A stretch of 10,660 nt of DNA from a virus (lineage: Duplodnaviria; Heunggongvirae; Uroviricota; Caudoviricetes). Made by a program: the position numbers and the translations under genes. Below the pieces are notes generated by a model. That model saw only the letters and a list, made by a program, of their open reading frames with translations. It had not been told where the DNA came from and did no database searches. Shown here in pieces: positions 1 through 10,660 of this stretch. The stretch lies in the IMG/VR virus record IMGVR_UViG_2695420540_000012; one strand, written 5' to 3'. How positions within the stretch are numbered: the stretch's first letter is position 1; every line of letters starts with the position of its first letter.

Positions 1-31
1 TACACTAAATCAGTAAGTTGGCAGCATCACC
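1..31 (-). mobile_element. IS1 terminal fragment (insA-proximal inverted-repeat end); body of element lies upstream of the window
   Basis: Bases 1-31 (tacactaaatcagtaagttggcagcatcacc) are identical to the last 31 bp of the complete IS1 copy at 4513-4543. Confidence 0.85.
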
Positions 32-32
32 C

Positions 33-143
33 CGCCACAGAACAATTATTGCTTTTGCCGTTGATGACAATAAAGTTTTTATCGCAGGCGTATACCACGG
101 TGGGCAAATCTATGAAACCGATTTTTTATCCAGTGCACCGTAA
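33..143 (+). pseudogene. 3' fragment of a RelE/ParE-superfamily-like toxin gene, 5' end removed by IS1
   Basis: Open frame starts directly at the IS1 boundary with no start codon and encodes RHRTIIAFAVDDNKVFIAGVYHGGQIYETDFLSSAP then stop (taa 141-143). The hydrophobic strand, turn, strand pattern resembles toxin C-termini, including the intact toxin at 9400-9690 (ILYRVTASSIEVVNIVHSRRQY). Assignment is by pattern only. Confidence 0.3.
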
Positions 144-183
144 AACCCCCATCCTTCAGGGCGTGGCGGATATCAAACTTTGG

Positions 184-1266
184 TCATTTTCTCTGGCTGA
201 TCTTTACCGGATAACCATCCCGAAGATCAATTAAGTGCTCCGGTTCAGAAGCAAACCATGCATAAGATCCCCACGCCAATTCTGGTATTGCCTTTTTAAA
301 AGGCAGAGCACTTCTGTCCATAAATGCCGTAAGGAATGCAAGATTTTTCTCGCTGAACCCAGCGTCAATAGCCAAATGAGTGAGAGTAACTTTTCGTTCC
401 CTGTTTATAGGCCCATCTGTCGCAACTACTTCAGTGAAAACTACAAGCATGTCCGAACCCGTTCGGTCCTCTCCCAAATCAATCAAAATAATATCTGGAA
501 GTGCTTTTGAGGCATCAATATTCAGCCCCAATGCTTTTGCCAATACATCATCCTGAGCAACAACTTTATTCCCGGATTCAGACAACCAGAGCACAGTTGG
601 ATTCTTAAGAAAATTAGGAGCAAAAACTTCGATGACGGCCTTAGCTATTGTACTTGACGGGCCCGGAGCTAAAGTTCTCTTCTCTCCATTTGGGAAAGTG
701 ACGACTACGGCATCAGCAGCAATCACTGCCCCTGATTTCAATAAACGCAACCTAGCAAGAGCGGCTTTGTTCAAATGATTTTCTTGCCAGGAACTTATTG
801 CACTCAGCAGCGAATCTCCTTCAAGCCCGGCATCAAAGAGTGCTGCAAAAGAGCGATTCAAACTGTAACGAGGACGAGAGGATGTGGTGGGTATACCTTT
901 ACGCTCAACAATTGCATTGCAAGGTATTAGGCCATTTTTTATAGTTTCATCACGTATTGGCTCACGCGTATTTTCCGCATACCATGCATCAGCAGGCCTT
1001 ATCTTTTGTTTAGAGAAAGTCATCTTTACCCAGCTTTCTCTGGACGCATCATCAGTAAGAGCAGCCTGCGAATCTCCCATACTTACAACCTGGCTGGGCC
1101 TTATCCATCGCCCCAGCCCCTCAACCGCACCAGCATAAAACATGACAAAAATTGTTTTTGCAGCTATTTCCCGAATTAAATATCCACGATTCTCAGTCCC
1201 TTCAGGGAAAATTAATTGTAATCTTTCCCGGATAACATTCAATGGGGGAACAACAGGCAGATTCAT
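184..1266 (-). CDS. Putative Type II restriction endonuclease (360 aa), partner of the upstream methyltransferase; possibly BsuBI/PstI-like
   Basis: Its ATG overlaps the methyltransferase stop in an ATGA overlap at 1263-1266, the classic coupled M then R arrangement. Contains a PD...EVV segment (ALPDIILIDLG...MLVVFTEVVATDG) reminiscent of a PD-(D/E)xK core, but the canonical lysine is not where expected. Family assignment is recollection, not a search. Confidence 0.5.
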   Translation of the reverse strand: MNLPVVPPLNVIRERLQLIFPEGTENRGYLIREIAAKTIFVMFYAGAVEGLGRWIRPSQVVSMGDSQAALTDDASRESWVKMTFSKQKIRPADAWYAENTREPIRDETIKNGLIPCNAIVERKGIPTTSSRPRYSLNRSFAALFDAGLEGDSLLSAISSWQENHLNKAALARLRLLKSGAVIAADAVVVTFPNGEKRTLAPGPSSTIAKAVIEVFAPNFLKNPTVLWLSESGNKVVAQDDVLAKALGLNIDASKALPDIILIDLGEDRTGSDMLVVFTEVVATDGPINRERKVTLTHLAIDAGFSEKNLAFLTAFMDRSALPFKKAIPELAWGSYAWFASEPEHLIDLRDGYPVKISQRK

Positions 1267-3095
1267 GCAATCATCACTCCATAGAAACCAGCGATAGTTC
1301 TCTCAATAATCCGTCTGTGGACGCCAGCATCAATTAACGATTGAATCTCCATCACCTGCTCCAGAGAAGGCAACGGGATTGAATTCAATTCATAGGCCGA
1401 AACAGCAACACTTCCGCTTATACACCTGAACGCCCGATCGACAACATGCGAATTAAGTAGCATATCAATAACATCAGGGCGAACCGCAGAGAACAATCCG
1501 TTTGAATATACAATATTAATATGGTTTTCAACTACTACGCCACCAGTTTCATCTATAAATCCCTGAGGTAAAATTGCCGCTAAAATCCTTCTGTCCTGTT
1601 CCTTCGATGTTGTCCGCTGAACAAGCACACATTCAGATTTTGTCACAAGGAAACCCTGTTGTGGGGTTATATCGATATAGGGAACATGATTTTTTCTGTC
1701 TGCACTAAAACGAAAACCAGCTGAAGTTATTGATTCCGCCCAGACTAATGGGTAGCTATTTTTTCCTTTCGTCGTACGCAACTGCGACTTAAATCGATTC
1801 CAGACTAACTGACCTGTAGAGACTGAGTATCCCAGATCAGCTAAACGCGTAGACATCTGTTTTAATACATTAAGAAAACAGGCATCATCTTTAACGCGTG
1901 GCAAAAGCCACGTTGCTCCACCTTTTTCTATATCAACATTACCTATTTTCTCAATTTTTGCTTTGTTCAACCCCTTAGGGACAAGTGAGGATACCTGGGC
2001 CCGAACTTTATGTTCTCCCGCCTTGAATGCTGTCAACATTGTTTCCTGGAGAACATCGTCAAAGACCCCATCCCTGTCAGTGACGAAATCAAGGGCATAC
2101 GGAGTAGTTTTTTCGGTCAAAAGGGTTCGCAGCGCGGTGAAATACTGCCCACCAAGAAAAGAAGTTGGCGTAAGAAATGCAATAACTCCTGTTTTCTCTT
2201 TAACCATGCGAACAGCTAAGTCGGTGAACAATCCATATAGATTTGCATGACCAAATAACGAACGAGAATATTTTTCTCTCGTTTTAATATCGAGAGTGAC
2301 ACGTCCGTAAGGCGGATTCCCTACCACAAGATCATAACCAGAAAATTTATCTTGCTGAAGCGCATCAGCAACAATAATTGTATCTTCAGGCAATCTACGT
2401 TTTACCTTTACACATAGTGGCATTAGTACAGATTCGAGCAATACCAAACTCATCCAAGCCGCAAATGGATCGATTTCTATCCCCTTTAAACGACGACTGA
2501 TTCTCCTCAACATCCATTCAGGGGAAGACCCCTTGTCTTTTTTTAACATTCGAATGGCTACTGGTGCCAAAAATGCACCGCCACCACACGCAGGATCAAT
2601 AACCGATGCATGAGAAAAATCAACACCAGACTTTTCAGCCAGGTCCAAGAGACGCGCTACCAAAGGTGGGGGGGTATAGTAAGCCCCCAATTCCGAACGG
2701 TAAGCGGATGGCAGCATTACCGTATAAATTGACCCAATCAGATATCCAGCGTCCTCCGCCGGAAATTGAGCAATAAGCTCACCTGTTCGTTCAGCGAGCT
2801 CGCGTGCATCACATGGAATGTCTTCTATGTAAACAGTGTGCGGTACTGCCCTCATTTTAATGCTGCTTTTTTGCTTTTTTGCAAGGGTATCCCAATATGC
2901 AGCTACGATGCTGAAGCAGTATGAGCGGGCATGCATCAACCTTGACTGCCCGGTTTTGTAATTGCCCGCATAACCTTTGGCCATGGCTTTACAAGTTTGA
3001 TATCTTTCCAGATTAGAAAACTCATTATCTGTAAAAAAATCAAAATGTTGCACATTCATAATGTAAAATCCTAATGTATCAAACATGCGGGCCAT
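1263..3095 (-). CDS. N6-adenine DNA methyltransferase, gamma-class, Eco57I/N6_Mtase-like (610 aa)
   Basis: Motif X-like GAYYTPPPLV, motif I VIDPACGGGAFL, motif IV VVGNPPYG in gamma-class order, followed by about 340 aa of probable target-recognition domain. Start is ambiguous: ATG at 3095 has no Shine-Dalgarno, and in-frame ATGs lie at about 3083 and 3059. Confidence 0.85.
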   Translation of the reverse strand: MARMFDTLGFYIMNVQHFDFFTDNEFSNLERYQTCKAMAKGYAGNYKTGQSRLMHARSYCFSIVAAYWDTLAKKQKSSIKMRAVPHTVYIEDIPCDARELAERTGELIAQFPAEDAGYLIGSIYTVMLPSAYRSELGAYYTPPPLVARLLDLAEKSGVDFSHASVIDPACGGGAFLAPVAIRMLKKDKGSSPEWMLRRISRRLKGIEIDPFAAWMSLVLLESVLMPLCVKVKRRLPEDTIIVADALQQDKFSGYDLVVGNPPYGRVTLDIKTREKYSRSLFGHANLYGLFTDLAVRMVKEKTGVIAFLTPTSFLGGQYFTALRTLLTEKTTPYALDFVTDRDGVFDDVLQETMLTAFKAGEHKVRAQVSSLVPKGLNKAKIEKIGNVDIEKGGATWLLPRVKDDACFLNVLKQMSTRLADLGYSVSTGQLVWNRFKSQLRTTKGKNSYPLVWAESITSAGFRFSADRKNHVPYIDITPQQGFLVTKSECVLVQRTTSKEQDRRILAAILPQGFIDETGGVVVENHINIVYSNGLFSAVRPDVIDMLLNSHVVDRAFRCISGSVAVSAYELNSIPLPSLEQVMEIQSLIDAGVHRRIIERTIAGFYGVMIA

Positions 3096-3154
3096 AACAT
3101 CTCATGGTGGCGCATAGCAAACTGGCCCGAAGAATATCACGCACCAAGTCGATC

Positions 3155-3170
3155 TCATAACCCGTTATGA
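3155..3170. promoter_or_regulatory. Perfect 7-2-7 palindrome TCATAAC-CC-GTTATGA in the methyltransferase upstream region; candidate operator
   Basis: Exact inverted repeat about 60 bp upstream of the methyltransferase start. A 2-nt spacer is too tight for an RNA hairpin, so a dimeric protein binding site is more likely. Confidence 0.3.
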
Positions 3171-3309
3171 CAATAAATCTTTGTAGCTGAACTCACTTGG
3201 TGATTTGTCAATCATTCCTGGCCTCCAGTTCGTCCTGAATCTCTTTATCGAGTTCACCGTATTTGTTAGTCCTCATCACTCACGACTTGACTTCCAGAAA
3301 TAACCTTGA

Positions 3310-3666
3310 TTATTCGGGGCTATATTTTGTCACCCTGCGTATCCGCGCTTTCGCATTACGCTCAATCTGGATTAGCTTTTCTATATTTTTTCGCCTTTCC
3401 CGCTCCTCCTGGCGCAAGAGCCTTACATCATCTGCCAGTCTGGTTTCTCTTTTCGCCACAGAGAGCATCCAGTCAAATGGCTCCACAACTGCACCGCAAA
3501 TTTTACAGCGGACCTGACGCTCTTTTTCGTCAACCCGGACAGAAGCGTGATGGCAATATGGTCTTTCCGATGGCTCATAAAGAAAATTAACCTGATTACG
3601 AGGGTTATCCTCTTTTACCGGAAATAAAACAATATTGCTTAACTCATCTTCTGGTTTTATTTCCAT
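3310..3666 (-). CDS. Hypothetical small zinc-ribbon protein with basic coiled-coil-like C-terminus (118 aa)
   Basis: Strong Shine-Dalgarno (AAGGAGAGGAGC) directly upstream of the ATG at 3664-3666. Cys/His cluster C-HH...C-x2-C, then an Arg/Glu-rich tail (RLLRQEERERRKNIEKLIQIERNAKARIRR). No family recognised. Confidence 0.6.
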   Translation of the reverse strand: MEIKPEDELSNIVLFPVKEDNPRNQVNFLYEPSERPYCHHASVRVDEKERQVRCKICGAVVEPFDWMLSVAKRETRLADDVRLLRQEERERRKNIEKLIQIERNAKARIRRVTKYSPE

Positions 3667-3723
3667 GCTCCTCTCCTTTGATGCGAATGCCAGCGGTAAT
3701 TGAAGCCTGATAGCTAATTTCAC

Positions 3724-3766
3724 TCACAGTACCGCCTCCTGAAAATCACCCTGATAGAAACAGAAG
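3724..3766 (-). pseudogene. 3' remnant of a paralogue of the hypothetical gene at 4616-5146, cut off by Ns and IS1
   Basis: Minus-strand reading gives ...FYQGDFQEAVL then stop, matching the C-terminus ...AFYQGNFQKVLL of the 4616-5146 gene. Nucleotide similarity continues through the downstream intergenic region (3661-3760 versus 4575-4653). Confidence 0.45.
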
Positions 3767-3790
3767 NNNNNNNNNGGTAATGACTCCAAC

Positions 3791-4294
3791 TTATTGATAG
3801 TGTTTTATGTTCAGATAATGCCCGATGACTTTGTCATGCAGCTCCACCGATTTTGAGAACGACAGCGACTTCCGTCCCAGCCGTGCCAGGTGCTGCCTCA
3901 GATTCAGGTTATGCCGCTCAATTCGCTGCGTATATCGCTTGCTGATTACGTGCAGCTTTCCCTTCAGGCGGGATTCATACAGCGGCCAGCCATCCGTCAT
4001 CCATATCACCACGTCAAAGGGTGACAGCAGGCTCATAAGACGCCCCAGCGTCGCCATAGTGCGTTCACCGAATACGTGCGCAACAACCGTCTTCCGGAGA
4101 CTGTCATACGCGTAAAACAGCCAGCGCTGGCGCGATTTAGCCCCGACATAGCCCCACTGTTCGTCCATTTCCGCGCAGACGATGACGTCACTGCCCGGCT
4201 GTATGCGCGAGGTTACCGACTGCGGCCTGAGTTTTTTAAGTGACGTAAAATCGTGTTGAGGCCAACGCCCATAATGCGTGCAGTTGCCCGGCAT
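3791..4294 (-). CDS. insB: IS1 InsB frame (expressed as InsAB' transposase by -1 frameshift)
   Basis: 167-aa frame (...[42 protein letters not shown]...) overlapping the insA 3' end at the A6C site. Confidence 0.9.
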
Positions 4295-4488
4295 CCAACG
4301 CCATTCATGGCCATATCAATGATTTTCTGGTGCGTACCGGGTTGAGAAGCGGTGTAAGTGAACTGCAGTTGCCATGTTTTACGGCAGTGAGAGCAGAGAT
4401 AGCGCTGATGTCCGGCAGTGCTTTTGCCGTTACGCACCACCCCGTCAGTAGCTGAACAGGAGGGACAGCTGATAGAAACAGAAGCCAC
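4213..4488 (-). CDS. insA: IS1 InsA (transposition inhibitor, N-terminal part of the InsAB' transposase)
   Basis: 91 aa beginning [24 protein letters not shown], the canonical InsA zinc-finger/HTH protein, with a GTG start. Confidence 0.95.
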
Positions 4489-4615
4489 TGGAGCACCTCA
4501 AAAACACCATCATACACTAAATCAGTAAGTTGGCAGCATCACCACAGTGCTGAACTTAATTATTCAGATTTTGGATTATGCTTTCTCTTCACGAAGTTCC
4601 GATTGTTAATTTGGC

Positions 4616-5146
4616 TCACAACAGCACCTTCTGAAAATTACCCTGATAGAAAGCCAGTACACGCTGCATAGCTTCGCTCTTCCGGCACTCGCTACAGATT
4701 ATGTTTTGACGCCTGTCGTAGCGGCGTATTTCTCCGTCTGGTAATGACCAGATAAGGTCCGGATCAACCACAGATGGTTTCTTCAGCTTTGCCCTCGAGA
4801 GTTTTTTGCGGGCGTTTTGCCAGTCCTTACGAGCCTGTTCAGACGGGAATAACCCGTANNNNNNNNNNNNNNNNNNNNNNNNNNNNNNNNNNNNNNNNNN
4901 NNNNNNNNNNNNNNNNNNNNNNNNNNNNNNNNNNNNNNNNNNNNNNNNNNNNNNNNNNNNNNNNNNNCCAGAGTTGTATACATCGCCACTGGCAACCAGC
5001 TCTCTGGCGAGAACACTCATCAGATATCTTGTCGCACCTGTCTTGGCTTCCAGTTGCCGCAACGTCTCGCGACCGCTCAGACGTACAAGTTCAACAACCT
5101 GCCCCTTAATTTTTTCCCGCTCTTCCTGTGTAAATACTTTTGCCAT
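4616..5146 (-). CDS. Hypothetical prophage protein, middle masked by Ns (4859-4967)
   Basis: Frame is maintained across the N run. N-terminus MAKVFTQEEREKIKGQVVELVRLSGRETLRQLEAKTGATRYLMSVLARELV is helix-turn-helix-like; C-terminus contains CSECRKSE. Starts 15 nt after the stop of the upstream gene. Confidence 0.5.
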   Translation of the reverse strand: MAKVFTQEEREKIKGQVVELVRLSGRETLRQLEAKTGATRYLMSVLARELVASGDVYNSXXXXXXXXXXXXXXXXXXXXXXXXXXXXXXXXXXXXXYGLFPSEQARKDWQNARKKLSRAKLKKPSVVDPDLIWSLPDGEIRRYDRRQNIICSECRKSEAMQRVLAFYQGNFQKVLL

Positions 5147-5161
5147 AAGCGCCCCCGGCAA

Positions 5162-5887
5162 TCACTTTTCCGACACAATACGACCGGAGGAATCGACAAT
5201 CTGTCGAACAATATCCCGGTGCTTGTTCAGCTCCCGCAACGCGGCGCAGACACGCTCCCACTTCTGGACATGACTTTTCGCCCGACGCAGTTCGCGGTTT
5301 GCCATATGCAGCGATGGTAAAACCAGGTCATCCGCTTGCGTTTCGGTGAACGATGGCAACGACTGCACAATGTCCGCCACAGTTTCTGTTTTAATTTCTT
5401 CCTGTGTTGCAGCTTCCTGTACCGGTAACGCAACACCTGCTGGCTGAGGAAAGACTTTACCATCCGTTTCCGCTATGGATGCGGCTTTCGGCTCTGCCGG
5501 TAAATCAGCGCCCGGTATGCAGTACCGAAATTTACCGCCCTGATTCACGCGAATCAGACGCCCTTTGCTGATTGCCATGGCCAGCGATGAATTCGCCCGG
5601 CGGGAGGTAATCCCGAACATCAGTGCCAGCTCATCCGCCGTTTGTGGGCCATGTTGTTCAATCGCCTCAGTCAGCATTTGCGCTGTCACTTTCGGTACCG
5701 GTGACACTGGTTCACTTTCACCAGCCTGAATCAGCCACCACATCGAACCCTTGTTATCCGCTTCACCACGGCGCTTCAGTTTCCACAGTTCGTTGACCGC
5801 ATCTTCACGGCTGATTCCAAGGCGGGACGCCACCACATGTGAAGAGGCTCTTTTCAGTGCTTTCAGTGCGTCAAATACAGTTTCCAT
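5162..5887 (-). CDS. Hypothetical prophage protein with two winged-helix-like segments (241 aa from the GGAGG-supported ATG)
   Basis: GGAGG lies 8 nt upstream of the ATG at 5885-5887. Helix-turn-helix-like segments [27 protein letters not shown] and [29 protein letters not shown]. No family assigned. Confidence 0.5.
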
Positions 5888-5908
5888 TAAAACATCCTCC
5901 AACAAAAA

Positions 5909-6300
5909 TTACTTCACAACTCCCGGAAAGCTGACATTTGAACGCCAGCTATCCCAGTTAAACGTCACCCACCGACAACCGTTCATGGTCATGCGGTCCA
6001 TAATCCTCTCACCAAGAAGCGTGCTCATTGCGGCATGATTCAGGTTTGTTAACATCCCGACACTGCACAGTGATGCTGTCCGGCGATCAATTATCTGGTG
6101 CAATACCACCTGCTCGTTTTTCGTCTCCCGCTGAATGCCTATTTCATCCAGGACCAGCAAATCAACCCCGCAAAGCTCCTGTAAAAATTTTTCACCGGAT
6201 TTGCCGTTGTCGTAGCTGTCATGCAACACGCTCATGACATCAGACTCGGTGACGATAATCACGCTGCGCCCCTTCGCCATCAGCCGGTTACCCATCGCCG
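5909..6300 (-). CDS. DnaC-like helicase loader (IstB-like AAA+), C-terminal part only; N-terminal part hidden in Ns
   Basis: KGRSVIIVTESDVMS...LLVLDEIGIQRETKNEQVVLHQIIDRRTASLCSVGMLTNLNHAAMSTLLGERIMDRMTMNGCRWVTFNWDSWRS aligns closely with the E. coli DnaC / Rac YdaV C-terminal half as remembered, including Walker B (DEIG). Walker A would lie in the masked region. Confidence 0.85.
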
Positions 6301-6777
6301 NNNNNNNNNNNNNNNNNNNNNNNNNNNNNNNNNNNNNNNNNNNNNNNNNNNNNNNNNNNNNNNNNNNNNNNNNNNNNNNNNNNNNNNNNNNNNNNNNNNN
6401 NNNNNNNNNNNNNNNNNNNNNNNNNNNNNNNNNNNNNNNNNNNNNNNNNNNNNNNNNNNNNNNNNNNNNNNNNNNNNNNNNNNNNNNNNNNNNNNNNNNN
6501 NNNNNNNNNNNNNNNNNNNNNNNNNNNNNNNNNNNNNNNNNNNNNNNNNNNNNNNNNNNNNNNNNNNNNNNNNNNNNNNNNNNNNNNNNNNNNNNNNNNN
6601 NNNNNNNNNNNNNNNNNNNNNNNNNNNNNNNNNNNNNNNNNNNTCCACCGNNNNNNNNNNNNNNNNNNNNNNNNNNNNNNNNNNNNNNNNNNNNNNNNNN
6701 NNNNNNNNNNNNNNNNNNNNNNNNNNNNNNNNNNNNNNNNNNNNNNNNNNNNNNNNNNNNNNNNNNNNNNNNNNNNN

Positions 6778-7817
6778 TCGGTATCCGGTTCAGAAATATG
6801 ATTCACACAACGCTGGTTGTTCGTGCCGCTTACCGGGAGCAACCAGGGGTTTTCAAAATTCCGGTCCGGCCCAAAAAACGTCGTCGCTCGCTGAACAAAT
6901 TCCGTTCCCGCTTTCCCGGTCGCCGCCAGGTATCTCGCGTAACGCCTCACACCATCCAGCATGGTCTCTGGTGGCACCCCCTCGCGCAATCTGGCCTTCC
7001 AGGCACTGAATGCGGATTTCTTCGGGTTTGCCCCGGCACGCAACGGGTATTCCCGCCAGACCTGTTCGAACACATCCGGATAATCCACTCGTCCCACAGG
7101 CTGCCCGGTGTTTTCCGGGGCTACCCGATCGGCTTCCCGCTGAATGGCGGAATCGGCTTCAGGCTGCTGCAGTTGGAGTGATTGCTCCGGCCTTGCGGTC
7201 ATCACCTGCTGCACAGCGCCCGAATCGGCTTTCAGCGCATACGCTGAATCGGCTTCCGGTGTCGAGCCTGCTGGCTGACCAGGATTGACGGTCTGAACAT
7301 CCCCTGCCTGGTTCGTGGCGTTTTTTACGCCATGGACCATAGTGTTTTGATCTTCTTTATCTGTATCTTTATCTGTATCTGTCGTGACTCGTCGTGACAT
7401 GTGCGTGACATTTCGTGACGCGCCGTGACAATCGCCATTTTGTTCCCGCTTTCTTTCCCTCTCTCGCTGCGCCCTCTTGCGCTCTGCAGGAGATTTTGCG
7501 GTTTGCGAAATATTGCCGTTGTCCTCTTTAAGCACCTGGCGTTTTTCCCATCCAGTGATTAAATCACCATCAAGTACCCGCCCCTGCATCGTCTGCAAAA
7601 TTGAATCAATTACCTCTTCTGTCACGTCGAGCGCACTTGCCAAATCTTCTGTCGTGACATCAATGTGACCTCGCGTGACATTTCGTGACGCGCTCACCAG
7701 GAGGTGGATATACACTGCCATCACTGTTGCAATTGGCTGCCCTGACACCCTGGCAATTGTTCGCCACTTAGGGTCATTTGGCATGTCATGCCATAATCTG
7801 AGCCAGGCGTTAGCCAT
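6778..7817 (-). CDS. Putative phage replication initiator / replisome organiser (O-like), 3' end hidden in Ns
   Basis: Shine-Dalgarno GAGGTGA 4 nt upstream of the ATG at 7815-7817. Lies directly upstream of the DnaC-like gene and contains two iteron clusters, as lambda O contains ori. The six-frame track runs this frame through the N block to 6288, but the true stop is not visible. Confidence 0.6.
7356..7379. repeat. Tandem 12-bp direct repeat (tttatctgtatc x2) next to iteron cluster A
   Basis: Exact tandem duplication at 7356-7367 and 7368-7379, followed immediately by the first CGTGAC iteron. Confidence 0.7.
7383..7429. repeat. Iteron cluster A: five CGTGAC copies at 10-11 bp phasing (candidate ori)
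   Basis: CGTGAC at 7383, 7393, 7404, 7414 and 7424. Includes the first copy of a 21-bp exact direct repeat GCGTGACATTTCGTGACGCGC (7403-7423). Confidence 0.65.
7653..7693. repeat. Iteron cluster B: four (C/T)GTGAC copies at 10-11 bp phasing (candidate ori)
   Basis: CGTGAC/TGTGAC at 7653, 7664, 7674 and 7684, plus an inverted GTCACG at 7621. Includes the second copy of the 21-bp repeat (7673-7693). Confidence 0.65.
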
Positions 7818-7888
7818 ACTCACCTCTTCTGATACCGAATCTTTTTACTCACGAGTTGCCGGGAGCGATTCGATATGGCTATTGTCAG

Positions 7889-8314
7889 TCAATGTACTGC
7901 CACAGCATTTCCTGCCGGGCCACCACGGTTCATCTGATTGAAACCGGCGATTGCCACTGCGACAAAATCATCAGCGTCTCTCACCAGTCGTTCATGCGTC
8001 TCCACCAGTTCCCGAAAATAAGCTGAACTGTGGCTGCGCATTCGAGCCACCAGCGGAGGTGGCATTGCCCTTTCGATCGCAGGTAACAACGCCTGAATTT
8101 TTTCAACAGCGTCAGGGGTGTCTTTATCCAGCCAACGGAAAATCTTTTGGGTGTTGAGATAAAGCGTGTTGTGCTTGCTGTCGTTATGCAGAACCGGAAA
8201 CGTCATTCCCAGTTCGAAATAAACCCTGGTTATTTCAGCTGCCGGAACTTTTTCACCGTCCGGATGCGCCCAGGCTTTCATCGCCATGCGGATGTGTTCA
8301 TGCTTGATTTTCAT
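7889..8314 (-). CDS. CII-like / YdaT-family prophage regulator (141 aa)
   Basis: N-terminus MKIKHEHI matches what I recall of Rac YdaT. Its ATG overlaps the stop of the upstream Cro-like gene in an ATGA overlap at 8311-8314, and it sits between the Cro-like and initiator genes as in Rac (ydaS-ydaT-ydaU-ydaV). Confidence 0.55.
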   Translation of the reverse strand: MKIKHEHIRMAMKAWAHPDGEKVPAAEITRVYFELGMTFPVLHNDSKHNTLYLNTQKIFRWLDKDTPDAVEKIQALLPAIERAMPPPLVARMRSHSSAYFRELVETHERLVRDADDFVAVAIAGFNQMNRGGPAGNAVAVH

Positions 8315-8574
8315 GAATCAACCCCCGCCGATGGTTGTGTGTTAGCCTGAAACTCAGCAGGCAAGCCGTCAGTTGGGTTGGGGTAGGTTTTACTGTCAAT
8401 CTCATGTGGGGTCACCACCCATCCCGTTGCTTCACACCAACGTAATATTTTTTCTCCTGTAAGTTTTGCACGCCCCGTTATAACGTGGCTGACCATCCCT
8501 TGGGATGCGCCAACAATCTCAGCAAATGAACTCTGGGTTATATGAAAATGATGCAAATATTCTCCAAGATTCAT
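8311..8574 (-). CDS. Cro-like HTH regulator (YdaS/Cro family), 87 aa from the ATG at 8572-8574
   Basis: Helix-turn-helix ITQSSFAEIVGASQGMVSHVITGRAKLTGEKI. Transcribed divergently from the repressor across the operator region. The track's longer ORF begins at a TTG (8601); the ATG has a GGGCGG purine patch upstream. Confidence 0.7.
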   Translation of the reverse strand: MNLGEYLHHFHITQSSFAEIVGASQGMVSHVITGRAKLTGEKILRWCEATGWVVTPHEIDSKTYPNPTDGLPAEFQANTQPSAGVDS

Positions 8575-8610
8575 AATCCGCCCTATGTGATGTGTTACCA
8601 ATGCATAATT

Positions 8611-8650
8611 AATAGCACTGTTATTTTTAAAAGTAAATAGTGATGCTATT
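8611..8650. promoter_or_regulatory. OR-like operator pair with divergent promoters
   Basis: Two 15-bp imperfect palindromes, AATAGCACTGTTATT (8611-8625) and AATAGTGATGCTATT (8636-8650), consensus AATAGC-N3-GCTATT. On the minus strand TTTACT (-35-like) and TATTAAT (-10-like) overlap them. Confidence 0.6.
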
Positions 8651-8685
8651 TCAAAGTGATTAGCAATCTTATTAGAATTGGATGT

Positions 8686-9186
8686 ATGAAAAGAAAATCA
8701 TTGTCAGACACCGACCTCAACGCCGCCAGAAGACTGAAAGAAATCTGGATGGCAAAGAAATCTCAGTTGGGATTGACTCAGGAACGTGCGGCGGAAATTA
8801 TGGGGTTTTCAACACAAGGGGCGGTAAGTCACTACCTAAATGGTCAAACCCCACTAAACCTTGAGGCTGTTCTAAAGTTTGCTGGCTTACTGAAAGTTCC
8901 CCCTGAGTCAATCAGGCCAGACATGGTAGATTTGCTGCAAATTGCAAGGATGTATTGTCGAGAACCACAGCAAGATAACATAGTCGCATTACCAGCAGAC
9001 ACAGAACAAACAGAGGATGAACTACCGTTTGCCGTAGAGCCGATGGAACGAGATTTAATCCATACGTTCAGAGCTTTTCCGAAAGAAGATCAAGAACACA
9101 TGCTTCAGGAGATGAAAGATAAAAAAGAATCAATGGATCGTACGGTTGCGCGGTGGTTAGCTGCACAAAAAGGCCGTCGCGCCTAA
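8686..9186 (+). CDS. Prophage repressor, XRE/CI-type HTH (RacR/CI analogue); start could instead be GTG at 8656
   Basis: Helix-turn-helix LGLTQERAAEIMGFSTQGAVSHYLNGQ. Sits divergent to the Cro-like gene. No LexA/S24-type G-x-S-M ... K peptidase motif is visible in the C-terminal half. Confidence 0.7.
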   Translation: MKRKSLSDTDLNAARRLKEIWMAKKSQLGLTQERAAEIMGFSTQGAVSHYLNGQTPLNLEAVLKFAGLLKVPPESIRPDMVDLLQIARMYCREPQQDNIVALPADTEQTEDELPFAVEPMERDLIHTFRAFPKEDQEHMLQEMKDKKESMDRTVARWLAAQKGRRA

Positions 9187-9205
9187 ATCAGAGGAGATAT
9201 GTAAA

Positions 9206-9400
9206 ATGAGTACAGTCCTTTCCCCAATGGTTTCAGAATTTGAGACAGTTGAGCAAGAAAATAGTTACAACGAATGGCTGCGGGCCAAAGTAGCAGCAAG
9301 CCTCGCGGATCCCCGCCCGGCGATTCCGCATGATGAGGTAATGGCGGAAATGGAACAAATTATTGCCCAAATTGCTGCTGCAACTCACAGAGGTGAATAA
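9206..9400 (+). CDS. Putative type II antitoxin (ParD-type partner of the ParE/RelE toxin), 64 aa
   Basis: Shine-Dalgarno GAGGAG 9 nt upstream. Small acidic protein whose TAA stop overlaps the toxin ATG (TAATG at 9398-9402). Family assignment is by context and general resemblance only. Confidence 0.55.
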   Translation: MSTVLSPMVSEFETVEQENSYNEWLRAKVAASLADPRPAIPHDEVMAEMEQIIAQIAAATHRGE

Positions 9401-9690
9401 TGTTACCCGTTTTATGGCTACCATCTGCTCGTGATGATTTGCGCCAGATCGTAGCCTACATAGCTAAAGAAAATCCCGCGGCAGCACGCAGAATGAAAAT
9501 TCGAATTGAAACATCCGTTTTGCCGCTCACAGAGCATCCTTACCTGTATCCTCCAAGCGAGCGAGTTCTTGGTCTTCGTGAAATTGTAACTCATCCTAAC
9601 TACATCATCCTTTACCGAGTAACAGCATCAAGCATAGAAGTAGTAAATATTGTGCATTCTCGAAGACAGTATCCAGGCAAAAACAGTTAA
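9400..9690 (+). CDS. ParE/RelE-family type II toxin (96 aa)
   Basis: Family-typical pattern: N-terminal DDLRQIVAYIAKENPAAARRM and C-terminal LREIVTHPNYIILYRVTASSIEVVNIVHSRRQY. Translationally coupled to the upstream antitoxin. Confidence 0.75.
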   Translation: MLPVLWLPSARDDLRQIVAYIAKENPAAARRMKIRIETSVLPLTEHPYLYPPSERVLGLREIVTHPNYIILYRVTASSIEVVNIVHSRRQYPGKNS

Positions 9691-9706
9691 TTATTCCCGC
9701 CGACAG

Positions 9707-9728
9707 AACCACCTTAGGGTGGTTTTTT
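9707..9728 (+). terminator. Rho-independent terminator after the repressor/antitoxin/toxin genes
   Basis: Stem AACCACC / GGTGGTT with loop TTAG, followed by a six-T run. Confidence 0.6.
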
Positions 9729-9746
9729 CTTGCCCCAACAAAAAAC

Positions 9747-9787
9747 AATAGCGATGCTATTTACATCAAAAAAATAATGATGCTATT
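9747..9787. promoter_or_regulatory. OL-like operator pair with a rightward promoter
   Basis: AATAGCGATGCTATT (9747-9761, perfect 6-3-6 palindrome) and AATAATGATGCTATT (9773-9787), same consensus as the 8611-8650 pair. TTTACA (9760-9765) and TATTGT (9784-9789) with an 18-bp spacer overlap them. Confidence 0.55.
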
Positions 9788-9968
9788 GTTTCAGGCGTCA
9801 ACCCACCCCGCCCCACAGAATGCAGGGCAATACTTCGAGTTACCAGACAGTGGTCAGGGGTTAAGTAGCCAGCCCGAGGCGTAAGAACATGACGGCAGGG
9901 TTCAATCTTTAACTATGCAGCAGGTTTTTTGTTCCGCCACCCCGGCGTTAAGGGGAAATGAGGTCAGC

Positions 9969-10121
9969 ATGGATACTATCGATCTTGGCAACAACGAATC
10001 TCTGGTGTGCGGCGTGTTCCCTAACCAGGATGGAACGTTTACCGCCATGACGTATACCAAAAGCAAAACGTTTAAAACCGAATCTGGCGCGCGTTGCTGG
10101 TTAGCCAGAAACACTGACTGA
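9969..10121 (+). CDS. Small prophage early protein (50 aa), Rac YdaG/YdaF-like
   Basis: GAGG 7 nt upstream of the ATG. MDTIDLGNNESLVCGVFPNQDGTFTAMTYTKSKTFK resembles what I recall of the small Rac proteins next to racR. Confidence 0.5.
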   Translation: MDTIDLGNNESLVCGVFPNQDGTFTAMTYTKSKTFKTESGARCWLARNTD

Positions 10122-10132
10122 TGAGGCTGACG

Positions 10133-10498
10133 ATGGAATTTAAAGATTTACCGTCTGATGTACAGAAAACAGCAGCTCATACATTGCATTCTGTGCTGCG
10201 AGAAATCGGGAAAGATATTGCAAGCGAGCCAGCAAAAGATCTGGCCCGGAAAATCAAGACCGCTTTCGTTGAGCTTTATAATGTTGGCACTGACTCTGAA
10301 ACTGTCGAGACCAAGACCGTAAGTTCACCAATATTCTCACTTGAGCCAAGCGTATTATCAGGTGAAATATGCACCGAGATTTCCAGCGAACTGCTTCCGG
10401 TAATACGAGAAGCAATTCGCCGTCGCGGTTTGGATGGAAGTTATGATCATGACGTTCTGCAAGTTCTCAGGACAATGGTGACTTCACTGGGGATTTGA
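10133..10498 (+). CDS. Hypothetical prophage protein (121 aa from MEFKDL)
   Basis: GAGG 7 nt upstream of the ATG at 10133. Acidic, no recognisable motifs. An alternative ATG at 10121 overlaps the upstream stop. Confidence 0.45.
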   Translation: MEFKDLPSDVQKTAAHTLHSVLREIGKDIASEPAKDLARKIKTAFVELYNVGTDSETVETKTVSSPIFSLEPSVLSGEICTEISSELLPVIREAIRRRGLDGSYDHDVLQVLRTMVTSLGI

Positions 10499-10630
10499 TC
10501 CCTGCGTCCTCTAAGCTTTTGATATAGCGGTCCTCCAAGAAGCGGTAAATTTTGTCGAAATCATCTTTTCCCTCTGGTTTATTCAGAGGATTACAGGACC
10601 CGTAAGTAGCGGCATACATTTCAACCGTTT

Positions 10631-10660
10631 GGTAATGACTCCAACTTATTGATAGTGTTT
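10631..10660 (-). mobile_element. IS1 start (insB-proximal inverted-repeat end), same orientation as the other two copies; element continues beyond the window
   Basis: Bases 10631-10660 are identical to 3776-3805 (ggtaatgactccaacttattgatagtgttt). Confidence 0.85.

Follow-up and report, generated by a model that had tools for sequence, protein, structure and literature searches.

The window, the whole 10,660-nt stretch of DNA analysed here, is a decayed lambdoid (lambda-like) prophage of Shigella sonnei that occupies the Qin-type site, with ydfI on one side and ynfE/F on the other. It reflects ordinary IS-driven genome decay, a biology already known, and holds no new mobile element. Across the S. 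sonnei genomes examined, a remnant of approximately 9.6 kb lies between two direct IS1 copies, the left one (IS1-L) a deletion scar and the right one (IS1-R) an independent insertion. DNA to the right of the window was probably trimmed by recombination or deletion between IS1 copies, and a further, central IS1 in this scaffold is doubtful. We assign this explanation as a whole a probability of about 0.8.

The window is identical, Ns included, to the public contig CXCZ01000138.1 (GCA_001249915.1), a short-read scaffold of a draft S. sonnei assembly, and spans it entirely. Both of its ends fall inside IS1, where the scaffold stops within the repeat. The remnant comprises a PstI-family restriction-modification pair, early and replication genes, an immunity region, and a PaaA2-ParE pair. 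Its features are as follows.

1-31, minus strand: left outer IS1 (IS1-L), last 31 nt, IRL end; 100% identical to 4513-4543
33-143, plus strand: 3' remnant of a ParE-family toxin gene (36 codons and stop), cut by IS1-L; aligns collinearly with the final part of the intact E. coli FDAARGOS_943 parE (L001 8801-9112); no match of the 36-aa stub in a Pfam search
184-1266, minus strand: intact BsuBI/PstI-family type II restriction endonuclease, 360 aa (Pfam PF06616, PF17728)
1263-3095, minus strand: N6-adenine DNA methyltransferase, 610 aa, partner of the endonuclease (Pfam PF07669 Eco57I, PF02384 N6_Mtase); RefSeq name "HsdM family class I SAM-dependent methyltransferase"
3310-3666, minus strand: hypothetical prophage protein, 118 aa, an open reading frame common to all relatives; zinc-ribbon match below threshold only
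3724-3760, minus strand: last 11 codons and stop of the canonical S. sonnei DUF977 gene; 100% identity to L006, L008, and L018
3751-3766, plus strand: 16-nt string of IS1-interior sequence; identical to 4469-4484
3767-3775, no strand: scaffold gap of 9 N
3776-4543, minus strand: central IS1, complete, 768 bp (IRR 3776-3798, IRL 4521-4543)
4544-5087, minus strand: segment of another lambdoid DUF977 allele, like that of E. coli JB2, assigned by allele-by-allele difference counts
4616-5146, minus strand: DUF977', split by the 109-N gap; the 4544-5087 segment also holds 72 nt of intergenic DNA beside it
5162-5887, minus strand: DUF1627 prophage protein, 241 aa; exact protein present in the canonical S. 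sonnei locus
5909-6655 (upper end approximate), minus strand: IstB/DnaC-like ATPase, a replication helper (PF01695 and PF00308, from the orthologue of 248 aa); the 343-N gap has taken its 5' part
6753-7817 (lower end approximate), minus strand: phage replisome-organizer gene (RefSeq name on the orthologue); 3' end within the 127-N gap
7889-8314, minus strand: YdaT-family protein, 141 aa (PF06254 on an identical orthologue)
8311-8574, minus strand: Cro-like HTH regulator, 87 aa (weak HTH_3 match; position opposite the repressor gene)
8686-9186, plus strand: CI-like HTH repressor, 166 aa (PF01381 HTH_3)
9206-9690, plus strand: PaaA2 antitoxin (9206-9400) and ParE toxin (9400-9690) pair (PF21217, PF05016)
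9969-10498, plus strand: DUF1391 protein (9969-10121) and 125-aa hypothetical protein (10121-10498)
10622-10630, no strand: CAACCGTTT, left copy of the IS1-R target-site duplication; the same 9 nt follow IS1-R in 10 relatives
10631-10660, minus strand: right outer IS1 (IS1-R), first 30 nt, IRR end; 100% identical to 3776-3805

Positions 1-3760 and 6778-10660 are 100% identical to complete S. sonnei genomes, which lack the central IS1. The lambdoid early gene order is collinear with that of intact prophages at two loci (L001 and L009), which run on into Q, lysis, terminase, and portal genes. The public collection lists the exact endonuclease protein in 4,192 blocks, the places shown being S. 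sonnei-type loci or intact prophages. The replisome-organizer gene holds direct repeats at 7128-7259, 7391-7429, and 7651-7689 (repeat families D5 and D6), which may be candidate origin iterons.

The central element has the size and structure of IS1, with 768 bp and 23-bp imperfect terminal repeats (18/23 matching). Its insA (4213-4488) and insB' (3791-4294) genes lie on the minus strand, as does the A6C motif for the -1 frameshift between them (4231-4237). Its product carries InsA (PF03811 and PF12759) and DDE_Tnp_IS1 (PF03400) domains, and the element is 99.5-100% identical to annotated IS1A/IS1B copies. The three copies share one orientation, since 1-31 corresponds to the last 31 nt of this element and 10631-10660 to the first 30. 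The sequence-only reading, which had proposed three direct IS1 copies, was thus right about the orientation and the complete central IS1, but the outer ones are stubs of 31 and 30 nt here and the central copy exists in this scaffold only. The stubs are contig ends and not, as that reading had allowed, truncated elements: in complete S. sonnei genomes the outer copies are full-length, and 21 other S. sonnei loci carry them as 768-bp elements in direct orientation with the same junctions, a count to which isolates that have lost the whole segment are invisible, the loci having been fetched via proteins inside it. That reading had also quoted the visible flanks correctly (CCGCCACAG at 32-40, the inner flank of IS1-L; ACAGTGCTG at 4544-4552; and CAACCGTTT at 10622-10630). 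The argument it drew from their mismatch is nevertheless invalid: a target-site duplication is found around one IS copy, or around a compound unit taken as a whole, and these flanks belong to three different copies, so that no model predicts them to match.

IS1-L has non-matching flanks, with no 9-bp duplication, in all 21 loci that contain it. Its left flank is the chromosomal region upstream of ydfI, which continues into ydfJ in E. coli E2865, and its right flank is the middle of the prophage parE gene. The two flanks are not adjacent in IS-free relatives, and the sequence upstream of intact parE in FDAARGOS_943 is unlike the left flank of IS1-L. IS1-L is a deletion scar that joins the ydfI upstream region to mid-parE. 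In so far as IS1-IS1 recombination and IS1-associated deletion do shape this locus, the earlier reading holds. Either IS1-IS1 recombination or intramolecular transposition of IS1 would have taken out ydfJ together with the late genes and one half of parE, leaving IS1-L behind.

For IS1-R, the same reading gave way. In 10 genomes (L008, L011, L012, L015, L019, L028, L029, L031, L032, and L033) the element is flanked by a perfect 9-bp duplication, the very observation that had been named as evidence against recombination. IS1-R was therefore an independent simple insertion by ordinary transposition, because CAACCGTTT lies on both sides in those 10 genomes and two relatives without the IS (L017 and L021) retain the empty site in a single copy, ACATTTCAACCGTTTTATCAA. 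The next IS1 to the right has a duplication of its own, TTTCCGGTT, in two loci, and its empty site is found in the same two relatives. L019 and L032 carry both elements, each with its own duplication, whereas L006, L018, and L026 each carry a single hybrid copy, CAACCGTTT-IS1-TTTCCGGTT, with the interval missing. A further hybrid, CAACCGTTT-IS1-CGACCCGTG, occurs in eight loci. The CGACCCGTG site lies IS-free inside ynfE/F in L018 and L019, and the deletion series extends into ynfE/F. These hybrid copies, with flanks of two different insertions, demonstrate IS1-IS1 recombination in several isolates directly to the right of the window, and to that extent the suggestion of such recombination at this locus was borne out. 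Recombination or deletion between direct IS1 copies would have trimmed this DNA repeatedly, isolate by isolate.

The 9 bases to the left of the central IS1 had been described as masked. The Ns are already in the public copy of the scaffold, including the run at 3767-3775, and the collection's own gene calls for the scaffold are interrupted exactly at N runs. The longer runs of 109 N (4859-4967), 343 N (6301-6643), and 127 N (6651-6777) replace 1, approximately 269, and approximately 110 nt, respectively, of every relative. A sister draft assembly (L034) has similarly mis-sized gaps in the same genes. Since these three other runs, the ones that could be sized, disagree with the reference lengths, the 9 Ns are an assembly gap and not a one-to-one mask; their number would not give the true length, and they would conceal no masked target-site duplication.

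None of the other 29 S. sonnei loci retrieved has the central IS1, and the right junction of the element was found neither in 5,426 complete E. coli genomes nor in viral or metagenome collections. Collinearity with every relative ends at 3760, and none of the 1,952 matching E. coli records (20,395 searched) has a DUF977 sequence reaching past 3760-3761. The last 6 nt before the gap (3761-3766, CAGAAG) are foreign to DUF977 and match the IS1 interior. The 3751-3766 string has two matches in the window against 0 expected by chance, and the junction at 3760 sits on a 10-nt microhomology, CTGATAGAAA. The left edge also lacks the stub of approximately 30 nt of IS1 that is present at both true IS1-adjacent contig ends. 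On the right, JB2-like and canonical identity alternate on either side of a gap: 4544-4715 differs at one position from JB2 and at 17 from S. sonnei, 4716-4858 at none from S. sonnei and four from JB2, and 4968-5087 at none from JB2 and 16 from S. sonnei, while the sequence from 5105 onward is identical to S. sonnei. Only 27 recorded contigs carry the exact JB2 allele, no listed name being S. sonnei, and the rebuilt DUF977' protein was not found among approximately 15 billion proteins. The central IS1 has an N gap on its left, and its flanks are not collinear. It lies outside the conserved architecture and is almost certainly no simple insertion, which leaves a false join in the scaffold or a rearrangement of one isolate.

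A false join by greedy scaffolding is the most likely source: the collapsed contig of the IS1 repeat may have been joined in, along with flanking sequence of a paralogous DUF977 region. The mis-sized N gaps, the IS1-interior left edge, the allele alternation, and the absence of both the DUF977' protein and the right junction elsewhere count toward it. A Velvet, SSPACE, and GapFiller pipeline that its authors call greedy and prone to false joins was applied to 299 S. sonnei assemblies (PMC5320598); the accessions of this assembly were not found in the supplements of that paper that we examined, and it is only a candidate pipeline here. Two observations count against an artefact. Contig A stops at 3760 without continuing into canonical DUF977, suggesting a real event in this isolate, and the JB2-like stretches are not expected from a canonical genome without an extra paralogue. 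A genuine central IS1 is a less likely but real possibility. Here a different lambdoid prophage, bearing IS1 beside a JB2-like DUF977, would have replaced the canonical DUF977 region by homologous recombination between IS1 copies and a further crossover near 5088-5104. The derivation of the two flanks from two different DUF977 alleles and the true break at 3760 would fit such an exchange, as would the IS1-IS1 recombination documented at the same locus and the status of IS1 as the most abundant and most variable IS in Shigella (PMC7373316). Nevertheless, the copy is a singleton across the 29 loci and all searchable collections, its left junction is a gap after IS1-interior bases and not an IS1 end, the allele switches coincide with scaffold gaps, and the rebuilt gene product is found nowhere else. 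If the exchange were real, there would be three direct IS1 copies and two IS1-bounded segments, as originally proposed. A plain new insertion into the canonical locus, with the duplication under the Ns, is very improbable. In its favour, S. sonnei has active IS1 and the run of Ns is exactly 9 long, but the scaffold exceeds the canonical locus by 892 nt and not by 777, and 52 nt of the DUF977 3' end stand on both sides with only 81% identity. On the right, both the allele and the intergenic sequence differ from the canonical ones, and the 6 nt left of the gap are non-canonical, so that this candidate is already contradicted.

In Tn9, cargo is bracketed by direct IS1 copies. As the scaffold is written, two complete IS1 copies flank cargo, if the outer 30-nt stubs are taken as complete as in relatives; the placement of the central copy is unreliable. 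The two composite-transposon-like segments that had been proposed depend on that copy, which is absent from 29 loci, adjacent to a gap, and followed by a different DUF977 allele. It is scarcely credible that either segment, or both, reached this site or could leave it as a unit in the manner of a Tn9-like compound transposon, even with direct copies around the cargo and both outer copies intact in relatives. The outer flanks of the unit from IS1-L to IS1-R differ (TGTTATATG versus CAACCGTTT), which is not a 9-bp duplication around the unit, and IS1-R has a duplication of its own. The cargo is collinear with intact prophages, where it stands without IS1; arrival as a compound unit is thus largely contradicted already. 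No second genomic context was seen among the places listed, all of which are the ydfI-to-ynfE/F context or IS-free prophages. The restriction-modification genes match no plasmid or phage record, such matches being confined to the hypothetical gene (approximately 3275-3729). The suggested movement of the segments has no evidence behind it: neither a duplication at unit level nor a second context was seen, and the cargo has no copy in plasmids or phages. In a combined case, the central IS1 would be genuine and the intact 3.7-kb PstI-family module would lie between two complete direct IS1 copies in this isolate. We consider this quite unlikely; if true, it would amount to a Tn9-like compound element whose cargo is a selfish restriction-modification system, which arose when two prophages exchanged DNA through IS1 and which could transpose or be looped out.

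Compared with known systems, the locus shares with Tn9/Tn1681-type elements cargo between IS1 copies, in direct orientation as in Tn9. It differs in having no 9-bp duplication around the unit and no second location, in that its cargo is prophage DNA already resident at the site and collinear with prophages that lack the IS, and in that, of the bracketing copies, one has a duplication to itself and one is doubtful. The central region resembles the false joins of short-read assembly (SSPACE/GapFiller; Page et al. 2016, PMC5320598) in having a full multi-copy IS within a scaffold whose own ends break off after approximately 30 nt of that IS, and likewise in the one-sided N gap, the N runs of wrong size, and the allele switches over gaps, whereas for this assembly such a join is only probable and would not alone explain the break at 3760. 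Like the Qin/Rac-type prophages of E. coli K-12, the remnant has ydfG, rspR (K-12 name ydfH), ydfZ, ydfI, and ydfJ as chromosomal neighbours on one side and ynfE to ynfH, dmsD, and clcB on the other, with the module order YdaT, cro, cI, DUF1391, and dicB farther along. Unlike them, it carries the PstI-family restriction-modification and PaaA2-ParE pairs, and its late region is gone through IS1-associated deletion. The closest known system is IS1 decay in Shigella, in which IS expansion was described by Hawkey et al. 2020 (PMC7373316). Shared with its IS1 deletions and IS1-IS1 recombination are multiple identical direct IS1 copies, one copy whose flanks lie far apart in IS-free relatives, and isolate variants in which the inter-IS1 interval is gone and a single hybrid-flank copy is left. 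Nothing essential differs; here one locus, the prophage between ydfI and ynfE/F, is resolved in detail.

The window is identical over its whole length, Ns included, to contig CXCZ01000138.1 (assembly GCA_001249915.1; 10,660 nt). As the window is the entire contig, what look like outer IS1 copies are its two ends, each breaking off about 30 nt into the repeat. Three same-orientation IS1 sequences are present, as the sequence-only reading had described: one is complete and two are exact end matches, with 1-31 corresponding to the last 31 nt of the central IS1 and 10631-10660 to its first 30 nt. Proteins encoded in the window recovered the same locus from many complete Shigella sonnei genomes, with dcp, ydfG, rspR (ydfH), ydfZ and ydfI as left chromosomal neighbours and ynfE/F, ynfG, ynfH, dmsD, clcB and beyond on the right. 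The DNA between ydfI and ynfE/F is a lambdoid prophage remnant.

Gene order of the prophage remnant (Pfam)
1: parE stub; BsuBI/PstI-family endonuclease; N6-adenine methyltransferase; 118-aa hypothetical protein
2: DUF977; DUF1627; IstB/DnaC-like ATPase; replisome organizer
3: YdaT; cro-like regulator; cI-like regulator; PaaA2; ParE; DUF1391; 125-aa protein

The S. sonnei loci L006, L008 and L018 cover both outer IS1 junctions and match the window with 100% identity at 1-3760 and 6778-10660. A canonical S. sonnei locus lies, for example, at 3,243,802-3,253,370 of CP061367.1. Intact versions of the prophage (L001, from E. coli FDAARGOS_943, and L009) have no IS1 along this stretch; in them the restriction-modification genes lie between the replication genes and parDE, which is followed by DUF968, rusA, Q, lysis, terminase and portal genes. 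When genome contigs were searched with the DUF1627 protein, the sole real relative was in E. albertii (63% identity); the search also hit a SAR86 metagenome bin at 29%, which was judged spurious. No Rfam RNA family was found in the window. A partly palindromic motif (AATAGTGATGCTATT-like; repeat family D3) occurs three times, once between the cro-like and cI-like genes (8629-8651) and twice just 3' of the PaaA2-ParE pair (9740-9762 and 9766-9788); by sequence, the copies look like candidate operator sites on either side of the immunity region. The replisome-organizer gene holds direct repeats at 7128-7259, 7391-7429 and 7651-7689 (types GAATCGGCTTC and CGTGACAT; families D5 and D6), which resemble the origin iterons within lambda O-type genes. 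Elsewhere, at L022 9247-10505 (window 9892-10625), the DUF1391 and 125-aa genes directly follow Mu-like tail and tail-fibre-assembly genes, and this small module therefore moves between unrelated phage backbones. In one draft isolate, the YdaT gene of the same remnant has an IS91-family (Y2 transposase) element inserted in it (L023 6531-7730).

The PstI-family restriction-modification pair (window 184-3095) is intact and rare, although most of the S. sonnei genomes examined keep it at this locus. Among the matches listed from 5,426 complete E. coli genomes it occurred in only two (H1 and H2), and in H1, the one match examined, the cassette sits in an IS-free prophage; plasmid and phage records gave no match. 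Part of the pair is deleted in L019 (S. sonnei CP060117.1), where an IS-free 2.8-kb deletion runs from the methyltransferase interior to the DUF1627 interior. Its junction (5492/5493, joining window 2674 to 5522) falls at a G run, and the endonuclease gene stays without an intact methylase.

We tabulated all IS1 copies in the fetched loci with both of their flanks. The left flank of the right outer copy (IS1-R) was CAACCGTTT in every case, and ten loci repeat CAACCGTTT on the right side, which makes a perfect duplication of 9 bp. Two relatives without the IS, E. coli B7A (L017) and L021, have ACATTTCAACCGTTTTATCAA, the empty site in single copy. IS1-R is therefore an ordinary simple insertion, which the sequence-only reading had argued against; matching 9-bp duplications were what that reading had named as its refutation, and this copy has one. 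The next IS1 to the right (R2), 1.2 kb beyond IS1-R, lies in a Rha-family gene; L019 and L032 show its duplication, TTTCCGGTT, and L017 and L021 its empty site. Three loci (L006, L018 and L026) have a single-copy hybrid, CAACCGTTT-IS1-TTTCCGGTT, from which the IS1-R-to-R2 interval is gone. R2 with the right flank CGACCCGTG was found in five loci and the hybrid CAACCGTTT-IS1-CGACCCGTG in eight; in L018 and L019 the CGACCCGTG site is part of a ynfE/F gene that is intact and has no IS. Compared by sequence, these flank states to the right of the window represent a succession of IS1-associated deletion and recombination events between direct copies. The earlier proposal of IS1-IS1 recombination thus gains direct comparative support from the hybrid flanks and the deletion series, but the events lie just outside the window. 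The mismatch among flanks that had been taken as its sign carries no information; the three 9-nt flanks were quoted correctly, but they come from three separate IS copies and would be expected to match under no model.

At the left outer copy (IS1-L), the two flanks differed in 21 of 21 loci. The left flank, ending in TGTTATATG, is 48 nt upstream of ydfI and in E. coli continues into ydfJ, while the right flank, CCGCCACAG, lies within the prophage parE toxin gene (L001 8801-9112). IS1-L is a deletion scar: ydfJ has been lost together with the late genes, parD and the 5' portion of parE. It may have arisen by recombination between two IS1 copies or by intramolecular transposition of IS1, as the product fits either.

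The N runs bear on the central copy. None of the three runs that could be sized keeps its length in relatives: the 109-N run (4859-4967) corresponds to 1 base in every relative, canonical (the usual S. sonnei allele) and JB2-like (the E. coli JB2 type) alike, the 343-N run to about 269 nt, and the 127-N run to about 110 nt. A real 36-codon insertion under the 109-N run was looked for and not seen in homologues: all 13 DUF977 homologues read at this site, longer ones of 152-178 aa included, have VYNSGYG (or MYNSGYG) unbroken. The public record, as stored, contains the runs too, and gene calls there break exactly at them; in a sister draft assembly (L034, CWVT01000151.1), the same replication genes have gaps that are likewise wrongly sized. 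Taken together, these observations identify the N runs as scaffold gaps; one-to-one masking was rejected on the lengths. The nine bases left of the central IS1 (3767-3775), described earlier as masked, are a join of indefinite length rather than a hidden 9-bp duplication. The IstB-like and organizer genes are gapped in two independent S. sonnei drafts, over the stretch that corresponds to L018 6272-7064 (window about 6300-7180), which suggests near-identical paralogues elsewhere in the genome.

The central IS1 (3776-4543) is 768 bp long with 23-bp imperfect terminal repeats.

Features of the central IS1
4213-4488, minus strand: InsA
3791-4294, minus strand: InsB'
4231-4237: A6C frameshift motif

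It was found in none of the 29 other S. sonnei loci fetched, in which the 118-aa gene adjoins DUF977. Relative to them the scaffold has an excess of 892 nt (6 + 9 N + 768 + 57 + 52), the 52-nt part being a second DUF977 3' end with 81% identity. Simple insertion was rejected, as 777 nt would be expected and the flanks are non-collinear. On the left, collinearity with relatives ends at 3760. The following six bases, CAGAAG, occur in no DUF977 sequence among 1,952 matching E. coli records, and are followed by the gap and then the IS1 end. A 10-nt string, CTGATAGAAA, is common to the natural DUF977 3' end and the beginning of the insA coding region, and CAGAAG lengthens this to a 16-nt match (3751-3766 with IS1 interior 4469-4484), which could mark the endpoint of a microhomology-mediated deletion or come from faulty assembly. 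On the right, the IS1 adjoins intergenic DNA and a JB2-like DUF977 gene, after which identity alternates.

Differences between the window and two alleles to the right of the central IS1
4544-4715: 1 to JB2; 17 to canonical S. sonnei (counted over 4601-4715)
4716-4858: 4 to JB2; 0 to canonical S. sonnei
4859-4967: gap in both comparisons
4968-5087: 0 to JB2; 16 to canonical S. sonnei
5105 onward: many to JB2; 0 to canonical S. sonnei

We consider the central IS1 to be a false or incomplete scaffold join, at odds of about 60:40 over a rearrangement private to this isolate. A collapsed IS1 contig would have been fused flush with one IS1-adjacent flank, and read pairs would have tied it to contig A, the scaffold part left of the gap. 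At both contig ends that truly adjoin IS1, a stub of about 30 nt from the IS1 end is present; the left edge has none. The right junction was found in 0 of 5,426 E. coli genomes and, by exact-pattern scans, nowhere in the viral and metagenome collections, and a scan of viral contigs for the left junction gave no match. Partial products specific to the central junctions came from this contig only, and the DUF977 protein rebuilt over the gap was absent among about 15 billion proteins; the canonical allele is in at least 1,000 contigs. The assembly presumably came from a pipeline of Velvet, SSPACE and GapFiller. The authors of that pipeline used it on 299 S. sonnei assemblies and call its tools greedy and liable to false joins (PMC5320598); the accessions of GCA_001249915.1 are absent from the supplements of that paper. 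Against such a join, contig A does stop at 3760, and S. sonnei is not among the names under which the exact JB2 allele is listed, so that the donor must be isolate-specific. The somewhat less probable alternative is a real rearrangement, found in one isolate, in which IS1 and a second lambdoid prophage took part. A search for homologues of the rebuilt DUF977 protein, with cluster look-ups, found no S. sonnei paralogous locus as donor of 4544-5087. Simple insertion is excluded whether the copy reflects a scaffold join or a rearrangement, and a real copy would add one isolate-specific IS1 rearrangement to a species that has hundreds.

Shigella IS1 expansion, IS variation between isolates and IS-mediated gene loss are well described (PMC7373316), and the locus is already annotated in many complete genomes. 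IS1-driven decay here is already known biology, with little significance beyond housekeeping. The locus is nevertheless a clear worked case of IS1 insertions, then IS1-IS1 deletions, wearing down a Shigella prophage, with insertion, empty-site and hybrid-flank states all on show in public genomes. It also cautions that N runs in a draft scaffold are not masks, and that a complete multi-copy IS within a short-read scaffold is not structural evidence. The composite-transposon-like segments proposed earlier did not hold up as compound transposons that had arrived at the locus. The unit that IS1-L and IS1-R enclose, a segment of roughly 9.6 kb, has outer flanks TGTTATATG and CAACCGTTT and thus no flanking duplication, IS1-R carries its own, the chromosomal context is identical in every place shown for window proteins, and the cargo belongs to the resident prophage and is collinear with prophages that have no IS. 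The arrangement resembles Tn9 in looks, but on these grounds it does not qualify as a Tn9-type element.

Follow-up and report, generated by a model that had tools for sequence, protein, structure and literature searches.

PstI and BsuBI, founders of the Pfam families PF06616 and PF17728, form with SdaI (PDB 2ixs), an 8-bp cutter whose target is CCTGCAGG, one family of Type II restriction endonucleases. BsuBI, PstI and AplI recognise CTGCAG (PMC13458397), as does EcoGIII of Stx phage, a PstI/BsuBI-like system of Stx2 prophages that restricts lambda-like phages (PMC6602927). Here we analyse a window of 10,660 nucleotides, the whole stretch of DNA under study, and find in it a methyltransferase gene (M) followed by an endonuclease gene (R) of this family. 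We consider it very probable that the pair forms a two-gene Type II restriction-modification (R-M) cassette, carried within the nin region by a lambdoid prophage of which only a remnant is left in Shigella sonnei. The system is an ordinary one, already annotated in public S. sonnei genomes and known to the databases; the exact M and R proteins are named in NCBI for this species and are found on at least 1000 contigs, and partial cluster members exist as well. Beyond annotation its significance is small, as this is a textbook Type II cassette.

Both genes of the operon are encoded on the minus strand, M at 1263..3059 (or 3095) and R at 184..1266. At their junction, which reads ...GCATGAATC..., the stop codon TGA of M overlaps the start codon ATG of R by four nucleotides (ATGA, 1263..1266, minus strand; direct reading of the sequence), an arrangement that we read as translational coupling of R to M. 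The initial annotation had proposed a coupled Type II R-M operon with M ahead of R, and this is borne out by the 4-nt overlap and by the match of both proteins to PADLOC type II R-M models over their full length. The layout is conserved. Of 78 loci from different species in which both genes are present, 76 have M immediately ahead of R on one strand. The commonest junction, seen at 36 of the 78 loci when the start of R is extrapolated from the tblastn match, is again a 4-nt overlap in which R starts with ATG or GTG. The PstI system is organised differently, its genes being transcribed divergently. Carriers of the cassette include two lambdoid contexts, a P2-like prophage, conjugative plasmids and chromosomes, and they are spread over many Proteobacteria; at the DNA level the phage collection yielded no match.

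R, a protein of 360 aa, has both domains of the BsuBI/PstI/SdaI family. It matches PF17728 over residues 10-172 (E=1.2e-30, 106.6 bits) and PF06616 over residues 188-349 (E=9.3e-45, 152.2 bits), the cut-offs being 27, and is laid out as an N-terminal HTH DNA-binding domain followed by a C-terminal PD-(D/E)XK nuclease domain. PstI and BsuBI share these Pfam domains, which R matches well above the gathering scores, and their methyltransferases are of the same class as M; the distance of R to these two enzymes is judged through the BsuBI-type enzyme of Stx phage rather than by direct alignment. In phmmer R matches SdaI 2ixs with E=1.8e-16, and SdaI, the only solved relative of R, is likewise the sole significant PDB match of its AF2 model (Foldseek, E=2.9e-16). 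The PADLOC profile REase_II PDLC03589 is matched over the full length (E=2.8e-128), and two other type II endonuclease profiles, PDLC03420 (317 positions) and PDLC03412 (324 positions), far more weakly. The dedicated PADLOC profiles, which derive from REBASE reference proteins, hint that characterised close relatives may be on record there. The suggestion that the 360-aa partner is BsuBI/PstI-like is supported by the two Pfam matches and by the SdaI-like fold with its PD...E residues, and similarity to a nuclease family is evident.

The region 421..501 (minus strand) encodes L256-P-D258-I-I ... T278-E279-V-V-A, the putative catalytic core of R. When R is aligned with sequences among which are SdaI and the BsuBI-type enzyme, P257, D258, E279 and V281 are invariant, as are K234 and E213; within the HTH-domain match the segment Y96-x4-R101-E102-x2-R105 is invariant through both relatives. 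Despite the shared HTH and PD-(D/E)XK domains, R and SdaI are only about 21-26% identical, the N-terminal part of R is longer, and the lysine of the E-x-x-K of SdaI (K251) is replaced by alanine. Does loss of this lysine mean a dead enzyme? We reject this reading; the BsuBI-type enzyme, of the CTGCAG-restricting EcoGIII group, lacks the lysine too. Because that enzyme has a threonine at this position, the alanine is no argument for an inactive R.

M has the motif order that defines the gamma class. A motif X-like GAYYTP (2670..2687, minus strand), which aligns with GRVETPP of M.TaqI, lies N-terminal to the AdoMet-binding motif I, DPACGGGAF (2571..2597, minus strand), and to the catalytic motif IV, NPPY (2307..2318, minus strand; N248, P249, P250 and Y251 in 598-aa numbering). 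In 610-aa numbering the three stand at residues 137, 167 and 260 and are followed by about 340 C-terminal residues; all are invariant among 56 homologues. Pfam assigns 51.4 bits to Eco57I (cut-off 25.3) and 37.6 bits to N6_Mtase (cut-off 20.4). The PADLOC type II MTase model is matched over the full length of M, and a second MTase_II profile, PDLC03227, over residues 119-590. The structure model is confident, has a fold of the M.TaqI or HsdM type, and is matched best by gamma-class m6A methyltransferases. By motif order, Pfam scores and predicted structure, M is a gamma-class N6-adenine DNA methyltransferase, as the initial annotation had it.

Two details of that description change. The open reading frame 3095..1263 does exist and gives the 610-aa form found in RefSeq, but the second ATG, at 3059, is the likely start and would yield 598 aa. 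Nearly all relatives are 595-598 aa long, the Serratia version has nothing matching the 12 codons upstream of 3059, and this ATG is preceded by an AGGA at a distance of 9 nt. Similarly, the N-terminal region that had been described as an extension of unassigned role is present (about 124 residues, 2688..3059, minus strand), but it is conserved family-wide and has an HsdM-like fold, and it is an N-terminal helical domain of the family.

This domain sets M beside the Type I HsdM subunits and the Type IIL/IIG enzymes (StySJI M, MmeI, DrdV), its best structural matches, which also combine an N-terminal helical domain with a gamma-class catalytic domain. M differs from them in having its own TaqI/MmeI-like target-recognition domain, in needing no S subunit and in lacking a nuclease fusion. 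Single-chain versions of the pair are also on record. In fused enzymes of the same lineage, represented by PADLOC PDLC03359 (840 aa) and phrog_1639 (838 aa) and probably YenI-like, the first half matches M and the second half R; since one profile matches M and then R, each of the two genes is the counterpart of one half of a known single-chain enzyme, here separated into reading frames with overlapping stop and start. EcoGIII is close in organisation: it too is a prophage-borne Type II system of E. coli, its M precedes its R with a 4-nt overlap, its R falls in the same Pfam family, and its m6A methyltransferase is of the gamma type and has an alignable target-recognition domain. It differs in sequence (26-27% identity), in its M, which has 459 aa and no N-terminal helical domain, in its R of 317 aa, and in location, as EcoGIII adjoins cI in the immunity region whereas the present system lies in the nin region.

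Given these features, the pair would work as follows. M would act as a stand-alone enzyme composed of the HsdM-type N-terminal helical domain, a Rossmann catalytic domain (DPACGGG, NPPY) and a C-terminal target-recognition domain, methylating one adenine on each strand of a site that is short and probably palindromic. R, built like SdaI, would read the same site through its N-terminal HTH domain and cut unmethylated DNA with its C-terminal PD-(D/E)XK domain (P257-D258, E279). M would be translated first, with the ATGA overlap coupling translation of R to that of M, and we infer that this order and coupling favour protection ahead of cleavage. In a lysogen the pair would restrict incoming phage and plasmid DNA and would also resist its own loss through post-segregational killing; its persistence as an intact unit while the prophage decays may owe something to this.

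Which site is recognised? A CTGCAG-type sequence is the leading guess for the target, with a likelihood that we place a little under one half. It is plausible because the characterised relatives that can be traced, four of them in the papers cited above together with SdaI, share this core. The presence of one M, with one target-recognition domain, next to one R suggests, following established Type IIP practice, that the target is symmetric. We give roughly even chances to the alternative that the pair, as a Type II system of the BsuBI/PstI/SdaI family, is active but has another, possibly new, recognition sequence. The identity to the two alignable relatives, the EcoGIII-like BsuBI-type enzyme and SdaI, is only 24-27% for R and 26% for M, and both proteins are larger than those of the BsuBI-type pair (R 360 against 317 aa, M 598 against 459 aa), so specificity may differ. 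R carries about 45 extra residues in its N-terminal, DNA-binding half and M an extra N-terminal domain, and PADLOC sets the R/M subfamily (PDLC03589, PDLC03338) apart from the weakly matching profiles PDLC03420 and PDLC03412. Against another target stand the CTGCAG core common to the characterised members that can be traced, the target-recognition domain of M, which aligns end to end with that of the BsuBI-type M (E=5e-27), and the invariance of Y96-x4-R101-E102-x2-R105 from R to SdaI and the BsuBI-type enzyme. A full-text search of the open literature that could be searched, RefSeq accession numbers included, found neither experimental or methylome data nor a target for this system, and papers in which BsuBI/PstI genes of Vibrio, of SGI1-related islands and of Burkholderia methylomes come up give no motif for the subfamily. 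The supplementary data of Blow et al. 2016 include none of the five host genera looked for.

A question remains, does the pair restrict at all? R might be silent or inactive, in which case M would serve as an orphan or epigenetic methyltransferase; alternatively, the two genes might be unexpressed relics of a dead prophage. We regard this as improbable. It is true that the prophage is a remnant in a species rich in pseudogenes and IS elements, that M has no clear promoter upstream, and that EcoGIII, the relative from Stx phage, strongly alters gene expression (PMC6602927). Moreover, three long-read assemblies carry 1-nt deletions in M together with an intact R. On the other hand, both open reading frames are full length and nearly invariant in the S. 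sonnei loci read (99.9-100% identity across chromosomes for the exact sequences), they recur unchanged on the contigs counted above, and the catalytic residues of M and R are all intact. As for the frameshifts, they fall in homopolymers (C7, A7), and the long-read assemblies concerned have further split genes, a pattern typical of sequencing error, and for this reason they are probably errors; we therefore set aside phase variation of M or a silent R as their explanation. Genuine deletions would require a silent R in those three strains.

With a working Type II cassette as the preferred reading, the state of the locus in S. sonnei, an important pathogen, deserves mention: the restriction genes are intact in every chromosomal locus read. 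Knowledge of the target would help transformation of S. sonnei and the use of phage against it. One may even imagine that the widespread subfamily of 598-aa M and 360-aa R recognises a site other than CTGCAG. In that case, because the pair is intact throughout these loci, on a dead prophage, S. sonnei would possess a species-wide obstacle to gene flow that is as yet uncharacterised, together with an additional m6A mark. This is a speculative proposal that we hold to be rather unlikely. The same dead prophage may in turn be stabilised by the pair through post-segregational killing.

How did the cassette reach this position? The initial annotation described the operon as cargo between direct copies of IS1, and two IS1 sequences in the same orientation do bracket 32-3766 in the window. 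One is complete (insA and insB, 768 bp, 3776..4543, minus strand), identified by Pfam IS1 domains and 100% identical to S. sonnei IS1 copies; of the other, 31 nt are visible at 1..31 (minus strand), the left end of an element that runs off the window, identical to the IS1 start at 4543..4513. Both are neighbours of the operon only. Between R and the downstream IS1 lies a remnant of a parE toxin gene (33..143, plus strand), convergent with R and cut by IS1, of which the last 36 codons are left; their translation equals the C-terminal end of ParE (103 aa) from E. coli FDAARGOS_943. The block consisting of the 118-aa phage ORF upstream of M (hyp118), M, R and parE has a collinear counterpart, 99-99.8% identical, in the nin region of lambdoid prophages that are intact and free of IS1, those of E. 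coli FDAARGOS_943 and VL7S7; the parE/parD pair and the upstream phage ORF are present there too. On complete S. sonnei chromosomes the downstream IS1 truncates the prophage inside parE and joins the remnant to a chromosomal gene with mannitol-dehydrogenase domains, as is expected for an IS1 insertion or deletion cutting a prophage. The upstream, complete IS1 is particular to this window and absent from all 16 S. sonnei chromosomal loci read, where only the downstream element is present. It sits on a piece bounded by N-runs, the non-IS1 part of which is a paralogous allele, and it may accordingly be strain-specific or a scaffolding artefact; the 9 bases beside it (3767-3775), where one half of a target-site duplication of about 9 bp would fall, are N, and the outer end of the other IS1 lies beyond the window.

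That an IS1 composite transposon carried the operon into this genome as a passenger is thus largely refuted and very improbable: the flanking IS1 sequences in one orientation and the higher AT content of the segment favour it, but the passenger sits natively in IS1-free prophages, the 16 S. sonnei loci hold the downstream IS1 alone between truncated parE and chromosomal genes, the shared cassette does not end at IS1, and the upstream IS1 lies on the piece bounded by N-runs. As a block of accessory genes, the R-M operon belongs to the nin region of a decayed lambda-like prophage and was not brought by the adjacent IS1. This placement, the likely start of M and the identity of its N-terminal domain are among the modest gains of the analysis.

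The limits of the cassette, about 3.0 kb in all, are sharp. The part common to other elements runs from about 179 to about 3226, and likeness to the versions in Kluyvera and in viral contigs starts at about 3218-3226 and is lost farther upstream; the operon does lie in the segment 184-3312 originally marked, though the shared unit has these other ends. Ahead of M the cassette has a conserved leader (3060..3226, minus strand). As a consensus scan upstream of M gave no sigma-70 site, the promoter call comes from our own reading of the letters, in which TGATATTCT at 3131-3139 is a weak candidate for an extended -10.

Beyond the leader and outside the R-M system lies the 118-aa ORF (3310..3666, minus strand), a zinc-ribbon/coiled-coil protein of phage family phrog_1621 (E=1.1e-54, function not assigned) without a match in PADLOC or NCBIfam. 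We considered it as a C-protein controller and rejected this: its match is zinc-ribbon-like, no HTH is detected, and its family is a phage one. No called gene of like size or domain lies upstream of M at the loci of Kluyvera, Serratia and Burkholderia. No small HTH controller gene is seen upstream of the operon or within it.

The composition of the segment had been described as AT-rich. With N excluded, G+C is 0.438 for 32-3756, 0.492 for 4534-10660 and 0.53 for IS1, which puts the cassette at 43.8% against about 49-51% for the remaining prophage; the AT-richness is therefore real but modest. The horizontal acquisition suggested at the outset is upheld, the cassette being compositionally distinct and mobile, with homes in lambdoid and P2-like prophages, conjugative plasmids and chromosomes.

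The methyltransferase gene M (610-aa ORF, 3095..1263, minus strand) and the endonuclease gene R (360-aa ORF, 1266..184, minus strand) form a coupled operon, as the initial annotation had proposed; both are intact, belong to known families, keep their order and overlap in other genomes and are mobile. As GCATGAATC shows, the stop codon TGA of M is nested within the start codon ATG of R at 1263-1266. Relatives of R are encoded at 80 loci from different species; 78 of them hold a relative of M as well, which in 76 cases sits immediately upstream and on the same strand. The commonest junction among the species loci is a 4-nt overlap. Dedicated PADLOC type II models match both proteins from end to end (E=3.1e-299 for M and E=2.8e-128 for R). 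The first half of a single 840-aa profile matches M and the second half matches R, therefore fused versions exist. A consensus scan found no promoter; on our reading, TGATATTCT at 3131-3139, within the conserved leader, is a possible extended -10 candidate.

The gamma-class assignment of the earlier reading is borne out, and so is its tentative BsuBI/PstI-like one. R carries the two BsuBI/PstI-family domains of Pfam at high score, and its only solved relative is SdaI (2ixs; sequence E=1.8e-16, fold E=2.9e-16). We aligned R with alphaproteobacterial relatives (47-56% identity), a BsuBI-type Stx-phage enzyme and SdaI; K234, E213, P257, D258, E279 and V281 are invariant throughout, as is the segment Y96-x4-R101-E102-x2-R105. 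A lysine that SdaI carries three residues past the catalytic glutamate is alanine in R, whereas the BsuBI-type enzyme, of the EcoGIII group, has threonine. Given that this group restricts CTGCAG (PMC6602927), the difference is no sign of a dead enzyme, and we reject the view that R is inactive for want of an SdaI-type lysine.

METHYLTRANSFERASE, the M protein, scores above the cut-offs for both Eco57I and N6_Mtase (Pfam). GAYYTP at 137, DPACGGGAF at 167 and NPPY at 260 (610-aa numbering), with about 340 residues C-terminal to NPPY, read as the gamma-class motif order. Three parts make up M: a helical domain of the HsdM type, the gamma-class catalytic domain and a target-recognition domain of its own that is TaqI/MmeI-like. 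In Stx phages the BsuBI-type methyltransferase has 459 aa and lacks the N-terminal helical domain; it is alignable with M from NPPY to the C-terminus (26% identity, E=5e-27). Homologues of M are almost all 595-598 aa long, with 56-89% identity over 97-100% of the length. Because the Serratia copy has no counterpart to the upstream 12 codons and an AGGA precedes the 3059 ATG by 9 nt, translation most likely starts at 3059, yielding 598 aa. Two homopolymer tracts lie within M, A7 at 2538-2544 and C7 at 2668-2674, the latter coding for PPP of the motif X region. M is split and R intact in three assemblies, two with C6 and one with A6. In the draft assemblies JBEAAA... and JBDZZZ... other genes are split too, and near the split M of the complete genome CP022459.1 gene calls vary in length. 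These splits are likely sequencing errors, though they may reflect real slippage.

What is the target of this pair? SdaI cuts CCTGCAGG. R shares only 24-27% identity with the two relatives that could be aligned, an EcoGIII-like BsuBI-type enzyme and SdaI, and belongs to a subfamily of its own that is very well conserved. CTGCAG is cut by BsuBI, PstI and AplI, with which one Acinetobacter homologue shares only 32.7-59.9% identity (PMC13458397), and is recognised by the EcoGIII system of Stx phages (PMC6602927). We regard CTGCAG as a serious candidate, at slightly less than an even chance. From what is established for Type IIP systems, M would methylate an adenine on each strand of a short site, presumably symmetric because there is one methyltransferase with one recognition domain. 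R would read the same site through its HTH domain and cut via its PD-(D/E)XK domain, and the overlap would let R be made only after M. Such a system would restrict unmodified incoming DNA and penalise its own loss.

The finding is real but ordinary. In Shigella sonnei the exact sequences are already named "N-6 DNA methylase" (M) and "BsuBI/PstI family type II restriction endonuclease" (R) by NCBI, and at least 1000 contigs are on record as carrying them. Family, gene pair and even exact sequences are thus annotated, the anatomy holds nothing unusual, and earlier studies have dealt with homologous phage-borne systems.

What proved wrong is the proposal that the operon is cargo between direct IS1 copies. 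The block hyp118 (a 118-aa phage ORF)-M-R-parE/parD is collinear with the nin region of E. coli lambdoid prophages that are intact and have no IS1, at 99.8% identity in FDAARGOS_943 and 99.0% in VL7S7. The downstream IS1 (1-31, partial) cuts parE: the remnant at 33-143 (plus strand) codes only for the last 36 residues of the ParE toxin, therefore this IS1 inserted into parE. In S. sonnei the antitoxin partner parD and the entire late prophage region are lost; beyond the IS1, complete chromosomes continue with the chromosomal genes for mannitol dehydrogenase and YdfZ. The upstream IS1 (3776-4543) lies on a piece bounded by N runs (3767-3775 and 4859-4967), its surroundings mismatch in allele, and at all 16 S. 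sonnei chromosomal loci read, DUF977 and the 118-aa ORF have no IS1 between them; it therefore reflects either a rearrangement specific to this strain or an artefact of scaffolding. The restriction-modification genes are phage accessory genes at their native phage position.

Other carriers include a Kluyvera lambdoid prophage (nin region, with different neighbour genes), a Serratia P2-like prophage (between the replication and portal genes), a Burkholderia chromosome, plasmids, about half of them predicted conjugative, and 25 viral contigs. DNA similarity to these copies starts at about 3218-3226 and stops at about 179-191, hence the mobile unit is a leader of about 165 nt, M and R. The suspected AT-richness holds: the cassette has 43.8% G+C against 49-51% in the remainder of the prophage, which fits horizontal acquisition by the phage. 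Hyp118 (3310-3666, minus strand; phrog_1621, function unknown) matches a zinc ribbon weakly and has a tail predicted to be coiled coil; it accompanies the cassette in prophages of E. coli and Shigella only. In the Burkholderia cepacia chromosomal copy a 78-aa ORF (L005, 5965-6201), for which Pfam gave no match, stops 4 nt short of M and could encode a branch-specific controller-type protein.

The window covers part of a lambdoid prophage, with early-right genes on the minus strand, in the order cro-like, YdaT-like, replication protein, DnaC-like, DUF1627 and DUF977, then IS1, the 118-aa ORF, M, R, the parE fragment and the start of the second IS1. Complete S. sonnei chromosomes (e.g. CP032523.1) are 100% identical to it over 1-3760, 5088-6300 and 6778-10660. 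Four N runs (3767-3775, 4859-4967, 6301-6643 and 6651-6777) look like scaffold gaps of estimated size, with unreliable local structure nearby: compared with these chromosomes, the 109-N run is inserted, its flanks abutting there (1 nt apart), and 6301-6777 is 91 nt longer than the matching interval. All 31 mismatches to the S. sonnei reference lie in 4607-5087 (the Ren-like DUF977 gene), and no other part of the window departs from these references. The 3' half of DUF977 with 72 nt downstream (the non-IS1 part) has 98% identity to an alternative lambdoid allele, one widespread in E. coli, which points to a patch of recombination or to a contig misplaced from a paralogous prophage. Within 3751-3775, beside the nine Ns at the upstream IS1, the minus strand reads CTTCTGTTTCTATCAG, identical to a string within IS1 at 4485..4470 and joined to the phage sequence GGTGATTTTCAGG at the 10-nt stretch TTTCTATCAG, which occurs both in IS1 and at the end of the DUF977 gene. 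Here the window has CTTCTG where the S. sonnei reference has ACCGGC; a junction formed at microhomology or an artefact of assembly could account for this. At 9206-9690 (plus strand), genes for 64 and 96 aa share a single base, 9400, and their S. sonnei counterparts carry PaaA2 and ParE_toxin Pfam domains. They are apparently an intact PaaA2-ParE toxin-antitoxin pair adjoining the prophage repressor region, and thus a second stabilising module on the same prophage remnant.

Follow-up and report, generated by a model that had tools for sequence, protein, structure and literature searches.

Lambdoid phages are modular mosaics in which, following Botstein's modular theory, exchange takes place at conserved boundary sequences between gene modules, and such boundary sequences have been described for HK620/HK97-type phages. 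Homology-facilitated illegitimate recombination, known from transformation of Acinetobacter and Pseudomonas stutzeri, uses one homologous anchor and 3-10 nt of microhomology at the other end. IS1-mediated adjacent deletion is known from the classical gal/chl deletions in E. coli. In Shigella, IS1 has expanded and IS elements are associated with structural variation; in S. sonnei the median number of IS insertions is 286, with IS1 as the largest contributor, and IS content varies between strains (Hawkey et al. 2020, PMC7373316).

The window analysed here is a stretch of 10,660 nt (IMG/VR record IMGVR_UViG_2695420540_000012) which, judged by its match to relatives, is an IS1-bounded Qin/Rac-like prophage remnant typical of Shigella sonnei. 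The same IS1-bounded remnant was present in every S. sonnei-type assembly fetched, with the canonical minus-strand order cI-cro-YdaT-O-DnaC-DUF1627-DUF977-Zn-ribbon-MTase-REase. Positions 1-3760 and 6778-10660 were 100% identical to one such remnant (L010), 5105-6300 and 6778-10660 were 100% identical to the canonical remnant with 6301-6777 unreadable, and all intact proteins of the window were the canonical S. sonnei ones. As in the Shigella IS1 expansion, where high-copy IS1 makes strain-specific junctions, deletions and pseudogenes, there are three IS1 copies in this 10.7 kb, all in direct orientation, and both outer IS1 junctions are common to S. sonnei-type assemblies. Unlike simple Shigella IS1 insertions, the central copy has non-contiguous flanks and its left joint appears to lie inside IS1 and not at a terminus. 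Two alleles of the DUF977 region meet here, the S. sonnei type (A) and a second type (B) from a different lambdoid lineage, represented by E. coli JB2 and ATCC 25922. The features are as follows.

1-31, minus strand: an outer IS1, represented by the 31 nt of its IRL end, identical to 4513-4543 and oriented as the central copy; same junction in L007-L016.
184-1266, minus strand: BsuBI/PstI-family restriction endonuclease (Pfam PF06616/PF17728).
1263-3095, minus strand: N6-adenine methyltransferase (Pfam PF02384/PF07669).
3310-3666, minus strand: putative zinc-ribbon gene, 118 aa, from its translation and a weak, sub-threshold Zn_Ribbon_TF match.
3667-3719, minus strand: A-type spacer from the DUF977 stop to the zinc-ribbon start, 100% identical to L010.
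3720-3760, minus strand: orphan 3' tail of the resident A-type DUF977 gene (stop and last 12-13 codons), the left repeat copy, 100% identical to L010 5907-5947.
3751-3766, plus strand: 16 nt identical to IS1-internal 4469-4484; present just twice in the window, against a chance expectation of none.
3767-3775, no strand: nine N left over from assembly, a gap that conceals the left IS1 junction together with any target-site duplication.
3776-4543, minus strand: central IS1, 768 bp, 100% identical to the IS1 copies in L011 and L012.
4544-4615, minus strand: B-type spacer downstream of DUF977, 72 nt, identical to JB2 (L003) 3001-3071 except for one T-run indel.
4616-5146, minus strand: mosaic DUF977 gene, Pfam PF06163 in both halves, with a 109-N gap at 4859-4967; right repeat copy at 4593-4652.
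5162-5887, minus strand: DUF1627 gene, identical to L010 and in canonical contexts.
10631-10660, minus strand: the other outer IS1, represented by its first 30 nt (IRR end), identical to 3776-3805; same junction in L007-L016.

The restriction-modification genes keep the same order in L001, L002 and L007-L016 and are physically joined to the left-hand (A) flank type in every relative, as the sequence-only reading of this DNA had supposed when it assigned the cargo to the left-hand backbone. The exact 118-aa zinc-ribbon protein carries the name Shigella sonnei and was found on at least 999 contigs, and the A-type spacer likewise lies upstream of the zinc-ribbon gene in ATCC 25922 (L004). A search for the gene order free of IS1, which that reading had proposed, found DUF977 and the zinc-ribbon gene contiguous and the central IS1 absent in S. 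sonnei-type L007-L016 and L020-L028, that is, in all 19 contexts shown from the 65 S. sonnei-type contigs read. The cargo, the zinc-ribbon gene and the remainder of the remnant are canonical and unaffected. We also considered whether the canonical order could have arisen from the window type by deletion between the repeats; this was rejected, as the canonical gene has A-specific bases at the equivalents of 4656-4712 that are missing in both window copies.

The similarity reported between the two sides of the central IS1 is real at its core. Positions 3702-3760 and 4593-4652 were 81% identical over 52-60 nt, with a local score of 67.5 against 17.1 +/- 3.5 for shuffles (about 14 standard deviations above, reached by 0 of 3000 shuffles), and the repeat is not low-complexity sequence. 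Each of these direct copies spans the final 13 codons of a DUF977-family gene (LygF in the annotation of Rac-type phage records), its stop and about 20 nt beyond, and the encoded C-termini are ...FYQGDFQEAVL (stop) on the left and ...LAFYQGNFQKVLL (stop) on the right. The similar stretches are the tail ends of two different versions of the DUF977 gene, and the repeat is its conserved 3' end, a module boundary in Rac/Qin-like lambdoid prophages. The left remnant is in the correct frame, translating as the end of the L010 protein to its stop codon, and is 100% identical to the A allele. Identity to every relative ends exactly at 3760, and by this comparison the left copy is a fragment and not a gene, only 41 nt of the resident allele surviving.

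The homology had also been traced through the zinc-ribbon start (3661-3701 against 4575-4592, with an indel of about 20 bp), and this extension did not hold up: its score was reached by 1.5% of shuffles with lenient gap costs, and by 13% when gap costs were ordinary and the comparison was with the intact B-type spacer. That the B-type spacer keeps a vestige of the zinc-ribbon start was accordingly rejected as not significant against shuffles, and the proposed change of the start codon from ATG to ATA is not significant either. The stretch containing the ATA (4544-4712) is identical to the E. coli JB2 B-type spacer except for one T-run indel. Coverage of 4544-4858 reaches at least 80% in 1114 E. 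coli records, the best of them 98.4% identical, and in the two loci examined the gene that follows is a 70-aa ORF instead of the zinc-ribbon gene. The ATA is therefore not a fresh start-codon mutation in this window. A local duplication of the DUF977 tail and spacer, with divergence and then partial deletion, had been offered as one origin of the arrangement and would give two direct copies, here 892 nt apart. However, the two copies differ by 19% in the midst of DNA that is everywhere 100% identical to relatives, and each corresponds to its own, separate pre-existing allele, either perfectly or with a single indel; these allele matches effectively refute a duplication, which we consider exceedingly improbable.

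As in lambdoid mosaicism, homology among relatives starts or ends at the DUF977 3' end and the 20 nt or so beyond it: homology to the window stops at 3696 for L002 and at 3746 for L004; for L001 and L010 it continues into DUF977. The C-termini of DUF977 homologues vary after AFYQGN, and the modules downstream are restriction-modification and zinc-ribbon genes in some backbones and 70-aa/DUF4014 genes in others. Judged by where homology breaks among these relatives, exchange occurs naturally at the 3' end of DUF977, a joint of the lambdoid mosaic. Unlike ordinary mosaicism, the window holds both boundary versions in one locus with IS1 between them, and no clean replacement.

To the right of the central IS1, the 72-nt spacer and DUF977 gave a contiguous 97.4% match to JB2 when one G replaced the 109-N gap. 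The two DUF977 halves matched PF06163 positions 1-58 and 62-134 (36.8 and 61.9 bits, gathering cutoff 22.1) with only profile positions 59-61 missing; the right-hand gene is interrupted by the N gap only. A real 36-codon insertion under the 109 N was discarded as a candidate, since DUF977 homologues of 176-178 aa proved to be C-terminal fusions and the halves abut on the Pfam profile. A scan of informative sites resolved the allele blocks as B at 4594-4712, A at 4760-4832, B at 4985-5087 and A from 5105 (22 B, 4 A, 16 B, then at least 33 A sites, with no private sites), giving switches at 4712/4760, 4832/4985 and 5087/5105. The resident A-type backbone resumes from 5105, just upstream of the DUF1627 gene. 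On these allele assignments, only about 0.55 kb (4544-5087) is foreign, in a patchy B-A-gap-B pattern, and not a whole second backbone.

This bears directly on the sequence-only reading of two backbones. Spelt out, that reading has two different prophage backbones linked by a full-length IS1, with IS1 x IS1 recombination or an IS1-mediated adjacent deletion as the route, and everything rightward would belong to the second. Part of it stands: the flanks of the central IS1 are non-contiguous in every relative and are of different allele types, both natural, and the three IS1 copies are directly oriented. The second backbone itself does not, as the right side from 5105 is the same canonical remnant as the left, apart from the unreadable 6301-6777; such a backbone could differ from the first in 0.55 kb only. 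Beyond DUF977 the B-type prophage of JB2 is 84-93% identical to the canonical remnant. We regard a junction of two backbones as improbable.

The central IS1 itself was confirmed at 3776-4543. It has the expected length of about 768 bp, imperfect terminal inverted repeats of about 23 bp (GGTAATGACTCCAACTTATTGAT and, as reverse complement, GGTGATGCTGCCAACTTACTGAT) that match at 18 of 23 positions, insA at 4213-4488 (Pfam PF03811 and PF12759, zinc ribbon plus HTH) and insB' at 3791-4294 (Pfam PF03400, DDE), with the A6C frameshift motif TTAAAAAAC on the minus strand near 4233-4241; repeats and motif were read off the sequence itself. An 8-10 bp target-site duplication with contiguous empty-site flanks was not seen, the nine left bases being N. 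In addition, the CAGAAG that precedes these N (3761-3766) matches no A-type or B-type relative: it fits neither the B-type empty site, with TTATTT before ACAGTGCTG, nor the A-type gene, with GCCGGT. A simple IS1 insertion is excluded by this mismatch, a point that also favours the joining of two backbones.

On its right side IS1 ends base-precisely at the B-type spacer, 34 nt upstream of the expected start of the B-type 70-aa gene. This resembles IS1-mediated adjacent deletion, in that the IRL end (4543) meets unrelated DNA at a precise point, with no matching duplication to be seen. In an adjacent deletion, however, the other flank runs uninterrupted to the terminus, and resident sequence should reach the IS1 end; here resident identity stops 15 nt short and the bases that follow are IS1-internal-like. 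The last 16 readable bases before the 9-N gap are identical to IS1-internal sequence, and the first 10 nt of 3751-3766, CTGATAGAAA, are common to the DUF977 tail and the start of IS1 insA. The IS1-internal identity at this edge suggests a putative join at the 10-nt microhomology.

Comparison with near-identical relatives gave lengths that differ from those of the N runs: 109 N take the place of 1 nt, 343 N of 269 nt and 127 N of 110 nt. The same genes contain N runs in the S. sonnei-type draft scaffolds L019 and L023; in L023 one gap edge lies within 1 nt of window position 6778, where 377 N stand for 240 nt, and L019 strings two DUF977 copies together across N runs. Judged by these lengths, the N runs in the window are assembly gaps of unreliable length; that they are length-faithful masks is ruled out by the mismatches and by the same behaviour in S. 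sonnei-type drafts. The 9 N are likewise an assembly gap, and the left IS1 junction is therefore unverified.

These gaps open a further explanation, namely that a canonical remnant and a separate B-type prophage with an IS1 by its DUF977 spacer were threaded together via a consensus IS1 during scaffolding or gap filling. The anomalous block 3776-4858 has N runs at both sides, their lengths are not faithful, the other drafts are gapped in the same genes, and one of them also joins two DUF977 copies over N runs. Moreover, the mosaic lacks private substitutions, the inferred mosaic DUF977 protein was absent from about 15 billion proteins, and closing 9 nt between an IS1 terminus and unique sequence should be trivial if the two were truly adjacent. 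The full-length IS1 copy may, under a recombination account as well, be a gap filler's walk through a repeat. Against such a chimera, the 5087/5105 switch and the join of 3760 to CAGAAG lie inside contiguous sequence, over distances below the usual k-mer; the canonical A locus should continue with GCCGGTACACG after 3760 and not with CAGAAG; and the IS1-terminus/B-spacer junction is base-precise. Real molecules probably carry the B-to-A switch at 5087/5105, because it falls within 18 nt of contiguous sequence, shorter than the usual assembly k-mer. We treat a scaffolding chimera as a tangible possibility, though less likely than not.

The two DUF977 tails were probably brought together by ordinary recombination in an IS1-rich S. 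sonnei-type remnant, and we give about an even chance to the explanation that a short B-type patch recombined into the resident remnant of this isolate. The patch would have come from a second, B-type lambdoid prophage or phage, the putative donor, either resident in the same cell or arriving as phage DNA. Most of DUF977 would have been copied in, along with the 72-nt B-type spacer and sequence derived from IS1. The right-hand exchange would have been homologous and patchy, like gene conversion with mismatch repair, and on the left an illegitimate join at CTGATAGAAA would have linked the resident DUF977 tail to the insA start. Such a single event would leave behind the last 41 nt of the resident gene, hence the appearance of two diverged copies. 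Several findings weigh against a recombined patch: of the five critical joints, two lack continuous sequence (the 9-N left junction and the A-to-B switch across the 109-N gap), three allele switches in 500 nt are more than one simple crossover gives, the arrangement is unique among the genomes searched, and neither the mosaic protein nor a donor locus turned up in the collections covered. The join adjoins assembly gaps and may be partly an assembly artefact.

A more specific proposal is genuine homology-facilitated illegitimate recombination in Shigella, in which a foreign DUF977 allele and an IS1 fragment entered through a homologous anchor and the 10-nt insA microhomology. The patchy homologous right side fits the anchor, and 16 nt of IS1-internal identity, followed by N, suggest a microhomology joint at left. 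Unlike the Acinetobacter and P. stutzeri cases, the putative joint is read from one draft sequence that is gapped there, and we think this proposal rather unlikely. If it were true, IS1-internal sequence, beyond termini or whole-copy homology, would help to remodel prophage remnants.

The junction is an ordinary IS/recombination scar or a scaffold chimera, and as a scar it has no function of its own. Its significance is small beyond bookkeeping: the apparent signal of two backbones is explained by 0.55 kb of patched-in allele, sited at a mosaic boundary whose kind is already known, in a genome rich in IS1. Since the N runs are gaps of unreliable length, IS1 junctions and paralogous prophage genes in such drafts should not be read as rearrangements without read-level support.

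In GTDB representative genomes and JGI metagenomes the left junction (CACCCTGATAGAAACAGAAG) gave nothing but chance matches in unrelated organisms, the right junction had no match in IMG/VR, and nothing spanned either junction in 5426 complete E. coli genomes and phage records. No donor locus with IS1 at the B-type spacer was found in these searches; GCAGCATCACCACAGTGCTGAACTTAA can serve as a search sequence for such a locus. We also observed an IS1 near a DUF977 gene, at a different site, in STEC384 and STEC379.

The window starts with the last 31 nt of one IS1 (1-31), and at its other end stand the first 30 nt of a further copy (10631-10660). Since both ends lie inside IS1 copies, it is probably a whole scaffold. 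The three IS1 copies that it contains share one orientation. Read from right to left along the minus strand, the features are as follows.

Right-hand part, minus strand: cI/cro, YdaT, O-like replisome organiser, DnaC-like ATPase
5162-5887, minus strand: DUF1627 gene
4616-5146, minus strand: DUF977 gene, broken by 109 N
4544-4615: 72-nt spacer
3776-4543: central IS1, complete
3761-3775: 15 nt, 9 of them N
3720-3760: DUF977 tail, 41 nt
3667-3719: 53-nt spacer
3310-3666, minus strand: zinc-ribbon gene, 118 aa
1263-3095, minus strand: N6-adenine methyltransferase gene
184-1266, minus strand: BsuBI/PstI-family endonuclease gene

The zinc-ribbon and DUF1627 proteins are named Shigella sonnei or Shigella and occur in approximately 1000 or more contigs each. 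By looking up exact matches to them we found this IS1-bounded remnant in many NCBI assemblies (4.8-5.0 Mb). The DUF977 and zinc-ribbon genes are contiguous and the central IS1 is absent in each of the 19 contexts shown, from 65 contigs read. Positions 1-3760 and 6778-10660, including both outer IS1 junctions, are 100% identical to the S. sonnei-type locus L010, whose allele we call A. The allele of another lambdoid lineage, represented by E. coli JB2 (L003) and ATCC 25922 (L004), is called B.

The sequence-only reading held that the central IS1 joins two diverged copies of one backbone segment. The similarity of its flanks is real: 3702-3760 and 4593-4652 share ~81% identity, and their local score of 67.5 compares with 17.1 +/- 3.5 in shuffles. 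Each stretch consists of the coding sequence for a DUF977 C-terminus and ~20 nt beyond it; the left copy ends ...FYQGDFQEAVL* and the right copy ...LAFYQGNFQKVLL*. The proposed extension to the start of the zinc-ribbon gene, with an indel of about 20 bp and a change of ATG to ATA, is weak, as 1.5% of shuffles equal its score under lenient gap costs. The figure is 13% when the intact B-type spacer is compared under ordinary gap costs. Except for a single indel in a T run, 4544-4712 is the sequence of E. coli JB2, and at least 80% of 4544-4858 is covered in 1114 E. coli records (top identity 98.4%). The gene that follows in the two B-type loci inspected, those of JB2 and ATCC 25922, is an ORF of 70 aa and not the zinc-ribbon gene, and thus the ATA did not arise by recent mutation of a start codon. 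The repeat itself is a boundary between lambdoid modules.

We also compared the alleles to the right of the IS1 with L010 and JB2. All informative sites were either A or B, and none was private to the window.

Allele carried by the window to the right of the IS1
4594-4712: B, 22 informative sites
4760-4832: A, 4 informative sites
4859-4967: 109-N gap, no informative sites
4985-5087: B, 16 informative sites
5105 onward: A, 33 or more informative sites

With the gap replaced by a single G, the spacer and DUF977 gene form a contiguous match of 97.2-97.4% to JB2 and ATCC 25922-type prophages. Only ~0.55 kb is foreign; in the remainder of the right-hand side the backbone is that of the left, which contradicts the idea of two backbones. 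A recent duplication is excluded as the origin of the copies, given their 19% divergence and the fact that they match two separate existing alleles. Derivation of the canonical locus from the window by deletion between the repeats was likewise rejected, because the canonical locus has A-specific bases at the equivalents of 4656-4712 that are missing from both window copies. The assignment of the restriction-modification genes to the left-hand DUF977 tail was borne out: the intact prophage of E. coli FDAARGOS_943 has the order DUF977, zinc-ribbon, methyltransferase and endonuclease, as in the remnant.

The DUF977 3' end forms a natural boundary of mosaicism: homology to the window stops at 3696 in one relative (L002) and at 3746 in ATCC 25922, and C-termini are variable after AFYQGN. 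In ATCC 25922 (1750-2227), a natural B-type prophage, the zinc-ribbon gene lies ~0.9 kb further downstream, preceded by the A-type spacer and by a DUF977 tail (the last 9 codons' worth) fused in a different frame to a 47-aa ORF. Both versions of the boundary can thus coexist within one intact backbone.

By its length (768 bp), inverted repeats and ORFs, the central element qualifies as a bona fide IS1. It encodes InsA (PF03811, PF12759) and InsB' (PF03400) and is 100% identical to IS1 copies of two S. sonnei-type loci (L011 and L012). It does not show the target-site duplication and contiguous flanks of a simple insertion, which is ruled out since CAGAAG stands where the B-type target is TTATTT and the A-type target is GCCGGT. 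At the right junction, the IRL terminus (4543) adjoins ACAGTGCTG..., corresponding to JB2 position 3001, 34 nt upstream of the 70-aa gene start. On the left, identity to all relatives, S. sonnei type and E. coli, ends exactly at 3760, followed by CAGAAG and 9 N. Over 16 nt, 3751-3766 (CTGATAGAAACAGAAG) match IS1-internal positions 4469-4484 at the start of insA exactly; no such match would be expected by chance. Ten of the 16 (CTGATAGAAA) are common to the DUF977 tail, which points to entry of the left contig into the IS1 interior through the 10-nt microhomology. Neither junction was found elsewhere among the genomes and records searched. In E. coli STEC384 and STEC379, an IS1A copy lies near a DUF977 gene at a different site.

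The four N runs (3767-3775, 4859-4967, 6301-6643 and 6651-6777) disagree in length with near-identical relatives, as gaps left over in a scaffolded short-read assembly would. A-type and B-type relatives alike have 1 nt where the 109 N stand, and Pfam puts the DUF977 halves at profile positions 1-58 and 62-134. The runs of 343 and 127 N, separated by a 7-nt island (TCCACCG), match stretches of 269 and 110 nt in L010. ORFs called across N runs (such as those of 181 and 511 aa) are therefore artefacts. In two further S. sonnei-type draft scaffolds, L019 and L023, N runs interrupt these genes as well; a gap edge of L023 falls within 1 nt of window position 6778, and 240 nt are represented there by 377 N. 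Given this shared behaviour, the 9 N at 3767-3775 are a residual gap of which the N count does not give the true length, and the left IS1 junction is not read through. The full-length IS1 may be a gap-filling product that walked through the repeat up to its far terminus. In L019 (CXCS01000143.1, 2930-6033), DUF977 occurs twice: a fragment of 85 aa immediately follows the DnaC-like gene and a full copy of 141 aa follows DUF1627, the two being strung together across N runs that enclose a 69-nt island. This layout resembles the two copies in the window and bears on the possibility of an artefact.

The main rival explanation, possible if rather doubtful, is that the scaffold is a chimera which joins the canonical locus to a B-type prophage located separately. 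The comparable behaviour of L019, the gaps on either side of the anomalous block, the fact that neither junction turned up elsewhere, the lack of private substitutions and the absence of the inferred mosaic protein from ~15 billion proteins all favour it. A real event is supported by the B-to-A switch at 5087/5105 and the join of 3760 to CAGAAG, both in contiguous sequence over spans shorter than the usual k-mer, by the base-precise junction of IS1 end and spacer, and by the natural mosaic boundary at the DUF977 3' end. We consider recombination of a B-type patch into the resident remnant the best explanation, at about even confidence. The donor would be a B-type lambdoid prophage with an IS1 beside its DUF977 spacer, from which a short patch moved by homologous, patchy exchange on the DUF977 side and by an illegitimate join at the CTGATAGAAA microhomology on the other, while the resident DUF977 tail stayed in place as the left-hand copy. 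Such a mechanism would be akin to homology-facilitated illegitimate recombination, with the joint here lying in unsequenced bases. S. sonnei chromosomes carry a median of 286 IS insertions, to which IS1 contributes more than any other element, with marked variation between strains (PMC7373316). A scar of this kind is unremarkable. The case is one of IS-associated mosaicism in a prophage remnant, strain-specific or artefactual, and represents no novel type of system.

In addition, a toxin gene of the ParE/RelE family is cut short by the left outer IS1, with ~112 nt of its 3' end left (32-143); in E. coli FDAARGOS_943 this gene is intact and adjoins a ParD antitoxin beside the restriction-modification genes. 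In several chromosome-scale S. sonnei-type assemblies (L009, L012, L021, L024, L025 and L027), gene calling breaks the methyltransferase into two or three pieces but leaves the endonuclease intact (360 aa), which may reflect either homopolymer error of long-read assemblies or decay of the restriction-modification system. Direct-repeat clusters rich in GTGAC/CGTGAC within the O-like gene (7391-7429 with 7651-7689, and 7128-7163 with 7224-7259) are plausibly candidate origin iterons. Three copies of a ~23-nt motif containing ATAGTGATGCTATT (8629-8651, 9740-9762 and 9766-9788), around the cI/cro region and near a PaaA2-ParE pair (9206-9690), look like candidate operator sites.

Follow-up and report, generated by a model that had tools for sequence, protein, structure and literature searches.

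A probable replication origin built of two phased iteron arrays within the initiator gene of a lambdoid prophage

The region described here very likely constitutes the replication origin of a lambdoid prophage, embedded within the gene for its own initiator. This location had been predicted from inspection of the DNA, and all of the sequence-level predictions that we tested support it. Two arrays of a short, helically phased repeat and an AT-rich tract are present within the gene, the repeats are under selection as DNA, the repeat motif changes jointly in both arrays among distant relatives, and the arrays are linked to the N-terminal domain of the initiator.

The window (the whole stretch of DNA that was analysed, 10,660 bases) comes from an Escherichia coli lambdoid prophage module, and seven Escherichia phages, Tritos and Evi among them, match its segment 6778-7900 at 96-97.5% identity. 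The genes and sequence elements considered below are collected in the table. Runs of N mask positions 3767-3775, 4859-4967, 6301-6643 and 6651-6777, the last of which covers the 3' end of the initiator gene (its final ∼27 nt), and the end of the gene was taken from relatives: the initiators of loci L001, L004 and L056 are 345-362 amino acids long and terminate in ...SEPD(N/T)EIPPGFRG followed by the stop codon. The initiator gene starts with an ATG at 7817 on the minus strand and begins MANAWLRLWHDMPNDPKW. Its product matches phrog_3729, 'replication initiation protein', over residues 1-346, the whole visible length (PHROG, E=1e-243), and its RefSeq name is 'phage replisome organizer'. The neighbouring loader gene matches NF009043/PRK12377 (E=3e-72) and the DnaC equivalog (E=1e-45) at profile positions 121-248; in the unmasked relative L056, a 248-residue ATP-binding protein begins 6 nt past the initiator stop codon.

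Table. Genes and sequence elements of the initiator region, in positions of the window
Feature	Position	Strand	Description
Divergent HTH regulator (repressor)	8656-9186	+	
cro-like gene	8311-8601	-	
YdaT/cII-like gene	7889-8314	-	Precedes the initiator gene
Replication initiator gene, 'replisome organizer' type	6751-7817	-	Assigned from translation, phrog_3729 and relatives
Iteron array A	7653-7689	-	Four direct GTCACG-type sites; codons 43-55
Inverted single hexamer copy	7621-7626	+	27 bp downstream of array A in gene orientation
Purine-rich (gene strand)/pyrimidine-rich (plus strand) tract	7443-7485	-	Between the arrays
Iteron array B	7383-7429	-	Five direct GTCACG sites; codons 130-145, predicted disordered linker
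Exact 21-mer	Copy 1, 7403-7423; copy 2, 7673-7693	-	Two iterons plus spacer
AT-rich tandem repeat, (GATACAGATAAA)2	7338-7382	-	Encodes TDTDKDTDKED; abuts the last iteron of array B
Imperfect inverted repeat, 13-bp stem	7309-7339	.	Flanks the AT-rich tract on the side opposite the iterons
DnaC-like helicase-loader gene	5909-6655	-	Directly 3' of the initiator gene; 5' part masked, start inferred
DUF1627 and DUF977 genes		-	Beyond the DnaC-like loader gene in minus-strand order

The hexamer CGTGAC, which reads GTCACG on the gene strand, had been noted to recur at 10-11 bp spacing in two clusters, and this was confirmed. In array B the copies start at 7383, 7393, 7404, 7414 and 7424 (spacing 10, 11, 10 and 10 bp), while array A consists of sites at 7684-7689, 7674-7679, 7664-7669 and 7653-7658 (spacing 10, 10 and 11 bp), the third being a variant, TGTGAC, with one mismatch. 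Within the gene, arrays A and B occupy nucleotides 129-165 and 389-435, and array A encodes the end of a helix of the N-terminal domain together with the loop after it. Apart from the arrays and one inverted copy, CGTGAC is absent from both strands of the 10,660-base window. The nine matches observed, where 3.5 are expected, all fall within 310 bp (P ∼7e-12 under uniform placement), and five copies of any one hexamer per 60 bp were reached in none of 200 Markov-shuffled windows, in which the maximum was 2-4. The complete 46-kb genome of phage Tritos likewise holds no further array of at least three copies elsewhere.

Each cluster had also been reported to contain the same 21-mer, and GCGTGACATTTCGTGACGCGC is indeed found exactly at 7403 and at 7673, 270 bp apart. 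Its exactness is lineage-specific, the array B copy of locus L001 being one base off, and the sequences compared point to the hexamer, not the 21-mer, as the conserved unit. The inverted copy is a possible extra site: of the 22 loci with GTCAC arrays, 18 have GTGAC at the matching position (gene nucleotide 193, or 214 in L006 with its 21-bp insertion), although column conservation there is just 70-90%, which makes it weaker evidence than the arrays.

The N-terminal domain of the initiator has 727 database matches, including proteins from Pseudomonas, Bordetella, Chromobacterium, Acidovorax and Serratia, and 51 loci drawn from one-genome-per-species contigs were compared. Comparison with the iterons of related phages had been proposed as a check on the origin; the arrays are kept in relatives and the codons that spell them are fixed. 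In 22 loci, whose initiators share 59-97% protein identity, GTCAC occurs at the gene positions found in the window (129, 139, 149 and 160), with all four array A sites present in 18 loci, three of the four in three loci and six sites in one. A second array of 3-5 copies lies ∼230 bp beyond array A in the 22 loci, and L002, L003 and L006 carry two more iterons along with a 7-residue insertion in the protein.

Codon usage was compared at invariant residues in 20 species spanning 34-69% local GC content (loci of ∼5 kb), which are not phylogenetically independent. The codons spelling GTCACG are 90-100% fixed (A43 GCG, 90%; S44 TCA, 95%; V47 GTC, 100%; T48 ACG, 100%; G50 GGT, 100%; H51 CAC, 100%; V54 GTC, 100%; T55 ACG, 95%), whereas at other invariant residues with 4- to 6-fold degeneracy the top codon accounts for 30-55%, and at R49, whose third base falls between two iterons, for 40%. 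The hexamers of array B are spread over all three reading frames. The codon ahead of His there specifies C, R, G or S, exactly the residues of the four NGT codons, and GTCAC remains constant, giving the peptide variants CH/GH/RH/SH and SRNVT/SRDVT/SRKVT; positions flanking the hexamers are at most 66% conserved. These comparisons indicate that the repeats are selected at the level of DNA and not of protein. The repeats had been predicted to force a repeated SRNVT peptide, and ASRNVT does occur at residues 43-48 and 133-138; because the synonymous positions are fixed and three frames are used, the peptide repeat would be a by-product of the DNA signal. In the protein alignment ASRNVTRGH together with H131, S134, R135 and V137 is invariant, and several such 'invariant' residues of the family, within the SRNVTRGH and CH..SR.VT motifs, thus appear to be invariant owing to the origin and not to protein function.

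Alongside array B, the 12-bp AT-rich tandem repeat of the original prediction was recovered by TRF as TCTTTATCTGTA at 7354-7380 (2.2 copies, 100% match), and positions 7338-7377, at 27.5% GC, form the regional minimum. In nearly every relative, array B ends in an iteron that is followed directly by (GATAAA)n or (GATACA)n. The 36 nt past array B have a GC content of 14-36% in 20 species, even in Castellaniella (67%) and Pseudothauera (69%), and their Asp and Lys codons are GAT over GAC by 66:2 and AAA over AAG by 59:10, against 200:228 and 145:155 for the remainder of these genes. Some high-GC relatives have a purine-only GA repeat in place of the AT-rich tract. The tract at 7338-7382 is accordingly labelled here a candidate DNA-unwinding element. 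On its far side, the imperfect inverted repeat folds as DNA with z=-2.05 relative to shuffled sequences, and relatives have hairpins of differing sequence at the corresponding site (mean z=-1.35, n=21).

A polypyrimidine tract at about 7443-7485 had been listed as lying beside the arrays. The tract is present (86% pyrimidine), and its strand asymmetry is tied for the highest among 43-mers in the window; it was rejected as a separate origin element, as its coding for an Arg/Glu/Lys-rich helix, AERKRAQRERERKRE, explains the composition, and no independent sign of a DNA-level role was found for it. Between 7200 and 7900 there are no DnaA boxes (TTATNCACA, up to one mismatch) and no match to the IHF consensus, and a single GATC. 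Searches for internal promoters and terminators returned nothing beyond chance, with one weak promoter-like match made up of the iterons themselves.

More distant relatives carry a different hexamer. GTAACG(C) replaces GTCACG at both places in L032, L037, L043 and L044, and CGAACG(C) does so in L033, L034, L036, L038, L039, L041, L042 and L050; motifs visible in array B alone are AACGCCA in L054 and CTACG in L046 and L053. The 3' ACG is common to all hexamer types. Because both arrays always bear the same motif within each clade, a single sequence-specific protein would be expected to bind both. Array A is not visible in L040, L054, L046 and L053, and we therefore take the core origin to be, in all probability, array B together with the AT-rich tract, with array A in an auxiliary role.

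Two further observations concern variation among the arrays. The distinct distances from array A to array B across the loci are 250, 258-262, 269-270, 278-281 and 350, which hint at a step of about 10 bp. Rayleigh tests of these spacings, which amount to nine non-independent distances, give p values of 0.008-0.13 depending on the period chosen and support helical phasing between arrays A and B only weakly; no such phasing is claimed here. In a close trio of loci (L025, L027 and L029), GTAACG and GTCACG are mixed and stand in both orientations; a reading of specificity residues from this trio was dropped on account of the mixed hexamers and orientations.

The AlphaFold model of the initiator (mean pLDDT 69) contains predicted helices at residues 3-14, 16-25, 29-45, 56-63 and 67-77, a hairpin at 78-87 and a basic helix at 110-126. 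Residues 131-157, the linker encoded by array B and the AT-rich tract, have pLDDT below 50. The initiator is predicted to consist of a DNA-binding domain at the N terminus, a disordered linker and, at the C terminus, a domain that recruits the helicase. The protein may tolerate array B and the AT-rich tract because both encode this linker, just as lambda O accommodates the linker that its own origin encodes. A Foldseek search of the model against the PDB gave weak matches to winged-helix proteins (MarR, CRP and ArsR, E above 0.3), and the N-terminal domain is tentatively modelled as a winged helix. The would-be recognition helix of the domain is acidic. Searching PDB sequences with the family profile yielded nothing for the N-terminal domain, the only match being to the DnaT-like C-terminal tail.

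Which protein binds the arrays can be approached through the company that they keep. Within 2.5 kb to either side, one open reading frame alone, the initiator, is common to all 18 loci of the GTCACG type; the next family is found in 6 of the 18. In L002 and L003 the N-terminal domain and the arrays are kept while the C-terminal domain is DnaT-like and a lambda-P-like gene replaces the DnaC-like gene; L001, L004 and Tritos have no loader gene at that position. Since C-terminal domains and loaders vary while the arrays stay, the arrays appear to go with the N-terminal domain and not with the loader system. Such co-inheritance is unavoidable, because the arrays sit inside the DNA that encodes this domain, and is in itself no proof of the binder. 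By analogy with known systems, and with no other candidate reading frame, we infer that the initiator is the protein that binds the arrays. The parts of the N-terminal domain that differ by iteron type are the loop encoded by array A and the basic helix (ERKRxQRERE, ERAKxWRE or xRVxxYRE), with the rest nearly constant; this covariation is only a lead, as it is confounded with phylogeny.

We propose the following sequence of events at the origin. The N-terminal domain, probably a winged helix with a basic helix after it, would bind GTCACG, and sites in the same orientation every 10-11 bp would set the bound proteins along a single face of the DNA, with five of them at array B and four at array A. 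The protein-coated arrays, ∼230 bp apart, would probably associate, with the DNA between them looped or wrapped, and the resulting strain would open (GATACAGATAAA)2, the AT-rich tract immediately next to array B. Host DnaB would be recruited by the C-terminal domain via the DnaC-like loader encoded just downstream. Binding, looping, unwinding and helicase loading are each proposed steps; looping between the arrays is the least secure of them, as some distant relatives show no visible array A.

Other explanations of the repeats have to be weighed against an origin. The arrays could be sites for a regulatory protein, involved in autoregulation of the initiator gene, control of copy number by 'handcuffing' or a titration that excludes related phages, with the origin located elsewhere. 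Constraint at the DNA level shows merely that something sequence-specific acts there; moreover, 230 bp separate array A from the AT-rich tract and some relatives have no array A, as would fit an accessory or regulatory element, and cloned origins of lactococcal phages titrate as 'phage-encoded resistance' elements (PMC8965321). We nevertheless regard a purely regulatory role as quite improbable, since array B is always joined to an AT- or purine-rich tract protected from GC pressure, which is the signature of an unwinding element and not of an operator, a complete phage genome of the same type is without any other array, and the arrays lie 130-430 nt into the coding sequence and not at a promoter, the promoter scan being at chance level. 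It is also conceivable, if highly improbable, that the arrays are bound not by the initiator but by a recombinase, by a protein of the host or by some other phage product, for example the small terminase subunit at a packaging site. Which protein binds is, after all, only inferred, and phased short repeats inside a gene are also found at some phage packaging sites. Arguing for the initiator, no other reading frame is conserved beside the arrays in the 18 loci, and the location in a replication module beside a helicase loader fits an origin; a conserved host factor is hard to reconcile with a hexamer that varies by initiator clade and yet is constant across beta- to gamma-proteobacterial hosts.

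Less probable still is that the repeats are a recombination joint for the exchange of N- and C-terminal modules and persist for that reason. The similarity of the window to L002 and L003 does stop right after the DK repeat, and C-terminal domains (DnaT-like or not) and loaders (P-like, DnaC-like or none) differ among relatives. A recombination joint would, however, leave unexplained the strict identity of the hexamers, their 10-11 bp spacing, the second array within the N-terminal domain and the matching of hexamers to clades, and module exchange at the origin also occurs in lambda-type initiators and is compatible with an origin. Finally, the repeats could stem from a protein-selected SRNVT peptide or from chance, the periodicity of the DNA being incidental. 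Although the invariance of ASRNVTRGH, H131, S134, R135 and V137 in the protein alignment would agree with a selected peptide, we give this explanation almost no credence: the synonymous positions of the hexamer are fixed, unlike those of other invariant residues, the repeats use three frames and encode differing peptides, and chance is excluded by the shuffled windows and by the clustering statistic given above.

Taken as an origin, the region can be set beside known systems. The original prediction likened it to the lambda ori inside gene O. The resemblance holds for the layout; it does not extend to homology with lambda O or to the repeats, which are not 19-bp palindromes. In lambda the middle of the initiator gene holds the iterons, four or six contiguous 19-bp imperfect inverted repeats, along with the AT-rich tract (PMC7466680), and Stx phages with two additional lambda-type iterons have an O protein longer by 13 amino acids (PMC7466680). 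As in lambda (and also 933W and P27), the origin is located mid-gene and consists of a repeat array followed by an AT-rich tract on one side; its DNA encodes the linker between the origin-binding N-terminal domain and the helicase-recruiting C-terminal domain; extra iterons cost amino acids; and the gene belongs to the early rightward operon (PMC7466680). Unlike lambda, there are nine or ten direct repeats with a 6-bp core, one turn apart, in two arrays separated by ∼230 bp, one of these arrays is within the DNA that encodes the DNA-binding domain itself, and the loader is DnaC-like and not P. No match to PF04492 (Phage_rep_O) was obtained at E values up to 1 for the window protein, L001, L002 or 20 family members.

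The Gram-positive replisome organizers, which may be nearer relatives, offer a second comparison. In SPP1 (oriL; PMC6316719) and in TP901-1 and Tuc2009 (PMC8965321) the origin lies inside the organizer gene, where the organizer binds direct repeats. Like SPP1 G38P/oriL, TP901-1 ORF13 and Tuc2009 Rep2009, the initiator gene described here contains direct repeats of its own with an adjoining AT-rich element and is followed by a loader. The N-terminal domain aligns with PF09681 (Phage_rep_org_N) over positions 1-119 of the 121-position profile at E=0.016 (15.7 bits, below the gathering threshold of 23.3), and only 2 of 20 members match; there are also weak PHROG matches to 'replisome organizer' (phrog_4880, 2e-5; phrog_5968, 4e-4). 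The present family differs in having proteobacterial hosts and other C-terminal domains (DnaT-like and others), and SPP1 has a second origin elsewhere in its genome, whereas the Tritos genome showed no second array. Satellite phage P4 has two clusters of octamer repeats, ori and crr, which are bound by its own replication protein, one of them being a required auxiliary. Two separated clusters of a short motif, one auxiliary, are thus a feature in common, although the P4 clusters lie outside the replication gene, kilobases apart, and the P4 alpha protein is a primase-helicase unrelated to the initiator.

In a tblastn search of a phage collection, the 24 matching records included no classical model phage with this N-terminal domain. 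We found no literature on the GTCACG iteron or on the initiator family in the open-access subset that we searched, and an older description is possible. Judged from the open-access literature, the origin therefore appears to be of a known general kind but undescribed for this initiator family; the comparative support for it is unusually clear. The layout would be no surprise to a specialist in phage replication; the split array, the short phased core and the depth of nucleotide conservation might be of interest.

One further idea concerns how the hexamer is read. The loop encoded by array A (ASRNVTRGH-x-DVT) may itself contact the hexamer, such that the origin DNA and the peptide that reads it would be the same nucleotides. 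We consider this unlikely. If true, origin and initiator would form a self-referential unit, in which a change of specificity would need one mutation path satisfying both, and this would account for a hexamer that has not changed between beta- and gamma-proteobacteria. The second unusual feature would then be a two-part, looped complex assembled on the DNA that codes for the initiator itself.

Looking forward, of 5426 complete E. coli genomes 1817 contain the initiator module (its 7300-7830 part), prophages of pathogenic strains being among the carriers, and relatives are found in beta- and gamma-proteobacterial prophages and in phages of Pseudomonas, Aeromonas and Ralstonia. The analysis provides exact sites to mutate, and a fragment of ∼7330-7440, or of 7300-7750 with both arrays, could be used for phage-derived replicons or for titration-based resistance to phages. 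It also suggests a sequence rule by which origins of the family may be recognized, namely a phased array of xxxACG hexamers followed by (GATAAA)n. More broadly, the region would be a particularly clear example in nature of a DNA signal that determines the sequence of a protein, and one in which conservation may mislead as to the functional residues of that protein.

The initiator linker encoded by the predicted origin is a mosaic joint, with its boundary at 7383-7340. The N-domain and the iteron arrays are common to the related loci and the C-domains are unrelated, being DnaT-like at two of these loci (L002 and L003). The downstream partner of the initiator likewise varies among relatives: some have a lambda-P-like gene there and others a DnaC-like one, and loci L001 and L004 and the complete Escherichia phage genome Tritos have no loader gene of any kind at that position.

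An imperfect inverted repeat directly adjoins the AT-rich tract on the flank opposite the iterons. Relatives carry hairpins at the matching position whose sequences are unrelated to each other (mean z=-1.35 for folding against shuffles, 21 loci), the strongest being that of L023 (z=-5.4). The inverted repeat and its counterparts may be a component of the origin; alternatively, these hairpins may be a by-product of encoding a Pro-rich and then a Gly-rich motif.

At three related loci (L025, L027 and L029, from Pantoea, Enterobacter and Erwinia) GTAACG and GTCACG hexamers are intermixed within a single array, and some overlap in 5-bp steps. The binding protein of this subgroup may tolerate GT(A/C)ACG.

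The C-terminal tail of the initiator, also found in relatives, is nearly identical to that of the E. coli primosomal protein DnaT (PDB 6aep, 2ru8), and is present even in the initiator version whose C-domain does not otherwise resemble DnaT. This tail may serve as a short peptide on which a host replication protein docks. A direct repeat in the C-terminal linker codes for the repeated peptide PEADSA; because L004 has one additional ADSAIQRE unit in this linker, the copy number of such repeats varies.

The initiator gene is masked at its 3' end and the DnaC-like gene over its first ~120 codons, with seven unmasked bases (6644-6650) separating two of the masked runs. Across database records the initiator is mostly labelled 'hypothetical protein', and its RefSeq annotation is inconsistent (e.g. 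3663-4700 at related locus L056); some records begin at Met12 (MPNDPKW...) despite an upstream WLRLWHD that is conserved in all species.

Features of the prophage and its relatives (window coordinates unless stated)
Feature	Position	Remarks
BsuBI/PstI-type endonuclease	184-1266	restriction-modification pair
N6-adenine methylase	1263-3095	restriction-modification pair
N-masked runs (four)	3767-3775, 4859-4967, 6301-6643, 6651-6777	
IS1 copy (InsA/InsB)	3791-4488	downstream of replication module
Initiator C-terminal tail	6778-6810	...SEPD(N/T)EIPPGFRG
36-nt direct repeat	7128-7163 and 7224-7259	75% identical, 96 bp apart
Imperfect inverted repeat	7309-7339	13-bp stem, arms TGGTTCGTGGCG...CGCCATGGACCA
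HTH regulator	8656-9186	
PaaA2-like antitoxin	9206-9400	after HTH regulator
ParE toxin	9400-9690	after antitoxin
Mixed GTAACG/GTCACG sites, L025/L027/L029	gene nt 120-245 and 395-500	both orientations

The restriction-modification pair also lies downstream of the replication module and, together with the IS1 copy (184-4488), is cargo inserted into the prophage. The HTH regulator, PaaA2-like antitoxin and ParE toxin form a three-gene toxin-antitoxin unit (8656-9690). Because this unit occupies the place of the repressor in a lambdoid phage, its HTH regulator may fill both roles, as toxin-antitoxin regulator and as phage repressor.

Follow-up and report, generated by a model that had tools for sequence, protein, structure and literature searches.

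The immunity switch of prophage CP-933P (Sp12, E. coli O157:H7) is the closest studied system to the locus described here, and it comprises PaaR2-PaaA2-ParE2 together with YdaS and YdaT (Jurenas et al. 2021, PMC8630535; Prolic-Kalinsek et al. 2023, PMC9986795). EMSA, footprinting and reporter data are available for this switch, its paaR2 mRNA is leaderless, and the PaaR2 repressor is octameric in solution (PMC8630535). In the Qin prophage, both a PL-like promoter and a divergent cro-like gene answer to a short repressor that has no RecA-cleavage site (bioRxiv 10.1101/2023.04.14.536235).

A locus of similar layout is present in the 10,660-nt stretch of DNA analysed here (the window). The original prediction had placed four copies of AATAGC-N3-GCTATT around a repressor/toxin-antitoxin block and had read them as operators of the repressor. 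We found that these sites very probably serve as operators in a lambdoid prophage immunity switch, with that repressor as their reader, as judged from sequence comparisons in which the sites interdigitate with the predicted promoters and co-occur with one lambda-cI-like domain across many genomes. The architecture is textbook phage wiring and will not surprise a phage geneticist; with their DNA-recognition sequence, these operators represent a new specificity within a familiar kind of immunity. A literature search for AATAGC/GCTATT half-sites as an operator found no earlier description and gave unrelated papers only.

Probable operator sites in the window

The features of the locus are listed in Table 1. 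The four copies lie where they had been predicted, in two tandem pairs, one between the Cro-like and repressor genes and the other after the terminator, ahead of the early genes. However, only the copy at 9747 is exact, and the other three carry 1-2 mismatches. Measured from start to start, the members of the OR pair are 25 bp apart and those of the OL pair 26 bp, in agreement with the 25-26 bp given previously. The consensus of the four-site palindrome in the window is AATAGCA-N-TGCTATT (15 bp).

Table 1. Coordinates of the immunity-region features in the window
Feature	Position	Strand	Sequence elements	Description
YdaT	7889-8314	-		functional CII analogue; close homologue of CP-933P YdaT; PDB 8bt1, E 3e-70
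YdaT operator OM (predicted)	8304-8321		exact TTGATT-N6-AATCAA	at the cro-like/ydaT junction (PMC9986795)
Cro-like HTH protein	8311-8574	-		87 aa; weak HTH_3 similarity
PR (predicted)	8609-8637	-	-35 TTTACT (8637-8632), 17-nt spacer, TGn, -10 TATTAA (8614-8609)	
OR1	8611-8625		AATAGCACTGTTATT	predicted PR-proximal operator; 1 mismatch, 20.5 bits
OR2	8636-8650		AATAGTGATGCTATT	predicted operator; 1 mismatch, 21.1 bits
PRM (predicted)	8650-8678	+	-35 TTCAAA, 17 nt, -10 TAGAAT	promoter scan
Candidate OR3	8659-8673		ATTAGCAATCTTATT	3 mismatches, 7.3 bits
Immunity repressor (predicted)	8686-9186	+		166 aa
PaaA-type antitoxin	9206-9400	+		Pfam PaaA2 (3e-23); PDB 3zbe homologue; predicted to be co-transcribed with the repressor
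ParE-type toxin	9400-9690	+		Pfam ParE_toxin (1.8e-17); PDB 5cw7 homologue
Intrinsic terminator	9705-9731	+		end of the repressor-paaA-parE operon, just upstream of OL2
OL2	9747-9761		AATAGCGATGCTATT	predicted operator; exact palindrome, 23.7 bits
PL (predicted)	9760-9789	+	-35 TTTACA, 18 nt, TG-extended -10 TATTGT	promoter scan
OL1	9773-9787		AATAATGATGCTATT	predicted operator; 2 mismatches, 18.0 bits
Conserved leader	~9796-9968	+		start of the PL-driven early-left operon
ydfA (DUF1391)	9969-10121	+		start of the PL-driven early-left operon

Five matches with at most two mismatches were observed in the window compared with 0.39 expected, and none of 200 shuffled windows reached five; the fifth match, at 4667, is isolated and weak. 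A weight matrix was then built from 71 window-independent sites of other genomes, and 10,009 window positions were scored. The four sites scored 18-24 bits, and the next best positions scored 9.4 bits (4667) and 7.3 bits (8659). A repeat search of the OR and OL regions returned the four sites as the top direct-repeat and inverted-repeat families common to both, and no second common motif was found in these two regions.

Two other elements were set aside. Within the repressor gene, 8771-8782 and 8902-8913 form a perfect inverted repeat of 12 nt, which is not kept in relatives and was attributed to chance. A weak minus-strand Rfam match at 9737-9791 (E 0.63) reflects the palindromic OL region only.

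Promoters and neighbouring genes

The overlap with -35/-10-like hexamers noted in the original prediction was seen at PR, PRM and PL. PR was read by eye from the sequence, as it is excluded by the strict rule of the promoter scan. The PR -10 takes its TATT from the left 4 nt of OR1, whose TGC forms the extended -10 on the minus strand; OR2 overlaps 2 nt of the PR -35 and 1 nt of the PRM -35. At the other end, the last 2 nt of OL2 are the beginning of the PL -35, the last 4 nt of OL1 are the TATT of the PL -10, and the TGC of OL1 is the extended -10. The PR and PL layouts are alike, and they are kept in relatives. The start from PR is predicted at ~8602, with the cro-like gene, ydaT and the replication genes downstream, and that from PL at ~9796.

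The centre of OR2 lies at about -43 relative to the predicted PRM start. The PRM -10 ends 7 nt ahead of A8686 of the repressor ATG, a Shine-Dalgarno sequence is absent, and this -10/ATG geometry is kept in relatives. By analogy with the leaderless paaR2 mRNA mapped by 5'-RACE and with lambda cI (PMC8630535), the repressor mRNA is predicted to be leaderless, with its start at or beside A8686.

The cro-like and repressor genes are divergent and are separated by an intergenic gap of 111 bp. The recognition helices of the two proteins are similar (SQGMVSHV in the Cro-like protein, TQGAVSHY in the repressor), with QGxVSH in both, and the Cro-like protein very likely uses the same sites as the repressor. 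The block bracketed by the two pairs had been taken for a repressor/toxin-antitoxin block, and the domain and PDB homologues of its products indeed give repressor-PaaA-ParE. The terminator at the end of this operon consists of a hairpin (9705-9726) and a U-tract (-15.1 kcal/mol, z = -2.7).

The leader downstream of PL matches no Rfam family, its folding is no better than that of shuffles (z = +1.15), and one compensatory pair was found among 15 variants. Given these three results, the leader is not claimed as an RNA element. In the closest relative of the window, ydfA-ydfB-ydfC-dicB follow downstream. IS1 and masked stretches are present in the prophage, which may be defective.

The repressor protein

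In the product of 8686-9186, taken for the repressor in the original prediction, a lambda-cI-type DNA-binding domain was recognised by phmmer and by AlphaFold/Foldseek. In the AlphaFold model, residues 1-90 form a lambda-cI-like five-helix DNA-binding domain, residues 92-111 a disordered linker, and residues 119-165 a helical hairpin. The N-domain shares ~37-40% identity with its lambda cI counterpart (1lmb; phmmer E 3e-9), and comparison of the model with the lambda cI N-domain gave a Foldseek TM of 0.85-0.94. Glu33 and Glu37 align with lambda cI Glu34 and Asp38, which are activation-patch residues, and the acidic character is retained.

The last 44 aa of the repressor display 52% identity to the PaaR2 C-terminus, and no match to a Peptidase_S24 (LexA-like autoprotease) domain was found in the repressor by domain search. 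On these alignments, the repressor is a chimera of a lambda-cI-like N-domain and a PaaR2-like C-terminal tail. Identity as PaaR2 was ruled out, since the C-terminal tail is all that the two proteins have in common and their operators differ. Because it carries a PaaR2-like tail instead of a LexA-like protease domain, the repressor is probably, by analogy, a higher-order oligomer that is not SOS-cleavable.

Conservation of the sites in related loci

Relatives were gathered by protein search, contig look-ups, and DNA-pattern scans of viral and bacterial collections; a contig search with the single repressor protein found no relatives. In the isolated-phage collection, neither a DNA match to the immunity region nor a protein match of >60% identity was found, and thus no characterised phage was usable as a reference. 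Among complete E. coli genomes, ~1.3% have the immunity type, O104:H4 and O145:H28 strains among them; Shigella sonnei apparently carries it too.

In relatives ~80% identical in DNA, AATAG[C/T]/[G/A]CTATT is kept, whereas the central 3 bp and the flanks vary. A DNA-only two-site pattern scan returned 62 viral contigs, and the N-domain is encoded beside the sites in 44 of them, with an identity in the pattern-scan loci as low as 29-36%. When one genome was counted per species, 16 loci had a good tandem pair and 11 of these encoded the domain, compared with 2 of 31 loci with single-site AT-rich chance matches. All 155 sites with at most one mismatch in 448 kb of enterobacterial prophage DNA stood in tandem pairs. 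As a negative control, no AATAGC sites were found in CP-933P, whose repressor has an unrelated DNA-binding domain. Across many genomes the motif tracks this DNA-binding domain, and the association supports the operator reading.

Chance AT-rich repeats, or generic promoter architecture (UP-element-like, extended -10) with no dedicated binding protein, could also be invoked for the sites. TGCTATT, the right half-site, is at the same time an extended -10, and part of the conservation could therefore be promoter-driven; the pattern does match AT-rich genomes by chance, as in the 31 single-site loci. Nevertheless, the left half-sites and the distal sites are as conserved as the right ones, though they are not -10 elements. 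Dyad symmetry is upheld over the 71 independent sites with an information of ~19 bits, tandem pairs stand beside the same domain in genomes of 54-68% G+C as well, and the window itself holds far more matches than expected (see above). An origin by chance or by promoter architecture is thus scarcely credible.

The same operators were seen beside different genes. Relatives with the same N-domain and other downstream cargo (HipA_2/DUF3037, HigBA, or none) keep the OR pair and the PL-type pair; those with two-HTH repressors of 244-255 aa likewise keep the OR pair and the PL-type-promoter pair, and some distant relatives with the same operators have S24-type cI repressors. These loci bear on the proposal that the palindromes are autoregulatory operators of PaaA-ParE, as in classical type II toxin-antitoxin systems. 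The TA operon is bracketed by the sites, and the PaaA2-ParE2 complex is said, after Hallez in 2010, to contribute to full repression in CP-933P. However, the arrangement just described occurs without paaA-parE, the second pair lies beyond the operon terminator on a different promoter, and PaaA2 has no detectable DNA-binding motif (PMC8630535). Since the sites persist without the TA pair, autoregulation by PaaA-ParE was ruled out as wholly improbable.

If the palindromes were read only by the 87-aa Cro-like protein, the repressor would have to recognise another sequence or use protein contacts. Cro-like homologues are present in all close and several distant motif-bearing relatives, and comparison alone cannot separate the two proteins. 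Nevertheless, the OR and OL regions have no further motif in common, the recognition helices of the two proteins share QGxVSH, and several N-domain scan loci are without a Cro homologue at E<=1e-3 (e.g. L039, L045, L048, L050). Moreover, the operators are common to both proteins in lambda and CP-933P (PMC8630535). Reading by the Cro-like protein only is therefore very unlikely, and the repressor is retained as a probable reader of the sites.

In addition to the four sites of the original prediction, OR probably contains a third, weak one at 8659-8673. The candidate lies 23 bp from OR2, which is exactly the expected offset, within the PRM spacer and touching the PRM -10; it ranks 6 of 10,009 positions, and about 1 in 9,800 background positions scores higher. 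At the same position, the relative loci L006/L010 have ATTAGTAAAACTATT, a better match than that of the window, and distant relatives have three strong sites, which end ~11 nt before the repressor ATG. It is also conceivable that OR1, OR2, OL1 and OL2 are the only functional sites and that 8659-8673 is merely PRM spacer, with no negative autoregulation or three-site logic. The 3 mismatches and the low score of the candidate fit such a view, as does the still weaker match ATTAATAATCTTATT in loci L002/L003, and the overlapped promoter elements could themselves explain the conservation of the position. Set against the rank and offset of the candidate and the stronger sites of the relatives, a switch of four sites is rather unlikely, and a weak OR3 is preferred.

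These comparisons also allow a broader reading, which we consider possible rather than probable. The operator and the lambda-cI-like N-domain may form an ancient recognition module that is portable and has been combined with exchangeable C-terminal modules. The module would be marked by the helix [T/S]QGx[V/F]xxYL and would range from Shigella/Escherichia to Acidithiobacillus, Pandoraea, Marinobacter and Psychrobacter; the C-terminal options would include the S24 autoprotease, the PaaR2-type tail, a second HTH with a tail, and others. The enterobacterial exchange would be intragenic, with the junction inside the repressor gene, such that cro, OR, N-domain and OL, and with them the immunity specificity, were swapped without replacement of the tail, paaA-parE and the PL leader. 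If this is true, phages of one DNA specificity would differ in how, or whether, they are induced, and the published view of this TA pair as a safeguard against replacement of the immunity region would have to be qualified.

Proposed switch

In the switch that we propose, dimers of the repressor would bind OR1 and OR2 as well as OL1 and OL2, and the bound repressor would shut RNA polymerase out of PR and PL, because the proximal site of each pair holds the extended -10 (TGCTATT plus 2 nt) and the distal site enters the -35. Repression of PR would silence the cro-like, ydaT and replication genes, and that of PL the ydfA early operon. The repressor bound to OR2 would probably activate PRM, and hence paaA-parE, given that OR2 is centred at about -43 and abuts the PRM -35 and that the acidic residues Glu33/Glu37 are present. 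At high repressor levels, the weak OR3 inside PRM would lead to negative autoregulation, possibly helped by OR-OL looping over 1.1 kb via the PaaR2-like oligomerising tail. As to activation, looping and the oligomeric state of the repressor, the proposals are extrapolations based on lambda and PaaR2.

The Cro-like protein would be expected to compete for the sites of the repressor, and YdaT, at its own operator, would establish repressor synthesis. With the S24 domain absent, the repressor is not expected to be RecA-cleavable, and any induction would need an antirepressor.

The analysis provides a concrete operator consensus and a site map (OR1-3, OL1-2 and three promoters) for this immunity type. 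It also predicts a second immunity type in which transcription of the TA cargo is coupled to the repressor promoter.

Comparison with known systems

The locus resembles lambda in its divergent repressor and cro genes, in a repressor N-domain homologous to that of lambda cI, including the N-terminal basic arm, and in tandem palindromic operators ~2.4 helical turns apart (25, 23 and 26 bp in the window; 24 and 23 bp in lambda). The sites lie over PR, PRM and PL, with OR2 adjoining the PRM -35. Further likenesses are the leaderless repressor mRNA predicted for the window and the accessory genes that separate the repressor gene from OL (rexAB in lambda, paaA-parE in the window). However, the operator of the window is the 15-bp AATAGCA-N-TGCTATT, whereas that of lambda is of the 17-bp TATCACCGC type; OL has two sites in the window and three in lambda; the C-terminal domain is a PaaR2-like helical tail instead of the S24 autoprotease; and the role of CII is taken by YdaT. 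An N protein and nut sites were not recognised in the window.

With respect to Qin, the likeness to DicA/DicC is one of locus layout. A PL-like promoter lies upstream of ydfA in Qin (dicBp; operon ydfABC-dicF-dicB), and the predicted PL of the window is its counterpart. Unlike the window, Qin is reported to have three operators per promoter (bioRxiv 10.1101/2023.04.14.536235), and no TA cargo is present between the Qin repressor gene and dicBp.

CP-933P has the same gene order, namely ydaT, cro-like, OR, repressor, paaA, parE, PL and the conserved leader. It also shares YdaT with its operator TTGATT-N6-AATCAA, as well as homologous PaaA and ParE proteins; past PL, homology resumes at 9799 and the leader shows 93% identity. 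The leaderless start predicted in the window agrees with the mapped paaR2 start. In contrast, the repressor's DNA-binding domain is unrelated to that of PaaR2, as the N-domains do not align, and the Cro-like protein has no blastp match to YdaS. The operators of CP-933P are 18-bp palindromes with a GTTTAGTAA half-site (PMC8630535), and the published consensus of this GTTTAGTAA type is absent from OR and OL of the window. The window DNA that is non-homologous to CP-933P is exactly 8326-9120 and 9648-9798. On this alignment, the window is a heteroimmune version of the CP-933P switch in which exactly the two operator blocks, together with cro and the N-domain of the repressor, have been exchanged. 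The two loci share a chassis (YdaT, PaaA-ParE and the PL leader) and differ in the N-domain, the Cro-like protein and the operators; the window thus offers a natural heteroimmune partner for CP-933P, and the pair should lend itself to tests of how modules for specificity and for oligomerisation can be combined.

Genetic organization and distribution of the region

The four palindromic sites lie within a lambdoid prophage immunity region (Table). Shigella sonnei entries match the repressor protein at 100% identity; at the DNA level, two E. coli genomes match at 98% and about 70 more at approximately 80%. The cro-OR-repressor segment was carried by 72 of 5,426 complete genomes, and no record matching it was found in the phage collection searched. 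The prophage DNA also harbors a restriction-modification cargo module (184-3095) and an IS1 element inserted beside the replication-gene region. Stretches at roughly 4800-5000 and 6290-6900 are N-masked, so that parts of the O-like (6288-7823) and DnaC-like genes are hidden; the prophage is possibly defective.

Table. Features of the immunity region and other elements of the window
Feature	Position	Strand	Remark
BsuBI/PstI-type restriction endonuclease	184-1266	minus	
Eco57I/N6_Mtase-type methyltransferase	1263-3095	minus	
IS1 (insA/insB)	3791-4488		
AATAGC-N3-GCTATT match	4667		weak, isolated; ≤2 mismatches
YdaT-family protein	7889-8314	minus	E 3e-70 to CP-933P YdaT, PDB 8bt1
Cro-like HTH protein	8311-8574	minus	87 aa
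PR (predicted)	TTTACT(8637-8632)-17-TGC-TATTAA(8614-8609)	minus	
OR1	8611-8625		1 mismatch
OR2	8636-8650		1 mismatch
OR3 (candidate)	8659-8673		ATTAGCAATCTTATT
PRM (predicted)	TTCAAA(8650)-17-TAGAAT(8678)		
HTH protein (repressor)	8686-9186	plus	166 aa
PaaA-type antitoxin	9206-9400	plus	
ParE toxin	9400-9690	plus	
Intrinsic terminator	9705-9731	plus	-15.1 kcal/mol
OL2	9747-9761		0 mismatches
OL1	9773-9787		2 mismatches
PL (predicted)	TTTACA(9760)-18-TATTGT(9789)		TG-extended
ydfA (DUF1391)	9969-10121	plus	
DNA homology to CP-933P	7900-8325		79%
DNA homology to CP-933P	9121-9339		76%
DNA homology to CP-933P	parts of parE		
DNA homology to CP-933P	9799-9958		93%

Putative operator sites

The original prediction described four copies of the 15-bp palindrome AATAGC-N3-GCTATT, in two pairs spaced 25-26 bp. 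All four sites are present, but three are imperfect, and OL2 is the single exact copy in the window; the start-to-start distances were indeed 25 bp (8611/8636) and 26 bp (9747/9773). Five matches with ≤2 mismatches were observed versus 0.39 expected, a number reached in 0 of 200 shuffles. The four sites scored 23.7, 21.1, 20.5, and 18.0 bits against a weight matrix derived from 71 sites, all of them in other genomes, and the next best scores among 10,009 positions were 9.4 (4667) and 7.3 (8659); the matrix sites were chosen using the motif itself, which somewhat favours pattern-like sites. In the symmetrised consensus, A-A-T-A-G-C-A-N-T-G-C-T-A-T-T, AATA/TATT is almost invariant, and A and T are tolerated at G5 and C6, respectively. 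When the OR and OL regions were compared for repeats, the top common direct-repeat and inverted-repeat families were these same sites, and no further common motif was found. The OL region as a whole (9743-9791) is a larger palindrome, AAACAATAGC ... GCTATTGTTT, with arms 10/10 complementary, which accounts for a spurious weak Rfam hairpin match on the minus strand.

Predicted promoter-operator anatomy

The expected overlap of the sites with -35/-10-like hexamers was seen at the predicted promoters of the cro-like/ydaT side (PR), the repressor operon (PRM), and the ydfA early operon (PL). PRM and PL came from a promoter scan, which missed PR because its -10 lacks the final T; PR was read directly from the sequence. 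At PR and PL alike, the site nearer the transcription start provides 'TGCTATT', which makes up the extended -10 and four bases of the hexamer itself, and the distal site overlaps the -35 by two bases. OR2 touches the PRM -35, its centre lying approximately 43 bp upstream of where PRM transcription is predicted to begin, and the candidate OR3 occupies the PRM spacer and touches the -10. The OR centre distances of 25 and 23 bp are near the lambda geometry of 24 and 23 bp. A leaderless repressor mRNA is predicted from the position of the PRM -10, whose end lies 7 nt before A8686 of the ATG, and from the absence of a Shine-Dalgarno sequence. A promoter-like match facing back to parE (TTGACG-16-CATTAT, 9774-9801, minus strand) overlaps OL1; it is probably due to chance, since such matches in the region were no more numerous than in shuffles.

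Repressor and Cro-like proteins

The assignment of the 8686-9186 product as the repressor is supported by homology to lambda cI: residues 2-81 align to the cI N-terminal domain (E 3e-9), and the best structural matches of the AlphaFold model (mean pLDDT 78.6) are cI N-domain structures (TM 0.85-0.94, 37-40% identity). In the model, five helices at the N-terminus are joined by a disordered linker (92-111) to a helical hairpin at the C-terminus (119-165). The C-terminal 44 residues share 52% identity with the corresponding end of PaaR2, the CP-933P repressor, and the N-domains of the two proteins do not align; by sequence, the repressor is chimeric. No Peptidase_S24 domain was found by domain search of the protein. 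Among family members with these operators, some have S24 domains (loci L012, L075, L085, and L119), and others have a second HTH plus a PaaR-type tail (L006) or different short tails; their recognition helices have [T/S]-Q-G-x-[V/F]-x-x-Y-L in common. The two-HTH repressors of relatives (L006 3001-3735; L008 3001-3768; 244-255 aa) consist of a cI-like HTH, a second HTH, and the PaaR-type tail; the second HTH is also found alone in 132-aa PaaR-tail proteins. In the OR regions of the two-HTH relatives, sites of the AATAGC type are the only ones visible.

Homology links the Cro-like proteins of the close relatives and extends to those of some distant ones; these proteins carry the recognition-helix sequence SQGMVSHV. 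In the window, this helix has QGxVSH in common with that of the repressor (TQGAVSHY), the two proteins being otherwise dissimilar; this likeness fits one operator being read by both proteins.

Conservation of the putative operators

In related loci with approximately 80% DNA identity, the half-sites were kept and the flanks had diverged, and the central three bases varied (GAT, ACT, ATT, ATC, ACC, and AGT). Both site pairs were also retained beside N-domain relatives with another C-terminal architecture or downstream cargo, such as two-HTH repressors of 244-255 aa, with either HipA_2/DUF3037 or nothing behind them, and a Salmonella diarizonae protein of 154 aa with HigBA behind it. In these relatives, the pairs were spaced 25 bp in the cro-repressor gap and 24-26 bp at the PL-type promoter and lay 1.0-3.0 kb apart, with the -35/-10 interdigitation unchanged.

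Reciprocally, IMG/VR was scanned with a DNA-only pattern (AATAGCN3GCTATT-N9-11-AATAN7TATT). An N-domain homologue directly adjoined the sites in 44 of 62 loci, counts that do not represent independent events, many loci being near-duplicates; some homologues had just 29-36% identity and lay in DNA of 57-60% G+C. The same pattern applied to one genome per species (596 Gb) yielded 47 loci. A true tandem pair was present in 16, 11 of which encoded the domain (Acidithiobacillus, Pandoraea, Marinobacter, Psychrobacter, Legionellales, and others); the remaining 31 were single-site matches in AT-rich genomes, and only 2 encoded it. Enterobacterial prophage DNA (448 kb) contained 155 sites with ≤1 mismatch, every one of them in a tandem pair. 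As a negative control, CP-933P, which has the same chassis and an unrelated DNA-binding domain, contained no AATAGC-type site. Distant relatives usually have two OL sites and three strong OR sites, spaced 24-25 bp and ending approximately 11 nt before the repressor ATG, which supports 8659-8673 as a putative decayed OR3.

Proposed switch

Anatomy, comparisons, and protein homology thus argue for the predicted role of the sites as repressor operators at promoters. Repressor dimers on OR1+OR2 and OL1+OL2 would occlude PR and PL. The OR2-bound repressor probably activates the predicted leaderless PRM transcript, which also carries paaA-parE, since acidic residues are retained at the positions aligned with Glu34 and Asp38, which function in PRM activation in lambda. 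OR3 would mediate autorepression, and the Cro-like protein would compete with the repressor at the same sites. The PaaR2-like tail may drive higher-order assembly and OR-OL looping across 1.1 kb; PaaR2 is reported to be octameric (PMC8630535). YdaT would act at its own operator: the published site TTGATT-N6-AATCAA occurs exactly once in the window, at the cro-like/ydaT junction (8304-8321), placed as OM is in CP-933P (PMC9986795), so a PRE-type establishment promoter is probably also present. RecA-insensitivity is expected of the repressor, which lacks an S24 domain, and is reported for PaaR2 (PMC8630535) and for Qin DicA, which is released by an antirepressor (bioRxiv 10.1101/2023.04.14.536235).

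Comparison with known systems

No published description of the AATAGC-type operator was found in a literature coverage that is incomplete. As judged from the sequence, this is a new immunity specificity inside a well-known kind of switch; the architecture is ordinary, and the chimeric repressor and the wide distribution of the operator/N-domain pair add modest interest.

The untranslated PL-ydfA leader (9799-9958; also L005 3485-3645) shares 93% identity with its counterpart in the heteroimmune CP-933P, compared with only 76-79% for the neighbouring coding DNA. With 8300-10130 as the query, most complete E. coli genomes gave 90-95% matches to some portion of it. The leader has no family in Rfam, its folding is not better than that of shuffled sequences, and a single compensatory pair was seen among 15 variants; the leader corresponds by position to the leader of the Qin dicBF-type operon.

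Among studied systems, the CP-933P switch is the nearest. Homology to CP-933P DNA is absent from the cro-like gene, OR, and the N-domain and linker of the repressor (8326-9120) and from the end of parE, the terminator, and OL/PL (9648-9798), and restarts within approximately 3 nt of the predicted PL start. By this pattern, the window is a heteroimmune version of the CP-933P chassis, in which the swapped DNA comprises the operator blocks and their putative readers; the CP-933P operators differ, being 18-bp palindromes with the half-site GTTTAGTAA (PMC8630535).

Follow-up and report, generated by a model that had tools for sequence, protein, structure and literature searches.

A paaR–paaA–parE-type toxin–antitoxin operon with a lambda-CI-like repressor domain, probably the lysogenic transcription unit of a lambdoid prophage immunity region

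Introduction

The three-component paaR–paaA–parE toxin–antitoxin (TA) system (Hallez et al., 2010, as cited in PMC8630535 and PMC4803016) has previously been studied in prophages of Escherichia coli O157:H7 (PMC8630535; PMC4803016). In prophage CP-933P, paaR2–paaA2–parE2 forms an operon, OR carries footprints of PaaR2 and YdaS, YdaS acts as Cro, and YdaT activates PRE (PMC8630535). How the module fits into this immunity region, with OR, OL/PL and addiction, was shown by Jurenas et al. (2021): PaaR2 functions as a CI, YdaS as a Cro and YdaT as a CII. The antitoxin PaaA has no DNA-binding domain (PMC8630535) and is degraded by ClpXP and ClpAP (PMC8630535; PMC4803016). ParE2 is found at the nucleoid and triggers the SOS response, suggesting that it presumably poisons a topoisomerase. 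The CP-933P toxin is toxic, and addiction was demonstrated for the module through stabilization of a mini-F plasmid (PMC8630535). An analogy between this locus and rexAB of lambda has also been published (PMC9986795; PMC8630535).

Here we describe a related locus in the window, that is, the whole 10,660-nt stretch of viral DNA analysed (IMG/VR record IMGVR_UViG_2695420540_000012). The region 8686-9733 very probably represents a paaR–paaA–parE-type three-component TA operon that serves as the lysogenic (PRM) transcription unit in a lambdoid immunity region like those of Rac, Qin and CP-933P. An earlier reading of the same DNA from its letters alone (hereafter the sequence-only reading) had described the gene block without connecting it to this named, published system.

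Results

Gene order and identity of the toxin–antitoxin pair

The features of the locus are listed in Table 1. The three co-oriented ORFs, the 19-nt gap between the repressor and antitoxin genes (9187-9205) and the 1-nt overlap of the antitoxin stop and toxin start codons (TAATG, 9398-9402) were exactly as given in the sequence-only reading, which had also placed a terminator after the toxin gene, where one hairpin with a U-run is present. Neither TA ORF is truncated and both have good ribosome-binding sites, that of the antitoxin gene being AGGAG, 9 nt upstream of the start. Inspection of the sequence and consensus scans revealed neither a promoter nor a terminator in the 19-nt gap. The order regulator, antitoxin, toxin and the spacing are those of two O157:H7 loci, L004 and L005. 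L005 carries the exact ParE2 sequence of the PDB, and its regulator starts with MQKKE, the published start of PaaR2; L004, as the non-ParE2 copy in an O157:H7 strain, would be paaR1–paaA1–parE1 of CP-933M. Comparison with L004 and with L006, a locus of 78-82% identical DNA, showed purifying selection on all three genes (dN/dS 0.05-0.09 at dS > 1.2), with values of about 0.05-0.06 for the toxin and a range of 0.05-0.14 for the antitoxin.

Table 1. Coordinates of the genes and predicted control elements in and around the operon
Feature	Position	Strand	Description
ydaT, CII analogue	7889..8314	-	Pfam YdaT_toxin 5.1e-09; PHROG 163 'CII-like transcriptional activator' 3e-40
Predicted YdaT operator (OM-like)	8304..8321		TTGATTTTCATGAATCAA; across the ydaS stop and ydaT start
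ydaS, Cro analogue	8311..8574	-	87 aa from ATG at 8574; Pfam HTH_3; PHROG 35 transcriptional repressor 8e-17
Predicted PR-like promoter for ydaS-ydaT	8609..8637	-	-35 TTTACT (8637..8632), 17-nt spacer, -10 TATTAA (8614..8609); read from sequence
OR-like site 1, putative operator	8611-8625		AATAGCACTGTTATT; position kept in L001 and L006
OR-like site 2, putative operator	8636-8650		AATAGTGATGCTATT; abuts the -35 of the PRM-like promoter
Weak third OR-like site	8659-8673		ATTAGCAATCTTATT; falls in the PRM-like spacer and -10; 2 mismatches to AATAG-N5-CTATT
Predicted PRM-like promoter	8650..8678	+	TTCAAA, 17 nt, TAGAAT; consensus scan
Immunity repressor gene, PaaR-like, CI analogue	8686..9186	+	166 aa; lambda-CI-like N-terminal HTH, acidic linker, PaaR/DicA-type C-terminal domain
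paaA-type antitoxin gene	9206-9400	+	64 aa
parE-type toxin gene	9400-9690	+	96 aa
Intrinsic-terminator-like hairpin and U-run, operon end	9705..9733	+	AGAACCACC-UUAG-GGUGGUUUU; arms 9705-9713/9718-9726
OL-like site 1, putative operator	9747-9761		AATAGCGATGCTATT; L006 has AATAGCATTACTATT
OL-like site 2, putative operator	9773-9787		AATAATGATGCTATT; L006 has AATAGCAGTGCTATT
Predicted PL-like promoter	9760..9789	+	TTTACA, 18 nt, TATTGT; overlaps both OL sites, reads into ydfA; consensus scan
ydfA/ydaF-type DUF1391 gene	9969..10121	+	Pfam DUF1391 3.3e-28; first gene of the PL-like operon

The 64-aa protein matched Pfam PaaA2 (E = 3e-23, 81.9 bits; cutoff 27), NCBIfam NF050103 (3.3e-27) and PaaA2 in the PDB (3ZBE/5CW7; 1.4e-23). 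It is 77-78% identical to the L004 antitoxin and 66% identical to PaaA2 overall, or 75% over the aligned 56 residues. No ParD, RHH or other DNA-binding model in Pfam or NCBIfam matched it at E <= 0.1, and a canonical ParD/ParE pair with an RHH antitoxin was rejected on this basis; the sequence-only reading, which had proposed ParD/RHH models as a check, named the function of this protein correctly but not its family. The same reading's ParE/RelE-family toxin was borne out, the 96-aa protein matching Pfam ParE_toxin (1.8e-17, 64.1 bits; cutoff 23), whereas a lack of any RelE/ParE match would have refuted it. The best solved relative of this protein is ParE2 of E. coli O157:H7 (PDB 5CW7; E 6.7e-37), with 62 of 92 residues identical (65-67%), and 79 of 92 residues (82-86%) are shared with the L004 toxin. 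All strong PDB matches were ParE proteins, and so were the weaker ones 6X0A, 5CEG and 3KXE. As judged by homology, the 96-aa protein is a ParE-family toxin and the 64-aa protein a PaaA antitoxin.

The PGAP annotation labels the two genes 'RelB family antitoxin' (relB) and 'RelE/ParE family toxin'. The NCBIfam model RelE_StbE matched the toxin marginally (29.3 bits; cutoff 27.9). BLASTP of the toxin and the antitoxin against K-12 RelE and RelB gave no alignment at E <= 100, and a RelBE identity was rejected despite the name relB.

Domain structure of the repressor

In the 166-aa repressor, Pfam found only HTH_3 (8e-09) and HTH_31, and no S24 (LexA-like) autopeptidase domain. Residues 2-81 resemble the N-terminal domain of lambda CI (E 2.9e-09), and residues 106-162 the C-terminus of the NCBIfam DicA model (7e-08). 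An SOS-cleavable repressor of the lambda CI type was rejected, given the missing S24 domain and a C-terminus that matches those of DicA and PaaR. The homology to PaaR is restricted to the C-terminal 44-64 residues (52-56% in local alignment): the last 46 aa are 70% identical to L004 PaaR and 50% to PaaR2, and the remainder is at most 22% identical to either. On these alignments the repressor is a lambda-CI-like N-terminal domain joined to PaaR-type C-terminal 46 residues, which is the sole new point of the locus; it would represent a third DNA-binding class in the family, with operators of its own.

Putative operators, promoters and terminator

A search for AATAGYGATGCTATT with up to three mismatches gave seven matches against 0.59 expected, a number reached in 0 of 200 shuffles. 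Six of the seven correspond to four sites, namely the first two OR-like and the two OL-like sites of Table 1, two of them scored on both strands. These repeats are 15-bp palindromes, AATAG-N5-CTATT, confined to the two intergenic regions that flank the operon. In L006 the arms are conserved and the central bases vary, as at OR-like site 2, where L006 has AATAGCATCGCTATT with the same arms and a different centre. The start-to-start spacing of the three OR-like sites (25 and 23 bp) resembles that of lambda OR1-3. The third site by itself carries little weight because two-mismatch matches are common (4 expected by chance). [quoted passage not shown] The TA block lies between the OR-like and OL-like palindromes (8611-8650 and 9747-9787), where the sequence-only reading had put it, and its likening of this position to that of rexAB agrees with the literature, in which the module replaces rexAB.

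The promoter scan as a whole performed at chance level (4 sites found against 3.3 expected), so the promoters were assigned from where they lie with respect to the operators and by analogy. The repressor ATG follows the end of the PRM-like -10 by 7 nt, suggesting that the repressor mRNA is probably leaderless, starting at or next to the AUG; no Shine-Dalgarno sequence could be read before 8686, and leaderless paaR2 and cI are documented (PMC8630535). The PR-like promoter was not flagged by the consensus scan, its -10 TATTAA being poor; we infer it from its two hexamers, both of which overlap operators in the same layout as at the PL-like promoter. The latter would be the mirror image of the PR-like one, and its CP-933P analogue, PL933P, is repressed by PaaR2 and YdaS (PMC8630535).

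The hairpin at the operon end folds at -15.1 kcal/mol (z -3.1), and 2 of 200 shuffles fold equally well. It was not flagged by a simple terminator scan. The hairpin is conserved in L006 apart from a change in the loop, and at the same place in L004 there is a compensated equivalent, with a different stem (CCCTC-TTTC-GAGGG) and a T-run.

Flanking immunity-region genes

The ydaT product matched PDB entries 3C4R (3.9e-79) and 8BT1, the CP-933P YdaT (3e-70). The start of ydaS was taken from the RefSeq annotation of L001, a 96-98% identical locus; the mechanical ORF reaches a TTG at 8601. The window has a single perfect match to TTGATT-N6-AATCAA, the YdaT site, which is conserved in K-12 Rac. The same motif was footprinted for CP-933P YdaT at the same position (PMC9986795), and by analogy a PRE-like promoter reading towards the repressor operon would be expected there. 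On the other side, the immunity cassette is bounded by the DUF1391 gene, whose DNA is 88-90% identical to Rac ydaF and Qin ydfA. Rfam returned no family at threshold over the whole window, and the conserved PL leader (9790-9960) folds no better than shuffles (z +0.8), giving no sign of a structured RNA in this leader. An IS1 element disrupts the prophage nearby.

Distribution and linkage of the cassette

The exact proteins each occur on at least 1000 contigs, named mostly from Shigella sonnei, and the host of the prophage is most likely S. sonnei or a close E. coli relative. Among sequenced phages the sole match was Escherichia phage Evi, which carries a PaaR2-type module; the allele of the window is absent from that set. 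In blastn searches, 72 complete E. coli genomes matched a query of the N-terminal domain and the same number covered at least 80% of a query that included the TA pair, showing that the pair accompanies this repressor type in all 72 genomes. No TA-less copy of this repressor type was found in complete E. coli genomes at blastn sensitivity. In at least one E. coli genome (L010) the TA pair is deleted and the regulator kept, implying that addiction is not absolute.

The block of DNA in common with the O157:H7 loci starts within the repressor gene, at about 9059-9121, suggesting that the TA pair travels with the repressor C-terminal domain. This bears on the proposal of the sequence-only reading that the pair is inserted cargo, which had been based on the absence of such a pair from the K-12 Rac immunity region. 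No TA pair is indeed present in Rac (racR to ydaG/ydaF), nor in Qin (dicA to ydfA), and homology to Rac is seen on both sides of the cassette; however, the shared block starts inside the repressor gene and the pair is present in 72 of 72 genomes, so that the idea of cargo stands only in part. As far as the alignments indicate, the regulator C-terminal domain and paaA–parE form one co-inherited cassette that has become combined with three or more unrelated DNA-binding domains, the operators on either side matching the domain in each case. One tentative and rather unlikely explanation is that the PaaR-type C-terminal domain has a functional link to the TA pair, for instance as a sensor or buffer of the PaaA:ParE state, or that addiction forces every immunity swap to keep the cassette. 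If the addiction form of this explanation were true, the TA pair would shape how new immunity specificities arise in these prophages.

Discussion

Taken with the O157:H7 homologues, these results are consistent with the following mechanism. The first gene would encode the CI-like repressor of the prophage, the N-terminal domain of which may bind the AATAG-N5-CTATT palindromes on both sides of the operon and thereby shut the PR-like promoter (ydaS, ydaT) and the PL-like promoter (ydfA and downstream genes). The site abutting the PRM-like -35 together with the weak third site would allow positive and then negative autoregulation. As in the homologue, paaA and parE would be carried on the repressor transcript, ending at the 9705-9733 hairpin, and would be translationally coupled. 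PaaA would neutralize ParE only by wrapping around it. If PaaA is as labile to proteases and ParE as toxic as their homologues, loss or replacement of the immunity cassette would stop PaaA synthesis, free the stable ParE and kill or arrest the cell, which would make the host addicted to the prophage immunity region. By analogy, addiction or stabilization of the immunity region is thus the most likely role of the pair. Against it counts that no ParE2 activity was detected in CP-933P in either transcriptional state (PMC8630535).

Several type II TA systems defend against phage. The pair might be mainly a lysogen-expressed abortive-infection or phage-exclusion system, a functional counterpart of lambda rexAB, and such a role could coexist with addiction. 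In this view, a second phage entering the cell would reduce PaaA or release ParE, and the cell would be halted before new phage could leave it. Such a role would fit the position shared with rexAB, on the PRM transcript downstream of the repressor and between OR and OL (PMC9986795), the transcription of the TA genes in the lysogenic state in CP-933P (PMC8630535), and the general precedent of type II systems. However, PADLOC gave no match for the repressor, antitoxin or toxin (E <= 0.01), and the study of the CP-933P homologue reports no defence phenotype, post-segregational killing being the only phenotype demonstrated (PMC8630535). We therefore regard defence as an unlikely main function, and addiction as the preferred reading.

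A much less probable view is that the genes are an ordinary two-component ParDE or RelBE pair, self-regulated through its antitoxin and merely adjoining the repressor gene. The PGAP names, a RelE_StbE score just over the cutoff and the partial repression reported for the PaaA–ParE complex (PMC4803016) would agree with it. Yet the antitoxin matches PaaA2-type models only and has no RHH, ParD or RelB DNA-binding domain, BLASTP against K-12 RelB and RelE was empty, and the antitoxin gene follows the repressor by 19 nt with no intervening promoter or terminator. In addition, the TA pair is passed on as one unit with the regulator C-terminal domain, next to three unrelated DNA-binding domains, and the homologue needs PaaR for full repression (PMC4803016). 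The nearby IS1, the deleted copy in L010 and the lack of steady-state toxin activity in CP-933P (PMC8630535) could suggest that the prophage is cryptic and the pair in it a non-functional remnant in decay; this is about as improbable, given full-length ORFs with good ribosome-binding sites, dN/dS of 0.05-0.09 at dS > 1.2, identical proteins on at least 1000 contigs, and a homologue that is toxic and stabilizes plasmids (PMC8630535).

As a variant of the already studied O157:H7 module, the locus is real but largely ordinary, and it has little weight as a discovery: the module class, the rexAB position, the regulation and the addiction have already been published for E. coli O157:H7. What it adds is a third regulator class, in which a lambda-CI-like DNA-binding domain is combined with a PaaR C-terminal domain and simple 15-bp palindromic operators, and a module fixed in a very common prophage, probably of S. 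sonnei. It offers a natural comparison for how repressor specificity is swapped while the TA pair stays, and for whether TA pairs protect immunity regions from recombinational replacement.

Comparison with known systems

The locus is syntenic with the two O157:H7 loci (ydaT, ydaS, regulator, antitoxin, toxin, DUF1391/ydfC/dicB). L004 has the same gene order, spacing and neighbours (ydaT and ydaS on one side; ydfA, ydfB and dicB on the other) but differs in its OR and OL sequences and in its regulator, which is 133 aa instead of 166 aa and only 20% identical in the N-terminal DNA-binding part. The architecture and immunity logic are also those of paaR2–paaA2–parE2 in CP-933P/Sp12 (PMC8630535; PDB 5CW7, 3ZBE, 7NKV); both prophages have the YdaT site TTGATT-N6-AATCAA at the ydaS/ydaT junction, and the PL leader is 93% identical. 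PaaR2, however, is a 123-aa protein said to have no sequence similarity to CI, whereas the N-terminal domain of the repressor described here matches lambda CI (E 3e-09), and in CP-933P 18-bp repeats built on the half-site GTTTAGTAA serve as operators in place of the 15-bp AATAG-N5-CTATT.

In K-12, the flanks of Rac (racR–ydaS–ydaT) and Qin (dicA–dicC) are homologous to those of the present locus at the ydaS/ydaT junction, the PL leader and ydaF/ydfA (85-97% DNA identity). The C-terminus of Qin DicA is distantly related to that of the repressor, whereas RacR is unrelated in sequence, and in neither prophage does a TA pair separate the repressor from the DUF1391 gene. The toxin belongs to the same RelE/ParE superfamily as those of the canonical ParD–ParE (RK2, Caulobacter, Vibrio) and RelB–RelE pairs. 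The antitoxin here is neither RHH/ParD nor RelB and would not bind DNA, regulation being by a separate protein (PMC8630535). In lambda, cI–rexA–rexB likewise places the repressor first, followed by lysogen-expressed accessory genes and a terminator, between OR/PRM and OL/PL; the N-terminal domain of CI is homologous to that of the repressor and the OR spacing is similar. The accessory genes differ, RexAB in lambda and a PaaA/ParE pair here, and so does the C-terminal part of the repressor, an S24 autocleavage domain in CI and a short PaaR/DicA-type domain in the prophage described here.

Identity of the toxin, the antitoxin and the operon

The sequence-only reading had proposed that a prophage repressor gene is followed directly by an antitoxin gene, to be compared with ParD/RHH models, and a ParE/RelE-type toxin gene. 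The coordinates it gave for the three ORFs were matched exactly, all on the plus strand, and both the 19-nt gap between repressor and antitoxin, which holds an AGGAG ribosome-binding site, and the 1-base antitoxin/toxin overlap (TAATG) were present. Profile searches assigned the 96-aa protein to Pfam ParE_toxin far above the cutoff (E 1.8e-17; 64 bits vs 23). Its closest solved structure was ParE2 of Escherichia coli O157:H7 (5CW7, E 6.7e-37; 62/92 residues identical), the weaker PDB matches were likewise ParE proteins, and K-12 RelE gave no BLASTP match. The 64-aa protein matched Pfam PaaA2 (3e-23), NCBIfam NF050103 (3.3e-27) and the solved PaaA2 (1.4e-23); none of the ParD and RHH models matched it, indicating that it is an antitoxin of the PaaA2 family and not a ParD/RHH protein. 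PGAP names this gene 'relB', through the NF050103 title 'RelB family antitoxin'. The name is misleading, because the protein is a PaaA2-family member that BLASTP does not align to K-12 RelB. Purifying selection is strong on each of the three genes (dN/dS 0.05–0.09 against L006, a relative with 78–82% DNA identity, and L004, an O157:H7 locus).

The terminator-like hairpin behind the toxin gene had a predicted energy of −15.1 kcal/mol (z −3.1) and was not called by a simple terminator scan. A hairpin and T-run occur at the equivalent place in L006, with the same stem and an altered loop, and in L004, with a quite different stem (CCCTC/GAGGG).

Hallez et al. (2010; as cited in PMC8630535 and PMC4803016) recognised the paaR2-paaA2-parE2 locus, in the cryptic prophage CP-933P, as a toxin–antitoxin (TA) system of three components; its regulation was worked out by Jurenas et al. 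(2021; PMC8630535). The O157:H7 locus L005 encodes a toxin identical to the PDB ParE2 sequence, along with a regulator beginning MQKKE, as published for PaaR2; L004, the second O157:H7 copy, we take to be PaaR1-PaaA1-ParE1. The window toxin is 82–86% identical to that of L004 and 65–67% to ParE2, and the antitoxin 77% identical to that of L004 and 66% to PaaA2. RefSeq annotation of the near-identical prophage L001 (E. coli RMDEC465) already labels the toxin 'RelE/ParE family toxin' and the antitoxin 'RelB family antitoxin', and gives the regulator as an HTH protein. The locus thus is of a known, published three-component kind, and the earlier interpretation was essentially right.

Operators, promoters and neighbouring genes

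The two operator sets proposed on either side of the block proved real by repeat enrichment: the palindrome AATAGYGATGCTATT, with up to three mismatches, had seven matches in the window vs 0.59 expected, a number reached in 0/200 shuffles. Six of the seven represent four sites, at 8611, 8636, 9747 and 9773, two of which scored on both strands; a further, weaker site lies at 8659. In L006 the arms AATAG/CTATT are the same and the five central bases are changed, as expected for a palindrome bound by a dimer.

Features of the repressor–TA locus and its surroundings
Feature	Position	Strand	Remarks
YdaT	7889-8314	-	PDB 3C4R 3.9e-79, 8BT1 3e-70; PHROG 'CII-like activator'
Putative YdaT operator	8304-8321		TTGATTTTCATGAATCAA; perfect TTGATT-N6-AATCAA; spans ydaS stop and ydaT start
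YdaS/Cro-like HTH protein	8311-8574	-	
Putative PR-like promoter	-35 8637-8632; -10 8614-8609	-	TTTACT, TATTAA; each hexamer overlaps one operator
Putative PRM-like promoter	8650-8678		TTCAAA, 17 nt, TAGAAT
Repressor ORF	8686-9186	+	166 aa
Antitoxin ORF	9206-9400	+	64 aa
Toxin ORF	9400-9690	+	96 aa
Terminator-like hairpin	9705-9713/9718-9726	+	RNA fold; 9 bp, then U-run
Putative PL-like promoter	9760-9789	+	TTTACA, 18 nt, TATTGT; mirror image of PR-like layout

We infer all promoter and regulatory assignments here from an anatomy close to that of lambda and CP-933P. The putative PRM-like promoter would start right where the 8636-8650 operator ends, the geometry with which lambda CI at OR2 activates PRM; the weak site (8659-8673) falls within its spacer. 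Since only 7 nt separate its -10 hexamer from the ATG, with no Shine-Dalgarno sequence upstream, the repressor mRNA is probably leaderless, as for paaR2 and cI. In CP-933P, PaaR2 is a CI analogue translated from a leaderless mRNA, YdaS has the Cro role and YdaT the CII role, PaaR2 and YdaS give footprints in the 97-bp intergenic region, and both proteins also repress a PL-like promoter that lies past the operon and carries OL operators (PMC8630535). The CP-933P YdaT footprint, TTGATT-N6-AATCAA at the ydaS/ydaT junction (PMC9986795), has the same sequence and position as the putative YdaT operator in the window, where 8291-8320 is 96.7% conserved in the K-12 prophage Rac, implying a PRE-like route into the repressor–TA operon.

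Downstream of the PL-like promoter lies a non-coding leader of ~160 nt (9799-9958), 93% identical to those of CP-933P and phage Evi and 85% to that of Rac, the adjoining immunity cassettes being unrelated. The leader had no Rfam match and no unusual fold; it possibly holds a nut-like site. A 125-aa ORF (10121-10498, plus strand; PHROG 33007, 4.9e-80) follows ydfA, where L001 and the K-12 prophage Qin have ydfB and ydfC; homology between the window and L001 stops at 10112.

Distribution of the TA pair and the question of insertion

As the sequence-only reading stated, the K-12 Rac immunity region lacks such a pair: racR is followed by ydaG/ydaF, and in Qin dicA by ydfA. Flanks homologous to Rac (85–97%) were located at 8291-8320 (ydaS/ydaT junction) and 9783-10114 (PL leader and ydaF), and the unrelated stretch between them measures 1462 bp in the window vs ~1045 bp in Rac. 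The pair, which had looked like inserted cargo, is therefore extra relative to Rac, but since the cassettes differ throughout, in the repressor too, the comparison does not tell which way the change went. The authors on CP-933P likewise propose TA insertion into the immunity region (PMC8630535). Among 5426 complete E. coli genomes, the paaA-parE block was found in 842 and the N-terminal domain of the window-type repressor in 72; the same number (72/5426) covered at least 80% of a query including the TA pair, so that no TA-less version of this repressor was found in these genomes. A natural deletion is seen in E. coli CAU16175 (L010, 1227-1721), in which just the initial 66 nt of paaA remain between a PaaR1-type regulator gene and the DUF1391 gene.

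Each of the exact window proteins occurs on at least 1000 contigs, most of which are named after Shigella sonnei; these names and the IS1 in the window suggest an S. sonnei origin. A separate, canonical ParD/ParE pair adjoins the RusA and antiterminator genes of L001 (4258-4820), in a part not represented in the window.

Proposed role

In a lysogen the repressor would silence PR and PL and sustain expression of its own operon. PaaA and ParE would thereby be produced side by side, and PaaA would neutralise ParE through binding, as in the 5CW7 complex. If the cassette were lost or replaced, ParE would be freed, amounting to addiction. In the homologue, PaaA is unstable and degraded by ClpXP and ClpAP, ParE2 triggers the SOS response and localises to the nucleoid, the locus is bistable, and stabilisation of a mini-F plasmid is the only phenotype demonstrated (PMC8630535). 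A rexAB-like role of the pair in phage defence is possible but unsupported: PADLOC gave no match to the repressor, antitoxin or toxin, and the papers cited here report no defence phenotype.

The prophage also carries a BsuBI/PstI-type restriction endonuclease gene (184-1266, minus strand) and an Eco57I/N6-adenine methylase gene (1263-3095, minus strand), which together would make a second defence cargo borne by the lysogen; an IS1 with insA and insB (3791-4488) adjoins them. Masked N runs (~4800-4960, ~6300-6800) break the ORFs of a 181-aa protein, a DnaC/IstB-like ATPase and a replication-initiator homologue.

A chimeric regulator in a mosaic immunity region

The repressor carries an HTH_3 domain and lacks an S24 peptidase domain. 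Residues 2-81 align to the lambda CI N-terminal domain (E 2.9e-09) and residues 106-162 to the C-terminal end of the DicA model. The last 46 residues are 70% identical to PaaR1 and 50% to PaaR2 and the remainder at most 22%, which on these alignments makes the regulator chimeric with respect to both. At the DNA level, homology to the O157:H7 loci starts within the repressor gene (~9059 for L004, ~9121 for L005). Among the loci fetched, three N-terminal-domain classes stand beside one C-terminal-domain-plus-TA block: lambda-CI-like (the window and L006), PaaR1 type (L004, L008 and L010, with a 60% subtype in L009) and PaaR2 type (L005 and phage Evi). Phage Evi (L007, LR597642, ~3780-4058) encodes, besides its PaaR2-type regulator and PaaA2, an intact unannotated ParE2 ORF. 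In L009 (E. coli 99-3311, 1249-2156) the PaaR1-like N-terminal subtype (60% identity) accompanies a PaaA2/ParE2-type pair (antitoxin 94%, toxin 91% identical), a pairing that, judged by these identities, shows recombination between regulator and TA alleles; the region is thus mosaic in structure, as immunity regions of lambdoid type are expected to be.

The operators change with the N-terminal domain: those of CP-933P are 18-bp repeats with half-site GTTTAGTAA (PMC8630535), whereas the window locus has AATAG-N5-CTATT. What is new relative to the published systems is a third class of regulator, which has putative operators of its own. The least ordinary point is that, on sequence grounds, the regulator C-terminal domain and the TA pair are inherited as a unit, next to DNA-binding domains of unrelated kinds.
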